A program made the position numbers and the translations under genes. From Candidatus Poribacteria bacterium (GTDB lineage: Bacteria; Poribacteria; WGA-4E; WGA-3G), in assembly GCA_965205015.1 (NCBI GenBank), contig OZ242029.1:3232001-3296000 (forward strand): 64,000 nucleotides of DNA. The letters are read 5' to 3'. Each line of letters begins with the position of its first letter. Position 1 is the stretch's first letter. Positions 1-64,000 of the stretch are shown here, piece by piece. The notes beneath the pieces are model-generated. The model did no database searches. It worked only from the letters and a program-made list of their open reading frames with translations, and was not told the origin of the DNA.

Positions 1-137
1 TGTGTATTCTTGAGCGAAACTCGTTGATAGACAGACAGTTGAAAATATGAGAAAGATGAAAAAAATCGAAAACATCTTCGTTTTCATAATTTCCTCTTTT
101 TCTAATGTATAAGTCATTCCAATTCTGACAAGTTTTT

Positions 138-1307
138 TTAGAATGCCGCCTCAAACAAAGCCACCATATCCGTCTCTGTACACACCCTCGGGTTGAACTT
201 GTGGCAATGATCAAGCATTGCATCCGCCCCGAGTTTCGGAATTTTTTCTCGGTCCAAACCGGCATCCCCGAGTCCTGTGGGCATATTCAACTCCGTGTTG
301 TATGCCCTGATTTTGTCAATGGCAGCATGCCCGGCTTCGTCAATATCCATATTACTTGTGTCTATACCTAAGGCACACGCGATTTCCGCGTATTTTTCAT
401 TCGCATGCGAAAAGTTAAACGCCATGACAGGAGGGAGGAGAATGGCGTTGGCGACGCCGTGGGGGATAGGGGCATCTGTAGAGAGTTGATGTGCCAGCGA
501 ATGGACTGCGCCGAGCCCCTTCTGGAACGAAAATGCTGCCATACAGGATCCGAGAAGCATTTCACCGCGTGCGGTTACATCTTCACCCTTGTGATAGACC
601 TGTTGGATGTTCGCGCTCAACATTCTGAGTGCCTGTAATGCGACACCCTCGGCAATAGGGTGGTATCTCGTGGCTACATACGCCTCGATACCGTGTGTAA
701 TGGCATCCATACCTGTCGCGGCAGTAAGCGCAGGTGGCATGCCAAGGGTTATGCCCGGATCAAGGAGCGCGATGTTCGACATGTTGAAGGGTGTAACGAT
801 TGCACGCTTCCGCCATCGATCGGTTGTTTGTAGCGACGTATCCGTAATAATGGATCCTTGTGACACCTCACTGCCTGTGCCAGCAGTCGTCGGTACGCAT
901 ATGAGCGGTGGCATATCGCCTCGGATACGCTCGACACCTCCAACATCAGCGTAATAGGGTTCGAGAGGGGGTTCATGGGTCGTCAAGAGACGAATGGCTT
1001 TGGCGGCATCCATCACACTTCCGCCGCCGACAGCGATGACGACATCGCACGCCTCAGCTTTGTAGACTTCTACGCCCTTTGTAACACTGATGTCTGTCGG
1101 ATTCGGTTCGATATCCGAATACATAGCGTACGGCAAGCCGCTTGCCTCCAGAGCATCTATCGCTTTTGCGAGGATACCGGCGTTGATGACACCCGCGTCG
1201 CTCACTAAGAACGGTTTTTTGCCATCAAACGCCTTGACGTGTTTGCCTAAGTTTTGGATGGCACCGTCACCGAATTCAATTCGCGGCGGTAAAAAATAGT
1301 TTAGCAT
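138..1307 (-). CDS. Iron-containing alcohol dehydrogenase
   Basis: GGGSVMDAAK, PTTAGTGSE and GMDAITHGIE motifs, plus metal-binding His residues (HSLAH...HG). Confidence 0.92.
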   Translation of the reverse strand: MLNYFLPPRIEFGDGAIQNLGKHVKAFDGKKPFLVSDAGVINAGILAKAIDALEASGLPYAMYSDIEPNPTDISVTKGVEVYKAEACDVVIAVGGGSVMDAAKAIRLLTTHEPPLEPYYADVGGVERIRGDMPPLICVPTTAGTGSEVSQGSIITDTSLQTTDRWRKRAIVTPFNMSNIALLDPGITLGMPPALTAATGMDAITHGIEAYVATRYHPIAEGVALQALRMLSANIQQVYHKGEDVTARGEMLLGSCMAAFSFQKGLGAVHSLAHQLSTDAPIPHGVANAILLPPVMAFNFSHANEKYAEIACALGIDTSNMDIDEAGHAAIDKIRAYNTELNMPTGLGDAGLDREKIPKLGADAMLDHCHKFNPRVCTETDMVALFEAAF

Positions 1308-1460
1308 TTTTTGATTATACCTTGCGGAGGAACGACGGTCCTTGAGACTCTTGAGTGCGTCTCTTAAATCCGCCTGCGTGTTTTTGCAATGTAATACAAG
1401 GAATGGATTTAGTCTATTCCCAGACTAAATCCGGTATTTCTGCGTATTGTTGCAGGCTAA
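1308..1460. repeat. Intergenic repeat element whose end (CCGCAAGGTATAATCAAAAA, minus strand) abuts the ADH start codon
   Basis: The same terminal motif recurs at about 10304-10326 and 39596-39622; internal hairpin GGATTTAGTC...GACTAAATCC. Confidence 0.55.
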
Positions 1461-1522
1461 CGGTTCTGGTTTTATGAATTCAAAGATCTATTATAGAAAC
1501 CTAAAGGAAATTTTGATAAAGC

Positions 1523-1550
1523 GAACGCGAGGCTTTGATGCCTCGCGTTC
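1523..1550 (-). terminator. Probable intrinsic terminator hairpin downstream of the 1573..2295 gene
   Basis: Inverted repeat GAACGCGAGGC-TTTGAT-GCCTCGCGTTC. Confidence 0.55.
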
Positions 1551-1572
1551 TAATTCATAATGGCGTTTGAAA

Positions 1573-2295
1573 CTACTTCACGGATTTAAGATGTGCCCAC
1601 GTTGTTGCGAGTTTGCTCTTCGCATCAACCGGTAACGAGGGACCATCAGGTCCGTAAACCACAACATCGTCATACTTCGCAACGGTGCTCCACGTTGCTA
1701 AGCCGATGCGTCCGACACCGTTTTCGGTATCGTCGTCGACGGTTGCGACTTCTTCATCGTTGAGGATGACGGTGTAACTATCGGGTGTATTGACAATCTT
1801 GATGTTATACCAATCCTTCTCATCGATGGTATGAGCACTATTGGCACCGGCTTTGCCACCCCATGATTCGACCTGTGAGCGTGAGTTTCCCCATCCGCCG
1901 AGGTTCCACCAGTATTCCAACGAAGGCTTAAGTTTCTCCATACGTGGCGGATGATCCTCAAGTGCCTGTCCGCGGGCTTGCATCAGACCTTGGCATCGGA
2001 ACATAATCAGGAACCCTTCGGCACCACTGGTTTTACTCCCGCGGACCTCAAAGGTGTAATCGTTCCAATCGTCCTCCCAGAATTCATCAGCGACGACACT
2101 CATACAGTTAGGGGAATTTTGGAGCTGATGGTATTCATCGTCCTTGAGTTCCCATTCCCCGAAGAGGGCGACCCATTTGTTTTCGGATTCTTTCGGGTCA
2201 TCGAAATTATCCTCAAAATAGGTTTGCGACATCGCAGGTGCAGCAATGCCGAGTGTGATTATACAGATAGCGATGAACAGGTTACGGCTGTTCAT
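1573..2295 (-). CDS. Secreted DUF1080/LamG-like beta-sandwich protein with C-terminal VDAKSKLATTWAHLK tail
   Basis: Signal peptide (…AMS/Q), Trp/Asp-rich beta-type sequence with GRIGL motif, RBS AAGGAG. Confidence 0.7.
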   Translation of the reverse strand: MNSRNLFIAICIITLGIAAPAMSQTYFEDNFDDPKESENKWVALFGEWELKDDEYHQLQNSPNCMSVVADEFWEDDWNDYTFEVRGSKTSGAEGFLIMFRCQGLMQARGQALEDHPPRMEKLKPSLEYWWNLGGWGNSRSQVESWGGKAGANSAHTIDEKDWYNIKIVNTPDSYTVILNDEEVATVDDDTENGVGRIGLATWSTVAKYDDVVVYGPDGPSLPVDAKSKLATTWAHLKSVK

Positions 2296-2325
2296 AATAG
2301 TATTCTCCTTTTAGTTGTATTTCGT

Positions 2326-2383
2326 GTAGCATAGGCTGTTAGCCTGTGCCTTTTCTTTCGTAGCATAGCCTGTTAGGCTGTGC
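2326..2383 (+). repeat. Two GTAG-type REP elements (GTAG-CATAGGC-TGTTA-GCCTGTGC)
   Basis: GTAG tetranucleotide plus imperfect palindrome at 2326-2349 and 2360-2383; reverse-complement copies at 3746-3853, 4494-4517 and 34620-34643. Confidence 0.8.
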
Positions 2384-2438
2384 ATATATAACCCGTTAGC
2401 TTATGATTTTCCCATTCTGCCTACTTTCAACCTCAATA

Positions 2439-3287
2439 TTACCCAACGTCTTCAAGAAAATAATCAGAATCGACTCGCTTGATTTCATAAGTTTTCACTG
2501 TAGAAACTCCGACGTTGTGATCAATCATCAACTGGGCAAGTCGTTTTCCATCAATAAGAATAATTTTGAAACCTGCAGCATCGTACGCTCTAGCATCTGC
2601 CGTGAAATCCGATGTTGTGATAAAAATTCCCCTATTAGCCCCTTTTCCTGCTAATGCCCCTGCAAAACGAGCAATTTCTGGTGAACTCACTTTGCCTTTC
2701 CACCGTTTCGCCTGGACATAGACTACATCAAGCCCGAGCCTATCTTGATTAATAATACCGTCAATCCCACCATCACGACTACGTCCCACGGCTTCCGCAT
2801 CTTCTCTGGAACCACCATATCCCATTTTAACCAGAAGATCAATAACGAGATTTTCAAAAAAAGCAGGGGAATTCGCTTTAATTTCCTGAAGTAAGTCATC
2901 AGCTACTTTTTCTCTAATCTGTTGGTAAATATCTTCAATATCTCTATCAGTAGGGGGTCGCCTGCTCCCAGAGAGGACGTAAGGTTTTCTTTTACCCTCC
3001 GGTTGTTCTAATTTTCCCTCCTTTAAAAGTGCGTTAAAGGCAGTGCCGACTATCTCATAATGAAAAAATCCAAGATACCGCTTCCCTCTCTTTGTTTGTG
3101 CCTCTATTTCTTCATCGGACAGCGCAAATTTTTCCGCAAGTTTTTCCGTTGCTTCTTTTATGGTGATTCCGTGGGCTGGATAATCCAGTTTAAGAATTTC
3201 CTGTTTGACCACTTCAGAAGTTGGTAGTTCTATTTCATATTTTTCTCCTGTGGTTGGATCGACCGCTATTTTTGTTTCTGTGCTCAT
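2439..3287 (-). CDS. mrr: Mrr-family (type IV) restriction endonuclease
   Basis: FFENLVIDLLVKMGYGGS, DGGIDGIINQDRLGLD.VYVQAKRW and GIFITTSDFT motifs of Mrr_cat; helical N-terminal domain. Confidence 0.9.
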   Translation of the reverse strand: MSTETKIAVDPTTGEKYEIELPTSEVVKQEILKLDYPAHGITIKEATEKLAEKFALSDEEIEAQTKRGKRYLGFFHYEIVGTAFNALLKEGKLEQPEGKRKPYVLSGSRRPPTDRDIEDIYQQIREKVADDLLQEIKANSPAFFENLVIDLLVKMGYGGSREDAEAVGRSRDGGIDGIINQDRLGLDVVYVQAKRWKGKVSSPEIARFAGALAGKGANRGIFITTSDFTADARAYDAAGFKIILIDGKRLAQLMIDHNVGVSTVKTYEIKRVDSDYFLEDVG

Positions 3288-3380
3288 GAGCCATTTCTTT
3301 CTTGGTAAAACGTGGGTTAAACATAAAGCAGCACAACGCTGGGCAAGAAGCCACCTACAAAAGTCTAATCCGCTTACCTT

Positions 3381-3677
3381 TCACCGCTGTTGGTATTCGC
3401 TTTCAAGGTAAACGCCTTCGTCTTTCTCATCAAATATCAACGTGATTGGGTCGACAGGCTTGCCTTCAATGAGGTCCAATTGCCAATCGGCTATAGCGTC
3501 GGTACACAAATATTCCGTTTCGTTCTCGTGGATTTCTATAATTCTAAAGCTAACGATTGGATCAACGTAACCGTAGCGATGCAATGCATGTGCAATCGCA
3601 CACTCAAAGGGCTCCTCAGGGTCGCATGACGCGATATCTTGCGGCTCAACCTTTATTGTACCTAATTTGATTTCCAT
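3381..3677 (-). CDS. Small acidic hypothetical protein (C-x7-CAIAHAL)
   Basis: 98-aa ORF with ATG and a purine-rich upstream region, co-oriented with mrr. Confidence 0.55.
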   Translation of the reverse strand: MEIKLGTIKVEPQDIASCDPEEPFECAIAHALHRYGYVDPIVSFRIIEIHENETEYLCTDAIADWQLDLIEGKPVDPITLIFDEKDEGVYLESEYQQR

Positions 3678-3745
3678 TTCAATTCTCTTTCTTCAGAAAA
3701 ATATGTACGTTCAGCTTACACAATATCGGGTATAAGAGACATAAT

Positions 3746-3853
3746 CTAACAGCCTATGCTACGACAGGTTCTGCGCTAAGTTGCACAGGCTAACAGCCTA
3801 TGCTACGACAGGTTCTGCGCTAAGTTGCACAGGCTAACGGTTTCCTATGCTAC
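3746..3853 (-). repeat. Tandem 44-bp REP-containing repeat (about 2.5 copies)
   Basis: CTAACAGCCTATGCTACGACAGGTTCTGCGCTAAGTTGCACAGG starts at 3746 and 3790, with a degenerate third copy at 3834. Confidence 0.85.
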
Positions 3854-4049
3854 ATCGGCAATAACTCCACTGCCATTTTTCCCATGTATCTACTAAACCT
3901 GCTTTTACGGGATTATTGAGAACATAGGTGACAATCCGTTGCCATTCGTTTGCCTCCGGAACAATGGGATCATAACTTTCGCGCTGCCAGAATGCCCCCG
4001 TCCGTCCTAATAGACAATTAGCTTTGCGAGCCGTATCCCCTTTAATAGT
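3853..4049 (-). pseudogene. C-terminal remnant of a REP-associated tyrosine transposase (RAYT/TnpA-REP, IS200-like Y1)
   Basis: Manual translation of a frame missing from the ORF track: TIKGDTARKANCLLGRTGAFWQRESYDPIVPEANEWQRIVTYVLNNPVKAGLVDTWEKWQWSY. FWQ..YD and Y..NNPVKAGL..W.WS are RAYT hallmarks; the HUH N-terminus is absent. Confidence 0.8.
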
Positions 4050-4290
4050 GACTACCAGAGCCGTTTAAAAATCCCTCAATATTTTTACCAATGGTCGGTG
4101 GTGGGAGTACTTCGTTGTCGCGATGAAAGATTTCTATCCATTCATCAACAATTTCACATAACTGTTGATACACCTTAATTTCATCAGTTCCATGGCAACA
4201 TGGACCGATAATTCCGGGACAATATCCGATAAAATATTGACCTTCAGCCGACCATTCAACGATCTTGATGTACTTCGCACTGTCGTTCAT
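4042..4290 (-). CDS. hicB: HicB-family antitoxin
   Basis: Y.KIVEWS.E..YFIG.CPG...CCHG.....V...L..IVDEWIE.......LPPP pattern; overlaps the HicA stop. Confidence 0.8.
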   Translation of the reverse strand: MNDSAKYIKIVEWSAEGQYFIGYCPGIIGPCCHGTDEIKVYQQLCEIVDEWIEIFHRDNEVLPPPTIGKNIEGFLNGSGSHY

Positions 4291-4481
4291 TTTTGACTCT
4301 CCTCAATGCTTCTTTTCACATTTCTTTCTTGATAAGGTTCAGCATCATCGCCGAGTTTTCCAGAAATAGTAACCCGTGGACCTTTCGGATGTCTGAAATT
4401 TCGATGGCTACCTTTTCCGCCAGTGTTAATAAAACCGGCTTTTCTCAAATCAGCGATGAGTTGTCGTATTTTCCTGGGCAT
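4287..4481 (-). CDS. hicA: HicA-family mRNA interferase toxin
   Basis: 64 aa with GGKGSHRNFRHP motif. Confidence 0.88.
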   Translation of the reverse strand: MPRKIRQLIADLRKAGFINTGGKGSHRNFRHPKGPRVTISGKLGDDAEPYQERNVKRSIEESQK

Positions 4482-4493
4482 AGCATATCATAT

Positions 4494-4517
4494 GCACAGG
4501 CTAACAGCCTATGCTAC
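4494..4517 (-). repeat. GTAG-type REP element
   Basis: GCACAGGCTAACAGCCTATGCTAC, the exact reverse complement of 2326-2349. Confidence 0.8.
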
Positions 4518-4534
4518 AATGGGTTGTCAACGGT

Positions 4535-6238
4535 TTAATGGTTCAGCGAGAACTCAGCTGAATTGAGTAACACCCAATAGAGGTCTTCGTAAGCCAAGTC
4601 CTTCTTTCGATACAGACTCCGCTCTAAATAGCGTCTAAAATATGTTTTTTCTTTAGACGTTGGCAACCGAGAAAGGACATTAAGATAGATATGTTCCATC
4701 CGTTCCGCCGGTTCGCGCCATTTTTCAAGCACGTAATTTACAAAACTACCGCGTTCTTCATGACTCGTGCTATCGTTCACCATATTCCCATTAATCATCA
4801 TGAGTGCTTGTGGGATGGTTCCATTGAATGCCTCGATCTCTTCCATCTCACCGTTATCAAGGAGAAAGAGAAATTTTTTGAGATGCTCGCGTTTCATGCG
4901 CTCAAGTTGACGTAGCATGTTCTTCCTGTCTTCGCCACCTTGCTTCTTGCTACCTTCCATTCTGACTTGCTGAAGTCTTTCAAAATCCGTGGCTTGCAGT
5001 AGGGAATAGAAGAACTGCTCAGCACTGAGGGGTTTCAGGTATGCATGGGAGTAATAGCGTTGATCGTTTTTGTTACTCTCATTGGTTTGCGAGGTGCGTT
5101 GATACGTCTCTGAATTCAGGAGTGTTCGCATCAAGTGTTGTAAGTCATATCCGTGAATGACGAAATCGTTTGCGAGCCACTTCAAGAGTTCAGGGTTGGT
5201 GGGTGGGTTCTCTTCTCCGAACCCATCAACCGGCTCGACGAAAGCGTGCCCCATAAAGTGTTTCCAGATACGATTCACGAGTGCTTGACTAAAATAGGGG
5301 TTTGATTTATCCGTCATCCACTGTGCGAGTGCTTCTCGCTTTTTAAGGAGTGAGCCTTTGTATTCTGTGCCCCCTAAGAAGTGTGGACGGACTTGCGCTT
5401 TGAGCCTGTCTACCCAAATCTCCCCTTGCGGTTTGTTAGTAATAAGAAAATTATCCATTCTTCTCTCATTACCTACCATATCCGTTGTCTGGATGTCTCC
5501 CTGCCGCTGCCTCTCGATACCGGTAAAGAAGGCTGCAATACCGTAGAAATCTTCTTGGCTCCACACTTCTGTTTTATGATCGTGGCACTCGGCACACTGC
5601 ATCGGAAGCCCTAAGAACAAACGCGAGGCATGTGAGGTGAGGACGGTTGGTGAACGCCTGTAACGCAGGATATAGTTTCCTGCGCCGTTGTCCCGTAACT
5701 CACCATCAGCCGCGACGAGTTTCTGAACGAACTGATTGTACGGTGTATTCGTTGCCAAGGCATCCCGCACCCAATACGTTAACCCGATGCGTCGATCATC
5801 GCTATCTTCACGCCTACCAATTAACCAGTTTACCCATAACCCGGTCCAATAGTCAAGATAGGCATCGCTCGCTAATAACTCCCGGATCTTTCTTTGACGT
5901 TTGCCTGAAGAACCGTCCTTGAGAAAATCCAAGACCTCTTCAGGCGTTGGGATTTTTCCTGTCAGATCGAGATGAATCCGGCGCAGAAACTCGGCATCTT
6001 CCGACATCTTTGAAGGCTGAATCCCTTCCCTTTTAAGCACAGCGTTGATGTGACGATCGAGGTGTTTCGTGCTTGATGAAACCTGCTGTGTCGGTGCAAC
6101 CGTAGTCTTGGTGCAGCTGAGCATCAAACAGGTGAAAGCGAATAGAAAAAGTGAGGAGATGCCAAGGGAAGTTTTCACGATAGATGGACCTCCGAACCTC
6201 AGGTTTAATTCGGTTCGACCGTCGCGCTTGCGAAACAT
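4535..6238 (-). CDS. DUF1549/DUF1553 (Planctomycete PSD1/PSCyt2-like) protein, possible lipoprotein
   Basis: FLRRIHLDLTGKIPT, QCAECHDHK (CxxCH), NPYFSQALVNRIWKHFMG and LYWVLLNSAEF motifs. Confidence 0.88.
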   Translation of the reverse strand: MFRKRDGRTELNLRFGGPSIVKTSLGISSLFLFAFTCLMLSCTKTTVAPTQQVSSSTKHLDRHINAVLKREGIQPSKMSEDAEFLRRIHLDLTGKIPTPEEVLDFLKDGSSGKRQRKIRELLASDAYLDYWTGLWVNWLIGRREDSDDRRIGLTYWVRDALATNTPYNQFVQKLVAADGELRDNGAGNYILRYRRSPTVLTSHASRLFLGLPMQCAECHDHKTEVWSQEDFYGIAAFFTGIERQRQGDIQTTDMVGNERRMDNFLITNKPQGEIWVDRLKAQVRPHFLGGTEYKGSLLKKREALAQWMTDKSNPYFSQALVNRIWKHFMGHAFVEPVDGFGEENPPTNPELLKWLANDFVIHGYDLQHLMRTLLNSETYQRTSQTNESNKNDQRYYSHAYLKPLSAEQFFYSLLQATDFERLQQVRMEGSKKQGGEDRKNMLRQLERMKREHLKKFLFLLDNGEMEEIEAFNGTIPQALMMINGNMVNDSTSHEERGSFVNYVLEKWREPAERMEHIYLNVLSRLPTSKEKTYFRRYLERSLYRKKDLAYEDLYWVLLNSAEFSLNH

Positions 6239-6377
6239 ACCTACAGAAAATTGATGTACCCGACTTCTAATAATTTAATTTTAACTTATTATTTGCAAGA
6301 CATCAAGGAAGATCGAAGAAACCATGAAATAGCGATTCGGATATTAATCCTACATAAGAATCGCTAAAGAGCGGATA

Positions 6378-7430
6378 TTAAGTCCATCGGACGCCTGTCG
6401 GAATGATGCCTACATCTTCACCGCGGCGCATCGCTTCAGCGGCATCGAGGATACTGGCTAAATCGTGTTGTGGTTCAAAGTCCAATAGCGTTTTGATTTT
6501 GCTTAAATCGAATTCAAAATGGAGGGGTTGTGGGAGTTTCACGTCAACAGAATCCATCTGGTAACGTTCGCATAGGTATGGAATTACCTCCTCATGCTTG
6601 AAGATACCGTTTCCACCGAGCGTGAATTCTTCACCGACAGCGGCGTCCTTTTCGATCCCTAAAACCAACCCTTGCACAATATCCCGTACATCGGTGAAAT
6701 GCTCCTTGTAAGGGTGGCCATCAGGATTCCGTTTGAGTATGAATTTCTCCTGCCCATCCCAGAGGCGTTTGACGGTATCTGCCGTCTCTAATTCGGTAGG
6801 ATCATCGCCTGTATAATTCTTGTATCGATTGTAGATGGGACTAAAGACGAATTGTCTCGGTAAACCATCTTCATTGAGATATTCGCTCGGTTCAATGACG
6901 GTTGTGAAGCGGAAGACTGTGGAAGGCACGCCATACTGATGATGATATGTCATGCACAATTCCTCGCCAATCCATTTGGTAAGGAAATAGGGCATGTGAT
7001 GGTATTTGGCGACCATCTCTTCAGTAATCAGTTTATCGAAAAACCTACCTTTTTCGGTGAGTTCCCAATAAATCGCTTCGGTGCAGGCATAGACGAGTCG
7101 ATGAATGTTCGGATTGAACTCACGGATGCACTCTAAAATATTGAGCGTTCCCATCCCGTTGATTGCCAAATACTGACGATTATCAAACGGACCCCCGAAC
7201 GCTGCGGCGATGTGATAGATAGCATCTACGCCGTCAACGGCTTTTTTGACATCTTCGTATTCCCGTAGGTCGCCGAAGACGGTCTCTACGCGTTCCGTTC
7301 CGTCCCATCGTCCGACGCGATTGACATCTCCAGGATAGACGAAACTCCTGATATCGTGCCCTTTTTCCAGTAACTTTTTGACGAGATTGGAGCCGATACG
7401 ACCTGTGCCGCCCGTGACTAAAATTTTCAT
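6378..7430 (-). CDS. NAD-dependent epimerase/dehydratase (extended SDR)
   Basis: TGGTGRIG Rossmann motif and YxxxK (YFLTK). Confidence 0.88.
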   Translation of the reverse strand: MKILVTGGTGRIGSNLVKKLLEKGHDIRSFVYPGDVNRVGRWDGTERVETVFGDLREYEDVKKAVDGVDAIYHIAAAFGGPFDNRQYLAINGMGTLNILECIREFNPNIHRLVYACTEAIYWELTEKGRFFDKLITEEMVAKYHHMPYFLTKWIGEELCMTYHHQYGVPSTVFRFTTVIEPSEYLNEDGLPRQFVFSPIYNRYKNYTGDDPTELETADTVKRLWDGQEKFILKRNPDGHPYKEHFTDVRDIVQGLVLGIEKDAAVGEEFTLGGNGIFKHEEVIPYLCERYQMDSVDVKLPQPLHFEFDLSKIKTLLDFEPQHDLASILDAAEAMRRGEDVGIIPTGVRWT

Positions 7431-7577
7431 TAATTGCTCTCCTAAAGTCCAACAAGCGTAAAATATACAATTACCTCAACGTTGTGGCGGGGTTACAAAC
7501 CTCGCCAGCGAGGAGGGGGTGGATCTATTTCCTCTAATATCTAATAAGGTCTACACATTTCTATATTCACCCAATAT

Positions 7578-7617
7578 AAAAAGCAGGGCTGCACTCCGGT
7601 GGATGCAGCGCTGCTTT
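7578..7617 (-). terminator. Probable intrinsic terminator
   Basis: AAAAAGCAGGGCTGCA...TGCAGCGCTGCTTT hairpin with a U-tract on the minus strand. Confidence 0.6.
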
Positions 7618-7682
7618 ACAACTATCTTTCCCGAGCCGTGGACGCTGTTCGGTCACTCACAGTTCAACGAAAGAGGTTGTTG

Positions 7683-8531
7683 TTAGGATTTGATCTCTGC
7701 CCACCTAACTGCTAATTTATGTTTTGGTTCTACAGAAAATGCGGTGCTTATGAGTTTTATATTATCTATTGCCCACCACCAATCATTCTGCGCGTCGACG
7801 ACACCGAAACTAATCGTCATTTCAGCGGCACCGGCGGGGTTGTCGATAGGGATTTCTAACGTTTCGTTTATCTGCTCCCCATCATTCATCTTTTCCTCTT
7901 TGAGTTTGAGGGTAGGAATCGTAACAAGGGTATGTGCGCCTGCGTCAATACCGACGCTCTTGAAGAATAGGATTTGTTCTTCTTTATCCGCGTCGAAGCT
8001 TACTATGATCTCACCATTTTGAGTATCTTCAGGACGCCAACTCGAATCCAATGTTAAGACGAGCGACTTTGCTGCCGCGCCTTTGATTTTAATGGGTGGG
8101 GTGATTAAGTGTCCATTCCAACGACTCTGACCGTCAGGGTCGCCATTTCCTTCCCAATCGTCCCACTCATCAGGATCAGAAACGGCACCTTTACCTACGC
8201 CCTTACCGTCATTGTGTACCCCTGTGAACTCACTACGCCGTTGGTCTTCCGCCGTGCGTGTCCACCACTCCAGGTCGACAATCGCCCACGTTCTCCACTC
8301 AGGCATTCCGAGGTCTTTAGGATTTTCGTTTGTGATTTCCCAACCCTCAGGTGGTGTGCCTGACCAAACGTCTTTATCCTTAATCTGTTCCATGATACTT
8401 GCTTCGAGTGTCACGCCTTCAAAATCTTCTTCAAAAAGGACAACCTCACGACTCCAAGTTTGGAGTGCTACAAGACAAAAGGTTAGCGTTAGAATCGCGT
8501 GTGTAACGATCCTTATAGGGGTGGTACTCAT
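7683..8531 (-). CDS. Secreted beta-sandwich protein with C-terminal VEPKHKLAVRWAEIK tail
   Basis: Signal peptide, LFEEDFEG start and WWWAIDNI end typical of LamG/MAM-like folds; RBS GGAGG. Confidence 0.65.
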   Translation of the reverse strand: MSTTPIRIVTHAILTLTFCLVALQTWSREVVLFEEDFEGVTLEASIMEQIKDKDVWSGTPPEGWEITNENPKDLGMPEWRTWAIVDLEWWTRTAEDQRRSEFTGVHNDGKGVGKGAVSDPDEWDDWEGNGDPDGQSRWNGHLITPPIKIKGAAAKSLVLTLDSSWRPEDTQNGEIIVSFDADKEEQILFFKSVGIDAGAHTLVTIPTLKLKEEKMNDGEQINETLEIPIDNPAGAAEMTISFGVVDAQNDWWWAIDNIKLISTAFSVEPKHKLAVRWAEIKS

Positions 8532-8665
8532 AATCAGCCTCCATAGGTTCTAACCCAATAATGATATTGTGGCAGAATATTTGGGTGAACTGCCGTGAAT
8601 ATCGTTAACACGCAAACATCTTTGTTTTATAGTTCAAACCCTGCTTTATAGAAAAAATAGTTCCT

Positions 8666-10303
8666 CTAAAAAGTAACGGCATACCCATCGGTTCTCGGAT
8701 CGGAACCTCCGATGAGCGCACCTGATTCAGGATGTACCATGATAGCCTGAGCACTCCCCGGACCCCCCCAATCACCGACGAGTTGAAGTTCATGTCCTTT
8801 TTCCGCTAAACCTGTTTGTGTGTCGGGAGAGAAGCGGGTTTCTAACTGGAGGTCATTGGAACAGGTGTGCGGGATAGTGGATTCCATGGGATTCTGCAAG
8901 CTCCGCCAACGCGGTGCAGAAACGGCTTCCTGCGGTGTCATCCCGAAATCAATCATGTGGGTAACGAGTTGTAGATTCGTTTGGACCTGTGTATCTGCGC
9001 CAGGGGTGCCACAGGCGATGAACGGTTGACCGTCCTTTGTAACAATGACGGGGTTCATGGTGTGGCGGACGCGTTTGCCCGGCATCAAGCAGTTGGGATG
9101 TCCCTCTTCCAAATGCCAATAGGTCATGCGATTGTTCAAGAGGATACCGGTGTCACCTGCTACGAGACTCGAGCCGAATCCTGACTGAATACTCTGCAGG
9201 ATGCAAACGAGGTTTCCCGCTTGATCCGCCGTGCAGAAACAGGTTGTATCTTCGTGCGCCTCTGGGCCACCCGCTGGCACATCAAAAGCCGCCTTATCTA
9301 AGTTGATACGTTCTGCTTGTTCAGCGGCGTAAGATTTGGATAGCATCCCTTCTATGGGAACATCCACCCACTCTGGATCCGCCATATATTTTTCCCGATC
9401 TGCGAAGGCGAGTTTCTTCGCCTCAACCATTAGATGCACACTTTCAGCGGTATTGCACCCTAAAGTTTGCAAATCGAATAACTCGACCATGTTCAATTCT
9501 TGGAGTAAGATATGCCCGCTTGAGTTAGGGGGCATTTCATAAACCTCGTATCCACGGTAGTTGACATGTATCGGATCAGCCCAATGTGCGTGGTAGTTCG
9601 CGAGATCCTCGGCTGTCAGAAGTCCGTCGTGGGCACGGCTGAATTCACCGATGGTTTTCGCAATTTCACCTTTGTAGAACACGTCTCTTCCGTGTTTGGC
9701 AATCTTTCGGAGCGTGGCACCAAGATTCGGATTTGATAGAAACTGACCTGAGGCGATGGGGGCACCATCGGTTGTAAAGATAGCGCGACTGTCTGGTTCG
9801 GCGGCGAAGCGGGCATTCTCGCCCTTAAGACCGTTAGCGAGTTTATGACTCACGGGAGCCCCTTCTTCGCAGAGCGAAATTGCTGGTGCGAAAACGTCTT
9901 CTAATTTGAGTGATCCGTAGCGTTCGTGTGCGAGGAGCCATGCGTCGACGATCCCCGGCACCGAAACACTCCGTATGCCTTTCATCGGGATCCCGCCGTC
10001 TTTGAGGTAGGTTTCTCGGGTAGCGGCACGCGGGGCGGGTCCGGTTCCATTCACCGCCTCGACCTGTCCGGTGTCCGCCCAATAAATGAGAATAAAACCG
10101 TCGCCTCCAAGTCCAGAACCAGCGGGTTCAACCATACCGAGGGCTACAGCGGTTGAGATAGCAGCATCGACGGCGTTGCCACCCGCCATCATTGTCTGAA
10201 TGCCGGCTTGTGAGGCAAGGACGTGTCCAGATGTAACCATGCCGTTTCTTCCCATTACAGAGGGACGAAACGCTGAAGCAGTAATACCGTGTGGAGATTG
10301 CAT
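8666..10303 (-). CDS. ggt: Gamma-glutamyltransferase family protein (no signal peptide)
   Basis: GGNAVDAA, PPNSSG, autoprocessing Thr (EDTTCF), GTPG and SDPR motifs. Confidence 0.9.
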   Translation of the reverse strand: MQSPHGITASAFRPSVMGRNGMVTSGHVLASQAGIQTMMAGGNAVDAAISTAVALGMVEPAGSGLGGDGFILIYWADTGQVEAVNGTGPAPRAATRETYLKDGGIPMKGIRSVSVPGIVDAWLLAHERYGSLKLEDVFAPAISLCEEGAPVSHKLANGLKGENARFAAEPDSRAIFTTDGAPIASGQFLSNPNLGATLRKIAKHGRDVFYKGEIAKTIGEFSRAHDGLLTAEDLANYHAHWADPIHVNYRGYEVYEMPPNSSGHILLQELNMVELFDLQTLGCNTAESVHLMVEAKKLAFADREKYMADPEWVDVPIEGMLSKSYAAEQAERINLDKAAFDVPAGGPEAHEDTTCFCTADQAGNLVCILQSIQSGFGSSLVAGDTGILLNNRMTYWHLEEGHPNCLMPGKRVRHTMNPVIVTKDGQPFIACGTPGADTQVQTNLQLVTHMIDFGMTPQEAVSAPRWRSLQNPMESTIPHTCSNDLQLETRFSPDTQTGLAEKGHELQLVGDWGGPGSAQAIMVHPESGALIGGSDPRTDGYAVTF

Positions 10304-10335
10304 TTTTTAATTTTCCTTGCGGTTCGTTCAGATTT

Positions 10336-11409
10336 TCACGAAGCGAGCATCTTCTTGGCGAACGCCTCAACATCAACTTTATCGTGCGTTCGAGCGGATT
10401 CGTTGCATGCTTCCATGAGGACCCACGTACCGAGCGTTGTGTCCTGCATCCAGTCCCGATCGGTTCCATTGGCAATCGCCTGCGCGAACGCATCAAACTG
10501 GAGACGGTCGTCTTCTATGAGACCGGCGTGCAGATCTTGGAGCGTTAAATCTTCAAGGGTTTTGCCGAGTCGGAAGAGTTGCAGGTGTCCTGCATCCCGT
10601 CGGAGGTCTCCGTCCTCGCCGTGAAAGGTCCAGTGTCCGCTCCACCCGAACGGAGTTGTATGTGCTGCCCGTGTTCCTGCGTAAGAGAAAGGTGCGCCGT
10701 TGGCATACTCCATGAGCGCGTTCCCGCCGGCAGTTCCCCAAGCTTCAATCTGTCCGAGTTCTGGATCTCGTCGATGATGGACATGGGCGGTAACGTACTT
10801 CGGAAGTCCTTTCGCGGCAACAAGTTGATCGAGTTGGTGGCTCGTGCCGGCGTGGAAGAAAAGCCCATCAACATAGGCATCGGGTTGCCGAGAATCTGGA
10901 CCTGTATATAAGTTTTGGCGGATCCAGAATCGACATTCTCCCGCTAACATCTCACCGATGCCACCCTCTTCTCGGAGCCACTCTCGCATTTTCGCTGCAG
11001 CGGGGTTCCACCGCTTGTTCTGCCCCTGGACGAGCATCAAGTTAGGGTTCGCTTTATGTGCGCGTATAATGTCGTGGAATTCTGCCTGTGTCGTTGCGAT
11101 GGGTTTGACACAGAGGGTATGCATGCCGAGATTCAAACTTTCAACAATTAATTTGGCATGAACGGTCGTTGAGGCATAGATAAGACATGCCTGCGCGTCG
11201 TGTTTCTCCTTCGCCTCGGTTATTGTCGTATAGATACGATCCGCAAGGTAATCAGGGACGTCCCCTTCTAAACCTGCTATAGCTTCCCGAGCAGCAGGGA
11301 GGTTAATGTCCACACAGGCAACGGGATTAAGACCCTTTGAATTGATTTGCGCTTGTAGGCGACCGTGCGCGAAATGGGTACATCCGACATGAATAGTAGG
11401 AATCGGCAT
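10336..11409 (-). CDS. Gfo/Idh/MocA-family oxidoreductase
   Basis: LCVKPIA (EKP-like) motif, N-terminal Rossmann-like region, HQLD motif. Confidence 0.75.
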   Translation of the reverse strand: MPIPTIHVGCTHFAHGRLQAQINSKGLNPVACVDINLPAAREAIAGLEGDVPDYLADRIYTTITEAKEKHDAQACLIYASTTVHAKLIVESLNLGMHTLCVKPIATTQAEFHDIIRAHKANPNLMLVQGQNKRWNPAAAKMREWLREEGGIGEMLAGECRFWIRQNLYTGPDSRQPDAYVDGLFFHAGTSHQLDQLVAAKGLPKYVTAHVHHRRDPELGQIEAWGTAGGNALMEYANGAPFSYAGTRAAHTTPFGWSGHWTFHGEDGDLRRDAGHLQLFRLGKTLEDLTLQDLHAGLIEDDRLQFDAFAQAIANGTDRDWMQDTTLGTWVLMEACNESARTHDKVDVEAFAKKMLAS

Positions 11410-11429
11410 TTGTGAGTCTCCTTGTATTG

Positions 11430-11562
11430 GCTATCGGTTTCCTTCAGCAATCGGCTTTCAGCAAGAGGGTTATCGGTTTTCGGTTAAAAGGGTGTTTGGT
11501 AAAATCAGAGTTCTCTTTACCCCAAAACCCTTCTGACGGCTGACCGCCGAGAGCCGATCGCC
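11430..11562. repeat. Intergenic low-complexity inverted repeat element (TCGGTT/TCAGC ... CTGACGGCTGACCGCCGA)
   Basis: A similar element sits at about 18030-18110. Confidence 0.45.
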
Positions 11563-11582
11563 AATTTGGTATATGTTCGCGC

Positions 11583-12737
11583 TTAGGATACCTCAACGAC
11601 AGGTGGGTTAATGAAATCGTGATATTTCTGCGCTACGTTTCCAACTTTAGCATCACCCGCATGGATAAGCACGCGGAACCGGAAGTGCATCTCTTCACCT
11701 TCTTTGAGTGTATAGGAACCATCCTTGGCAGGATCCCTTTCAAAAGTGCCGCCTCCGAATATATTGCTTCCCATGAGCCCGTAATTGCGCACGTGCCAAT
11801 ACGTCGGATAGCGCGGGTTAACAATATGATCGAACACAGCGATACCCACAGGCGTTCCATCGACAACACCGGAATAATCGCACCAGTTCGCACGTTTACC
11901 CCAGGTTTCTGTCTCATTGATACCGCCAAAGGCATTTTCTATCTGTCCGCCATCTGAAGCGTTCATCGACGGATGCACCCGAATTGAAATAATACCCCCC
12001 TCCTTGGTATCTCCGAAATGGACATCCCCGGCGGAAGCGATAAAACTGAGATCGAGATCAAGAAGTGCGGCATCTTCAGGTAGATTGTAGATGCGATAAT
12101 TCTGCACGTCCGTCATCAAAACCTCTCCCGCTTGTGTTTGCCAACTATTCTGCGTATAAAGTCTACCGACGACAGCCCCACCCTGTTTTTCTGTGAAGTC
12201 TTGGTGGACAACCTTTCCAGAGTTACTACCTTCACCCCATAAGTCAACATCATTGACTTCGCCGTAGGCGACGTAGAGGGACCGGTGGTGGACGTGGTCT
12301 TTTGAGATGTCGCTCGTTTCACCGCGTGTTACTTCGCGTCCGTTCGGACCGAGAACCGGAAAGAAATACGGACGAAACTGCGCTTTTGCGTAGCGAAATG
12401 TTGTAAAATGTCGGTCATTGAGCGTTACGGTTATCGTTTCGGTTTCTTCTTTTAACTGAACGCCTGTCTCGCCAGCAACACTTCCTTCCGATAGGGTGTA
12501 GCTCCGCGATTCACCAGCGGCGAGTCCGTCGAGTATCCAGGTTAAGGTCGTCGTACCGTCCTCGTCAGCGTAACACTGTGCTGAGATGACATCACCGGAT
12601 GCAACATCTGTTAAAGTAACGGCACGATCGTAGAGTTGGCTCACGCCGGGATGGTTAACATTAACGCTAACAGGGCATCCATCCCGATTGTGAAAACCCG
12701 CGTTAACGGTAAACGTCGGAAGATTCTGATTCGACAT
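11583..12737 (-). CDS. DUF6807/'PmoA-family' hypothetical protein (not methane monooxygenase)
   Basis: RPYFFPV.GP.G...TR, DHVHHRSL, WGKRANWCDYSG and WHVRNYGL motifs; start placed at ATG 12737 after GGAAGGAG. Confidence 0.75.
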   Translation of the reverse strand: MSNQNLPTFTVNAGFHNRDGCPVSVNVNHPGVSQLYDRAVTLTDVASGDVISAQCYADEDGTTTLTWILDGLAAGESRSYTLSEGSVAGETGVQLKEETETITVTLNDRHFTTFRYAKAQFRPYFFPVLGPNGREVTRGETSDISKDHVHHRSLYVAYGEVNDVDLWGEGSNSGKVVHQDFTEKQGGAVVGRLYTQNSWQTQAGEVLMTDVQNYRIYNLPEDAALLDLDLSFIASAGDVHFGDTKEGGIISIRVHPSMNASDGGQIENAFGGINETETWGKRANWCDYSGVVDGTPVGIAVFDHIVNPRYPTYWHVRNYGLMGSNIFGGGTFERDPAKDGSYTLKEGEEMHFRFRVLIHAGDAKVGNVAQKYHDFINPPVVEVS

Positions 12738-12872
12738 AAATCTCCTTCCTCGTATCTTGATTCCTCTCAAAAATTTTCCTAAGTAGCGAAAGGGACAATA
12801 ATTCTATTTGTAAGTGCCATACAGTTTTTAGGTGTGGCTCTGGTTGTTTAAAGGGGTGCCTTCCCCCGTTGA

Positions 12873-13226
12873 TTAGCTTTCCTCACCGGTTAGCGCGAGG
12901 ATTCCCTCTTCTTCGCTATTGTAATTTTCAAAGACGCTCATTAAGCGGCCGAGGATGAGAAGGTTACGGATATGCGCGCCTGCGTTGACGAGTGCCGTCC
13001 GCCCGCCTTTACGGGAAACCGTCACGTTCACAGATACCAACGTGCCGAGACCGCTACTATCCATACGGGTAACATTCTCAAGGTTAAAGATAACCTTTGG
13101 GGAGTCAAAATGCTCCTCGAGTTCCTCATTAATTTGCTCTCTGATTTCAGCATTTGCTGCACCGATCATACGGCCCGTGGGTCGAATCACGATGACCCCT
13201 TCTCTTTGACGGATTTCTGCTAACAT
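12873..13226 (-). CDS. STAS-domain anti-sigma factor antagonist
   Basis: NLENVTRMDSSGLGTL motif, 117 aa. Confidence 0.9.
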   Translation of the reverse strand: MLAEIRQREGVIVIRPTGRMIGAANAEIREQINEELEEHFDSPKVIFNLENVTRMDSSGLGTLVSVNVTVSRKGGRTALVNAGAHIRNLLILGRLMSVFENYNSEEEGILALTGEES

Positions 13227-13356
13227 CTATTCTCCTTTTTTAATTGTTTGCGTTGTGACCCTGATATGGGGTTGAAGTTAATATTCTAACAAAAGATATT
13301 TGATAGGTTAATATAGTTAATTTCCAAAATTTTGTCAAGATTCTCAACAGTTTTCT

Positions 13357-14814
13357 TTAACGTCCAGCGGATGGCGGAGGGGGCCAGTGAAGTCCGCGTT
13401 GACCTGATAAGGCACGGTTGGGAGACGGACGATACTCGCGATCAGGCAAGCCGACAAGTTTACCGTCTTGTATCCAATCTTTATCGTCTCCGTAGAGTTC
13501 GCCTATGAGATGGTTTGTCAAGCGTTCGAGAATCTCAGCATGCGCCGGTGAATTGGCGAGGTCGTTCAATTCCCTCGGATCCTCTTCCAGATCAAAAAGT
13601 TGACGGTGGTTTCCGGTCGCATAGTAAATCAGCTTGAAACGTCCGTCATGAATCATTCGGGTCGCGCTGCCGCCTTCACCAATCTCGCCATACAACCAAT
13701 CGCGCTTTTCATCACCCACCATCGGGATGCCATCTACGGTATTTGGAATGTCAATTCCTGCCAGATGAAGGAGTGTCGGCATGACATCTTGCCATCCGAC
13801 GAGCCGGTCGTCTACGTTGTGATGTCCTACGCGTTCATCGCCTGCGGTGCCGACGAGGAGCATAGGAACATTGGCGGAATCCTCATAATAGAGTCGTTTC
13901 GCCCACATCCGATGATTTCCGAGCATGTCGCCGTGATCTGACGTGAAGAGCAGGATTGTGTTGTTCAACAGTCCTTCCTCCCGTAGCGTACCGATAACAA
14001 CGCGCAATTGATGGTCGATATGTGTGCAGAGGGCATAAAACGCTTGGCGTGCTGAACGAATCTGATCTTCTGTAAAATGCTCGTCCTGTTTCTGTCGTGC
14101 TTTTAGGGGTAACGGGAGTCGTTCGTTTTGCTGTGCCCATTCACCACAGTATGGCATGTCCACGTCAATATCGCGATACATGTCCATGTAGCACTGAAGG
14201 GGTGCCAAAGGCGGATGTGGATGGCAATAGGAGAGATACCAGAATCCGGGACGTGTTGGGTCGCGACGTTTAATCATGCGCACCATTTGCTGCGTGCTCC
14301 AGTTTGTGACGTGACAGTCTTCAGGGAGATGCCAGGGACGATTGAGATAATCGTTGTTGCACATCCCGTGCGCGAACTGTTGACCTGCATAGCCTCTGTC
14401 GCCGAGGAAAAGCTCATAGTCATCGACCACGCCGTGCTGGAGTCTGCCTTCCTCACCTAACAGCACATCGTCGAAACCGATGCGGTCACGCTGGGGATAG
14501 ATATGCAACTTGCCGACCGCGTAGGCTTGATACCCCGCATTCCGGAAGGTCTGTGCGATTGTTGGGAGTCCATTTAATCCTTGCCGATCGTTGAAAACCC
14601 TGTCTTTATGGGTTCGTGTTGTTGTGCCGGTCATCAACGTTTTCCGCGCTGGAACGCAGACGGGACATTCGCTGTAGCCTCGCGTGAAGCGGGTACCCGC
14701 ACGAGCAAGCGTGTCAAGCGTCGGTGTTTGGATGGCAGGATGCCCATTGACGCCTAATAACGAGTTGGGCCAATGGTCAGTTGAGATGAGTAGGACGTGT
14801 GGTTTGTCGCGCAT
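13357..14814 (-). CDS. Sulfatase (choline-sulfatase/arylsulfatase-like)
   Basis: CVPAR formylglycine motif, GKLH, HPH.P and SDHGDMLG motifs. Confidence 0.92.
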   Translation of the reverse strand: MRDKPHVLLISTDHWPNSLLGVNGHPAIQTPTLDTLARAGTRFTRGYSECPVCVPARKTLMTGTTTRTHKDRVFNDRQGLNGLPTIAQTFRNAGYQAYAVGKLHIYPQRDRIGFDDVLLGEEGRLQHGVVDDYELFLGDRGYAGQQFAHGMCNNDYLNRPWHLPEDCHVTNWSTQQMVRMIKRRDPTRPGFWYLSYCHPHPPLAPLQCYMDMYRDIDVDMPYCGEWAQQNERLPLPLKARQKQDEHFTEDQIRSARQAFYALCTHIDHQLRVVIGTLREEGLLNNTILLFTSDHGDMLGNHRMWAKRLYYEDSANVPMLLVGTAGDERVGHHNVDDRLVGWQDVMPTLLHLAGIDIPNTVDGIPMVGDEKRDWLYGEIGEGGSATRMIHDGRFKLIYYATGNHRQLFDLEEDPRELNDLANSPAHAEILERLTNHLIGELYGDDKDWIQDGKLVGLPDREYRPSPNRALSGQRGLHWPPPPSAGR

Positions 14815-14826
14815 GGTTTTCCTTTC

Positions 14827-15603
14827 TTACCGGTCATATCGCGCAAAATAGAAGGTTATGAGCGGTTCATTGGTATCATTGATGAGGCTATGTCCTGGAT
14901 TTGACGAAGCTACAGAGACAGCATCGCCCGGCATCTGTCGATAAACATTCTTGCTAACAACGTGGATGCCATTGCCTTCAAGCATGTACCAGACCTCGTC
15001 CATATCGGGACCGTGACCGTGTGTATCAGGTGTCTGCATCGCTTCAATTCGAACCACCAACACAGAATGCAGGACCACTAAACCGTCGTCTTGACCGAAA
15101 ATCGGATGTACCAGATGCGTCCAATGCCCCTGTCCTAATGGTCGTTCGCGGTAGTTCCGTATGAGGGCATCCTTTCGAGGTGCCTCTACGCCATCAGGGA
15201 GCACCTCTTCCAACATCAGGAATTCCAACGGTGCGCCATCCGGATTTTCCAAGACGTGATTGAGTCCGGGAGGCACGAGGATTGCATCGCCTTCCCCGAC
15301 CTGCTGTTTCAAGTTTCCTGCCTTGAATATACCGGAACCCTCAACGATGTAAAAAATAAGCTGTCGATCGTCGAGTGCTGTGGGAACTGAAGCGATCTTC
15401 GGTTCAAGGTAACATCGGGAGAAACTGTCAACATACCTTAGAATTGCTCCCTCTGTGTCTGCGGCGTCCTCTGTCCTTTTACTAAATATCTCGCGTTTAA
15501 TGATGTTGCCGTGCGTTAGACTTGAAGGGCTCTGTAACCAATGTCGCATATACATTGTGAAGTGCCTCCGGTGTATATCAATTGGGTGAACAACGTTCGT
15601 CAA
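14827..15603 (-). CDS. Bicupin-domain protein
   Basis: Two cupin motifs (GDAILVPPGLNH; HGH....DEVWY...G...PGD......GHSLIN). Confidence 0.8.
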   Translation of the reverse strand: MTNVVHPIDIHRRHFTMYMRHWLQSPSSLTHGNIIKREIFSKRTEDAADTEGAILRYVDSFSRCYLEPKIASVPTALDDRQLIFYIVEGSGIFKAGNLKQQVGEGDAILVPPGLNHVLENPDGAPLEFLMLEEVLPDGVEAPRKDALIRNYRERPLGQGHWTHLVHPIFGQDDGLVVLHSVLVVRIEAMQTPDTHGHGPDMDEVWYMLEGNGIHVVSKNVYRQMPGDAVSVASSNPGHSLINDTNEPLITFYFARYDR

Positions 15604-15623
15604 ATTCGATTCATATCATATTC

Positions 15624-15858
15624 AGGATTTACGCAAATTTGTATCCTGCGACGCAATTATAGTAAAGTTTAGAATTAATTAGACACTTTAAAGAGGCGAG
15701 GATACAATCCTCGCCAGCGGCGGAGAGGATTGTTTCGCTAAGCAACTGTCTACATATTTTTCGACTTTACTATAATTGTTCAGGTCCTAAGAATGCGCAA
15801 TGAATTGCGCTACTACGAACCAAAGATTGCCAAAAAATAAGCGAACTGCGTAAGTCCT
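15624..15858. mobile_element. Nested MITE/REP structure: outer AGGA(T/C)TTACGCA...TGCGTAAGTCCT element enclosing an inner element with 15-bp terminal inverted repeats
   Basis: Inner TIR CAATTATAGTAAAGT (15654) / ACTTTACTATAATTG (15778) around a GGCGAGGAT..ATCCTCGCC hairpin. A related inner element is at 53838-53945; related outer elements are at 21119-21209 and 45107-45184. Confidence 0.65.
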
Positions 15859-15905
15859 AATATTATCAAAAGTCGTGACAATTGGCAAGGGAAAAAGTTT
15901 CTCGA

Positions 15906-17036
15906 TTATATCTGCATCACTATGGTATTTGTTAGATAGGGGGAATCAAATTCTGTCATGCAGTCTGCGTTGCATCCTGGGACCGGAAAAAGGCGTACCG
16001 ATAGCGGTTTGTTTAACTGTATGGAGAGCGTGGCGACATCCGTGAGAATAGAGGTAATTTGAGATATCGAAGCATTACCGGGGATCGGAATGGTATCCAA
16101 CCCCGTCCCACAGACAGTGGAATAAAGGAGGAGGCTGTCGAGGTTAAAATAACCCGCTTCACTCCGCTTCCCGAGTCCAACATCTTCAAGAACAGGGAGC
16201 ATTAACCCAGAATATCCGCAGAGGGGTAGTGAGAGGGATCGAAGTGTTCGCGTCAAACCTGCAGCGACTGTTAGCGTGCCGCGCTCGCCAAAGTGACCGG
16301 GAAGTTGCTCTTCCATCGCATAAGCGATACTCTCATCCCCCATGGGTGCGGGGGACACATCTATACCGACAAACTTCACGCCCCACTCTTGTGCGAAGGT
16401 TTCTGCGAGCGTGACAATCTTCTGTCCTTCAGCCTCCATGAGGGTCTTCAGATTCTGCAATGCGCTTTCCAAATTAGGGGCATCTGTGAACGCCTGTTGC
16501 ACAAGATCCGCCGCCTGCCATCCGATACCGAAGTTGGTTCGGGTGTCCTGCCAGAAGGCAGCTGGAAAAAAAGGCGTATTTGGTGGACAGTTCATCAACG
16601 CTGCAAAACGAAGGTTGCCATAGCCAGCATCGGTTCGATGCGCAATTTGCTGAATGACCTCAGCGGTGTTTTCCACTATCTCCGATGCGACACGTCCAGA
16701 CTGCGTCGTAAGGGTGACGGTAGCGAAGATTATCTCGCTTTGGGTGATTACATCAGCAAGGCGAGCAATATGCGCTTCGGTGTGCCGTTTTCCGGGTAGG
16801 ATTGTTCCTAAGTTCAGGAACTCGATCCCTAAAGCCTGGGCATCGGATTCCAATCTGAGAATTGTGTCTACGTCCCGGGGTTCATCCCAAATTTGACAAC
16901 TTACACGTGTGGTTTGGACTTCGTAGCCGTTCGACTCAAAATAGGTTTGACAGGCGGCGTTAAATTTTGCTGCACGTTGAAGTTGGTATGGCGAAAAAGG
17001 GAGTGGAATGCCTGTGGTAATCGTTCGGATTTTCAT
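15906..17036 (-). CDS. DUF711 family protein
   Basis: MKIRTIT start, PFFPAA, CGYSGLMLPVLED and SxVCGTGLDTIPIPG motifs. Confidence 0.85.
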   Translation of the reverse strand: MKIRTITTGIPLPFSPYQLQRAAKFNAACQTYFESNGYEVQTTRVSCQIWDEPRDVDTILRLESDAQALGIEFLNLGTILPGKRHTEAHIARLADVITQSEIIFATVTLTTQSGRVASEIVENTAEVIQQIAHRTDAGYGNLRFAALMNCPPNTPFFPAAFWQDTRTNFGIGWQAADLVQQAFTDAPNLESALQNLKTLMEAEGQKIVTLAETFAQEWGVKFVGIDVSPAPMGDESIAYAMEEQLPGHFGERGTLTVAAGLTRTLRSLSLPLCGYSGLMLPVLEDVGLGKRSEAGYFNLDSLLLYSTVCGTGLDTIPIPGNASISQITSILTDVATLSIQLNKPLSVRLFPVPGCNADCMTEFDSPYLTNTIVMQI

Positions 17037-17052
17037 GTTGATCTATAACCTA

Positions 17053-18024
17053 TCAGGCAGGATCTTCGCCATAGAGTCCGATGTGCCGATAACGTTCATG
17101 CCTTTGTTGGATCAGTTGTTGCGGTGTCATCTGCATCAATTCGGTGAGGTGTTTACGAACTGCGCGTTTGACGTTGCGTGCGGAGGCTTCCGCGTCTCTG
17201 TGTGCACCGCCGAGCGGTTCACGAATAACTTGGTCAATAATCTCTAATTTAAGCAGGTCTGGTGCCGTCGGTTTATAGCCTTCAGTTGCTTCGGGCGCGT
17301 GTTCGCCTTTATCCTTCCACACGATGCCGCTGCAGGCTTCAGGGGGTGCGACACAGTAGACGGCGTACTCCATCATCAAGACGCGATTTCCAACTGCGAT
17401 TGCCAAAGCACCGCCACTGCCACCTTCACCGATGATAACGACCAGGATCGGAACACGCATCAACATCATTTCAGCGAGGTTCTCAGCGATCGCCATTGCC
17501 TGTCCGTATTCCTCGGAACGGAGATCAAAGTGTGCCCCCGGTGTGTCAACAAAACAGATTAACGGACGGTTGAATTTATCAGCTAACTGCATCAATCGTC
17601 TTGCCTTGCGATAACCCTCCGGATGCGTGTATCCGAAATTCATCTCCTGTCGCTCTTCGAGATTCGTGCCTTTTTGCTGTGCAAGGTAGACAAGCGGTTG
17701 TCCATCGAACCAAGCAAAACCCCCAATGAGTGCCCGATCGTCGCCGTAGAGTTTATCGCTGTGAAGCTCAACATGTTCATCGAAAAGTGCGTTAATATAA
17801 AAGGGGGCTTGTGGGCGTTGCGGATGCCGTGCTAACCGGACTTTATCCCAGCGACTTAGTTTTTGGAACGTTTGCCGTGTAAGCGTATTCGTATTCTGCT
17901 TTAGCGCCGACATCCCTTCTTTCAGGTCTAATTCAGGATGTGCTTGCGCGAAGGCTTCCAGTCGCGCAAGGTGCCGTTCTAATTCGATGAACGGCTTTTC
18001 AAATTCCAGATCTGTTGTGTTCAT
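17053..18024 (-). CDS. accA: Acetyl-CoA carboxylase carboxyltransferase alpha subunit
   Basis: LEFEKP, ARHPQRP, PEGYRKA.RLM, DTPGA and GEGGSGGALA motifs. Confidence 0.95.
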   Translation of the reverse strand: MNTTDLEFEKPFIELERHLARLEAFAQAHPELDLKEGMSALKQNTNTLTRQTFQKLSRWDKVRLARHPQRPQAPFYINALFDEHVELHSDKLYGDDRALIGGFAWFDGQPLVYLAQQKGTNLEERQEMNFGYTHPEGYRKARRLMQLADKFNRPLICFVDTPGAHFDLRSEEYGQAMAIAENLAEMMLMRVPILVVIIGEGGSGGALAIAVGNRVLMMEYAVYCVAPPEACSGIVWKDKGEHAPEATEGYKPTAPDLLKLEIIDQVIREPLGGAHRDAEASARNVKRAVRKHLTELMQMTPQQLIQQRHERYRHIGLYGEDPA

Positions 18025-18126
18025 ATTTGTTGGCTTTCGGTTTTCGGCGGTCGGTTAAAAGATGTTGATTTAATCAAAGCCTCTTAACCGACTACCAGTG
18101 ACCATTCTTTTGACAGTCAATTGCTA

Positions 18127-19650
18127 TTAAGATTGACGTGCTTCGTTGCGAAGCCCGATCCAGACACAGGCTGCCATTCCGAATAGCACAGCTGCGAACG
18201 GGAAGCCTGCCACGAGGGAGGCTGCTTGCAACGAACTCAGACCCCCGCCAAGCAATAGGACGATGGCAACGGCACCCTCAGCTGTGCACCAGAACACTCG
18301 GTGAGATACAGGGGCGTCAAGTTTGCCGCCTGCCGTGATGGTATCAATGACGAGCGAACCAGAGTCTGATGAGGTAACAAAAAAGATGACCGTCAGCAGC
18401 ATCGCGATAGTGGATACCAGGGTCGTCATCGGCAGTTCGTCAAGCATTTTGAACAACGAGAGTTCCGGCTTATACGCTTCCACAGTTTCCGACACACCTG
18501 TGTAGCCATCAGCGATCTGATCAAGAGCAGTGCCGCCAAAGGCACTAAACCATATTAAACACAACAGGGTGGGTAGCAGTAATACACCGATGATAAACTC
18601 GCGAACCGTCCGTCCCTTTGAAATTCGGGCGATGAAGGTGCCGACGAACGGGGCCCAAGCGATCCACCACGCCCAATAGAACGTTGTCCATCCGTGGAGA
18701 AACCCTGTGTCTGTGCGGCCGACCCAGTTGCTGAGGGGCCTCATCTTAGAGATATAGGCGGTCAGTCCAGTGAACAGACCTTTAAATATGGCAATTTTTG
18801 GACCGACGAGGAGGACAAAGAGTAGCAGCAAAAACGCGAGAATCACATTGAACTGGCTGAGGCGTTTGATGCCCACATTCAGCCCTGTCAGCACGGAGAT
18901 GAGCGCGACTGCGGTTATGACCACTATCAGGACCACCATGGTGGTGTTGGTCGCGGGAACCTCAAAGAGATAGTTGAGTCCGGCGGTCACTTGCTGGGCA
19001 CCTAAGCCGAGTGAGGTAGCGAGCCCGAACAAACTGGCGAAGACGGCGAGTGTATCAATGACATGGCCCGGCCAGCCCCATATTCGTTCACCGAGGACGG
19101 GATAGAATGCAGAGCGGATGGTGAGCGGGAGTCCTCGGTTGTAGGCGAAGAATGCCAGAGCAAGTCCGACGACTCCGTAGACTGCCCAGCCGTGTATGCC
19201 CCAGTGAAAGGTCGTTGCTGCGATACCGATGGCTGCATCGGTTTTCGCTTCACCGCCGAGGGGTGGACTCATAAAGTGTTGGACGGGTTCCAAGACTCCG
19301 AAGAATAGGAGCCCGATACCGATGCCGGATGCAAAGAGCATGGCGAACCAAGTGAGGTTGGAGTATTCAGGAACGGCATCTCGTCCGCCGAGGCGGATCT
19401 TGCCCAATGGGGAGACAATCAAAAATAGGCAGAACACGACCAGGAGGTTGACAATGTCCATGAACCACCAGTCGAAGTTTGTGGTGAGCCATTTTCGGGT
19501 AGCCCCGAAAAGGCTTGTTGCCCCTTCCCGGAACACGAGGGATGCGATGACAAAAATGACGATGACGATTGAAGAAATGAGAAAAACGGGGGTCAGCCCA
19601 AATATTTTGGTGTCGTTCTGGAGATGTTTTCCTTCTTCGTGCATTTTCAA
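18127..19650 (-). CDS. BCCT-family betaine/choline/carnitine transporter
   Basis: WFAMLFASGIGIG, FHWGIHGW and WTTFYWAWWIAWAPFVG.FIARISKGRT motifs. Confidence 0.95.
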   Translation of the reverse strand: MKMHEEGKHLQNDTKIFGLTPVFLISSIVIVIFVIASLVFREGATSLFGATRKWLTTNFDWWFMDIVNLLVVFCLFLIVSPLGKIRLGGRDAVPEYSNLTWFAMLFASGIGIGLLFFGVLEPVQHFMSPPLGGEAKTDAAIGIAATTFHWGIHGWAVYGVVGLALAFFAYNRGLPLTIRSAFYPVLGERIWGWPGHVIDTLAVFASLFGLATSLGLGAQQVTAGLNYLFEVPATNTTMVVLIVVITAVALISVLTGLNVGIKRLSQFNVILAFLLLLFVLLVGPKIAIFKGLFTGLTAYISKMRPLSNWVGRTDTGFLHGWTTFYWAWWIAWAPFVGTFIARISKGRTVREFIIGVLLLPTLLCLIWFSAFGGTALDQIADGYTGVSETVEAYKPELSLFKMLDELPMTTLVSTIAMLLTVIFFVTSSDSGSLVIDTITAGGKLDAPVSHRVFWCTAEGAVAIVLLLGGGLSSLQAASLVAGFPFAAVLFGMAACVWIGLRNEARQS

Positions 19651-19746
19651 AATTCTCCTTTTAGAGTTGCGTTAGCGGTTTTTCAACCGCGCACGGAACG
19701 GAGTGCGCTTACAAAGCGCGCATCCAGTGGAAGGTCGCATAGCTGA

Positions 19747-21063
19747 TTAGAAATAGTAACCGAAGTTGAAGTTAAGTCGCCAATGCCATACGTTATTTCC
19801 GTTGGCACCCACGTGGTTAACTCCAGTAAGGATATTCCCGTATTTATCTCCCGTGTTACCGACAAAAAAGTTGCCATCGGAGAGTGCAAAATCACTATAA
19901 ACATACAATGCACCCAAGATTGTCCAACTTGCGCCGAGCGTTACGAGTGTGCTGGCGTTGTAGTCATCTACAGTTTTGAGGATAGTGCTCCACTCCGCAT
20001 AGGGCGTAACGCTGTCAATCCATGAGATACTTGAGGTATCTATACCCCCGTATCGCAGTGATAGTCCGGGTATTAATCCTTTAGATGCGACGGGCCATGC
20101 GAAGTCGTAAGCACCCATTGGAATTAGGTCTCCGGTACCCCAAGGCGTTTTGTCAGTGATGTTATGCGCGTAATAAGAGAATTGTGAAAAGAGCGTGAAG
20201 TCTGCGAAGGTATTCTTTGCATGTGCCGAGAATGCATAGTGGTTACCACTATCATCGCTACCTACATTTGTCCCTTTCAGCAACCCGAATTGCAGTGACA
20301 CACCGACATCCGCGATGTTCTCAAGTGCGTAGATGGCTCGGAGATTAACTTGATGCTGCTCATCAAACCCGTTTTCACCGGCACCCCACTCGACGTTTCC
20401 TTTGGCATCGGCTTTTTCTTCCCATTTGACGACATCATAACTGTATCTTGAACTCGCCAGACTGCCATACTTTATCAGTTGAGGGTCGGTCAGCGGGTAG
20501 TAGCCGACATCAAGCGTCAGTTTATCAAAGGTATCATTCCATCTGATCCCTAAGTCCATGTCATCGGCGAGTCCGACATAAAAATGCTGGTCAAAAAACC
20601 AGCTCGTCGAAATTCCGTAGGCGGTCGGACCGAAGGGCACGCGCACAATACCCGCTTTAACTGTGCCAGAATCACCGAGTTTATACCCCAACCATGCGGT
20701 GTGTATCATGCTGTAGCCATCATACCATCGGTATTCAAGCCGACTGATGATGTTGTTATAGTCCAAGTCAGCATTGAGGCGGAAAATCTCAAGGTCAACA
20801 TCACCGATTTTTTCGCCTCGAGGGTGTGGGTTCTCCTCATCGCCGTACTTACCGTAGGCGTAGTTGACCCGCATTGCTCCGCCGACTTTAATGGGACTCT
20901 TCTTCGGTGCTGGCGTCTCAACAGTTTCGGTTGTCTCTTCGGTTGTATCAGCCATCGCGAACGGCGCAACGATTAGCAAAAATGCGATACCGAAGCCGAA
21001 GATGTGTTGATATTTTCGATTTTTCATAAGCAAAAAGTTTATGAAACCTCCATATTGATGCAT
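19747..21063 (-). CDS. Putative outer-membrane beta-barrel porin
   Basis: Signal peptide, alternating aromatic beta strands, C-terminal NFGYYF (terminal Phe). Confidence 0.75.
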   Translation of the reverse strand: MHQYGGFINFLLMKNRKYQHIFGFGIAFLLIVAPFAMADTTEETTETVETPAPKKSPIKVGGAMRVNYAYGKYGDEENPHPRGEKIGDVDLEIFRLNADLDYNNIISRLEYRWYDGYSMIHTAWLGYKLGDSGTVKAGIVRVPFGPTAYGISTSWFFDQHFYVGLADDMDLGIRWNDTFDKLTLDVGYYPLTDPQLIKYGSLASSRYSYDVVKWEEKADAKGNVEWGAGENGFDEQHQVNLRAIYALENIADVGVSLQFGLLKGTNVGSDDSGNHYAFSAHAKNTFADFTLFSQFSYYAHNITDKTPWGTGDLIPMGAYDFAWPVASKGLIPGLSLRYGGIDTSSISWIDSVTPYAEWSTILKTVDDYNASTLVTLGASWTILGALYVYSDFALSDGNFFVGNTGDKYGNILTGVNHVGANGNNVWHWRLNFNFGYYF

Positions 21064-21118
21064 AGGTTTTTTTCTCCTTCGTTAGGTAATACCATTCAAT
21101 TTCAATTATGATTAAAAC

Positions 21119-21209
21119 AGGACTTACGCAGCATCCTTTGCTGTCGAGGTGTGAAACCTCACCAGCGGCGTGTGGGCCGTAGGTTTTCTATGGAAATTGC
21201 GTAAGTTCT
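21119..21209. repeat. MITE-like element CAGGACTTACGCA...TGCGTAAGTTCT with internal REP hairpin
   Basis: Terminal inverted repeats visible; same family as 15624-15858. Confidence 0.6.
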
Positions 21210-21218
21210 ATAAAATAT

Positions 21219-21252
21219 AAAAACTCGCCCACAATCTGATTGTAGGCGAGTT
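21219..21252 (-). terminator. Probable intrinsic terminator
   Basis: AAAAACTCGCCCACAATC-T-GATTGTAGGCGAGTT hairpin just past the 21262 stop. Confidence 0.65.
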
Positions 21253-21261
21253 AGATAGACG

Positions 21262-23331
21262 CTATTGCATTTGCCCCATACCCTGCATCATTGCAAAAGT
21301 TTGGATAAGCTGCTTAAAATCACCGAGCGTCAGCAAAAGTTTCGCACCGATACCAGCGTCCTCGACTTTCGCTGAAAAACCGATGCTATAGTTCTCTGGC
21401 AGGTTCATAAACAATCCCGACATCATTTGCAAGGCGGCAGCACTATTCGGATCCACTGACTTCGCGAGAATCGGTAAAAGGCTTTTAACCAAAGTCATTG
21501 GAGACATGGCAAAAAATAGGTTACTCTCCAAGTCCAAGGTCGTGACCAGTTTTTCGTAACTCGGTTCTGCAGAGAAAACAGGGGCGGTACCGACGCCCGA
21601 CTTGTTGTCCAAAGCCATTTTCATCAATTCCTCGCTGCCCATCACCATAAACAGGTGATCACCGGTAATAGCATAGTACCAGTGCCATTCATTTGGCATC
21701 AACCCGGCGACCTCGGGTGGCATCTCTCCGAAAGCACTGCTGAAGTTCGGGAAGACATAACTTTTAATTTCAACGCCATTATGTAGCATGGGCTCACCTT
21801 GATACGCCCCTTCGTACATATTCAGACTAACAACATCACCCACCATGTTTTGAGCCAATGCCATTGCGTCTTGGAGTTGTTTAAGCAACCCCTTTTCCAT
21901 ATAGGTTTTCGCCTTTTGTTCATCTTTGAGTCCATAGATAACTAAATAATCTGGAATGACGCTATCACTAAAATTGGCGGAGAATGTCCATTCTTCATCA
22001 AGCGCCTCATAAAAGTCTTCCGTTTGTTTGACGAGGGATGCAAGCATCTCAGCCTGTTCTGGGTCGGCGTCCTGTGAAAGCATTCTCATCCAGAACAGGC
22101 TCATCTCAATCATCAGTTCGGGTTTCCCCTGAAGTGCTCCGTTCATAAACGCCGGACTCGGGAGTTCACCAAGGAGGGTCAATTCATGGGGAGCCATCTC
22201 TTTTAACGCGTTCTGAATTCCGCTATTGTTCTGGAACTTCAGAAATGGGGCGAGTTTGACATCGGTTCCTTCCACTTCAAGCGTTGCACTCAGAGATTTT
22301 AGCTGCCCAAGTATATTTGTCACCATGTCAAACATACTTTTAAGGAAGGGGGCTGCTGTCATGGCTCCTGGATCGCTTTCGAGGCCGTCTTGCATTAACT
22401 CTGATTCCTCTTCAAGGGACGCACTCAAGACAGGCACGACTGATTCAATATCGAAGTGCACTGCGAGCTGCGCCGTCCCCACTGAAATATCAGCAAGAAA
22501 TGCCTGATAATCTGGATTGCTTGTGATGGAAGGTTTTGTCTTGTTATAGGTATCAATGACGCTTTCACACACTTCGGCGGATCGAGAAAAAACGAGGGTG
22601 TTGTCTATAATAGCGAAACTACCACCCCCTCCAGTGGCGTTCCAATAGGTTACGCCGTTATATTCTATCGGTGCGCTGCCTTCGCTTTCGGCATCAATCA
22701 CCTGTTTCATGGCTGTGGGGTCTATGAGATGCACGGTTGCGGAGAGATCGGGTGGGTTCAAGGAGGTCATGAAGATCGCAAAATCTTGATTCATATCCAA
22801 CCCGATTTCCTCCAATTCACTAAGACTCTCGAAACCAGCACCAAAGGTACGTGCCAAGATTTTGGCGATGACTTCTGGGTTTTCAGTGGTCGGCATCAAG
22901 TCCATTGCCAACATGTTAACTCGATTGTTTAGTGCATTCAGACTGGGACAATAAATGATCCCGGCTGTGTGTTTGGGTATGAGATGTAGCACACTGCTGC
23001 TCGGGATTTCCACCATTGGTGTTGCTTCTTCAGGTTCGACTTCACGGTGCCTTTCCTCTTCAGCTGCGTGTGTTTCTTCCGAGGATTCTTGGTGTTCATC
23101 AGAATCCTGTTCTTCAGCGTGTGCTTCTTCCGAGGATTCTTGGTGTTCATCAAGATCCTGCTCTATGACTTGCGACTCTTCCTGTTTTTTTTCGGATTCT
23201 TGTTGTGTTACAGGTGCTTCGGTGGTAATTGGGACTGGAGGGGTCTCTTTCGCGCCGCAACCCGCGAATGCAAGCATTGTCAGTAGTGCCAATGCAATAA
23301 GCGGTAAAAACAAACATCTCTTCATTATCAA
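21262..23331 (-). CDS. Large hypothetical lipoprotein with acidic N-terminal linker
   Basis: Lipobox-like FAGC, 689-aa ORF, RBS GAGGAG. Confidence 0.75.
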   Translation of the reverse strand: MIMKRCLFLPLIALALLTMLAFAGCGAKETPPVPITTEAPVTQQESEKKQEESQVIEQDLDEHQESSEEAHAEEQDSDEHQESSEETHAAEEERHREVEPEEATPMVEIPSSSVLHLIPKHTAGIIYCPSLNALNNRVNMLAMDLMPTTENPEVIAKILARTFGAGFESLSELEEIGLDMNQDFAIFMTSLNPPDLSATVHLIDPTAMKQVIDAESEGSAPIEYNGVTYWNATGGGGSFAIIDNTLVFSRSAEVCESVIDTYNKTKPSITSNPDYQAFLADISVGTAQLAVHFDIESVVPVLSASLEEESELMQDGLESDPGAMTAAPFLKSMFDMVTNILGQLKSLSATLEVEGTDVKLAPFLKFQNNSGIQNALKEMAPHELTLLGELPSPAFMNGALQGKPELMIEMSLFWMRMLSQDADPEQAEMLASLVKQTEDFYEALDEEWTFSANFSDSVIPDYLVIYGLKDEQKAKTYMEKGLLKQLQDAMALAQNMVGDVVSLNMYEGAYQGEPMLHNGVEIKSYVFPNFSSAFGEMPPEVAGLMPNEWHWYYAITGDHLFMVMGSEELMKMALDNKSGVGTAPVFSAEPSYEKLVTTLDLESNLFFAMSPMTLVKSLLPILAKSVDPNSAAALQMMSGLFMNLPENYSIGFSAKVEDAGIGAKLLLTLGDFKQLIQTFAMMQGMGQMQ
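23066..23163 (-). repeat. 51-bp in-frame tandem repeat (EQD.DEHQESSEE.HA) x2
   Basis: Direct repeat visible in both DNA and protein. Confidence 0.85.
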
Positions 23332-23391
23332 TTTCTCCTCAAGTGGTGGACAACCTGTGGGTGTATCCGCACCAGATTTATGGTGTTAATT

Positions 23392-24513
23392 TTAGGTTTT
23401 TGATATTTTTTCTTCAAGTGCATTGATTTCCGCATTGGAAGCCAATACGCCGATTTCGACCTCATAGTGCCTACGACCCCCGGGTTCAATATATTGTAGG
23501 GCACCGCGTTCACGTTCCTTTGCCCTGCCTTCTACCCCGCAATTCGAGGGTTCTAAACCGAAGACATAACTGCCTTCTCCGCACATCTTCCACTGAACAA
23601 AGTGCGGGAACTGCGTTTTGTGGTAGCGTACCGATACACCGATACCTTGCCCATCATTAAAATTGCGGTTTACAAGCGCGACGTAGATGTGGTTATCAAT
23701 ATCGGGTTCCATTTCGTGATAGAAAACCTCTTCTTGGAAATCGACGGTTGGCGGTTCGCAGAGATTATAATTGTTCAAGTTTGCAGCAGCCTGTTCGTCA
23801 CGCGGGGTGACCTGTGAGGAGGGAGCAAGTAGTTCACTGTCTTGCGTAAGAATTGGAAATCCGACGTTAATATGGAAGAGGTACATGTGTGGTGAATCTT
23901 GGTATCCCAGGTTTTCGACGATATCCTCAACGTGCAACGTACGCGACCCTAACTCGGTCCAAATTCGACGGGTGCGAATGAGATTTTCACCCAAAGCGGC
24001 GGTTTCTCGCACCTTTCCCTGCGCCCATAACATGTAGCGCTGTCCTTCCCATCGACTGTCCACCCAAACGTTCTTGGCAGGGATATGCGAGACTCTGCCG
24101 TGAAGTCCTAATGCCTCATCGTCATCTTCGCCGGGGACACCGACTTGTCGCATACCGCAAGTTGTCAGCAAGCCGCCATAAAACCCCCGTAGCCAACCGA
24201 GTCCATCAGGTTCATAATGTGCAGGATTTACATCGCCCGTACTCGAACGCCAGCAGAGCGGGATACCCTGATATTCTGCATAAGAGATATCCAAGCCACG
24301 ACTCGGCAGGACGGTGAAACTAAGACCACTACCGGTTCGGAAGTCGATAGCGTCAACGCCCTTTTCGTTGCCGTCCGTGAGTTGGTACATTTTGGCATGG
24401 GCAATTTGCGAGACATCTCCGAGATGGCGAAGCAGTTGCATTCTGTCATACGTTGCTCCATATAAGTTTATCAAATTAAGGTTCCCCTTTCTGGTGTATC
24501 TTGATCGTTTCAA
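23392..24513 (-). CDS. DUF4432 / aldose 1-epimerase-like protein
   Basis: RGLDI, GLLTTCG, LHGR.S..PA, HINVGFP, QWK and GLEP motifs. Confidence 0.88.
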   Translation of the reverse strand: MKRSRYTRKGNLNLINLYGATYDRMQLLRHLGDVSQIAHAKMYQLTDGNEKGVDAIDFRTGSGLSFTVLPSRGLDISYAEYQGIPLCWRSSTGDVNPAHYEPDGLGWLRGFYGGLLTTCGMRQVGVPGEDDDEALGLHGRVSHIPAKNVWVDSRWEGQRYMLWAQGKVRETAALGENLIRTRRIWTELGSRTLHVEDIVENLGYQDSPHMYLFHINVGFPILTQDSELLAPSSQVTPRDEQAAANLNNYNLCEPPTVDFQEEVFYHEMEPDIDNHIYVALVNRNFNDGQGIGVSVRYHKTQFPHFVQWKMCGEGSYVFGLEPSNCGVEGRAKERERGALQYIEPGGRRHYEVEIGVLASNAEINALEEKISKT

Positions 24514-24761
24514 TTCAAGGGCGTTTCCTTCAAGCCTGTATTGAGAAGATGAATCAAATTTTTTGTGTTCTGTTGCTGAAATGAAATTATAGTATATATC
24601 ATAAAAAAAAGCAAATTTTTCGTTTCAGTATGGATAGGAGGAATCATGTGAGGTAGTTCATTATCTAAAGCAATTTTAGTTGTCCTGACTTCGGGTTTAT
24701 GGTATTCTTAATACCATTGAAGTTGCTCTTAGATGTCCAAAAGGAAGTGGCTGACTGAGTT

Positions 24762-25046
24762 ATGTATATTGAGGATTGCATCTGGCTGCCTGACATTTTG
24801 GTTAAACTGTTCGTCAAACATCATGTTACACAAAAGGAAGTTGAAGAAATATTTTTCAATCGTCCGAAATACCGTTTTGTTGAATCAGGATATAGAAAAG
24901 GGGAAGATGTATATTCTGCCGCTGGACAGACAGATGCCGGCCGTTACTTGATTGTATTCTTCATTCAGAAACCGGGCAATTTGGCACTCGTTTTGAGTGC
25001 CCGCGATATGGATCAAAAGGAGAGAAAAAGGTATGAGAAAAAATAA
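24762..25046 (+). CDS. BrnT-family toxin
   Basis: KHHVTQKEVEEIF, GQTDAGRYLIVFF and SARDMDQKERKRY motifs. Confidence 0.85.
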   Translation: MYIEDCIWLPDILVKLFVKHHVTQKEVEEIFFNRPKYRFVESGYRKGEDVYSAAGQTDAGRYLIVFFIQKPGNLALVLSARDMDQKERKRYEKK

Positions 25047-25311
25047 AGATAAACAGGTTACCAGTATATCCAAAGCGAGAACATTAGAAGAGATAGCTGA
25101 TTTCTGGGATACACATAGTTTGGCCGACCATTGGGATGAAACGCATGAGGTCGATTTTGAGGTGCGGATGCAGCGGAAGTGTCATGTGACACTCACGCCA
25201 GAGATCTATGAAAAGATTGAAAGGCACGCGCGAGAGCAGGGCGTTTTACCGGAAACCTTAGTCAATCTGTGGCTGGCTGAATGTCTCCAAAGGATCGAAT
25301 CAACGACGTGA
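25033..25311 (+). CDS. BrnA/CopG-like antitoxin
   Basis: EEIADFWDTHSLAD motif and C-terminal RHH-like AREQGV..ETLVNLWL; ATG at 25033 overlaps the toxin end. Confidence 0.8.
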   Translation: MRKNKDKQVTSISKARTLEEIADFWDTHSLADHWDETHEVDFEVRMQRKCHVTLTPEIYEKIERHAREQGVLPETLVNLWLAECLQRIESTT

Positions 25312-25337
25312 AAATATTCACAAAGGAAAGTTACTGA

Positions 25338-25640
25338 ATGATTAAGTTTAGCGAATTGAAGCAGGTCCCACTACGTGAAATATGGCAACATGAAGCAAGC
25401 GACTTTACCCCGTGGCTGGCGAAGAATATTCAGAAGTTGGGAGACGCGCTCGGAATGGATCTTGAGCTCGTAGATAGAGAGGCATCTGTTGGAGATTTCT
25501 CTCTTGATCTTTTGGCAAGTGAATTAGAAGGAATTAAAGAGTGGCACATTGAGAATTTGCTGAAACTCAAAAAGGTATTTCAGCCTGAAATAGAACAGGC
25601 TCTGGAGGCACTCAATTCCAGCAAAGGAGAGGAGTCATGA
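25338..25640 (+). pseudogene. Internally deleted DUF4268-type protein (N- and C-termini fused)
   Basis: LREIWQHEASDFTPWLA…VGDFSLDLLA joined directly to a W...L.KLKKVF.P C-terminus; about 100 aa where roughly 300 are expected. Confidence 0.65.
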
Positions 25641-26317
25641 AAAAAATTACGGAGATGAACCCGGTTGAATTCCGCGAGTTGCTACATACCCTTGTTAACG
25701 AAGAACTCTTCAAATCACAAGAACGACTTGCCAAATTGCTGGCGAGAAATGGCACTCAGGAGGCACTGGAGGCGGAATTCTTTCACTTTCACGGCGACAC
25801 TGAAGATCTGGGGGGTTGGTTTGAGGAATATGAGGAAGATCCACTTAAAGGACTCGACCTACATACGCCGCTTGCTAAAAAACTCAAGAGGCAACGCGAG
25901 TACATCCTCGCCAATCGGAAGACAACTCTTGAAGAACGAATCCATAGAAGGATGGGAGTCTATCTTAAAAGTGACCCCATGCCAGATAAGAAAATTATTG
26001 AGTTGTCCCCCACTGAATTCCGAGAACTGCTACGGACGCTGGTCACCCAGGATATTTTTCTCTCGCGGAAACGACTCGGGGCGTTGCTTGAACAGAACGC
26101 TTCAACAGAACAATTGGATGCTGCATTTCGGGAGTTTTTCGTCGCTTATGAACTCTTGGAGCTTGCCTTGGAGGATTACCATTACGATCCAGATGAAGGT
26201 CTAGAGATGCAACCTGAATTTGCAGAAGAGTTAGATCGGAGGATAGAAGATTACGAAACGGGCAGGGCTAAATTGATTCCAATGGAAAAAGTTTTCAAGA
26301 AGTTGGGAATAGAGTGA
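25637..26317 (+). CDS. Putative antitoxin built from two tandem homologous domains
   Basis: Internal repeat KKI.E..P.EFRELL.TLV; C-terminal DPDEGLE..PEF…IPMEKVFKKLGIE; translationally coupled to RelE. Confidence 0.6.
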   Translation: MKKITEMNPVEFRELLHTLVNEELFKSQERLAKLLARNGTQEALEAEFFHFHGDTEDLGGWFEEYEEDPLKGLDLHTPLAKKLKRQREYILANRKTTLEERIHRRMGVYLKSDPMPDKKIIELSPTEFRELLRTLVTQDIFLSRKRLGALLEQNASTEQLDAAFREFFVAYELLELALEDYHYDPDEGLEMQPEFAEELDRRIEDYETGRAKLIPMEKVFKKLGIE

Positions 26318-26577
26318 CAATGTATACGTTAACAATGGACTCACGGGCTGAATCGGATTTAGCGCGTTTATCCCCTCCGATAGCCCGGCGGGTTCGCAGA
26401 AGGCTGGAGCGACTATGCAAAGATCCTGACACTCAGCATCACAAAGCACTGAAAGGTAAACACAAAGGAAAATTTAGTTTAAGAATTGCTAAACATTACC
26501 GGGTTATTTATTTTTTGGATAGAAGGACCAAAGAGGTGGTTGTTCACCAAATTGGACATCGGAGCAAAGTCTACTAA
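26314..26577 (+). CDS. RelE/ParE-family toxin
   Basis: A..DL.RL, KALKG, LRI...YRVIY and IGHRSKVY motifs. Confidence 0.88.
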   Translation: MTMYTLTMDSRAESDLARLSPPIARRVRRRLERLCKDPDTQHHKALKGKHKGKFSLRIAKHYRVIYFLDRRTKEVVVHQIGHRSKVY

Positions 26578-26606
26578 GTCGGTTTTATCTGTGAGAAATT
26601 TGAACT

Positions 26607-27155
26607 ATGCAAAACTTAGCACAAGTTCCCTTTTGTGTAGGTCATATCACCATTGACAAGGTTCACTGGTTCCTTGACCTCTTTGATGAACTCGATATTA
26701 CAGTTTGGATTGACGGTGGCTGGGGCGTTGATGCCCTATTGGGTGAATCGACCCGAGAACATCAGGATTTGGATATTATGATTTCATGGGAGGATTCAGC
26801 AATACTCACCGCTGCACTCTATCAACACGGCTTTGTTGATATTCATACCGATGACCGTAAGGATCGAAACTTCGTGATGGGACATCCATCACACGGGAGG
26901 ATCGACTTCCATGTCATCGAGCTTACCGAAGAAGGCGGCGCGATCTACGGTCCCGGTGACATCGATTGGGTAATCACCGAATCGGAGTTGCGTGCTGTTG
27001 GTTTTATTGGAGGACGGGAAGTGCGATGTTTGTCAGTGGATTACCAAGTCCGTTCGCACGCTGGTTACACGTTGCAAGATACGGATTTTGCTGATATGCG
27101 AGCACTGCAGGAGAAGTTCGGCGTTAAGTTGCTTGCTGAGCAGATTAACGTTTAA
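26607..27155 (+). CDS. Nucleotidyltransferase, LinA/ANT(2'')-like family
   Basis: WIDGGWGVDALLG..TREHQDLD motif; VRCLS...Q...H.GY....D..D C-terminus. Confidence 0.85.
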   Translation: MQNLAQVPFCVGHITIDKVHWFLDLFDELDITVWIDGGWGVDALLGESTREHQDLDIMISWEDSAILTAALYQHGFVDIHTDDRKDRNFVMGHPSHGRIDFHVIELTEEGGAIYGPGDIDWVITESELRAVGFIGGREVRCLSVDYQVRSHAGYTLQDTDFADMRALQEKFGVKLLAEQINV

Positions 27156-27182
27156 CAAAACAATGACGCCATAGGGAAGACC

Positions 27183-27256
27183 GGCGAGGTTAGGAAACCT
27201 CGCCTACCGGGGTAGGGGATCTTCCTGAGAAAGTCGGGGATGGAAACCTCTCCTAC
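27183..27256 (-). repeat. Two GTAG-type REP hairpins between convergent genes
   Basis: GGCGAGGTTAGGAAACCTCGCCTAC and GGGGATGGAAACCTCTCCTAC; relatives at 7486-7506 and 53877-53900. Confidence 0.7.
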
Positions 27257-27263
27257 AGGTCTC

Positions 27264-27905
27264 TTAATGTTTCCAGAAGAGCGTAACAACACCCGCGATC
27301 ATCAAAGCAATAGACCATAATAGATCCATGTTAAACCATGCTTTGCGGAGCAGCGCAAGTCCCACCACCTCATAAACGATAATTGCTACAATCCCCATCA
27401 CGACGAAGAAACTGAGCGTATGCACGCCAACTGCGGATAATAACATCGTCGCGTTATGTGCCATGCTTGCAGGGGCGTGGTGCATGTGTGCGGATGCCTC
27501 GGCGGCAGGCATGCGTAAGAGCAGCGGTGCCAGCATCAAACCCGCCCCGTGTGCGGATGCCATCAAGAAGGACCAAATCGTTAAGTCTTTGAAGTTAACA
27601 CGCATCCCGACCCATTTCGGATGCCGCGCTCGGAAAAACTTGTATACGCCAAAACCGAACAACACAGTTGCACAAGCGATACGAAGCACGCCTTCCGGGA
27701 GTTGTTGCTGTGCCAAGGCAATGACGAAGACCACAACTGCGATGGATATTGCGTGTCCGAGTGCCATCGGGAAGAGTGCCCCGATAACGGCGCTTCTCCG
27801 CTTTTCTTGCATGCCCAATGCGACAGCAAAAAGCCATCCCATCCCCGGATTAATACCGTGAAATACGCCGAGGAGCGTATAGCTTAACCATGAAACAGTG
27901 TCCAT
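27264..27905 (-). CDS. His-motif integral membrane protein downstream of SBP56 (possible metal transporter/chaperone)
   Basis: About 6 hydrophobic segments; HGINPGMGW, GHA, SAHGAG, HMHH and VHT motifs; start placed at ATG 27905. Confidence 0.7.
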   Translation of the reverse strand: MDTVSWLSYTLLGVFHGINPGMGWLFAVALGMQEKRRSAVIGALFPMALGHAISIAVVVFVIALAQQQLPEGVLRIACATVLFGFGVYKFFRARHPKWVGMRVNFKDLTIWSFLMASAHGAGLMLAPLLLRMPAAEASAHMHHAPASMAHNATMLLSAVGVHTLSFFVVMGIVAIIVYEVVGLALLRKAWFNMDLLWSIALMIAGVVTLFWKH

Positions 27906-28051
27906 AAAAATATATCTTTCCAGTGATAATATAAGGGTGCTACAAGAAAACTTGCGCACCCTATTTTTAAACGGTATTGTAGTGACGTGCGCCCTTCGGG
28001 AACGAGATTGAAAATCTCCCCAGGGCCCCCATCAGGAATACCATTCGATTC

Positions 28052-29443
28052 TTATGCGTAGCAAAAAGTATCGGAAGAACTATCTCCGCCCTGCAACCGA
28101 ATCTGATGGGCGCGACTCTCGCCGAAGTCTACAAAGAAGTCGGGATCCAGTTCCAATCCGCCGTCTTCTCCGTTCACATCCGCCTTCACCATCCATCCGT
28201 TTGCGCCCTCTGGGTAGAACTGATTATCCCAGGCAACATAGAGAGAATTCGTGAAATAGAGGCGTTTGCCATCGCGACTCAATTCAACCATCTGGGGACC
28301 GCCACTGACGGGTCCAGCAGCCGGGTGTGGATGCGATTTTGTAATCCCGCCGATTTCGAGCGTACCTGTATGCTTGGGATTAAACGGGTCGGATACATCG
28401 TATTGTAACATCTCTCCGGTCCCCCAGCAAGAGACGTACAAAAACCGGTCATCCAGCGAGAGGATGTGATCGGTGACAAGCGGCGGTATCATCCCGATAT
28501 CTTTCAGGGCAGGCGGTAAATCATCCGGATTTTCAGGTGCCTGTGCGGGAATATCAATAATCTTTTGAATCCCCCAACCATCGCCGTCTTTGTACCACGT
28601 CCAAATCGAACTGGAGAGGTCATTCATATTCAGCACGGCATTGACGAATCCATAGGCTTTGGTGGGATCGTGTGCGGGCCGCAGTTCTAAGATCATCTGG
28701 TAATCATCGCCCAAGTCCAAGGTTTGGATGTTTTTCCGATGCCGGATGTCCCAGATATGAATCTTATGACCGAATTTGCGCGCCCCTAAATCTTCGAGGC
28801 TCACTCCGTTTTCGATCATCGCTGGTGTGCCCCACTCACTGGTAACGGCAATGTCGTACCCCAAGTGCCACCAGAAATCGTAAGAGAGGGATTGAGGGCC
28901 GCGTTCCACTTCCCACTGTCCGAGGATATTGAAGTTGTAGTGGTCCATGAGGAAAATACCGCCAGGTCCTTCTTCAGAACCTGCTGAAGCCAAAGCACTG
29001 ACATAAATGCCTTCGGGACCACAATGGACTGTATGCGGACGGGTATATCCGGAACGCGACTCAACTTCACTGGCATCCAACGTTTTAATGAGTTTCGGTG
29101 CCTTTGGGTTTTCCTTGACATCAAGGATATAGATATGAGAACCGCGCAGTGCTGGCACAACGAGGTAACGCCGTTCTACATAGGGGTGGGGTGCGTAGGG
29201 GCAGAGTGCTGCACTACAAGCATTCCAACCGAAGTGGTGGATTTCATCACGAACACCGAGTTCCAGCCTGTGGACCATCTGGCCGTAGGTATCGGACGCT
29301 TTGTTGAGGTCAACCACACACATAGCGTCGGGGTTGCCGTCATCTCTCGGTGCAGCGACATAGGCAACATCTTCAATTGGTGCCTCAATCGCCATCTTTG
29401 GGGATGGATAAAAGGTCGGATCGGGTCTCCACTGTTGTAACAA
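28052..29443 (-). CDS. Selenium-binding protein SBP56 / methanethiol oxidase-like (SELENBP1 type, no signal peptide)
   Basis: PTFYPSP, DEIHHFGWNACS, RPHTVHC, YDFWW, GGPQMVELSRDGKRLY.TNSLY..WDNQFYP and GGDSSSD motifs; TTG start with AAGGAG RBS. Confidence 0.92.
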   Translation of the reverse strand: MLQQWRPDPTFYPSPKMAIEAPIEDVAYVAAPRDDGNPDAMCVVDLNKASDTYGQMVHRLELGVRDEIHHFGWNACSAALCPYAPHPYVERRYLVVPALRGSHIYILDVKENPKAPKLIKTLDASEVESRSGYTRPHTVHCGPEGIYVSALASAGSEEGPGGIFLMDHYNFNILGQWEVERGPQSLSYDFWWHLGYDIAVTSEWGTPAMIENGVSLEDLGARKFGHKIHIWDIRHRKNIQTLDLGDDYQMILELRPAHDPTKAYGFVNAVLNMNDLSSSIWTWYKDGDGWGIQKIIDIPAQAPENPDDLPPALKDIGMIPPLVTDHILSLDDRFLYVSCWGTGEMLQYDVSDPFNPKHTGTLEIGGITKSHPHPAAGPVSGGPQMVELSRDGKRLYFTNSLYVAWDNQFYPEGANGWMVKADVNGEDGGLELDPDFFVDFGESRAHQIRLQGGDSSSDTFCYA

Positions 29444-29477
29444 AGTTATTTCTCCTTTTTAAGGGTTGTTGATTATT

Positions 29478-29761
29478 GGAAGTCGATAGCGTCAACGCCC
29501 TTTTCGTTGCTATCCGTTGATTGGTACATTTTGGCATGGGCAACTTGCGATACATCTCCGAGATGGCGAAGCAATTGCATCCTGTTATACGTTGCTCCAT
29601 ATAAGTTTATCAAATTAGGGTTCCCCTTTCTGGTGCAGCTTGGTAATTTAGATTCAACGGTATTGCTTTCAAGGCTGTATAAGAAGATGGCTTGAACTTT
29701 CTGTATTCTGTTTCTAAAACGGAATTATAGCACGCATCGAAAAAAAAGCAAGTTTTTCGTT
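29478..29761 (-). pseudogene. Diverged duplicate of the DUF4432 gene 5' end and upstream region (copy of 24339-24624)
   Basis: Long shared tracts such as GGAAGTCGATAGCGTCAACGCCCTTTTCGTTG and TACGTTGCTCCATATAAGTTTATCAAATTA. Confidence 0.85.
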
Positions 29762-29894
29762 ATCGCATTCAGAGTCGTTTAGTTGTCCGTTTTCGCGCTG
29801 ATAGCACTGAATTTTCGATTGTTTCTGTTTCAGTTCTGTGCTATTCTTAATATTGGTGAGTTTTTATTTTCAAAAGAAAGGAGAGTGGACTTTT

Positions 29895-30149
29895 ATGATC
29901 GATTTACCCGATATAGTGCCAGACGCTGTTTTCGATTTAGAGGAACTCAGTTGTGGCGACCTGATTATCGCATTACTCAAATCGATGCGCTCTCTTAAAC
30001 CTGGACAAGTCGCACAAATCCGCGCAGTGGACCCAGGGGCACCTGTGGACATCGCGGCATGGTGTAACATGAAAGGCAACGAACTGCTCGCAGATTGTTG
30101 TGGAGCGGAGAGTGCCTATTTTTATATTAAGAGAGGAAACAATTCCTAA
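29895..30149 (+). CDS. TusA/SirA-like sulfur carrier protein
   Basis: DL..LSCG, L.PGQV..I.A.DPGAPVDI.AWC...G..L motifs; start placed at ATG 29895 after GGAGAG. Confidence 0.85.
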   Translation: MIDLPDIVPDAVFDLEELSCGDLIIALLKSMRSLKPGQVAQIRAVDPGAPVDIAAWCNMKGNELLADCCGAESAYFYIKRGNNS

Positions 30150-30508
30150 TGGCTAAACTGATGATCAGCATCACACACGCGAAGGATAACACGGACAAAG
30201 CGACTGTTGGTTTTGTGGTCGCAAACGCCTCCGTTGCATCTGGCGTGGAAACGGTTGTATTTCTCAGCACAGAGGGGGTACACCTTTCACAAGACGGTTA
30301 TGCGAATGATATTCACGAAGAAGGGTTCGCACCGTTACAGCAGCTCATGTCAGATTTCGCCGAAGTCGGTGGGATAATCTGGGTCTGTTCCCCGTGCTTT
30401 AAAAAGCGCAGCCTTGATGAAGACAACCTTGTTGATAGTGCCACAATTGTCGGCGGCGCAAAAGCCGTTGAATTTCTGACCACGGGTGGCTCGTGTATCA
30501 GTTACTGA
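30149..30508 (+). CDS. DsrE/DsrF-like sulfur relay protein
   Basis: VFL..EGV, GG.IWVCSPC..KR and IVGG motifs; TAATG coupling to TusA. Confidence 0.85.
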   Translation: MAKLMISITHAKDNTDKATVGFVVANASVASGVETVVFLSTEGVHLSQDGYANDIHEEGFAPLQQLMSDFAEVGGIIWVCSPCFKKRSLDEDNLVDSATIVGGAKAVEFLTTGGSCISY

Positions 30509-30511
30509 TCT

Positions 30512-30860
30512 TGGGTGAAGGACTTCCTACCTACTGAGGTAGAAACTTCCTTATGGGATGGGTTTCATCCCAAATTGGATAGAGCTTCTAACACGAGCTT
30601 GCGAGTTATGTCAAGATGCTGAAAAGCCGAGCCTGCTCCGTGTGAGCAGACGGTATTTTCTGCGAAATATAGACGCGTAGGCAACACTCTCAAGCCTAAA
30701 ATCTCAAGTGAAAATTTCCTGTCATCGTGGAGCGGTTTGTGAAAACCTATGCATCGAATCTCTCATAGGCACTGTTTCCTGTGGCAGGATCTCGCTTGTG
30801 ATACCTCGTCTAACTCGTAACCTAATAGGATTCATGAGTCCGCGTGCGCTAAAAACCTCT
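30512..30860 (+). ncRNA. Hairpin-rich non-coding insert; candidate structured RNA or non-autonomous IS200/IS605-type element
   Basis: At least seven short inverted repeats in about 350 nt and no ORF of 60 aa or more. Confidence 0.35.
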
Positions 30861-30890
30861 TGAAATCATTCCAACGATTTTACCTTTATA

Positions 30891-30924
30891 ATAACATTAT
30901 ACCCTTTATAACATTATACCCTTT
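30891..30924 (+). repeat. 17-bp tandem duplication ATAACATTATACCCTTT x2 just upstream of the TusA-OsmC gene
   Basis: Exact direct repeat. Confidence 0.85.
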
Positions 30925-30938
30925 CAGCGGAAAACACC

Positions 30939-31679
30939 ATGAGAGAAGAAGATTTACAAGCACCTGATATCCTTCAGACATCCCATATATGCGAAGGTGG
31001 AAACCTTGACTGTGGTTCCGGTTTATTGCTGCTTATTCGCAAATCCATGGAAACAGTACCCGACGGTGAGATTTTAGAAATCCGTAGCACGGAAATTAGC
31101 GTTAAAGAGGACCTCCCCGCATGGTGTAGGATGACACAAAATCCGTATCTTGGATGGCGGCCTGCAGCCGAACACAATAAATACTTCGTGCAGCGCGGTG
31201 AAGCCGCACAGGATGCAGACATCGCCTACGAGCAGGCGCGAGACTACCGGTGGCAAACACGCATTCATTGGGATGGCGGGATGCAGACAAAGGTCTTCTG
31301 CCGAAACCATTCCTGGCCGGTGGGACAGCCTGCCAGCTTTGATGTACGGGATACAGCACCGAGCGCCGTAGAGTATGTCCTCGGCGCGCTTGGATCCTGT
31401 TTGGCGATGGGATTTCAGATTCGAGCATCGCAGCAGCAGGTAGAGATTGAAGAACTCGAGATTACGTTAAGCGGACAGATTGACAATATCTTTGTCTTTC
31501 TCGGCACGGAACAAGGCGGACATAGCGGTTTCAAGGAAATCAGTGGGACACTCTATGTTGCATCAGACGCCGATGATGAAGTTTTGGAGTCGCTTTGGGC
31601 GGAGACACTGACGGCTTCACCTGTGACGAATACACTCACACAAGATGTTAATATTGATGTTGATCTGCGTGTAATTTAA
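30939..31679 (+). CDS. TusA-like domain fused to an OsmC/Ohr-like domain
   Basis: N-terminal LDCGSGLL…EDLPAWCR; C-terminal APSAVEYVLGALGSCL and SPVTNTL. Confidence 0.85.
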   Translation: MREEDLQAPDILQTSHICEGGNLDCGSGLLLLIRKSMETVPDGEILEIRSTEISVKEDLPAWCRMTQNPYLGWRPAAEHNKYFVQRGEAAQDADIAYEQARDYRWQTRIHWDGGMQTKVFCRNHSWPVGQPASFDVRDTAPSAVEYVLGALGSCLAMGFQIRASQQQVEIEELEITLSGQIDNIFVFLGTEQGGHSGFKEISGTLYVASDADDEVLESLWAETLTASPVTNTLTQDVNIDVDLRVI

Positions 31680-31693
31680 AAGAAGGGATCCCG

Positions 31694-32257
31694 ATGATTG
31701 AAACCGTGAAGCGCGAAATTGAGCGGATTGTTGAACAGGCGTGTGCCGCGGATACCAATATCTTCGGCTACGATATTTGGACGCACCATATCCTACCAGT
31801 CGTTCAAAACGCGAAACAACTTGCCCCACGTTTTGATGCTGATCCTGAGATTATGGAGTTTGCGGCATTACTCCATGATTATGCCAGTATCAAGGACAAA
31901 GCACTCTATGCCGACCATCATATTCACGGTCCCATTGAAGCGGAGAAACTTCTCAAGCGTTTTGGCTATCCACAAGAAAAAACGGAAGCCGTCAAGGAGG
32001 CTATCGCAACGCATCGAGCCAGTGTAACAGTGAAGCATCGGAGTGCAGAGGGAGAGTGTCTCGCAAATGCTGATGCCATGTCTCATATTGAACATGTGCC
32101 TTCACTTTTATACTTGGTATACATTCATCATGGAATGGGGATCGATGAAGGTAGACTATGGGTCAAAGCCAAACTACAGCGGAGTTGGCAGAAACTACGG
32201 GCAGATGTCCAAGAATTAGTTAAAGACACATACGAAGCCGCTTTGAAAATACTTTGA
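31694..32257 (+). CDS. HD-domain phosphohydrolase
   Basis: H…AALLHD…HH…H…DAMSH motif order. Confidence 0.85.
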   Translation: MIETVKREIERIVEQACAADTNIFGYDIWTHHILPVVQNAKQLAPRFDADPEIMEFAALLHDYASIKDKALYADHHIHGPIEAEKLLKRFGYPQEKTEAVKEAIATHRASVTVKHRSAEGECLANADAMSHIEHVPSLLYLVYIHHGMGIDEGRLWVKAKLQRSWQKLRADVQELVKDTYEAALKIL

Positions 32258-32281
32258 CTATAAAGTTCATATAACCTGCTC

Positions 32282-32518
32282 ATGTCTTTCATAAACTCTA
32301 TAACCATTAACAAAGTTCACTGGTTCCTGGACCTCTTTAACGAACTCGGCATCACAGTTTGGATTGATGGCGGCTGGGGCGTTGATGCGCTATTGGGTGA
32401 ATGTACCCGGGAACATCAGGATTTGGATATTATGATTTCATGGGAGGATTCAGCAATACTCGGGGTTAAGTTGCTCGATGGTCAGAGTAAGGATCAAGAT
32501 AAACATATAGGAGGTTAG
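32282..32518 (+). pseudogene. Internally deleted duplicate of the 26607..27155 nucleotidyltransferase
   Basis: 32303-32461 is near-identical to 26649-26807, then jumps to a match with 27120-27133 (GVKLL). Confidence 0.85.
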
Positions 32519-32521
32519 CAC

Positions 32522-33694
32522 ATGAAAAATTTACCACAATTTCCGGTGACTGTCGTCGGGAGTTTGCCCCGTGCACGGGCAGTTTCACGGGCATTGCGAA
32601 ATAGACAGAGAGGGCGGATTGCAGATGATGACTTTAATGCCATCGCAGATGAAGCGGTGCTTGAAAGTGTCGAATTGCAGGAAACAATAGGGATCGATAT
32701 CATCACTGATGGTGAACAACGCCGCGACAATTTCTATTCCTTCATCACTGAATGTATTGACGGTATCCGGTTGATGACACTCGCCGAGATGCTGGATTAT
32801 GTCGAAGACAAAGCGGCATTTGAACAACTCCTCAATGCCTTGGATGTCCCCGCCTTCGCATTGAAAAATCCAGTCGTTAATGGAAAATTAGAGCGGACTT
32901 CTCCACTTGTGTTGAATGACTATCTATTTCTCAAAGAGCATACGACAAAACCCATTAAAGCCACACTTCCCGGTCCTTATCTTTTAACCCGTTCCATGTG
33001 GGTGAAGCGACTCTCTTACGAATTTTACCCCGATAAAGAATCTCTGGGAGACGACGTTGTTCGGATTCTCCGTGAAGAACTACAGGAGTTACAAGAGACA
33101 GGGTGTCAATTTGTTCAATTTGATGAGCCAGTATTGACCGAGGTTGCTTTCACGGGACCGCATGAAACCCACACTTTTATGTGTGCGGCACTTTCCGAAA
33201 AGAGCAGCCCTGAAGAGGAGCTTAATTTCGCCGTGGAACTGATGAATCGTGTCGTTGAAGGCGTAAACGATGAGATGAAAACGGCACTCCATGTCTGCCG
33301 TGGGAACTGGAGCCAGCAGGAGGATGTGCTGCTTCGGGGTTCTTACGATCTATTGATTCCCTATTTTAGCCGCATGAACGTCAATCAATTTGTGTTGGAG
33401 TATGCAACGGAACGGGCAGGTAGCATTGATGTCCTCAAAGAACTCCCACTCGACAAAGAGATAGGACTCGGGGTTGTCGATCCGCGAACCACGGAGGTCG
33501 AATCCGTCGATTTCGTATTGGCGAAAGTTCATGCCCTCTTAAGACATAGGAGGCCCGAACAGATTTATCTGAATCCGGATTGTGGGTTCGGCACATTCGC
33601 TGATCGACCCGTAAATACCACAGAGATCGCTGCGCAAAAACTAAATGTCATTCGTAAAGCGGCCGAGATATTGCGTTCAGATTTTTTATCTTAG
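32522..33694 (+). CDS. Cobalamin-independent methionine synthase II-like (single-barrel MetE C-terminal domain) protein
   Basis: VVGSLPR, TDGEQRR, QFDEP, Zn ligands LHVCRGN / LEY / NPDCGF; 390 aa with no folate-binding N-barrel. Confidence 0.9.
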   Translation: MKNLPQFPVTVVGSLPRARAVSRALRNRQRGRIADDDFNAIADEAVLESVELQETIGIDIITDGEQRRDNFYSFITECIDGIRLMTLAEMLDYVEDKAAFEQLLNALDVPAFALKNPVVNGKLERTSPLVLNDYLFLKEHTTKPIKATLPGPYLLTRSMWVKRLSYEFYPDKESLGDDVVRILREELQELQETGCQFVQFDEPVLTEVAFTGPHETHTFMCAALSEKSSPEEELNFAVELMNRVVEGVNDEMKTALHVCRGNWSQQEDVLLRGSYDLLIPYFSRMNVNQFVLEYATERAGSIDVLKELPLDKEIGLGVVDPRTTEVESVDFVLAKVHALLRHRRPEQIYLNPDCGFGTFADRPVNTTEIAAQKLNVIRKAAEILRSDFLS

Positions 33695-33699
33695 GAAAA

Positions 33700-33723
33700 G
33701 GCGCGCTTTCAAAGCGCGCCTAC
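33700..33723 (-). repeat. GTAG-type REP or bidirectional terminator between convergent genes
   Basis: GGCGCGCTTT-CAAAGCGCGCC-TAC palindrome. Confidence 0.6.
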
Positions 33724-33735
33724 AATCTAAGGGAA

Positions 33736-34605
33736 TCAATTGGCACGGTCGAGCCAGCCAGGCGGTTTGATGCTTTCAGAGAGCTGCCACGCAGTCAAGT
33801 AGAGTGAAGCCGTCCAACGCACTGCTTCACGTGATCGAGCATTTGTAAAATCAACCACTGCAGGTGTCGGATCTTTCAGATTTTGCCAGTCTCCGACAAG
33901 TTCGTAAACCCTGCCTACGAAACTGAATTCCGCCTTAACCTGCTTTACGATTGCTGGCATTAAGTCGCCAACGGCTTCAATCTGTTGTGCTTTCGCGAGT
34001 GCTGTCGGATCCAGTTTCAACATTTCAATGGCTGAATCGACTTTTTCATGGATACCGGCGTGTAAGCGCGTTCCGTCCTCCTGAACAATACCATCGAAAT
34101 GGATTGTCAGGTGCAGCGGTTGACACATATCCTGTGCATAGTGAGATAAGAATCCCGCATAAACAAAGCATTTGTACTGAATCATCGGATTGTCGGGCCA
34201 CTTACGGTACTCTGCGAAAGCGAAAGCGAGTCTTTCTGTCCATTCTGCCACCGCATAGGGAAGTGTACCAACTTTCCGTGGCGTCAGTCCCAACTCAGTA
34301 CACAACTGAATGTGTGCGTCGCGTCCCTCTGGAATCGGGTGATCTTTTAGCAATTCTACATCAATGTAATGTTCACTGTATTCAGCCTGTCGCGCGTGTG
34401 GCATGCTACGCGCCTTGGATAGATCTGGATCGTAGGCGCAGTGAGCGATCATTTTTCCGGCGGCTCGAAAAAATTCTGGCATCTCTTCGGGAAGTGTCTT
34501 GACGGATGCCCGTGTGAGGATATCGTGTCCGCCGCCCCACCATGCCCACGCGGGTGTAGTGAGGAGTATCGAAAATAGAACGAGAATATTACAGAAACGC
34601 TTCAT
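33736..34605 (-). CDS. Secreted S1/P1 nuclease or Zn-dependent phospholipase C-like protein
   Basis: Signal peptide AWA/WW...GH, then HYID, HYAQDMCQPLH and IH..D Zn-ligand motifs. Confidence 0.8.
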   Translation of the reverse strand: MKRFCNILVLFSILLTTPAWAWWGGGHDILTRASVKTLPEEMPEFFRAAGKMIAHCAYDPDLSKARSMPHARQAEYSEHYIDVELLKDHPIPEGRDAHIQLCTELGLTPRKVGTLPYAVAEWTERLAFAFAEYRKWPDNPMIQYKCFVYAGFLSHYAQDMCQPLHLTIHFDGIVQEDGTRLHAGIHEKVDSAIEMLKLDPTALAKAQQIEAVGDLMPAIVKQVKAEFSFVGRVYELVGDWQNLKDPTPAVVDFTNARSREAVRWTASLYLTAWQLSESIKPPGWLDRAN

Positions 34606-34646
34606 AATTCTCCTTTAAGGCACAATCTAACAGATTATGCTACGGG

Positions 34647-35597
34647 TTAATCTGCTGCCAGATATTCGGCAGGACTCGCTTCTTGCCATTGGAACTGGAG
34701 TTCAGCGGTTTCATGGGGCTTAAACGCTGTCGCGACTGTCTCTACGGCGGGTCCGGCGATATCAATTTTGTCAAGATCTGCGGTGCCGTATCCCAACGCA
34801 TTGGCGTAATGAAACAATCCAATCTCCAACGGTTCAAATCCCATCGCTTTGGTCGTGACTGCGTCCGCTGCAAACACATCTCCGCTCGCGACTGCGATAC
34901 CGAGGGGGACAGAATCGGTGCCGCCGGGTCCGTTGCCTTGTAACCCAACCGTGCCATCAACAATAGCGATGTCGGGCTTAAGGTGGCGTGAGAGGCGAAG
35001 CAGGTTGATATTCAACGTCTGTGCTTCGCGCGGGAGCACTCGATCTGCGTGACTGTGGTAGCCGTGCATTTTAATCCGGTCTTCCTTGTGCAAAGTGCCC
35101 ATAATCATATTCTTCATGGCAAGCGTCACAACACCGGCATCATGTGTTTTCGCGATAGCAACAGAGATAGTGCAGGGGCAGTCCAAGACTATCTTCGGCA
35201 TTCTCACGGTATCTTCATTACGTTCAGCAAGAAAGACCGTGGTTTCTACCCATTCGGTTTCTTGGTGCAAATCCACGAGCCGGATTGGGAGATCGTACTC
35301 GGCTTGGAGTGCTTCATACCCGAAAACTTGGAATGCCTCGCCAGAGAACGCTTCATTTGCGCCCTCAGCAACAATTATCTCTTTCGGCGGATGTGGTGTA
35401 CTCAGCAGAAAATCAATCGCACCCCGCATTGCATCAACGTGCGACGAGGCGAGTTGATTCGTGCTGGAGAGAAAATTCGGTTTTAGCAGTACCTGCTCAC
35501 GGACTTTCGGTGTGAGTGCCTCTCGTATAGTGTCCAACGCCTCAAAAACGTTAGAGCGTCGCCTGCCGGTTTTGGCAAGCCCAACTTGCGTACCCAT
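34647..35597 (-). CDS. DUF362 family protein
   Basis: VLLKPN, AKTH, TLAMKN, I.DG..G.QGNGP and D..AAD motifs. Confidence 0.85.
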   Translation of the reverse strand: MGTQVGLAKTGRRRSNVFEALDTIREALTPKVREQVLLKPNFLSSTNQLASSHVDAMRGAIDFLLSTPHPPKEIIVAEGANEAFSGEAFQVFGYEALQAEYDLPIRLVDLHQETEWVETTVFLAERNEDTVRMPKIVLDCPCTISVAIAKTHDAGVVTLAMKNMIMGTLHKEDRIKMHGYHSHADRVLPREAQTLNINLLRLSRHLKPDIAIVDGTVGLQGNGPGGTDSVPLGIAVASGDVFAADAVTTKAMGFEPLEIGLFHYANALGYGTADLDKIDIAGPAVETVATAFKPHETAELQFQWQEASPAEYLAAD

Positions 35598-35710
35598 CGG
35601 TTCCTCCTCATTGTTTCAGAATTTGCACAAACTCAGGGAATCATGTCTATTCCGCAACGATCGGGGTGATTCGGAAACCACACCGATCCGGGAATCACGT
35701 TCCCTCTTAC

Positions 35711-38656
35711 CTATTTTTGTATCAACATCTTGCGTGTCGCGGTAAAATCGCCTGCGGTGAGCGTGTAGAAGTAGACACCACTCGCCACAGGTTCACCCAA
35801 CGCATTTCTGCCATCCCAATACGCCGCACGGCTCCGAGACGCATAGATATCCGCAGACTGATGCCCTAACGTCAGCATCCGAACCAAACGTCCATCTGCA
35901 GCATAGATAGAAATAGACACATCCGCAGGCTCTGATAACTGATACGGGATCCACGTCTCCGGGTTGAACGGGTTCGGATAGTTCGCTAAGAGCAGCGTCT
36001 CTTTCGGGGTGAGTATCGCAAGGAGCTGCTCCAGAAACAGGAACCCACGCTGATACCGCGCACCCGTGAGACCTTCTGCCCGCGCAAGCGATAACCACTG
36101 ACGCATCTCTGTCGCAGTGAACATCTCAGCAATGCTCTCCGGATGCAGGGACGGGGCAGCCGCTGCTGCTTCTATCGCCGTAGCAATTAACACGAGATCC
36201 GCGGCATCCACCACGCCATCCTTGTTCATATCCGCTGTGTTCTCACCCGTTTGACCCAGACGCTCCGAAGCGACAGTCATATCCTCAAGACTCACCACAC
36301 CATCACCGTTCACGTCTCCTATAAGTTGTGGAGAATCTCCTACCTCTCCAGTCTCAATCCGCACGGCTAAGAAGTCGGCATTGCTGTCGGTCAGTTTCAC
36401 ATCGGATAATATCGGCAGCGCAGGCGAGGCAGTCAGCACTTCAAACGTGAAGGCCGCAAGCATCCCATCCCCTTCACTGCTCTCTTGGAGAGAGGTCCCA
36501 CCAAACGTGACCCGATTGCCATTCACCACGGGCGGCACAACGAAAGCACCTGACGGTAGATACCCGCCATCCACACTTGACACAAAACGCAGGGCTGCAC
36601 GCTCGAAAGTGAGTTCTATCTGATACCCCCTCACATCTGCACCCTCTGTGATGTTAGTGTTCACCGTCAGTTGGTCACCTATGGTGCCAGACCCTACCGA
36701 CGTAGGGGAGAGACTCACCCGCGCAACATCGCTGTTGACAGACACCTCAGGCACTGCTGTTAGACTATCTATTTCAACCGAATAAGATTGTGAGATGTAG
36801 GGTGTGACATCCCACAGCAGCGTGCTGCCGTCACCACTTCCGCTTGCGAGTGTGGTGCCATCAGGCGAAAACGATACACTTCTGACAAAACTATGCCCTA
36901 TAAGCATCTGTATCTGCTCCCCTGTCTCTACGTCCCAGAGACGGATGGTGCCTTCCCAACCCGCTGTTGCGAGTGTGGTGCCATCAGGCGAAAACGATAC
37001 GCTAGAGACCCAACCCCAATGCCCTATAAGCGTCTGTATCTGCTCCCCCGTCTCTACGTCCCAGAGACGGATGGTTTTGTCCCTACTCCCTGTTGCGAGT
37101 GTGGTGCCATCAGGCGAAAACGACACGCTGTGGACACCATCCATATGTCCTGTGAGTGTTCGTATCTGCTCCCCTGTCTCTACGTCCCAGAGACGGATGG
37201 TCTTATCCTGACTCGCTGTTGCGAGTGTGGTGCCATCAGGCGAAAACGATACGCTATAGACACCCTCCGTATGCTTGGTGAGTGTTTGTATCTGCTTCCC
37301 CGTCTCTATGTCCCATAGATGCACGGGGCCGTCCACAATTCCGCTTGCGAGGGTGCCATCCGGAGCAAACGCCAAGCTACCTGCAAAATGCGTATGCCCT
37401 GTGAGTGTTTGTATCTGCTTTCCCGTCTTTACATCCCAGAGACGGATACCAAGGTATCCGCAATTAGTCGCGCTTGCGAGGGTGCCATTATCGGGAGAAA
37501 ACGACAGGCTACTGACAAGATTTATATGCCCTGTGAGTGTTTGTATCTGCCTCCCCGTTTTTACATCCCAGAGACGGATGGTTCCGTGCCCATTCCCGCT
37601 TGCGAGTGTGGTGCCATCCGGACTAAACGATACGCTATAGACAGAACTCGTATGCCGTGTGATCGTTCGTATCTGCTTCCCCGTCTCTACATCCCATAGA
37701 CAGATGCCGCCCAAATTCCCACTGGCGAGGGTGCTACTATCGGGAGAAAACGATACACTAACGACATAACCCGTATCTCCTTCAAGCGTCCGGATGTGGT
37801 TCCCTGTCTCTGCGTCCCAGAGACGGATGGTTCCATCCTGCCCCCCGCTTGCGAGCGTCCTACCATCAGGCGAAAACGATACGCTATGGACACCATCCGT
37901 ATGCCCTTCAAGCGTGCGGATGGGATTACCTGTCGCTACGTCCCATAAATGGATGGTTCCGTCCCCATTTCCGCTTGCGAGTGTGGTGCCATCCGGACTA
38001 AATGATACGCTATCGTTCCAATTCGCACCTCCTTGGAAGGTTTGGAACTGTTCGCCCGTCACTACGTCCCATAAACGGATAGTTTTATCACGACTCTCGC
38101 TTGCGAGTGTGGTGCCATCAGGCGAAAACGATACGCTATAGACCCAACCCGTATGCCCTTGGAGCATGCGGATGGGATCGCCTGTCGCTACGTTCCATAA
38201 ACGGATGGTTCCGTCCCCATTCCCGCTTGCGAGTGTAGTGCCGTCAGGCGAAAACGACACGCTACCGACAGTACTCGTATGCCCTTAGAACGTTCGTATC
38301 TGCTTCCCCGTTTCTACGTCCCATAAACGAATAGTTCTGTCATTACTCCCACTTGCGAGTGTGGTGCCATCAGGCGAAAACGATACACTCAAGACGACCC
38401 CATGCGTATGCCCCGTGAGTAGGTCAAGTGCCTCACCAGTCTCCGCATCGTAGACCCAAATACCGATAGAACTCGCAGCCACCAGACGCGTCGCATCCGG
38501 GGAATACGCTATCTCGTATATACGCCCTTTATCAAGGCGCGCTTTGGCACCCTCGGGTAAACCCCATTGCGTGTCGTCTTGCGCGAAGGTGTTTGCTGAA
38601 AAAACGGTGAACGCATACAATAGGGTCAAAACAATAAAAAAACGTCTGTTTTTCAT
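35711..38656 (-). pseudogene. Secreted WD40-repeat / cohesin / dockerin-like / FlgD-like protein with a single in-frame TAA at 38285-38287
   Basis: ORFs 38285..38731 and 35711..38260 share a frame (…IRTF*GHTSTVGSVSFSPDG…). Signal peptide from ATG 38656, about 12 SFSPDG..LASG...IRLWD repeats, GDVNGDGVV dockerin-like motif, NYPNPFNPETWIPY…ASGVYFY tail. Confidence 0.85.
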
Positions 38657-38723
38657 GAAAGTTTCCTCATCTTGTTTGTGGCAATTTGGATATCCAGAGC
38701 AGAAACCCAAGCGTTGAAAATTG

Positions 38724-39608
38724 TCAATCAAGAATGTGCCTTAGAAATCCTTCATGTTCTTCTAAGAGTGTGTTCGCGTCCGTTGGATTCAGTCCCTTCG
38801 CGAGCATTACAATCGCGAGTTTGGCGCGACCGTCTGCGCGTGTTAATGCTTCCTCAGCCACCGCGGCATTGACCCCAGTAACGGCTTGGACAATTCGGAT
38901 GCTCCGCGCAACCAGTTTCGCATTAGAAGCATTTACATCTACCATTAGGTTGTTGTAGACCTTACCCAGTTTGATCATAGAAACAGTCGTCAACATGTTC
39001 AGAACCAGTTTCGTGGCTGTTCCCGCTTTCAATCGGGTTGAGCCAGCGATGATCTCCGGTCCGACAATGGGTGTGATGAAATGTGTTACCCATCCTTTCA
39101 ATTGCGCAGGCGGTGGAACACAGCAGAGAAATATTGTTGTTGCACCAAGGGTGTGCGCCTCCTTCAAAGCCCCTATAACGTAAGGGGTCTGTCCACTGCT
39201 TGCGATTCCGACGATCACATCTTGTGATGTGAGGTGTCGCTCTCGGACAGCGAGCGCACCACTTTCGGGCTTATCCTCTTCCCTTTCCACCGAGCGACGT
39301 AAGGCAACATCTCCACCTGCGATTATGCCTTGCACCATTTCTGGGGACGTGCTAAAGGTCGGCGGACATTCAGAAGCATCCAACACGCCGAGTCTACCAC
39401 TCGTACCCGCGCCAACATAAAAGAGTCTACCACCGGCGCGAAATGCTGCAACGCATAATTCAATAGCGTGTGCAATCGCTTCGGATTCTGCTTCTACTGC
39501 CTTAATCGCTTTCCGATCTTCTTCGTGAAAAATCCGGACGATTTCTGACGTTGACTTCAGATCGATGTCAACAGAATTCGGATTTTGCCCTTCTGTTTTT
39601 TTAATTAT
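38724..39608 (-). CDS. murQ: N-acetylmuramic acid 6-phosphate etherase (frame extends to about 39608 with no ATG/GTG/TTG start)
   Basis: TEGQNP..DID, YVGAGTSGRLGVLDASECPPTF, GSTRLKAGTATKLVLNM and N.MVDV..SN.KL motifs. Confidence 0.9.
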   Translation of the reverse strand: MIKKTEGQNPNSVDIDLKSTSEIVRIFHEEDRKAIKAVEAESEAIAHAIELCVAAFRAGGRLFYVGAGTSGRLGVLDASECPPTFSTSPEMVQGIIAGGDVALRRSVEREEDKPESGALAVRERHLTSQDVIVGIASSGQTPYVIGALKEAHTLGATTIFLCCVPPPAQLKGWVTHFITPIVGPEIIAGSTRLKAGTATKLVLNMLTTVSMIKLGKVYNNLMVDVNASNAKLVARSIRIVQAVTGVNAAVAEEALTRADGRAKLAIVMLAKGLNPTDANTLLEEHEGFLRHILD

Positions 39609-39734
39609 ACCTTGCGGTTCGGTGAGGCGGGTTTAGATATTGACGTGCCTTTCCGTATATCTGAAGAAACGCCCCAGCAAAAACCCCTCCATTTCATTAT
39701 GGGCTAACGTTTTAACCTGTTAAACTAAAGCCTA

Positions 39735-40661
39735 TTAACCTGACACAGGGTCCTTCTGCAAACTTGCTTGTGCTAACAACACAGCCCCGTAGGCAGGCTC
39801 ATGTTTTGGGAGTTGGATTACTGCGCCTGGTTGAATCCTTGCCAACCGGTGGCGGAGTTTATCGGCAAATATCGGTTGGTGAGTGAGATTGCCCCCACTG
39901 AGAACGATATCAAATGGCTCAGTGAATTCCAACTGTTCAATTACACTGACTGCGGCACAAACGAGTTCATCAGCCGCTGCGTCGACAATGCCTTCAGCAA
40001 CCGTGTCCGCTGTTCGGGCAGTATCGAACACCACCTTTGCCAACTGAGCAATCGTATCTCGACTCGCGGTGTGCGCCCAGCGAATCAGTTCGCTCGGTTC
40101 GTTGCGTTCAAGTCTATTGAGGATTCGATCTGTCAAGTCGGTTTGGTCGCCTCTGCCATCAGCGGCACGGGCAACGGCTTGGAGTCCTTTTATAGCAATG
40201 TCGTAACCGCTCCCTTCGTCTCCAAGGAGGTATCCCCATCCACTGGCGCGTGCTTCTCTGCCATCGGCGTTGATGCCGTAGACGATCGCACCCGTTCCGG
40301 AGATGACAATTACACCTTCCTGTTTCTCTATGCCACCAACGAGAGCGATATGTGCGTCGTGGGTCAAGACTCGATTTTGGCAGATGCCGAGTTCATCACA
40401 AATTTGTCCAATCACTTCTCGATCTGCGGGACGTCCTAAGCCAGCCATACCCAAGCAGAACCGAACAGAACCCCCTGATGGCATGCCTGATTTTTCGTAA
40501 AGTTCCGTGATGATGTCTTCCAAAACCGCCTGCGTTTTCGCCTCGCCAACGACGTGGTAGTTCGCGGGTCCTGATTCCACTTCTGCGAGGTGTTGTCCCG
40601 TTGCTGTTGCCAGAATACCAATCGTTTTCGTTCCACCGCCATCAATTCCGATGATGTACAT
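39735..40661 (-). CDS. BadF/BadG/BcrA/BcrD-type N-acetylglucosamine/MurNAc kinase
   Basis: IGIDGGGTKT, ISGTG and GWGYLLGDEGSG motifs; next to murQ; start placed at ATG 40661. Confidence 0.9.
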   Translation of the reverse strand: MYIIGIDGGGTKTIGILATATGQHLAEVESGPANYHVVGEAKTQAVLEDIITELYEKSGMPSGGSVRFCLGMAGLGRPADREVIGQICDELGICQNRVLTHDAHIALVGGIEKQEGVIVISGTGAIVYGINADGREARASGWGYLLGDEGSGYDIAIKGLQAVARAADGRGDQTDLTDRILNRLERNEPSELIRWAHTASRDTIAQLAKVVFDTARTADTVAEGIVDAAADELVCAAVSVIEQLEFTEPFDIVLSGGNLTHQPIFADKLRHRLARIQPGAVIQLPKHEPAYGAVLLAQASLQKDPVSG

Positions 40662-40691
40662 AATACTTTGGAATAACACCTCTGTAAAAAT

Positions 40692-40720
40692 TTGACAATT
40701 CGGCTTGCATCCTCTATAAT
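40692..40720 (+). promoter_or_regulatory. Consensus sigma70 promoter for the 40780 gene
   Basis: TTGACA-17 bp-TATAAT. Confidence 0.75.
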
Positions 40721-40779
40721 GTAATTTACACGATTTAGAAAATAGTTGCAATAAAATTTTTATCGGTAGGTGCCTCAAA

Positions 40780-41721
40780 ATGCAAAATAAAAATTATATC
40801 GCGCTCATGATTTTATGTGGAAGCCTTGTGTGCCTCGGTTGCTCCCAAGATACGGTGCAATTTGAGTGGCGACACCTTGAAAGCGGGACGGGTGAACATC
40901 TTTACGGCATCCATTTTATAGACACGAAACGCGGCTGGGCAGTCGGTACTGGTGGCACAGTACTCTCTACAGTTGACGGTGGAGGTTCTTGGAAAGCAGC
41001 TGCGATCTCAAAGGACACGCTGACGCAGGTTAATTTCGCGACGCCAAACAATGGTTGGACCGTCAGTATTGGGCAGGTACATTATACGGGCAGTGGGGGT
41101 GCCTCGTGGAACTTGCAACACCAAGCACGCGGTATGGGGAAGACCTCGCCTGGCATCTTGGATCTACATTTCGTTAACACAACGCACGGCTGGGCGGTTG
41201 GCGGAAAAGGGACGGTGCTTAAAACAGAGAATGGCGGCGGTCGTTGGGAAAGCCAAAGAGATCTGTCAGATAAGCATTTATGGGGTGTGTATTTTGTTGA
41301 TCCAGCACACGGATGGATTGTAGGGGAAGAGGGTGAGATTCTCCATACCCAAGATGGTGGAAATCGGTGGGTTCAACAGCGAAGTAACGTCGAGCAGCCT
41401 TTATTCTCTGTCCATTTTGCAAATTTGACGCACGGATGGATTGTAGGGACAAATGGCTTGATTCTCCATACCCCTGATGGTGGCATGACGTGGGTACGGC
41501 AAAAAACGCCTGTAAATCAGACCTTACGAGACATCGCCTTCCGTGATGAGAAACGCGGGTGGGCAGTCGGTGAGAAAGGGCTAATCCTCCACACAATAGA
41601 TGGTGGCAACACATGGAATCGCTATCCTACACCTGCTCAGCATAACTTGCAGGATATCTATCTCCAGAAAAATGCGGGGTGGATTGTCGGCGCGAAAGGG
41701 ACTATCCTGAGAGGTCATTAG
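40780..41721 (+). CDS. Ycf48/BNR-repeat beta-propeller lipoprotein
   Basis: Repeated GW.VG..G.IL.T.DGG..W; lipobox LGC. Confidence 0.88.
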   Translation: MQNKNYIALMILCGSLVCLGCSQDTVQFEWRHLESGTGEHLYGIHFIDTKRGWAVGTGGTVLSTVDGGGSWKAAAISKDTLTQVNFATPNNGWTVSIGQVHYTGSGGASWNLQHQARGMGKTSPGILDLHFVNTTHGWAVGGKGTVLKTENGGGRWESQRDLSDKHLWGVYFVDPAHGWIVGEEGEILHTQDGGNRWVQQRSNVEQPLFSVHFANLTHGWIVGTNGLILHTPDGGMTWVRQKTPVNQTLRDIAFRDEKRGWAVGEKGLILHTIDGGNTWNRYPTPAQHNLQDIYLQKNAGWIVGAKGTILRGH

Positions 41722-41808
41722 GATTTGAATTCTATAATTAAGGGGATGTGTAGAGCCAAATCTCCGTGATTCAGCCCTACTTGTCCGGTGAATTTCCAAT
41801 TGTGGGTT

Positions 41809-42858
41809 CTACTCACGCGGAAGCGAAACTGTATCGGGAACAACGATCTCGCCCGCAATGATTTTTGCCTTCAATGATTCAATGGTCGTTATGAGGTCGT
41901 CCGAAAGCAGCGATTGGTTGTGTTCATCGACGGCATAACTGACCTCGCCATCTTCGAGTCCGAAATATCGGACTCCTGCCGTAAAATTACCCTCCATAGT
42001 TTCTCGGATAATGCGCTGCACAGAAGTTGAAATCTCTTTTGTCATACTCGTTAGGACAATTCCTGGGGCAAGATGGTTACCGTTAGCGTCAACCCAAATA
42101 ATGAATTTTTGTTGTTCTTGGGCGGCTTCAAGCACGCCTTGACCCGACCCGCCAGCGGCGGCGTAAATTACATCGATTCCGTTTGCATATTGTGCTAAAG
42201 CCAGTTCTTTTGCTTTTTCAGGTTGATCGAAACCCGTTGCATCTTTGCTAATATATTCTACGGTGACTTCCGCATCTGGGTTGACTGCATGAATCCCAGC
42301 GACGTAGCCTGCTTCAAATTCCTGTAATAGCGGGACATCCGCACCTCCGATGTAGCCGATTTTGTTACTTTCCGATTTCAAAGCCGCAATTGCTCCAACC
42401 AGAAATGAGCCTTCGTTGGATTTATAGTTCACAGAAGCCACATTTGGAATATCAAGCACAACATCAAAAGTTGCAAATTGGACATCAGGGAATTCGGGTG
42501 CGACGCGAGCAAGCACGTCTCCCATTTGATAACCTGCTGTCAAAACAAGTTCTGAATTCTGGGCAGCTTCTCTGAGGAACATCTCTGTGGCTACTGGGTC
42601 ATTTTCCATACCGTTTACTTCGGTTAGCGTAATTCCAAGTTCTTTCTCTGCGGCTTTTACACCGATATGGAAGGCGGTACAATAAGCCGCTGAGCCAACG
42701 CAATCGCTGGGATATATCATGGTCACGCGAAGCGGTGCCGCCTCTGTTTCACTCGTCGGTTCAGTGAGAATGACATCTTGAATTGCCTCACAGCCACAGA
42801 TTAAAAGTAGCCCGAATGCTAAAAAAAAGTATTTGCTAAGAATGCTAAAATTTTTCAT
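41809..42858 (-). CDS. BMP-family (PnrA/TmpC-like) ABC substrate-binding lipoprotein
   Basis: EGSFLVG..AA, FEAGY.AG, AAGGSG.G and LTSM.K motifs; lipobox ICGC; start placed at ATG 42858. Confidence 0.9.
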   Translation of the reverse strand: MKNFSILSKYFFLAFGLLLICGCEAIQDVILTEPTSETEAAPLRVTMIYPSDCVGSAAYCTAFHIGVKAAEKELGITLTEVNGMENDPVATEMFLREAAQNSELVLTAGYQMGDVLARVAPEFPDVQFATFDVVLDIPNVASVNYKSNEGSFLVGAIAALKSESNKIGYIGGADVPLLQEFEAGYVAGIHAVNPDAEVTVEYISKDATGFDQPEKAKELALAQYANGIDVIYAAAGGSGQGVLEAAQEQQKFIIWVDANGNHLAPGIVLTSMTKEISTSVQRIIRETMEGNFTAGVRYFGLEDGEVSYAVDEHNQSLLSDDLITTIESLKAKIIAGEIVVPDTVSLPRE

Positions 42859-42934
42859 AGTGCCTCCTAAAAAACTTTGTCGTAAATATGAAAATAGAAA
42901 ATTATTGCGTGAATGAAACTGACCCACCCCGATT

Positions 42935-43384
42935 TCATAGAAAACGCTCTTCACAAACCTGATAGGGATCATTGGTGTAAACGCGATAAGTGACGCGTCC
43001 CGAAAAATCGAGCATATCTTTCATTCTATCATAGATAGCCGGATGCGATACACGCTGCAAAGCCGAATGACGCGCAACCCATTCGGTTTCTAAACTTTCA
43101 TCGCTCGTTGTTAATTCACCCCGGATGTGGTCTCCTAAGAAACCAAACATCAATTTAGTAGGGGACTTGATATTTGAGTAGACCCCAACCAATTGTCCAA
43201 TTAGGGCAGTGATGCCAGTCTCTTCTTGAATTTCACGTTGTAACGCCTCAATAAGGTTTTCACCTTCTTCGACCTGACCACCGGGAAACTCCCAGCCACG
43301 GCGTGGACTCCGTATGAGCAGGATTTTGCCGTTGGGATGACTGATCAATCCAGAGACGGCAACAATGTGTTTTGGGTGGATCAT
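42935..43384 (-). CDS. NUDIX hydrolase
   Basis: PGGQVEEGENLIEALQREIQEETG Nudix box. Confidence 0.92.
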   Translation of the reverse strand: MIHPKHIVAVSGLISHPNGKILLIRSPRRGWEFPGGQVEEGENLIEALQREIQEETGITALIGQLVGVYSNIKSPTKLMFGFLGDHIRGELTTSDESLETEWVARHSALQRVSHPAIYDRMKDMLDFSGRVTYRVYTNDPYQVCEERFL

Positions 43385-43406
43385 TCAAACCTCAGTAGAG
43401 TCTCAG

Positions 43407-43432
43407 AGGGTAGGTACAAGACCTACCCCTAC
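43407..43432 (-). repeat. GTAG-type REP (AGGGTAGGTACAAGACCTACCCCTAC)
   Basis: Same unit as the tandem array at 63932-64000. Confidence 0.75.
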
Positions 43433-43458
43433 GGTGTGAAGAGAAGCGTGCCTACAGG

Positions 43459-45078
43459 CTACACACCTATTGCATACCCATCGCGCCGGGGGTCAGCACC
43501 ACCCATAAAGCTTCCTTCTTCGGGATCGAAAGCGATGCCGTGTCCGCCGCCGACGGTTGCGGTCCAATCAGGCAACACCTCAACCTCATGTCCGCGTGCT
43601 TCTAACGCCGCACGGACAGCAGCAGGAATCCGTCCCTCTATGCTGACATGTGTTCCCGGATTTACCAAGCGAACGCGCGGTGCTTCGATCGCCGCTTGGA
43701 CGTTCATCCCGTGTTCAATCAGGTTTAGCACCATCTGTAGTGTCGTTTGAAGGATGCCGTGGCTTCCAGGTGTGCCAATCGCCGCGAACGGATTTCCGTC
43801 CTTCCAGACTTGGCACGGCGACATGCACATCTCTATCCGTTTATGCGGTCCAACAGCGTTCGGACTCTCTGGGATTCTATCAAACCAATTCATGAAATTG
43901 TTGAGGAACATTCCTGTTGAACCGAGAATTACGCCTGAACCGAAAGGTTGTCCGAGGCTCTGTGTCACTGCGACGATATTGCCCTCTGCATCGGCGGTGT
44001 CAAAATGGGTTGTGCATTCGGTCGTCCAGTCATCAGCTACGATCTCGCCGGGAAGTTTGTCCTTTGACCAACGTTCACCCCCGCTGACTGCAGCCTGCTC
44101 ACCGATGCGTTCACGTTGTGCACGTGCATAGTCTTTGGATAACAAACGTTCAATCGGTGGATTCGGACGCGGAGCGTATTCGGCTCTATCCGCACTGGCT
44201 AACTTAATCGCTTCAATCAGTAGATGTAGATATTCTGGGGTATTGTGTCCGAGTTCACCGAGGGCATCGCCTTCCAAAATATTCAATGTCTCCAAGTACT
44301 GAAAACCTGAACACGGCGGCGGTGGACAGTAGACTTCATAATCCTTGTAGGTGACAGAGATAGGTTCCTGCCACTCCACCTCGAAGTCAGCCAAATCCTT
44401 TTCGGTAATTAGTCCATCAGTTTCTTCGGAAAAACGGACGATCTCTTTGGCAATCTCGCCGCGATAGAATGCCTCCACTCCGCCTTCAGCGACTTGACGG
44501 AATGTATTGGCTAAATCCTTTTGCACCAAGACCTCACCGGGGTGTGGTGTCCTCCCTCGTGAGGCGATCACCTCTTCAGCTCTCTCGGAGAAATAGGGAC
44601 GCGCACCTGCGATAAATTCCGCATTCTTGACGGTGACGGCGTATCCATTTTCCGCCAGTTCAATCGCTGGTGTAAAGATATCCGCGTGATCCATACTTCC
44701 GTAGCGTTCCAAGAGGGCAAGCCACCCACCACAGCCACCCGGTACCATACCGGCCCGAATACCGACCTGCTGACTTTCGAGGGTTGGATAGACATCCAGT
44801 GTTGCCGCGTAAGGGGCAGTGCCGAGATAATCTATCACGTGGTGTCTTTTTTCCTTCGCATTATAGAGCAACATGTACCCGTTACCCGCGATACCCGACA
44901 TATAAGGCTCAACCACATTGAGCGTTGAAGCGACTGCGACGGCTGCATCAAATGCGTTACCGCCAGCGAGCAACATGCGCGCGCCAGCAAGGCTGGCAAG
45001 CGGATGTGCACTCGTTACCATTCCGCGTGTACCCGTTACAGTCGATCGATGCGTTGTGCCGTGTGATGGAAAAGCCAT
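43459..45078 (-). CDS. ggt: Gamma-glutamyltransferase family protein, second paralog
   Basis: GGNAFDAA, ECTTHF nucleophile, GTPG and ADPRRDG motifs. Confidence 0.9.
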   Translation of the reverse strand: MAFPSHGTTHRSTVTGTRGMVTSAHPLASLAGARMLLAGGNAFDAAVAVASTLNVVEPYMSGIAGNGYMLLYNAKEKRHHVIDYLGTAPYAATLDVYPTLESQQVGIRAGMVPGGCGGWLALLERYGSMDHADIFTPAIELAENGYAVTVKNAEFIAGARPYFSERAEEVIASRGRTPHPGEVLVQKDLANTFRQVAEGGVEAFYRGEIAKEIVRFSEETDGLITEKDLADFEVEWQEPISVTYKDYEVYCPPPPCSGFQYLETLNILEGDALGELGHNTPEYLHLLIEAIKLASADRAEYAPRPNPPIERLLSKDYARAQRERIGEQAAVSGGERWSKDKLPGEIVADDWTTECTTHFDTADAEGNIVAVTQSLGQPFGSGVILGSTGMFLNNFMNWFDRIPESPNAVGPHKRIEMCMSPCQVWKDGNPFAAIGTPGSHGILQTTLQMVLNLIEHGMNVQAAIEAPRVRLVNPGTHVSIEGRIPAAVRAALEARGHEVEVLPDWTATVGGGHGIAFDPEEGSFMGGADPRRDGYAIGV

Positions 45079-45195
45079 GCTTATCTCCTCGTTTCTTTTT
45101 TATGTCCGACTTGCGTAAAATTGAGTCGGCATATCTACCTCTTGTGGGAGGGGTTTGTAACCCCGACAATATATGTAAGTCCTACTACAGCCAAT

Positions 45196-45540
45196 TTAGT
45201 TTGTAAACTTTGCTAAATACTTCCAGACCCAGTGCCACCGGAGCTGCCAGATTAATTTCCGGCGATTGATGTGATGCTCGAAAAGTCTTTGCCCATCTAA
45301 CTCAAGCACAGGAATCAGATGTTTATATTTCGTGAAGAGTCCGAGATTCTTTGTGATGTTAATCTCCTCTACTGCAATAAACGGTGTCTTTGCTTCAATG
45401 CGCTGCAGCACCACTTTTGCCTCATCGCAGAGCGGGCAGTCCGGTTTCGTGTAGAACTGGAGTTGTATGGGTTTGCTTTTCAACAGAATTGCTTTGAAGT
45501 AAAATCTGCTAATATAAAAAATACGTGTGATTGCTTCCAA
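45196..45540 (-). CDS. Glutaredoxin-like (DUF836) protein
   Basis: FYTKPDCPLCDEAK (CxxC) and IPVL motifs; the true start may lie downstream of the track start. Confidence 0.8.
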   Translation of the reverse strand: MEAITRIFYISRFYFKAILLKSKPIQLQFYTKPDCPLCDEAKVVLQRIEAKTPFIAVEEINITKNLGLFTKYKHLIPVLELDGQRLFEHHINRRKLIWQLRWHWVWKYLAKFTN

Positions 45541-45577
45541 CGAAGGTAGTCCCTACACGGGTTTGGCATCTTTATTT

Positions 45578-48500
45578 TTACGCATCTTTTTTACGTCTGT
45601 AGACCAGTAGGTTTCGGTATTTACGAAACACCTCTACGGTCTCAGTTGCTTTCTTTTGGGTAGCGATGTCTAATGGTGTTTCGCCATTGTTGGTTTCCGC
45701 ATGAACATCTACACCACGATCTAATAATACCTCGGCTGTTTTATACGCATTGTGCCATGCTGCTTCATGTAGAGGCATATATCCATGGTGGTCTTTTGCC
45801 TCAATATCCGCCCCGTATTTTAACAAGACTTCGGCTGTTTTATACGCATTGTGCTGTGCTGCTTCATGTAGAGGCGTATATCCATATTTGTCTTTTGCCT
45901 CAATATCCGCGCCATGTTTGATGAGTCTCTCAGTTTGCTCATAACTGTCGTTCTTCGCTGCCAAGTGCAACAACGTCTCACTATCCGAGTTTCTGTATTT
46001 ACAAAACACCTCCAGGGTCTCAGTCGCTTTCTTTCGTATAGCATTGTGCAATGCTGCTATATGTAGTGGTGTCCATCCATTATTGCTTTTTGCATTGACA
46101 TCTGCCCCGTTATCAATCAGGACTTCGGCTGTTGTATAAGCATTATTCCGAGCTGCTTCATGTAGTGGGGTATTACCCCATTTGTTTTCTACCATAGTAT
46201 CCGCCCCATTATCAATTAGTATTTCGGCTGCTTTATGCGTATTGTGCAATGCTGCAGTATGTAGAGGGGTATTCCCTGATCGGTCTTCTGCCTCAATATT
46301 CGCCCCATTTTTCAGTAAAACTTCTGCCATTTCGTAAGCATCGTGACGGGCTACATGATGTAGCAGAGCCTCACCTTTCCCATCCTTTACGTCTACATCC
46401 GCGCCATGTTTGATGAGTCTCTCCGCTTGTTCATAACTGTCGTTCTTCACTGCTAAGTGCAACAACGTCTCCCCAGATGCGTTTCGGTATTTACAGAACA
46501 CCTCCACGGTCTCAGTCGCTTTCATTCGTATAGCGATGTCTAATGGCGTTTCGCCACTGCTGGTTTCCGCATGAACATCTACACCACACTCCAATAATAC
46601 CTCGGCTGTTTTATGCGCATTGTGCAATGCTGCTATATGTAGTGGTGTCCAGCGACTGTTGTTTTTTGCGTTGACATCTGCTCCATTATCAATCAGTATT
46701 TCGGCTGCTTTATGCGCATTGTGCCATGCTGCTCTATGTAGAGGGGTATTCCCCGATCGGTCTTCTGCGTCTATATCCACCCCATTATTAATCAGTATTT
46801 CGGCTATTTCATAATCACTTTGTGATGCAGCAGTATGTAGGGGGGGCCAGCGACTGTTGCTTTTTGCGTTGACATCTGTCCCATTATTAATCAGTATTTC
46901 GGCTGCTTTATGTGCATTGTGCAATGCTGCTATATGTAGTGGTGTCCAGCTGTCCCTATCTTTTGTGTTGACATCCGCTCCATTATTAATCAGTATTTCG
47001 GCTATTTCATAATCATTTTGTGATGCTGCTATATGTAGTGGTATCCAGTCCCTGTTACTTTTTGCGTTGACATTTGCTCCATTGTCAATCAGTATTTCGG
47101 CTGCTTTATGTGCATTGTGCAATGCTGCTTCATGTAGAGGGGTACATCCATATTGGTTTTCTGCCTCAATATCCGCCCCATTATCAATCAGTATTTCGGC
47201 TGCTTTATGCGTATTGTGCCATGCAGCAGTATGTAGAGGGGTATTCCCTGATCGGTCTTCTGCCTCAATATCCGCGCCATGTTTGATGAGTCTCTCAGTT
47301 TGCTCATAGTTGTCGTTCTTCACTGCTAAGTGCAACAACGTCTCACCAGATGCGTTTCTATATTTACAAAACACCTCCACAGTCTCAGTCGCTTTCATTC
47401 GTATAGCGATGTCTAATGGCGTTTTGCCCCTGCTGGTTTCCGCATGAACATCTACACCGCGCTCCAATAATACCTCGGCTGTTTTATGTGCATTGTGCAA
47501 TGCTGCTTCATGTAGTGGTGTCCAGTCCCTGTTGCTTTTTACGTTGACCTCTGCCCCGTTATCAATCAGTATTTCGGCTATTTCATAATCACTTCGTGAT
47601 GCAGCAGTATGTAGTGGTGTCCATCCATTGTTGTTTTTTGCGTTGACCTCTGCTCCATTATCAATCAGTATTTCGGTTGCTTTATACGCATTGTGCAATG
47701 CTGCAGTATGTAGAGGGGTATTCCTCGACTGGTCTTCTGCCTCAATATCCGCTCTATGTTTGATGAGTTTCTCTATTTGTTCATAACTGCCGTTCTTCAC
47801 TACTAAGTGCAGCAACGTCTCACTATCCGAGTTTCTATATTTACAAAACACATCAATGGTCTTAGTTGCTTTCTTTCCGGTAGCGATGTCTAATGGCGTT
47901 TCGCCCCTGCTGGTTTCCGCATGAATATCTGCACCACGCTCCAATAATACCTCGGCTGTTTTATGTGCATTGTGCAATGCTGCTTCATGTAGAGGGGTAC
48001 ATCCAAATTGGTTTTCTGCTTCTATATCCGCCCCATTATCAATCAGTATTTCGGTTGCTTTATACGCATTTTGCAATGCTGCAGTATGTAGAGGAGTATT
48101 CCCCGATCGGTCTTTTGCCTCAATATCCGCTCCGTGTTTGATGAGTCTCTCAGTTTGCTCATAACTGCCGTCCTTCACTGCCAAGTGCAGCAACGTCTCG
48201 CCAGATGCGTTTCGGTATTTACAAAACACATCAATGGTCTTAGTCGCATTTTCTTGTATAGCAATGTCTAATGGCGTTTTACCACTACTGATTTCTGCAT
48301 GAACATCTGCACCGCGCCCCAATAATACCTCGGCTGTTTTATACGCATTTTTCAGAGCTGCTATGTGTAGTGGTGTCCATCCACTGTTGGTTTCCGCATG
48401 AACATCTGCACCGCGCCCCAATAATACCTCGGCTGTTTTATGTGCATTGTGCAATGCTGCAAGATGTAGTGGTGTACATTCATATTGGTTTTCTGCCTCA

Positions 48501-51211
48501 ATATCCGCCCCATATTTCAACAAGACTTCGGCTGTTTTATGTGCATTGTGCAATGCTGCTTCATGTAGAGGGGTACATCCAAATTGGTTTTCTACCTCTA
48601 TATCCACCCCATTTTTTAGTAAAACTTCGGCCATTTCGTAAGCATCCTGACGGGCTGCATGATGTAGCAGAGCCTCACCTTCCCCATCCTTTGCGTCTAT
48701 ATCCGCTCCATGTTTGATGAGTCTCTCTATTTGCTCATAACTGTCGTTCTTCACTGCCAAGTGCAACAACGTCTCACCAGATGCGTTTCGGTATTTACAA
48801 AACACATCAATGGTCTCGGTCGCATTTTCTTGTATAGCGATGTCTAATGGCATCTTGCCACTGCTGATTTCCGCATGGACATCTGCACCGCGATCCAATA
48901 ATACCTCGGCTGTTTTATACGCATTTTTCAGAGCTGCTATATGTAGTGATGTCCAGCCATCCTTATCTTTTCTGTTGACCTCTGCTCCATTATCAATCAG
49001 GACTTTGGCTGTTTGATATGCATCCGAAAATGCTACTGCATATAGTGATGTCCAGCCGTCCTTATCTTTTGCGTTGACATCTGCCCCGTTATCAATCAGG
49101 ACTTCGGCGCATTCATGATTCTTCTGTGATGCTGCTATATGTAGTGATGTCCAGCCATCCTTATCTTTTCTGTTGACCTCTGCTCCATTATCAATCAGCA
49201 TTTCGGCTGTTTTATATCCATTGTTCCGGGTGGCTTCATGTAGAGGGGTACATCCATATTGGTTTTCTGCCTCAATATCCGCCCCATTTTTTAGTAAAAC
49301 TTCCGCTATCTCGTAGGCATCCTGAAACACTACCCAATGTAGCGGGGTGCAACTTTTATCATCCTTTGCGTCTATATCCGCCCCATGTTTGATGAGTCTC
49401 TTTATTTGCTCATAACTGTTGTTCTTCACTGCCAAGTGCAACAACGTCTCACCAGATGCGTTTCGGTATTTACAAAACACCTCCACGGTCTCAGTCGCTT
49501 TCTTTTCGGTAGCGATGTCTAATGGCGTTTCGCCCCTGCTGGTTTTCGCATGAACATCTACACCACGCTCCAATAATACCTCGGCTGTTTTATATCCATT
49601 GTTCCGGGTGGCTTCATGTAGAGGGGTACATCCATATTGGTTTTCTGCTTCTATATCTGCCCCATTGTCAATCAGTATTTCGGCTGCTTTATGCGTATTG
49701 TACCATGCAGCAGTATGTAGAGGGGTATTACCTGATCGGTCTTCTGCCTCAAAATCCGCCCTGTATTTCAACAATACCTCGGCTGTTTTATGTGCATTGT
49801 GCCATGCAGCAGTATGTAGGGGGGTATTACCTGATCGATCTTCTGTCTCTATATCCGCCCCATTTTTTAGTAAAACTTCGGCCATTTCGTAAGCATCCTG
49901 ACGGGCTGCATGATGTAGCAGAGCCTCACCTTCCCCATCCTTTGCGTCTATATCCGCGCCATGTTTGATGAGTTTCTCAGTTTGCTCATAACTGCCGTTC
50001 TTCACTGCTAAGTGCAACAACGTCTCACCAGATGCGTTTCGGTATTTACAAAACACATCAATGGTTTCAGTCGCATTTTCTTCTATAGCGATGTCTAATG
50101 GCGTTTCGCCACTGTGGGTTTCCGCATGAACATCTGCACCGCAATCCAATAATACTGTGGTTGTTTTATACGCATTATGAGATGCTGCTTCATGTAGTGG
50201 TGTCCATCCACTGTTGCTTTTTGCGTTGACGTCTGCTCCATGATTAATCAGGGCTTCGGCTATTTCATAATCATTTTGTGATGCTGCAAGATGTAAAGGG
50301 GTTCGTCCATATTCATCTCTGGCATCGACATCTGGCAGTAATCTACAGGAGGTTGGAACCCGGATCGTGCCACCGTTTGTAGTAATCACAAGCGTCGTTT
50401 CGTACGTTTCGTATGGTGTTAGCCGGTTTGCATCAAGTGTGATAGAGACGGGACCCCCACCGAGGACCTCACGCTCTGAAATTTCCAGTCCTGGCAATTC
50501 CTTTGAAAATTCAACCTCGCCATGGAGAAACCCGCGCCCGACATTTGTAATCTCAAGGTTCACGGTTTCCTGTGTATCAGTAGCAATGTTGTCAAAGTCT
50601 ATACGCGACAGACTGATCTGAGCCTCCGGCTTCCCGATATGAGGGTCCAGCGTTTGCACTAACATTTCCAACCCGACATCTTGTCTCGACCTGTATTGTT
50701 CTGTAATGTCTTTCGCAGTGTGTGCCAGTCGTGGTTGGTGAATACCTTCAAGCCATCTCGGAATCACACCGCTATAGAGTAACGTCTTGGCTTCCGTCCA
50801 ATTGCCATCAATCAAACGCGCCAAGTGCTGAGGTGTGTCGGGTTGATCGCCGTTTGTGAATGTGAACACAAAGGGTGCCGTTTCTCTTTTCGGCTCTGGT
50901 ATGTGCTCCTGTCGTTTTTGTAGATCAATTTCTGCTATGTGCGCCTGCCGTTTTTGCGGATCAATCAAAACGGCTTTTGCTTTATTCAGAATGTCCCGCC
51001 ACTGCTCTTCTGTTTTGCCATCAAGCCGAGGGCGCCCCCCCGCATTTAAAGACGCTCTATAAAGATTTTTATGCTTAGCGTCAACCTGTGCCGCAATAGT
51101 AGACTCAGAAAGGCTCTGAATATCCTCAACGGAGATCTCCAACACCTCAAAATAGTTAATGAATTCATCGCGTTTGGACATACTGTAGCTCTTTCGTATA
51201 TTCAAAGGCAT
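45578..51211 (-). CDS. Giant ankyrin-repeat protein with N-terminal degenerate J-like domain and BACON/Ig-like domain
   Basis: Roughly 45 TPLH.AA…GADV repeats from about residue 293; N-terminal NYFEVLEI…LNKAKAVL.DP.KR..H; middle DF…ITNVGRG.L.G…TTNGG; alternative start ATG 51181. Confidence 0.9.
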   Translation of the reverse strand: MPLNIRKSYSMSKRDEFINYFEVLEISVEDIQSLSESTIAAQVDAKHKNLYRASLNAGGRPRLDGKTEEQWRDILNKAKAVLIDPQKRQAHIAEIDLQKRQEHIPEPKRETAPFVFTFTNGDQPDTPQHLARLIDGNWTEAKTLLYSGVIPRWLEGIHQPRLAHTAKDITEQYRSRQDVGLEMLVQTLDPHIGKPEAQISLSRIDFDNIATDTQETVNLEITNVGRGFLHGEVEFSKELPGLEISEREVLGGGPVSITLDANRLTPYETYETTLVITTNGGTIRVPTSCRLLPDVDARDEYGRTPLHLAASQNDYEIAEALINHGADVNAKSNSGWTPLHEAASHNAYKTTTVLLDCGADVHAETHSGETPLDIAIEENATETIDVFCKYRNASGETLLHLAVKNGSYEQTEKLIKHGADIDAKDGEGEALLHHAARQDAYEMAEVLLKNGADIETEDRSGNTPLHTAAWHNAHKTAEVLLKYRADFEAEDRSGNTPLHTAAWYNTHKAAEILIDNGADIEAENQYGCTPLHEATRNNGYKTAEVLLERGVDVHAKTSRGETPLDIATEKKATETVEVFCKYRNASGETLLHLAVKNNSYEQIKRLIKHGADIDAKDDKSCTPLHWVVFQDAYEIAEVLLKNGADIEAENQYGCTPLHEATRNNGYKTAEMLIDNGAEVNRKDKDGWTSLHIAASQKNHECAEVLIDNGADVNAKDKDGWTSLYAVAFSDAYQTAKVLIDNGAEVNRKDKDGWTSLHIAALKNAYKTAEVLLDRGADVHAEISSGKMPLDIAIQENATETIDVFCKYRNASGETLLHLAVKNDSYEQIERLIKHGADIDAKDGEGEALLHHAARQDAYEMAEVLLKNGVDIEVENQFGCTPLHEAALHNAHKTAEVLLKYGADIEAENQYECTPLHLAALHNAHKTAEVLLGRGADVHAETNSGWTPLHIAALKNAYKTAEVLLGRGADVHAEISSGKTPLDIAIQENATKTIDVFCKYRNASGETLLHLAVKDGSYEQTERLIKHGADIEAKDRSGNTPLHTAALQNAYKATEILIDNGADIEAENQFGCTPLHEAALHNAHKTAEVLLERGADIHAETSRGETPLDIATGKKATKTIDVFCKYRNSDSETLLHLVVKNGSYEQIEKLIKHRADIEAEDQSRNTPLHTAALHNAYKATEILIDNGAEVNAKNNNGWTPLHTAASRSDYEIAEILIDNGAEVNVKSNRDWTPLHEAALHNAHKTAEVLLERGVDVHAETSRGKTPLDIAIRMKATETVEVFCKYRNASGETLLHLAVKNDNYEQTERLIKHGADIEAEDRSGNTPLHTAAWHNTHKAAEILIDNGADIEAENQYGCTPLHEAALHNAHKAAEILIDNGANVNAKSNRDWIPLHIAASQNDYEIAEILINNGADVNTKDRDSWTPLHIAALHNAHKAAEILINNGTDVNAKSNSRWPPLHTAASQSDYEIAEILINNGVDIDAEDRSGNTPLHRAAWHNAHKAAEILIDNGADVNAKNNSRWTPLHIAALHNAHKTAEVLLECGVDVHAETSSGETPLDIAIRMKATETVEVFCKYRNASGETLLHLAVKNDSYEQAERLIKHGADVDVKDGKGEALLHHVARHDAYEMAEVLLKNGANIEAEDRSGNTPLHTAALHNTHKAAEILIDNGADTMVENKWGNTPLHEAARNNAYTTAEVLIDNGADVNAKSNNGWTPLHIAALHNAIRKKATETLEVFCKYRNSDSETLLHLAAKNDSYEQTERLIKHGADIEAKDKYGYTPLHEAAQHNAYKTAEVLLKYGADIEAKDHHGYMPLHEAAWHNAYKTAEVLLDRGVDVHAETNNGETPLDIATQKKATETVEVFRKYRNLLVYRRKKDA

Positions 51212-51250
51212 CGCGGCTAAAATTATGGATTGCTACAAAGGGATACCAGT

Positions 51251-52846
51251 TTATTCGACTGTCAAACCTTGCATATCTGTTTGTGCCTGTGTGACAGCTT
51301 CTTCATCAAGTGTGGGTCGTTTAATGATGGAGAAAACATCATAAACTGCGGTTGCCCCCTTGTGGCTCAGAGATTTTGCCGTTACTTCAAGCACTTGGTC
51401 AAAGTTATATTTGTAAGTAACATGAACAGGAGATCCTGCTGGTAGTCCTGGGGGTAGTTCGAGGGTACATTCACCCAATTTATATTCGTCGAAAAGATCT
51501 ATATCGTCTTTTCGTTGATCCTGTTCAAGGCTCTGGACAACCTCAATCAAGACTAAGCGTTGGTTGTTGTCCACTGTTCCAAACTGATCTGCTATCTCAC
51601 AGGGGACTGGAGTCATTTTCTTAATCATGACGTGGATAATAGACTCGCGTGCTGCGTTGAGAACAACAAGCCCAAGATTATGTGTAGCACCATCGGTCAC
51701 AGTCACTTTAGGAGCACCGTCCGCTCCGATGAACTGTTCAATCACAGCGGCAGACATATCGGCTGTTGCTGCGTCCTCTTCGGATATCTGGCGGAGTGTT
51801 CCCTGAATTGCTGCCCCCAAGGCAACCGCTTCGTCAGGGTTGATTTCATTCGGGTTGATCTCTTTACCGCTGATGGTTGCGAGCATTTCTTGCACCATGG
51901 GCATCCGAGTGGATCCCCCTACTAATAGTACGGTGTCAATATCTGTCCATGTCATGTTGCCTTCATCGAGGACTATGTCGCAGAGGACTCGACATCTCTC
52001 AAGGAGTGCAGCAGTGAGTTCCTGAAACTTTTCACGCGTCAATTCTACACGTGTCGTCTTACCATTATATCCGCAAACGATGCGTGCTTTTTCTCGCCGT
52101 GACAAAGATTCTTTCGCACCGATTGCATTAAGTTGAAGGTCTTGATACGTGTGAAGGTCCTGTAACGGGTTCTCACCGTGTTCAATCTCAAACATTTTGG
52201 CAACATAGATAATAATGGCATTGTCCCAATCTTTACCCCCGAGTCTGTGATCTCCGTTCGTTGCGAGCATCTGGATTGTGGATTGGGAAACTTTCATAAG
52301 GGTTACATCGAGTGTTCCACCGCCAAGGTCAAACACAAATACGTTCTGGTCGGTGTCGAGTTGATCTATTCCATAAGCGAGCGCGGCGGCCGTCGGTTCG
52401 TTCAGTACCTGTAGGACGTTCAACCCGGCAATTTTACCGGCGTTGCGCGTGGCTTCGCGTTCTGCATCGCGAAAATAGGCGGGAACCGTAATAACAGCAT
52501 CCGTGATTTCGGTGTTGAGATATGCTTCGGCATCTTGTTTGAGTTTTGTCAAAATCAGTGCGGATAGTTCTTCGGGTGAATAGTTCTTATCATCAAAGTT
52601 TCGGAAAAACGTTTCTTTTGATTTCCCCATCTCGCGTTTGACGAATTCAACAATTTGTTCTGGAACTGATCTGGCGTTCTGTTTGGCGATTTTTCCGACG
52701 GTAACAAGATCGTCTTCAAACATAACCACCGACGGGGTAATCCGATCGCTTTCGGCGTTCGGTATAATTTCTGGCTGCCCATATTCGTCAATGTGCGCAA
52801 TGGCTGAAAATGTTGTACCTAAATCAATACCAACAACTTTACCCAT
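51251..52846 (-). CDS. Hsp70/DnaK-family protein lacking the C-terminal helical lid
   Basis: GIDLGTT, TVPAYF, NEPTAAA, FDLGGGT, VGGSTRMP and NPDEAVALGAA motifs; only 531 aa. Confidence 0.92.
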   Translation of the reverse strand: MGKVVGIDLGTTFSAIAHIDEYGQPEIIPNAESDRITPSVVMFEDDLVTVGKIAKQNARSVPEQIVEFVKREMGKSKETFFRNFDDKNYSPEELSALILTKLKQDAEAYLNTEITDAVITVPAYFRDAEREATRNAGKIAGLNVLQVLNEPTAAALAYGIDQLDTDQNVFVFDLGGGTLDVTLMKVSQSTIQMLATNGDHRLGGKDWDNAIIIYVAKMFEIEHGENPLQDLHTYQDLQLNAIGAKESLSRREKARIVCGYNGKTTRVELTREKFQELTAALLERCRVLCDIVLDEGNMTWTDIDTVLLVGGSTRMPMVQEMLATISGKEINPNEINPDEAVALGAAIQGTLRQISEEDAATADMSAAVIEQFIGADGAPKVTVTDGATHNLGLVVLNAARESIIHVMIKKMTPVPCEIADQFGTVDNNQRLVLIEVVQSLEQDQRKDDIDLFDEYKLGECTLELPPGLPAGSPVHVTYKYNFDQVLEVTAKSLSHKGATAVYDVFSIIKRPTLDEEAVTQAQTDMQGLTVE

Positions 52847-53732
52847 CTATATCTGTCTCCTTTTCGGGTTTTGAATTTTCGACCATATCCTTTTTAGGTG
52901 TTGTTTCTTGGAGGACTGCCGTTTCTTGAGATTCATTCTCAGGCTGCGTATACCGTGAGATTTTCACCTCTGCTGGACGAATTACCTTCTCGTGCCAATA
53001 GAAACCGACTTTATGAATGTGAACCACCTTTTGATCTTCATCAGGGTTCGCTGTTGGCACGGTCTCAACGGTCTTATGAAGTTCTCTATTAAGATTCTCG
53101 GAATGATCTTCTGCTTCATAGGGACGGACATCCATGCGATACAGCACCTCTTCCAGTTCAAAACGGAGATTCTCCAAATTGCTACGAAAGTGTGTCAATT
53201 TTTCTTGGGTATATGGATGAGACGGCACTTCTGCCTGTCCTTCATCACAGATTTCGGTTAATTGCGATTCAACCTCCACAAAACTATCATACAACTGAAT
53301 GAGATTATGGACAATTGGTTTATGAATTGCCTCAAGAAGGGCATTTTCCTTGTAATCCTTCATTTCACGATAGACTGTGGCGAACATCTTTTGTTGATTC
53401 TGGTTACGCCCGATCTGATGTTGAAACAGATTCTCTAACCGCGTCAAGGATTGGTGCATCCCCGTTAGAACGTTTTGAAGAGGTTCAATACCTTTATTCT
53501 CAGACGGGGCTGCTTCTTTCGTTGAAGTGGTATCAGGAGCTACCTCGGTTTGAGAACCGTTTCCGTTTTTGGTTGGATGTGGGGTCTTCTCAGGCGTTCG
53601 CGGTGTTGATCCAACATCCTTCTCTGATCCGCTTTCTACGTTACCCGCTGCCTCTTTCGAAGAAAAATCGGTATCCATATCAGAATTTGAAGCCGCGCTT
53701 GTCTCATCAGTCTTTAACGCTTCTTTGCACAA
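52839..53732 (-). CDS. grpE: GrpE-like nucleotide exchange factor
   Basis: Disordered N-terminus, coiled coil, and H..V..…VVHIHKVGF..HEKVIRPAEV C-terminal motif; overlaps the Hsp70 start. Confidence 0.8.
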   Translation of the reverse strand: MCKEALKTDETSAASNSDMDTDFSSKEAAGNVESGSEKDVGSTPRTPEKTPHPTKNGNGSQTEVAPDTTSTKEAAPSENKGIEPLQNVLTGMHQSLTRLENLFQHQIGRNQNQQKMFATVYREMKDYKENALLEAIHKPIVHNLIQLYDSFVEVESQLTEICDEGQAEVPSHPYTQEKLTHFRSNLENLRFELEEVLYRMDVRPYEAEDHSENLNRELHKTVETVPTANPDEDQKVVHIHKVGFYWHEKVIRPAEVKISRYTQPENESQETAVLQETTPKKDMVENSKPEKETDIDG

Positions 53733-53837
53733 AATTACTATCTCCTTCCAGTGTCAAAACGTAACTGCCTTGTGGGGCGATGCGCTCTTTTTTTTTCACT
53801 ATAAAGCAACATGTACTCGTTGCCAGCAATACCCGAC

Positions 53838-53945
53838 ATATAGCAAAATTTAGAATTAATTGGACACTCTGCCCCAGCGAGGTTGGGAAACCTCGCCTAC
53901 CGAGTACGGGTGGAATGTCTGTTTATTTTTCGGATTTACCATATA
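53838..53945. mobile_element. MITE-like element with REP hairpin (relative of 15654-15778)
   Basis: TATAGCAAAATTTAGAATTAATTGGACA ... TGTCTGTTTATTTTTCGGATTTACCATAT ends around GCGAGGTTGGGAAACCTCGCCTAC. Confidence 0.65.
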
Positions 53946-53949
53946 AGAC

Positions 53950-54195
53950 TCAACAACACTGCGACACTAACTTCCAATAGTTGGCGTGGTGCACAAAAAG
54001 TTGTTGTCTGTCCAACTCAAACACGGGAATCAGATACTTATATTTCGTGAAGAGTCCGAGATTCTTTGTGATGTCAATTTCTTCTACTGCAATAAACAAT
54101 GTCTTTGCTTCAATGCGCTGCAGCACCACTTTTGCCTCGTCGCAGAGCGGGCAATCCGGTTTCGTGTAGAGCTGGAGTTGGATTGGAATTTCCAT
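53950..54195 (-). CDS. Second, 3'-shortened glutaredoxin-like (DUF836) copy
   Basis: About 200 bp highly similar to 45270-45470; CPLC motif intact. Confidence 0.7.
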   Translation of the reverse strand: MEIPIQLQLYTKPDCPLCDEAKVVLQRIEAKTLFIAVEEIDITKNLGLFTKYKYLIPVFELDRQQLFVHHANYWKLVSQCC

Positions 54196-54414
54196 ACGCT
54201 AAAGTTTAGCACAAGCAGCGAAGAATTACACTCACTTTTTACGTCTATCCCAAAGGCATGCCATTGTTAAATTGTCTGAATCGTGGATTACACGGATTAC
54301 GTAGACTTTAAGATATTTACCATCGGAAACAGATTCGAGACTTGGAGAATTTCATACAGAATTGAATGGCTCTGATTTACCTCATTTTTTCCATTGACCC
54401 CATTGACAAACCAT

Positions 54415-54443
54415 TTGACTTTTGTCAGAAACTTTGGTATATT
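54415..54443 (+). promoter_or_regulatory. Near-consensus sigma70 promoter about 315 nt upstream of the 54760 gene
   Basis: TTGACT-17 bp-TATATT, preceded by TG (extended -10). Confidence 0.6.
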
Positions 54444-54522
54444 TAAAGTAGCGTAGTTGGTAGAGAATGCTACCCTCGTCGCGTAGCGAGGTCTCTACCG
54501 CCACTGAGTACCATCGGGAACT

Positions 54523-54690
54523 ATGCGGGGGTCAACTCTGCGAAATATCACACACAAACTTTTTCATGATAAAGACTTGAAGCGTCTGCATAATGATATG
54601 AAAGATGCGAGTCGCCGATGTTCTACAGATAGAATGCCGATAAACTGTCAAAAGCACGAAGGGCGCGTTCCCGTAAGGTCATCAGAATAA
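54523..54690 (+). CDS. Possible 55-aa leader ORF (MRGSTLRNITHKLFHDKDLKRLHNDMKDASRR…)
   Basis: ATG 54523 to TAA 54690 read manually; below the ORF-track cutoff; no recognisable motif. Confidence 0.25.
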   Translation: MRGSTLRNITHKLFHDKDLKRLHNDMKDASRRCSTDRMPINCQKHEGRVPVRSSE

Positions 54691-54759
54691 ACATCTCATG
54701 CTCACCTCGGTCAGGCGAATATCTCGGAGATTTTCGTTCAAAAAAAAAAGGAAATATTT

Positions 54760-57339
54760 ATGATACGCGGAACTGTTGAGACCAAGTTAAGACCTATCAA
54801 GTTAGCATTCCTTGTAAACCCTGAAGATAGAGTTTCTCTGCAGCAAGCTATAGAAATTAACACTTTTCTGTGGGGTGGAGTGTATAATCCAATAATTCCG
54901 ACTTATAAAGAACTTCCTGCCGGATGGCAAGATGACCCTTTTCTTAGAAGTCCAAGCCCTCAAGAATTGGTTTCTGGCTACTTGGACAATTTTGATCCTG
55001 ACTATGTTGTTCCGATGGGTGAGTGTGTTGATTATACCCCTGATGTTGATGATTTCAATAAAATCACGGATGTATCAGAGATACTTGAATCAGTCGATAC
55101 AGACGATGCGCCTATCTACGGAATAGGTCTTTTTGAAGTTTTGAGTTACTTTTTTGAGAAAGAACTCAAATTTCAAAGGAAATATCCATTAGATATATGC
55201 GTGCCTCAATTTAACGGTAACTTTGATCTCTTTTTTGCGAGTGTTTTTGGGAAACTGTCTGAAAGTATTAACACGATTTTTTGGGAACGCGTTGCTAATC
55301 ATTTAGAAGTAAAAAGAATAGATTGTTCCGCCTCAAACTACGTAGAGTTGCTTGAATTCCCACTCTTTTTGAGGCGTATGACCCGTTTATACCTTACGCA
55401 TAGTGGTAATTATGAGGAGTGTGTTTACCTCCTGGATGTCACTAAACCGATTGATGTTATAGATTATTGGAATCTTCGAGCTGTTGGTTGGAAAGTGTTT
55501 GCTGTCCCAAAACAATTTTCACAAGATGACATAGTTCAGAAAACTGTTCAACGTATTATTGAAGAGAAGTACGCTTACTACGACGATCCGATAAAAGATC
55601 AGTTTTATCGCCCGATAACACTTTTGAAAAGCCGATCTGTCTCTGAAGATGAACAGAGGCAATTTGTAGATTCATTGGGTAGTTCACTTTCTGATATACC
55701 CAATAAAGATAAAGGTCCAAAGTACTTGTTTAAGACGATGTATCCGAGAATATGGGACGAATGGGCACGAAGTCGTGACCATGTTGAATGTTGCGAGATT
55801 AAATCTGACACAGTGGAGCATGATATATCAACGAACGAAGCAACGATTCGTGTAAAAACCTTGGAACCGAAATTTTCTCGCCATCTTTTTACCGGATTAG
55901 GGGAACCGCGTTTTGTAAACGAATTTAATCTGCGATTATACAGTGATAAACAACTCTTAGCGGATATAATCCCTAAAGGCGATTTGCACCTTGCTAGTGT
56001 GATCAGTAGATATGATCGACTCAACTGGCGTATATCCAGAAAAGGGTTAGTCCACCTGTCCAAACATTCAGAAAGAGGCTTGGAACTATTTATCCCTGAA
56101 GCAGAATCGATTTTCACAAGATGGTTGGAATTGCAAGGATGGACAGTCAAACTAAGATCTCCGGGTAAAATTGCCAAGCAGATGCTACAACAGCTTGATG
56201 GTATTGATGGTACTTGGATCTTGGCAAAAAAGGGCATTATTGAACTTTTAGGAGAAATGAGTAGCTATGCCAATATCCTAAAGAGGGTCCCCGAGGAACT
56301 GACAAAATTACAAACGTCTTTACAACAGAACGGAGTTCAGGGTTCGGCAGATGAGATTGAAGGATTTGTAAAACATCTCAAAGAGATTGAACCGCAACTC
56401 GCAGATGACAAAAGACCTATGCTCGCAACGATTTTTTGGAGAAGGCTTAATGAGATTGTGGGGAAACCATTGGAGAAAGAAGAAGGATGGTCAAACGAAG
56501 TTCATAGGCGACGGGTTGATATTGAAGCAAAAGAGATCCGTAAGAAACTGATTGATTCAAATGCTCTCCAACTGGGACTGGAAGTTCAGTGCACGGTATG
56601 TAATAAACGCTCGTGGTATTCTCTGAAAAATTCGGATTACGAGTTACGATGTCCAGAATGCCATGCACAATTTGCCTTTCCACAAAATATTGAAGATATT
56701 CAGTGGGCATATCGTACACTCGGTGCCTTTAGTTCGTCTAACCAAGCTGACGGTGCCTACACGATGCTTTTGACGTTTCGTTTTTTCACTGTATTACTTG
56801 ATGGTGCAACAACTCCACTTATGAGTTTTGAAATTCAAAAAGCGGGGAAAGATCCTTTAGAAGTTGATTTGGGTCTATTTTTCCAAAGATCTAAATTCTC
56901 TAAATCCGAAACTAAAATCATTTTTGCGGAATGTAAAACATTTAATCCATTTGAACAGAAAGATATTGATAGAATGAGAGATTTAGGAAACGCTTTTCCC
57001 GGCGCGATCCTCGTCTTTGCCAAACTCACAGAATCCTTTAATGATGAGGAGAAAGCACTTCTTAGTCCTTTGGTAGAAGCATCTTGGGAACGCTATGGTA
57101 AAAATCAGCCATATAATCCTATATTGATCCTTACTGGAAAAGAACTTTATCTGGATTTGCTCTGGGAATCACATTTGGCTAAAGTTCGATACTGGGATTT
57201 ATTAGATATTTGTTCTTTGACGCAGGAATTGTATTTGGGCAGAGACTTGAGGCGTGAGCAAGATAACAACATTGAGCAGCGTGTAACACGTGCAACATGG
57301 TCGCCTATTGTTCGTCCACAGAACAATCAAAATCAATAG
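54760..57339 (+). CDS. Large hypothetical protein with Zn-ribbon and C-terminal PD-(D/E)XK-like nuclease motif (candidate defence protein)
   Basis: CTVC…CPEC and EVDL…IFAECK motifs; N-terminal RPIKLAFLV…WGG.YNPIIP; visibly AT-richer than flanks. Confidence 0.7.
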   Translation: MIRGTVETKLRPIKLAFLVNPEDRVSLQQAIEINTFLWGGVYNPIIPTYKELPAGWQDDPFLRSPSPQELVSGYLDNFDPDYVVPMGECVDYTPDVDDFNKITDVSEILESVDTDDAPIYGIGLFEVLSYFFEKELKFQRKYPLDICVPQFNGNFDLFFASVFGKLSESINTIFWERVANHLEVKRIDCSASNYVELLEFPLFLRRMTRLYLTHSGNYEECVYLLDVTKPIDVIDYWNLRAVGWKVFAVPKQFSQDDIVQKTVQRIIEEKYAYYDDPIKDQFYRPITLLKSRSVSEDEQRQFVDSLGSSLSDIPNKDKGPKYLFKTMYPRIWDEWARSRDHVECCEIKSDTVEHDISTNEATIRVKTLEPKFSRHLFTGLGEPRFVNEFNLRLYSDKQLLADIIPKGDLHLASVISRYDRLNWRISRKGLVHLSKHSERGLELFIPEAESIFTRWLELQGWTVKLRSPGKIAKQMLQQLDGIDGTWILAKKGIIELLGEMSSYANILKRVPEELTKLQTSLQQNGVQGSADEIEGFVKHLKEIEPQLADDKRPMLATIFWRRLNEIVGKPLEKEEGWSNEVHRRRVDIEAKEIRKKLIDSNALQLGLEVQCTVCNKRSWYSLKNSDYELRCPECHAQFAFPQNIEDIQWAYRTLGAFSSSNQADGAYTMLLTFRFFTVLLDGATTPLMSFEIQKAGKDPLEVDLGLFFQRSKFSKSETKIIFAECKTFNPFEQKDIDRMRDLGNAFPGAILVFAKLTESFNDEEKALLSPLVEASWERYGKNQPYNPILILTGKELYLDLLWESHLAKVRYWDLLDICSLTQELYLGRDLRREQDNNIEQRVTRATWSPIVRPQNNQNQ

Positions 57340-57397
57340 ATGCTGTCCTTAATTTCTCATTTGTAAAAGGCGCGATGAATTGCGCTACTAAAAGTAG

Positions 57398-57910
57398 GTG
57401 ATGACGATGAAAAATGGTATTAAAGTTTTATTCGGAATTATCGGAGTTGTCCTCATATTTTTCTCAGGAGGTTGGGCACAAGAACGGTTCAATTTAGGTG
57501 TTGACCTTTTCAATCAGAACCATCTTGAAGAAGGATTAAAACGCTATGTACCTACGCGTATGCAATGGCTCGCACTTGAATTAGAAAGACGTAATTTGTT
57601 CACACTTGGTCAGATGGAGAGTATTGGATTTTATGTGTCTTATACAGATTATTACGGTCAGCTCCATGCCAATCTAACATATGGGTATAAGTTAGAATAT
57701 AAAAAAGTCAAAGATGCAATAGAGTTAGTGAAGACAGATATATCAATGATTGCGAAGGAATACGGGTGGGACTCATGGGTCCGTGTTCAGCTTACAGTTG
57801 ATAGGTCTCTCTTTGAGAAGGTTGGGGACTTCTGGCATAAACGCGAGCGAATTGCACCAGAGATTTATGAATGGAAGGGGACAGAACAACCTAAACTCTT
57901 AAAGTTCTAA
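57398..57910 (+). CDS. Secreted hypothetical protein
   Basis: Signal-peptide-like N-terminus (…GWA/QE), 170-aa ORF. Confidence 0.6.
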   Translation: MMTMKNGIKVLFGIIGVVLIFFSGGWAQERFNLGVDLFNQNHLEEGLKRYVPTRMQWLALELERRNLFTLGQMESIGFYVSYTDYYGQLHANLTYGYKLEYKKVKDAIELVKTDISMIAKEYGWDSWVRVQLTVDRSLFEKVGDFWHKRERIAPEIYEWKGTEQPKLLKF

Positions 57911-58044
57911 TTATCGGAATCCATTATGTAGTGTGCTGGTTTCTTGGCTTTATAAATATCTGAAAAATAAAATCGCATTTAGGGATTTTGAGGCATGCAG
58001 GTCAGCAGAGGTACGAACACTCAGGTAGTATGCAGACGAACCGT

Positions 58045-58082
58045 TGTAGAACTGATACTCTTGTGTAGAACTGATACTCTTG
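58045..58082 (+). repeat. 19-bp tandem duplication TGTAGAACTGATACTCTTG x2
   Basis: Exact direct repeat upstream of hicA. Confidence 0.85.
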
Positions 58083-58168
58083 TTGGTTGTGTTCCTTATC
58101 GCCTTGGCCCTCTTTGAGATGAACATTTATTTTTTTCTCTTCCAGAGAGGCAGGCGAGGCACTGCAAA

Positions 58169-58441
58169 ATGGAATTAAGTAAGAATCATATTAGGACTTT
58201 ACAAACTATTTTTAGAACACCAGTAGCTCGCACTTTACAATGGAGGCGCATTGAAGCTCTTATTGTAGCTCTTGGCGGTATAAAAACGGAAGGGGATGGT
58301 TCTCGCGTGAAATTTGAATTAGAAGATGAAACTATACATCTTCATCGACCTCACCAAAAAGAGGCGAAACCTTATCAAATACGAGAATTAAGGGAGTTCT
58401 TACTGAAAGCAGGTGTAACAAATGAAACCTATGATATATAA
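58169..58441 (+). CDS. hicA: HicA-family toxin
   Basis: W..IEAL..ALG….EGDGSRV.F…..HLHRPH..EAKPYQ motif. Confidence 0.88.
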   Translation: MELSKNHIRTLQTIFRTPVARTLQWRRIEALIVALGGIKTEGDGSRVKFELEDETIHLHRPHQKEAKPYQIRELREFLLKAGVTNETYDI

Positions 58442-58694
58442 AGGCTATAAAGCAGAAATTTCATATAGCGATGAGGATGAATGCTTTGTTGGGCATGTCG
58501 TTAATATTGATTCAATGGTAAGTTTTCATGGCAATACAGATGATGAATTAAGAACAGCTTTTCAAGAAATGATAGACTTCTATATTCAAACATCCGGCAA
58601 ACCAGAAAATTTCGTAACAATACCATTTGATATTTATGCAGAAAGAGGTAATAATTTTGACCCCAGAGCAGGAGGCAGAACACGGTATTTCTGA
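58422..58694 (+). CDS. hicB: HicB-family antitoxin (C-terminal DNA-binding domain appears missing)
   Basis: YKGY.A.I.YS.ED..F.G.V..I…V.FHG....L..AF...ID.Y motif. Confidence 0.82.
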   Translation: MKPMIYKGYKAEISYSDEDECFVGHVVNIDSMVSFHGNTDDELRTAFQEMIDFYIQTSGKPENFVTIPFDIYAERGNNFDPRAGGRTRYF

Positions 58695-58726
58695 GATTAC
58701 AAGAGCGATCCCTAAGGAGAAAAAAC

Positions 58727-59722
58727 GTGAAATTAAAACTTGCACAATACGGTATTTCCCACGATCACGCTGGCGGGAAAGCCAACGTCATGAAGGAAAG
58801 TGATGAGATTGAGTTTGCTGGTGTCTTTGAACCATCATTAGAAGTCCGAGAAACACTTGGTCAAAGTCCAGTCTATGACGGCGTTCACTGGTTCACATCC
58901 AAAGAAGAAATACTCAAAGATGAGACAATCGTTGGGGTTGCGGCGCAGGGACGGGTGTCACAGAATCTCACCTTTGCCCGAGAAATTCTTGAACACGACA
59001 AGCATGTGTGGTTCGATAAGCCTGCGGGTGATAATCTTGATGAATTTCAAGAGGTTTTGGACATTGCACGAGACAAGAAGTTGCTCGTTCAACTCGGTTA
59101 TATGTTCCGTTACAATGCCGGCTTTCAGTTTATCCTTGATTGGGCGAACACCGGCAAGCTCGGTGACATTTTCTCTGTTCGGGCAAGAATCTCATCCAGT
59201 CTTTCAAGCGACGCGCATTGGAAACGTTGGGATTCACTCGGTGAACACTCAGGGGGCATTATGTTCATTCTCGCCTGTCATCTCACCGATATTATCGTGG
59301 CGTTGTTGGGACGCCCCACACGGGTGGCACCCTTTTCAAGGCATGATGGGCATGACGTGCCGTGGTATCGGAACAATACGGCGGCTGTCCTTGAATATCC
59401 CAGAGCATTGGCGATTCTTGAGTCAACGGCATTGGAAGTCGATGCGGGTAAATCCAGGCGATTGGAAGTCTACGGGACACGCGGCAGTGCGATTCTTGAG
59501 CCGCTTGAACCGCCAGCGTTGCGGTTGTGTCTGGACGAGGCGCGGGATGGATATGTGAAAGGTTGGCAGACAGTGCCAGTGGAGCCACGACCGCGTTACG
59601 TCGAGAGTCTTCGGGCGTTCATCGCTGATATTCGGGGAGAGAAATCTCCGGATCGTTCCCTTGATCACGAGTTCACAGTTCAGGAAACCGTGCTACGGGC
59701 GGCAGGACTGCGACAGGAATAA
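58727..59722 (+). CDS. Gfo/Idh/MocA-family oxidoreductase
   Basis: HVWFDKPAG, GYMFRYN and ACHLTD motifs; RBS AAGGAG. Confidence 0.88.
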   Translation: MKLKLAQYGISHDHAGGKANVMKESDEIEFAGVFEPSLEVRETLGQSPVYDGVHWFTSKEEILKDETIVGVAAQGRVSQNLTFAREILEHDKHVWFDKPAGDNLDEFQEVLDIARDKKLLVQLGYMFRYNAGFQFILDWANTGKLGDIFSVRARISSSLSSDAHWKRWDSLGEHSGGIMFILACHLTDIIVALLGRPTRVAPFSRHDGHDVPWYRNNTAAVLEYPRALAILESTALEVDAGKSRRLEVYGTRGSAILEPLEPPALRLCLDEARDGYVKGWQTVPVEPRPRYVESLRAFIADIRGEKSPDRSLDHEFTVQETVLRAAGLRQE

Positions 59723-59743
59723 AGAACCCACTTTAATTTTTGA

Positions 59744-59772
59744 TTGACATTCTTCTTAAATCTGATTATACT
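59744..59772 (+). promoter_or_regulatory. Near-consensus sigma70 promoter for the 59908 gene
   Basis: TTGACA-17 bp-TATACT. Confidence 0.7.
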
Positions 59773-59907
59773 TTATGTTAACTGAACAATGGTGGGATGA
59801 TAGTGTTAGGCGGAAGCACTCCCGCATCCGAACTGTTTGTAGCTGAGATGAATTATCCGTAATCAGATCACAAAGCGTGTTACAATGGTTAAGGGTGGAT
59901 GTAAACG

Positions 59908-60438
59908 ATGTTAGTCATAATTAATATCTGTTTTGTCATTGTGTGTCTGTCCCTCTTGGTGGCACTGCCTTTTTATTTATCTTGGAGACAGAGAACGATG
60001 GGGCAAGTGCTGTTTCACCTCCCTACGTCCAAAAGCCACAAAGTGCTTTTGAAGCTTGTCATCCTTGTGTGGGCGGGTATCATGCTTATGCAAATCGTGT
60101 TCCTAATCAGGGATGGTTGGCAGTCTGCCCCACAATTTTGGCCCGTGATGGTGGCACCCGCATTTTCCCTATTTCGTATGCATTCCGTAAACCGATTTGA
60201 AATCAGAGAAGCTGGCATTATCTCTAACGGAAATTTTGTAAAGTGGGAGAAACTTAACGCCTTCAAATGGAAAAAAGAGGGGGACTACGCATTAGGATTG
60301 GGCAAAGAGGCGTATGTACTCGGCGTGACGAAATCGGGAGACAAATTCCCATGGTGGCTTGAATGGGATAAATTTCAATCAGAGCAGCGCGAGCGTGCTA
60401 ATAAACTCCTGTCCCAATACCTACCGAAAACCACTTAA
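59908..60438 (+). CDS. Membrane protein with C-terminal PH-like (DUF5673-like) domain
   Basis: About 3 TM segments followed by EIREAGI…..FVKWE.L..F.W. Confidence 0.65.
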   Translation: MLVIINICFVIVCLSLLVALPFYLSWRQRTMGQVLFHLPTSKSHKVLLKLVILVWAGIMLMQIVFLIRDGWQSAPQFWPVMVAPAFSLFRMHSVNRFEIREAGIISNGNFVKWEKLNAFKWKKEGDYALGLGKEAYVLGVTKSGDKFPWWLEWDKFQSEQRERANKLLSQYLPKTT

Positions 60439-60489
60439 GGTATAATGACCGACAGAATTCTTAGGACCCAGTCACCGCTGGCGAGGATT

Positions 60490-61455
60490 TTACCAATCTC
60501 CGTCTTCTATAGGAATGATCGGAATGACCGTAACAGGAAATGCTGATGGTTTGTAGTTTCCATCTGGTGCCTTGGTCGGAAATCTGTACTGGGGGTCCGT
60601 CAGAAGTTCATATACCGCGGAATCCCCAGAGCTGACCAGTTCTCTGGTGTTTAATTCCCATTCGATTTCGAGTGCCTCGTGTCGCCCTGGAAAATCTTGT
60701 GTCCCCAATATTGATGTCAAAGCCCAGTAGATATACTCCGTAACCATGCAACCATAATCACAGGTTTCATCCGTATAATGATACCAGGCTTCTGCTGGAT
60801 ATCCACTCTTGGGACCCTCTTTTGGTACGTGCTCAAAATATCCGCCACGGGCGGCATCCATGCACTTCGCTAAGGTGGACCCCCGTACCTCCCCGAACAC
60901 CTCGGGGTAAGCATTGGCATAACCGTGTTGTGTAATGGGATGCAGAATTTCCTCTAATGCCCCGTCGTAGTACCAGCCATCGGGAGCATTGATTTTGCCA
61001 TCAACAAGGAAATCTGGTTTGGTTTCTTCGCCATACAGATCTTGACCAAATCGGTAGCCTGCCGCTTCTACCAGATCCATTTCCATCCGCTCTATCTCCG
61101 CCTCTGTTCCGGGCATAATGATAAAGACGTTTCGGCTCACAAGGTGACTGAGAACCCGCGTGTTGTCAGGAACACCGTCTTCGTCGTTATCGAGGTATTG
61201 TGCCAAAACGCCTGCGGCGTGAGAGAGTTTATCTTCAGAGGTCGTTAGGCTTGCGAAGATGTGCATGCCGAAAACGTTGACATATTTGTCGCAGCCCACT
61301 TGTCTGAAAACAGAAAATGTGCTCGGCACCTCTACGATTTCAATTTTCGGTGTCACCTCAATACTTCGCATTATGTTGTCGCCAATAATTTGGGATGAAG
61401 CGATCCCCATTAAAACCAGCAAGATACCAGCGGTCATAACTTCCCTTTCTTCCAA
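60490..61455 (-). CDS. Secreted hypothetical protein with zincin-like EExxH motif
   Basis: YLDNDEDG.PDN, LEEILHPIT..GY and CDYGC..TEY.YWA motifs. Confidence 0.65.
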   Translation of the reverse strand: MEEREVMTAGILLVLMGIASSQIIGDNIMRSIEVTPKIEIVEVPSTFSVFRQVGCDKYVNVFGMHIFASLTTSEDKLSHAAGVLAQYLDNDEDGVPDNTRVLSHLVSRNVFIIMPGTEAEIERMEMDLVEAAGYRFGQDLYGEETKPDFLVDGKINAPDGWYYDGALEEILHPITQHGYANAYPEVFGEVRGSTLAKCMDAARGGYFEHVPKEGPKSGYPAEAWYHYTDETCDYGCMVTEYIYWALTSILGTQDFPGRHEALEIEWELNTRELVSSGDSAVYELLTDPQYRFPTKAPDGNYKPSAFPVTVIPIIPIEDGDW

Positions 61456-61522
61456 ACTTACACGCTTGAGGCTGCTACCTGAGTGGATAACCCGATAAGG
61501 ACGAGCCCCTTAAAAACCACTA

Positions 61523-62557
61523 TTAGGCAAATCGAACGCCTAACTTCACATTCTCGCCTGGATGCGTCGCGATCTTCGGGTACTCGTCCAACAGATCGTC
61601 AAAATCGACAACAGGATGGATAACGGGTTCAGATTTCAGACTGCCATCGCAAAGGAGTCGCCAACTGATTTCAAAGAGCCTGCCTTCATTCCAATTGGGA
61701 TACTCAGGATTCGGTTCGCTACACGCCCGTGAGAAAATAATCGTCGGTCGGTTGAAATGCGCTTCTGCACCGAGATCCAATCCTGCAGGGTAGGTCCCGG
61801 GCCAGGCACCAGCGACAACCGTTCCGAGATACGTCACACCGCGGATCGCTGCCTGTAGTGCGCTATGATGTCCACTGTATTCAATGCAAACATCGGCACC
61901 CCGTTTGTCGGTGGCTTTTTTGATTTCCAAACCGGCATCCTCCGTCGTTGGATCAATGACCATATCAGCACCACATTTGAGGGCAACATTGCGGCGCAAC
62001 TCGAGTGGATCGATCCCAATCACGGGGTAGGCACCCGCCAACTTGGCGAGCTGCAGTGCCATGAGTCCGATGCCGCCCATTCCAAAGACGGCTACGGCGT
62101 CTCCAATGCGGATGTGCCCGTCGCGCACCGCACCCAGGGCGAAATCCGTCGGATCCAGACAGACGGCTGCCTGCCAGGGGACACCCTCAGGAAGTTTTCG
62201 TGTACCTGCTGCATTCCAAACGTGTTCTTCACGGAAGGAACTGTGCCGAAAAACTCGCTCTCCCACTTTGACATCGGTAACGTCCGCCCCAATCTCAGTT
62301 ACCTCGCCGACACACATGTTCCCAAGTCCTGAAGGATAGTTTACCATCCCGCCGGAACCATCTGCTCGAAAGATTTTATATTCGCCATCGTAGCCACCGC
62401 GTGGACCGGCATACCCCTTATAGGATGCCATCTCTGAACCGTGTTTGGCGGCACCAAACTGGCTTTTGACCCGAATTTCATTCGCTTGCAACGGTTGGCT
62501 TTCATATTCTCGGAAAGCGACCTGCTCTTGGGCGGGTGCAATGAGTTCTCTTAGCAT
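61523..62557 (-). CDS. Zinc-binding (MDR) dehydrogenase
   Basis: GroES-like N-domain; VFGMGGIGL Rossmann motif. Confidence 0.85.
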   Translation of the reverse strand: MLRELIAPAQEQVAFREYESQPLQANEIRVKSQFGAAKHGSEMASYKGYAGPRGGYDGEYKIFRADGSGGMVNYPSGLGNMCVGEVTEIGADVTDVKVGERVFRHSSFREEHVWNAAGTRKLPEGVPWQAAVCLDPTDFALGAVRDGHIRIGDAVAVFGMGGIGLMALQLAKLAGAYPVIGIDPLELRRNVALKCGADMVIDPTTEDAGLEIKKATDKRGADVCIEYSGHHSALQAAIRGVTYLGTVVAGAWPGTYPAGLDLGAEAHFNRPTIIFSRACSEPNPEYPNWNEGRLFEISWRLLCDGSLKSEPVIHPVVDFDDLLDEYPKIATHPGENVKLGVRFA

Positions 62558-62616
62558 ACTTTTAATTTATCTCCTCCTGGACTGCCCTCCATTTCAGGCA
62601 GGTTTATTGAAAAATT

Positions 62617-63900
62617 TTAGTCGGCGATTGCTTGGTAAGTGAGGATGCGAATTCTCTCTCCGAGGTCCAAACCACCGCTGGGATGCAATTGACACATGAA
62701 AATACCAATCATCTGTTCTTGCGGGTCAATGAAGAAATTGGTAAAGAAGAAACCGCCCCAGCCAAACGTCCCGACTGATCCGACTTCATTGAGGTCTGAT
62801 TTGTCTCGGACAACACTAAAGCCTAAACCGAATCCGTAGTTGATATCCATCTTGGCGAGTCGATTTGAAGTCATCAACTCAACGGTTTTTCGGCTCAACA
62901 ATCGGACACCGTTAAATTTTCCACCGTTCAGCATCATCTGTGCAAAGCGGACGTAATCCGGGGCAGTGGAGACCAAGCCACCCCCGCCGGAAAAATAGCT
63001 TCGTGGACCGTTGTAAGGATAATCCGTTGAATAGATCAGTGCGCCGTCCACTGTCGGTTCTTGGGACTTGCGCGCTATGGGTCCATCTTTGGTTCGCTCA
63101 TATACAGTTGCGATTCGTTCGCGTTTTGTTTCAGGGATAAAAAAATGTGTGTCGTTCATACCGAGTGGTTTGAAGATACGCTCAGCGAAAAATGCATCGA
63201 GCGACATCCCGGACGCGACCTCAACAAGATAGCCGAGGACATCTATTGAGAGTCCATATTCGACTTGGGCACCCGGTTGATGCAATAACGGGATCGTCGC
63301 CAAGATTTTCATCTTCTCCTCGAGCGTGCTCTCATCTTGAAGAAGTCCGTGGGTGATACCCGCATCGGTGTATTGCTGACCTAAACGCCCGTTCCAATGA
63401 TATGTTAAACCCGCGGTGTGAGTGAGTAGGTTCCAAATTGTAATTTGCCGTTCTGTGGGGACAGGTTGCGCCGAGTCTTCGGCATCTTCCGGCGGCAGCA
63501 CAAGCATTTTCTTGAACGCTGGAATGAACTTTGAAACCGGTTCGTGCAACCGAAAATGTCCCTCTTCATAGAGCATCATCACAGCGACACTCGTGATCGG
63601 TTTTGTCATCGACGCAATACGGAAAATAGTATCGGGGGTCATCGGCTTTCCCGCTTCGACATCCATCATACCGTAGGTCCCCAGATGTGCGATCTTCCCG
63701 TGTCGAGCGAGCAATGTAACGCCGCCAGCGATTTTCTGCTGCGCGACGTGCATTTCCATGACTTTATCAATTCTTGAGAGTCTTTCGGTAGAAAGCCCAA
63801 CGGCTTCAGGTTCCACCATCGGGAGATCGTGGCTGAAGGCGGATGCCGTCAGAATCAACAAGAACGAGATGTGTACTAAAATCCTACCCATTTTGTTCAT
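62617..63900 (-). CDS. Serine hydrolase, beta-lactamase class C-like family, secreted
   Basis: FRIASMTK (SxxK), LLTHTAG, Y...DVLG and FGWGG motifs. Confidence 0.92.
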   Translation of the reverse strand: MNKMGRILVHISFLLILTASAFSHDLPMVEPEAVGLSTERLSRIDKVMEMHVAQQKIAGGVTLLARHGKIAHLGTYGMMDVEAGKPMTPDTIFRIASMTKPITSVAVMMLYEEGHFRLHEPVSKFIPAFKKMLVLPPEDAEDSAQPVPTERQITIWNLLTHTAGLTYHWNGRLGQQYTDAGITHGLLQDESTLEEKMKILATIPLLHQPGAQVEYGLSIDVLGYLVEVASGMSLDAFFAERIFKPLGMNDTHFFIPETKRERIATVYERTKDGPIARKSQEPTVDGALIYSTDYPYNGPRSYFSGGGGLVSTAPDYVRFAQMMLNGGKFNGVRLLSRKTVELMTSNRLAKMDINYGFGLGFSVVRDKSDLNEVGSVGTFGWGGFFFTNFFIDPQEQMIGIFMCQLHPSGGLDLGERIRILTYQAIAD

Positions 63901-63931
63901 AGAAGCTACTGTACAACCTTATTATTTTTCA

Positions 63932-64000
63932 TAGGGTAGGCACAAGACCTGCCCCTACGGTTAGGGTAGGTACAAGACCTACCCCTACGGTTAGGGTAGG
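63932..64000 (-). repeat. Tandem 31-bp REP repeats running off the window end
   Basis: TAGGGTAGG(C/T)ACAAGACCT(G/A)CCCCTACGGT twice plus a partial third copy. Confidence 0.8.

Follow-up and report, generated by a model that had tools for sequence, protein, structure and literature searches.

Three adjacent genes in a genome of Candidatus Poribacteria, a sponge-symbiont bacterium, raise the question of whether a bacterium can run a second Hsp70 machine beside DnaK, with its own exchange factor and its own J-fold partner. The genes lie in the 64 000-nucleotide stretch analysed here (the window; contig OZ242029.1, positions 3 232 001 to 3 296 000, forward strand) and encode a GrpE-like protein, a short Hsp70 and a giant ankyrin-repeat protein that we call the adaptor. 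The sequence-only reading had described a co-oriented set in which grpE overlaps the Hsp70 gene and 39 bp precede the third ORF. This layout is correct: all three ORFs are on the minus strand and intact, the end of the GrpE-like ORF (52839) overlaps the start of the Hsp70 ORF (52846) by 8 nt, and 39 nt lie between the Hsp70 stop at 51251 and the adaptor ORF start at 51211. Family alignment suggests that the true adaptor start is M11 at 51181, which would widen the gap to 69 nt. The features of the locus are as follows.

52839..53732, minus strand: GrpE-like gene (297 aa, TTG start)
51251..52846, minus strand: short lidless Hsp70 gene (531 aa)
45578..51211, minus strand: adaptor ORF (1877 aa; likely start M11 at 51181)
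50897..51181, minus strand: J-like domain of the adaptor, residues 11–105 (hhalign, AF2 model, Foldseek)
50636..50875, minus strand: module B of the adaptor, residues 113–192, helical, no family assigned
50330..50635, minus strand: module C of the adaptor, residues 193–294, Ig-like, BACON_2/HYDIN type (phmmer)
45581..50329, minus strand: ankyrin array of the adaptor, ∼48 repeats (Pfam, TRF, motif count)
45299..45465, no strand: 167-bp direct repeat, left copy, within a glutaredoxin-like gene (45196–45540, minus strand)
54014..54180, no strand: 167-bp direct repeat, right copy, within another glutaredoxin-like ORF that is shorter (53950–54195, minus strand)

The GrpE-like protein matches Pfam GrpE (PF01025) with 58.3 bits (cut-off 25.8) over model positions 8–164 of 165. 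Because it scores under all NCBIfam GrpE equivalog cut-offs, it is, as judged by profile scores, a divergent member of the family. The GrpE domain spans residues 84–259 and residues 1 to ∼80 are of low complexity. The protein is 49% identical to its counterpart at locus L001. A BLASTP search for a GrpE-like gene beside the Hsp70 found one in L113 and none in the other four of the five closest relatives (L114, L129, L130 and L137).

The short Hsp70 is composed of a nucleotide-binding domain, an altered interdomain linker (VTVTD where DnaK has VLLLD), a substrate-binding domain of the beta-sandwich type and a conserved tail of 30 aa whose last residues are LTVE. Aligned to E. coli DnaK it keeps D8, K70, E171, T199 and D201, the ATPase motifs already recognized from the letters, and it belongs to the Hsp70 superfamily. 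Pfam HSP70 (PF00012) scores 402 bits and covers only model positions 1–491 of 599; the lid is therefore absent, and in the DnaK alignment the chain stops ∼30 residues past the beta-sandwich. The protein falls outside canonical DnaK, with 397.8 versus 822.55 bits for TIGR02350 and 409.7 versus 648 for PRK00290. The replaced linker, the missing lid and the view that this is not the housekeeping DnaK had thus been read correctly. A canonical full DnaK and GrpE are encoded elsewhere in all five related genomes that were checked. Residues of DnaK named as J contacts in PMC8215388 and PMC7289447 are R167, L391, P419, Q378, D477 and D211. The short clade has the substitutions R167Q (invariant), E206K, E217Q, L390T, L392T, N415M and D477K, whereas the DnaK of related genomes G138 and G099 retains all canonical J-contact residues. 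The deletion of loop 210–213 in the short Hsp70 is uninformative, because the lineage's own DnaK has the same deletion.

The adaptor N-terminus has a J fold without HPD. The Pfam J-domain HMM (PF00226) does not match it, but hhalign aligns the J-like family to 45 true J domains of DnaJ, drawn from the ordinary dnaK operons of our genome-contig scan, with 95.5% probability (E 1.4e-8, window's sequence first) or 93.9% (E 1.6e-7, a relative's sequence first). Jac1 and HscB provide the top three of four PDB profile matches (E 0.12–0.45). The AF2 model of the window's domain (pLDDT 83.6) retrieves J-domain chains at Foldseek ranks 1–18, and a relative's model does so at ranks 1–16. In a structure search independent of Foldseek, the best 21 among the matches listed are J or J-like domains (Z 8.3–5.6). 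The Foldseek E-values (0.03–0.15) and VIA Z-scores (≤ 8.3) are each modest alone. The objection that this N-terminus might have no J fold is not borne out by the profile comparison or the predicted structure, and the J-like region lacking HPD that the sequence-only reading had noted is indeed there.

Where J domains have Y-H-P-D the window's protein has Y51-R-A-S54, HPD aligning to R52-A53-S54, and S54 is invariant across the J-like family. The loop between helices II and III is longer than in J domains and contains the family-invariant S54, L55, G58, R62, D64 and W71. Six of the nine invariant columns fall where J domains have HPD: in the last part of helix II, in the loop that follows and in the first part of helix III. 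No other part of the domain is as conserved as the loop that replaces HPD. In the alignments, the DnaK/DnaJ contact positions are thus altered in both the short Hsp70 and the J-like domain; the lineage's DnaK keeps the canonical residues, in line with the earlier claim that the interface has diverged on both sides relative to the housekeeping pair. According to PMC8215388, HPD is required by every J domain tested so far, and PMC7289447 describes changes at R167 that uncouple DnaK from DnaJ. The short Hsp70/J-like pair may therefore bind without ATPase stimulation, or not bind at all.

The two proteins co-occur in genomes. In the related phylum, of which 175 genomes were surveyed, the J-like module is found in 60 and the short Hsp70 in 59; both are present in 59, and only G130 differs. 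At least 40 of the 59 genomes have a J-like match within 1 kb downstream of the short Hsp70 on the same strand (18 genomes read from loci, 22 from match coordinates). Because the gene order repeats in so many genomes, the arrangement is beyond chance. Twenty regions chosen from J-like matches contain the Hsp70 in 17 cases and a GrpE-like gene in 13. A GrpE-like factor, a lidless Hsp70 and at least one protein starting with an HPD-less J fold form a conserved unit, and the expected linkage of this Hsp70 clade to GrpE-like and J-like genes is borne out. Usually the short Hsp70 heads a tandem array of 2–10 adaptor genes. Some adaptor genes are solitary or distant from the Hsp70 (L112, L118), and in G103 the array lies ∼600 kb away. 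A generic genome-contig scan with a DnaK pattern returned ordinary dnaK operons at 79 of 80 loci (36–47% identity), L001 being the only clade member. The named relatives of the module are all Candidatus Poribacteria.

The J-fold domain is fused to interchangeable, non-enzymatic binding domains, as the predicted swapping of C-terminal domains required. Scanning 33 J-like proteins gave an FGE-like domain in 28, WD40 in two, ankyrin in two and nothing in one; HEAT and TPR versions are also present. The catalytic cysteine pair of FGE, which we take to be GGS-x-x-C-x4-C as in human SUMF1, occurs in none of 90 full-length array proteins. The FGE-like domains therefore look like non-catalytic binding modules, and sulfatase maturation by a J-like/FGE protein acting on unfolded sulfatases was rejected on the same count. 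In NCBI the relatives go by no other names than 'formylglycine-generating enzyme family protein' or 'SUMF1/EgtB/PvdO family'; calling them enzymes probably misleads, and the putative docking domain is consequently unannotated in these proteins.

Against this background the one giant ankyrin adaptor of the window is derived and not typical of the family. Its module B, elsewhere, also follows Ser/Thr kinase domains. Module C, the Ig/BACON-like domain of the earlier reading, gives phmmer matches to the BACON_2-repeat proteins P0155 (19 stretches) and P0273 (10 stretches); Pfam has no match on the window's own copy. The ankyrin array is real (Pfam Ank, 910 bits, 36 stretches, 33-residue spacing; TRF, 99-bp period at 70–92% identity), but the earlier count of about 45 repeats is low: 43 units by motif count plus six implied by spacings of 66 and 132 residues give ∼48. 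Nine irregular 27-residue units with VF[CR]KYRN split the array into super-repeats. A match to NCBIfam AnkY (627.6 bits, cut-off 600), which would make the protein a Legionella Dot/Icm ankyrin effector, is driven by the repeats and was rejected; Pfam matches to Epsilon_antitox and DTW in module proteins were set aside as noise. A search for other giant adaptors (1032–3285 aa) gave five proteins, all FGE-type of 1033–1048 aa and none with ankyrin repeats. A 51-aa N-terminal segment, A0, is kept in all 97 relatives of alignment A2 and is absent from the window's adaptor, which may therefore be impaired. Neither a client nor an effector domain nor a secretion signal is evident.

Among known systems, DnaK–DnaJ–GrpE divides the work into the same three roles and has its genes in the same order (grpE, hsp70, J protein); here, however, the DnaK score, lid, linker and J-contact residues all depart from that model (397.8 versus 822.55 bits), and the adaptor lacks the HPD, G/F region and zinc finger of DnaJ. 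In E. coli HscC–DjlB/DjlC, a specialized third Hsp70 likewise has J proteins of its own, and its C-terminal region is shortened. HscC and the short Hsp70 have in common a four-residue insertion in loop L1,2 of the beta-sandwich, where HscC-type proteins carry 4–8 additional residues, and a weakened hydrophobic linker (VILTD in HscC, VTVTD here; PMC8215388 for HscC). HscC retains R167 and some of the lid, HPD is present in its J proteins and it is thought not to use GrpE (PMC8215388), whereas a GrpE-like gene belongs to the unit described here. The short Hsp70 is 35% identical to HscC, the same as to DnaK, and in our tree HscC sits on a long branch, its placement being unsafe. The HscA–HscB system (Jac1/Ssq1; Fe-S cluster) also pairs one Hsp70 with a J protein of class C, which delivers a defined client in its native state, and HscB and Jac1 are the best PDB sequence-profile matches of the J-like module. 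HPD, however, is present in HscB, HscA is lidded and does not require an exchange factor, and one adaptor with one client there stands against an adaptor family here.

Loss of HPD from a J fold is seen in Pam16/Tim16 and in 'pseudo-DnaJ' proteins, and both Tim14–Tim16 and a mouse pseudo-DnaJ are among our structure matches. Those proteins are eukaryotic; their genes do not neighbour that of a co-varying Hsp70, nor do they make up families in which binding domains are exchanged. Bacterial 'DnaK derivates' of Myxococcus and others are additional Hsp70 paralogues whose lid is shortened or missing, and a recent review describes them as unexplored 'dark matter' without assigned partners or functions (PMC13580251). 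The GAP1-N2 GTPase systems combine Hsp70, GrpE and DnaJ fused to repeats in a conflict setting (PMC7159879); the TRAFAC GTPase linked to Hsp70/GrpE genes that defines them is not found among the 15 neighbouring ORFs scanned at our locus. The descriptions consulted in PMC13580251 (section 6) and PMC7159879 make no mention of an HPD-less J-like family, of tandem adaptor arrays or of this short-Hsp70 clade, and we found no published description of an adaptor family with an HPD-less J-like domain.

We propose that the module is a dedicated second Hsp70 machine working beside the housekeeping DnaK, an explanation to which we give an even chance. The J-like domain would dock the adaptor where the nucleotide-binding domain, the linker and the beta-sandwich of the short Hsp70 meet, through its own conserved loop (S54, L55, G58, R62, D64, W71) instead of HPD, and the pair would be orthogonal to DnaK/DnaJ. 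The ankyrin solenoid of ∼48 repeats would hold a specific folded protein, with host, phage or self proteins as candidate clients. The lidless beta-sandwich, open to bulky native clients, could then grip a segment of the held protein or of the adaptor; ATP hydrolysis would remodel or hold the client and the GrpE-like factor would reset the cycle. The logic would be one engine with many substrate receptors, the receptor here being a single giant ankyrin protein. The earlier picture of a private chaperone is partly supported as a whole: the conserved, linked unit stands, whereas a single ankyrin adaptor is not its usual form, many small and mostly FGE-type adaptors being found instead. More speculatively, and rather unlikely in our view, the module could be an orthogonal 'receptor-array' chaperone, in which a non-HPD loop activates an Hsp70 with Gln in place of R167, up to 13 adaptors per genome are a recognition repertoire with which sponge symbionts capture or dismantle specific foreign proteins of host or phage origin, and the giant ankyrin protein is an extreme, recently expanded receptor. 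If true, non-HPD activation would be a new way to couple a J fold to Hsp70. The partners of this clade, its own exchange factor and a J-fold adaptor family, are legible from the genome. The canonical interface has changed on its two sides together, and this makes three questions testable: whether a J fold can drive an Hsp70 without HPD, how parallel Hsp70 systems are kept separate within one cell, and which ligands belong to the eukaryote-like repeat proteins so abundant in sponge symbionts.

The repeat proteins could instead be the cargo: the J-like tag would recruit the private Hsp70, which would fold or hold these large solenoid or lectin-like proteins themselves or pass them on, for example keeping eukaryote-like ankyrin proteins competent for export and hence for action on the sponge host. 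We think this unlikely. A solenoid of ∼48 repeats would be a demanding folding client, recombinant eukaryotic-like proteins of sponge symbionts reportedly alter phagocytosis by sponges (PMC13747020), and the restriction of named relatives to Candidatus Poribacteria is consistent with such a role; but the commonest partners (28 of 33) are FGE-like domains of ∼250 aa that would hardly need a private chaperone, and J domains classically mark targeting factors rather than clients. Inspection by eye revealed no signal-peptide-like hydrophobic stretch at the adaptor N-terminus, and no secretion genes were found among the neighbouring ORFs scanned. In a regulatory role resembling that of Pam16/Tim16, the HPD-less domain would bind its partner and hold it in check instead of activating it, so that the short Hsp70 is kept idle or localized by the adaptor up to the binding of a ligand to the repeats. 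The missing HPD, the replaced R167, which uncouples J stimulation in DnaK, and the Tim14–Tim16 complex among the structure matches (Z 5.6) fit this idea, which we nevertheless judge improbable: Pam16 acts on another J protein and the module encodes none with HPD, the presence of a dedicated exchange factor implies that the ATPase cycle is running, and it is the HPD-replacing loop that is most conserved.

The same tandem arrays can be read as serving immunity or conflict, much like the NTPase-centred systems of Kaur et al. (2020). Diverse binding domains would sense the proteins of an invader, and the Hsp70 ATPase would either set a threshold or neutralize those proteins. Arrays reach 13 paralogues per genome, and over eight of them the binding domain has diverged more than the J-like domain (48.8% versus 61.3% mean identity). 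The site is variable with flanking direct repeats and an adjoining low-GC orphan gene, a mad3/AriA-like domain occurs in one of 35 related proteins, and GTPase-centred conflict systems include Hsp70 with GrpE and DnaJ fusions (PMC7159879). We still hold this distinctly unlikely. PADLOC (PADLOC-DB 2.0) has no match to the GrpE-like protein or to the first 300 aa of the adaptor, gives a single weak match for the short Hsp70 (PDC-M61B, E 1.2e-5) and matches ankyrin-containing models to the whole adaptor through the repeats only. The 15 neighbouring ORFs scanned contain no GTPase family, toxin or nuclease effector (two have no family at all), and 48 pattern matches in viral contigs with the J-like profile yield no relatives. 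Moreover, the Hsp70 is 70–94% identical over 59 genomes and mostly single copy, with two copies in nine genomes, which looks like vertical inheritance. Finally, a decaying duplicate of the dnaK operon without a function of its own, suggested by the loss of lid, HPD and R167 and by a second copy with three in-frame stops in G138, is most improbable: all three of its ORFs are intact, the module is conserved in 59 genomes, and many columns of the short Hsp70 clade, some in the new C-terminal tail, are invariant. Contigs from two RNA libraries of one study (X12 and X15) also cover relatives of 50259–53984 at 90–95% identity, although contigs cannot show transcription.

The X12 and X15 contigs have joints within the ankyrin array, which may be repeat artefacts. 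Scans for promoters (19 sites versus 18.7 in shuffled sequence) and terminators (11 versus 9.4) gave no excess. A low-GC orphan gene adjoins the module, and the variable site has direct repeats on both sides; the two 167-bp copies are 93% identical and bracket the three genes. G138 has, at the syntenic site, a J-like/FGE gene in place of the window's module.

Three co-oriented genes make up the module, as the sequence-only reading had described: one for a GrpE-like protein, one for a short, lidless Hsp70 and one for a giant J-like/ankyrin protein, here called the adaptor.

52839–53732, (−) strand: GrpE-like ORF, 297 aa, TTG start
51251–52846, (−) strand: Hsp70 ORF, 531 aa
45578–51211, (−) strand: giant adaptor ORF, 1877 aa

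The first two ORFs share 8 nt, and the Hsp70 and adaptor ORFs lie 39 nt apart. The GrpE-like protein matches Pfam GrpE with 58.3 bits (cut-off 25.8) and scores under every NCBIfam GrpE equivalog. The Hsp70 matches Pfam HSP70 with 402 bits, covering only model positions 1–491 of 599, and stays far under the NCBIfam DnaK equivalog cut-off (397.8 versus 822.55 bits). Its nearest named relatives come from Candidatus Poribacteria, a sponge-symbiont phylum. Full-length DnaK (∼ 890 bits) and high-scoring GrpE (137–151 bits) are encoded elsewhere in all five related genomes examined.

Aligned with E. coli K-12 DnaK (whose numbering is used for the changes), the short Hsp70 retains the catalytic residues D8, K70, E171, T199 and D201. 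R167 is replaced by Gln, which is invariant among 14 clade members; the other changes are E206K, E217Q, N415M and D477K. The linker reads VTVTD instead of VLLLD and follows a 22-residue insertion. In DnaK, contact with the J domain is made by R167, L391, Q378, P419, D477 and D211 (Mayer, 2021, PMC8215388; Tomiczek et al., 2020, PMC7289447). Since the canonical DnaK of the closest genome (G138) and of G099 keeps R167, E206, E217, ILLLD, N415 and D477, the interface changes are specific to the short paralogue. A deletion of 210–213 is uninformative, because the lineage's own DnaK has it too. The β-sandwich is kept, its loop L1,2 carrying four inserted residues, but the chain ends ∼ 30 residues past the sandwich; the helical lid is thus absent. 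In its place is a tail in which R510, T512, L513, V518, A521, L528 and V530 are invariant among the 14 clade members. The tail (residues 508–531, window 51251–51325) is conserved to the final residue (..L-T-V-E), and we speculate that it is reminiscent of the EEVD tail, the docking motif of eukaryotic Hsp70.

A tree of 18 rows joins the short clade (support 100/100) to an Hsp70–von Willebrand A fusion of locus L001 (100/99) and separates it from every DnaK, that of its own lineage among them; the position of HscC, at the end of a long branch, is unreliable. The fusion (L001:6781–9048, (+) strand, 755 aa) lies directly upstream of a GrpE-like/short-Hsp70 pair; it has R167 intact and forms the sister branch to the short clade. 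G138 has a second GrpE-like/short-Hsp70 pair (C1:207330–209658), whose Hsp70 match contains two TAG stops and one TAA stop and is probably a pseudogene.

No J domain is found by Pfam in the adaptor N-terminus. When a profile of 80 family members was compared by hhalign with one of 45 true J domains from ordinary dnaJ genes, they aligned over 61 columns with the window sequence leading (probability 95.5%, E 1.4e-8). With a relative leading the values were 93.9% and 1.6e-7, and a three-helix segment ahead of the J-like domain stayed unaligned. Three of the four PDB profile matches are Jac1 and HscB (E 0.12–0.45). An AF2 model of residues 11–110 (pLDDT 83.6, pTM 0.71) gave J-domain chains at Foldseek ranks 1–18 (E 0.03–0.15, probability 0.84–1.0, target TM ≤ 0.71), and a relative's model gave them at ranks 1–16. 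An independent structure search with the relative's model placed J or J-like domains in its top 21 rows (Z 8.3–5.6). Because these four individually modest lines (hhalign, PDB profiles and two sets of structure searches) agree, we read module A (residues ∼ 16–100) as a J fold on profile and model grounds, which bears out the J-domain-like region lacking HPD noted from sequence alone. R52-A53-S54 aligns with the HPD tripeptide of true J domains. The helix II–III loop exceeds J-domain length, and its region holds six of the nine invariant family columns (S54, L55, G58, R62, D64 and W71, window numbering). Right behind the J-like core is a 36-bp tandem duplication (50895–50965; two copies, 85%) that repeats the peptide QKRQ(A/E)HI.

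A phmmer search with adaptor residues 1–295 against 1.84 billion representatives returned 537 matches at E ≤ 0.001. These place module A at protein N-termini, with modules B (∼ 113–192) and C (∼ 193–294) found behind other domains too, so this part of the adaptor is modular. Among 48 scanned matches, a Ser/Thr kinase precedes B–C in 20 (e.g. P0148, P0170, P0182 and P0258); the others carry FGE-sulfatase (formylglycine-generating enzyme; 9), ankyrin (8), HEAT (2), WD40 (1), BACON_2 repeats (2), or little or nothing (6). Given these 20 kinases, one B–C 'stalk' serves kinase-headed and J-like-headed proteins alike. Matches of module C to BACON_2 repeats in P0155 and P0273 bear out the earlier Ig/BACON-like assignment. 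Pfam ankyrin matches start at about residue 296. In L001, a J-like + B protein (281 aa) and a BACON + HEAT protein (477 aa) are separate genes with overlapping ends.

Linkage was surveyed in 175 genomes of the phylum of clade member L001. Module A is present in 60 and the short Hsp70 (E ≤ 1e-170) in 59, the lists differing only by G130, which has a weak module-A match. Twenty regions, the best rows on long contigs and hence not a random sample, were inspected: in 17 the short Hsp70 lies directly upstream of 2–10 tandem genes starting with module A, and 13 also have a GrpE-like gene, while L112, L118 and L123 have neither chaperone gene. Adjacency of Hsp70 and module A holds in at least 40 of the 59 genomes, including 22 judged by coordinates (module-A match ≤ 1 kb downstream, same strand). 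A grpE–hsp70–J-like core with swapped C-terminal domains, anticipated by the sequence-only reading, thus recurs. Most of the 33 module-A proteins scanned are of FGE-sulfatase type (28), the rest having WD40 (2), ankyrin (2; 679 and 885 aa) or nothing (1); HEAT and TPR forms exist as well. The FGE cysteine-pair motif, familiar from human SUMF1, occurs in 0 of 90 full-length array proteins, which suggests a binding rather than an enzymatic role for their FGE-like domains. Within eight arrays, J-like domains share a mean pairwise identity of 61.3% and FGE-like domains one of 48.8%. P0204 (368 aa) fuses the J-like module to a C-terminal region matching PADLOC mad3 (E 5e-26), AriA and mad8, the sole defence-linked architecture among 35 proteins scanned.

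Within this conserved system the window's module is an atypical, derived member, with one giant ankyrin adaptor that lacks A0. Relatives begin with MSKRDEFI, followed by the 51-residue, three-helix A0 and then the J-like domain; in the window NYFEVL stands directly behind MSKRDEFI, an exact in-frame absence of A0. Since a contig from another sample (run X12, record 13) runs uninterrupted across this site, the form lacking A0 is not confined to the window's assembly. A single adaptor follows the Hsp70, and the 64-kb window holds no further copies of modules A, B or C. No relative found comes near the adaptor in length: a search for other giant adaptors among proteins of 1032–3285 aa gave only five FGE-type proteins of ∼ 1040 aa. 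In the five loci whose short Hsp70 is closest to the window's (L113, L114, L129, L130 and L137), an ankyrin-only gene of 300 aa that lacks the J-like module lies directly upstream of the Hsp70, and BLASTP found no GrpE-like gene in four of them; the window is the opposite, having the GrpE-like gene but not the small ankyrin one. It also encodes an 849-aa WD40 β-propeller protein (35711–38260, (−) strand), a eukaryote-like repeat protein without the J-like module.

The private chaperone module proposed earlier is supported in part, by the J fold without HPD, the changed Hsp70 contact residues and the recurring linkage with swapped C-terminal domains. The short Hsp70 would be an orthogonal engine with its own GrpE-like exchange factor, addressed by adaptors through the HPD-less J fold; in the window the binding part would be the very long ankyrin solenoid. 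We give this overall explanation about an even chance. The repeat proteins encoded beside the Hsp70 could instead be its cargo, which we regard as unlikely; that the module with its varied C-terminal domains is an immune repertoire seems to us a little less likely again. A Pam16-like restraining role for the J-like domain, which has R52-A53-S54 at the HPD site, is improbable, and a module in decay very improbable indeed. An orthogonal engine with dedicated adaptors would resemble HscA–HscB and HscC–DjlB/C, specialised Hsp70s with dedicated J proteins. Lid-shortened 'DnaK derivates' are called widespread and unexplored in a 2026 review (PMC13580251). The GTPase-centred conflict systems of Kaur et al. 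(2020, PMC7159879) include Hsp70 + GrpE + DnaJ fusions; the window's module differs in having no GTPase among the neighbours scanned. The kind is therefore already known, but for this conserved Poribacteria system full-text searches yielded no description of the short-Hsp70 clade, the HPD-less J-like family or the adaptor arrays, though supplements may list such neighbourhoods.

Synteny with G138 extends on both sides of the module site. There the order is gfo, a J-like/FGE gene (429 aa), glutaredoxin-like, ggt, nudix, bmp and ycf48, with no Hsp70. The window has at this site the three-gene module, a second, truncated glutaredoxin-like ORF and two orphan genes (∼ 40% GC).

45299–45465 and 54014–54180: 167-bp direct repeat (93%), bracketing the module
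44862–44904 and 53800–53842: 43-bp direct repeat (88%), bracketing the module
53950–54195, (−) strand: second glutaredoxin-like ORF, 81 aa, truncated, within the duplicated pieces
54760–57339, (+) strand: orphan ORF, 859 aa
57398–57910, (+) strand: orphan ORF, 170 aa

The bracketing repeats stem from a duplication: pieces of the glutaredoxin-like/ggt junction recur upstream of the GrpE-like gene. Along with the differences in gene content at this site from genome to genome, they suggest that recombination at a variable site brought the module in or rearranged it. Contigs of other sequencing runs contain a joint that goes back from ∼ 53984 to ∼ 45281. Neither orphan ORF has a family in Pfam or PADLOC, and the syntenic locus L112 contains neither of them. 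Visual inspection of the 859-aa orphan shows a zinc-ribbon-like motif (C-x2-C...C-x2-C) and, as a possible sign of a PD-(D/E)xK nuclease, a D...E-C-K motif. Strain variants are numerous, diverging at 53800–53950 in run X1.
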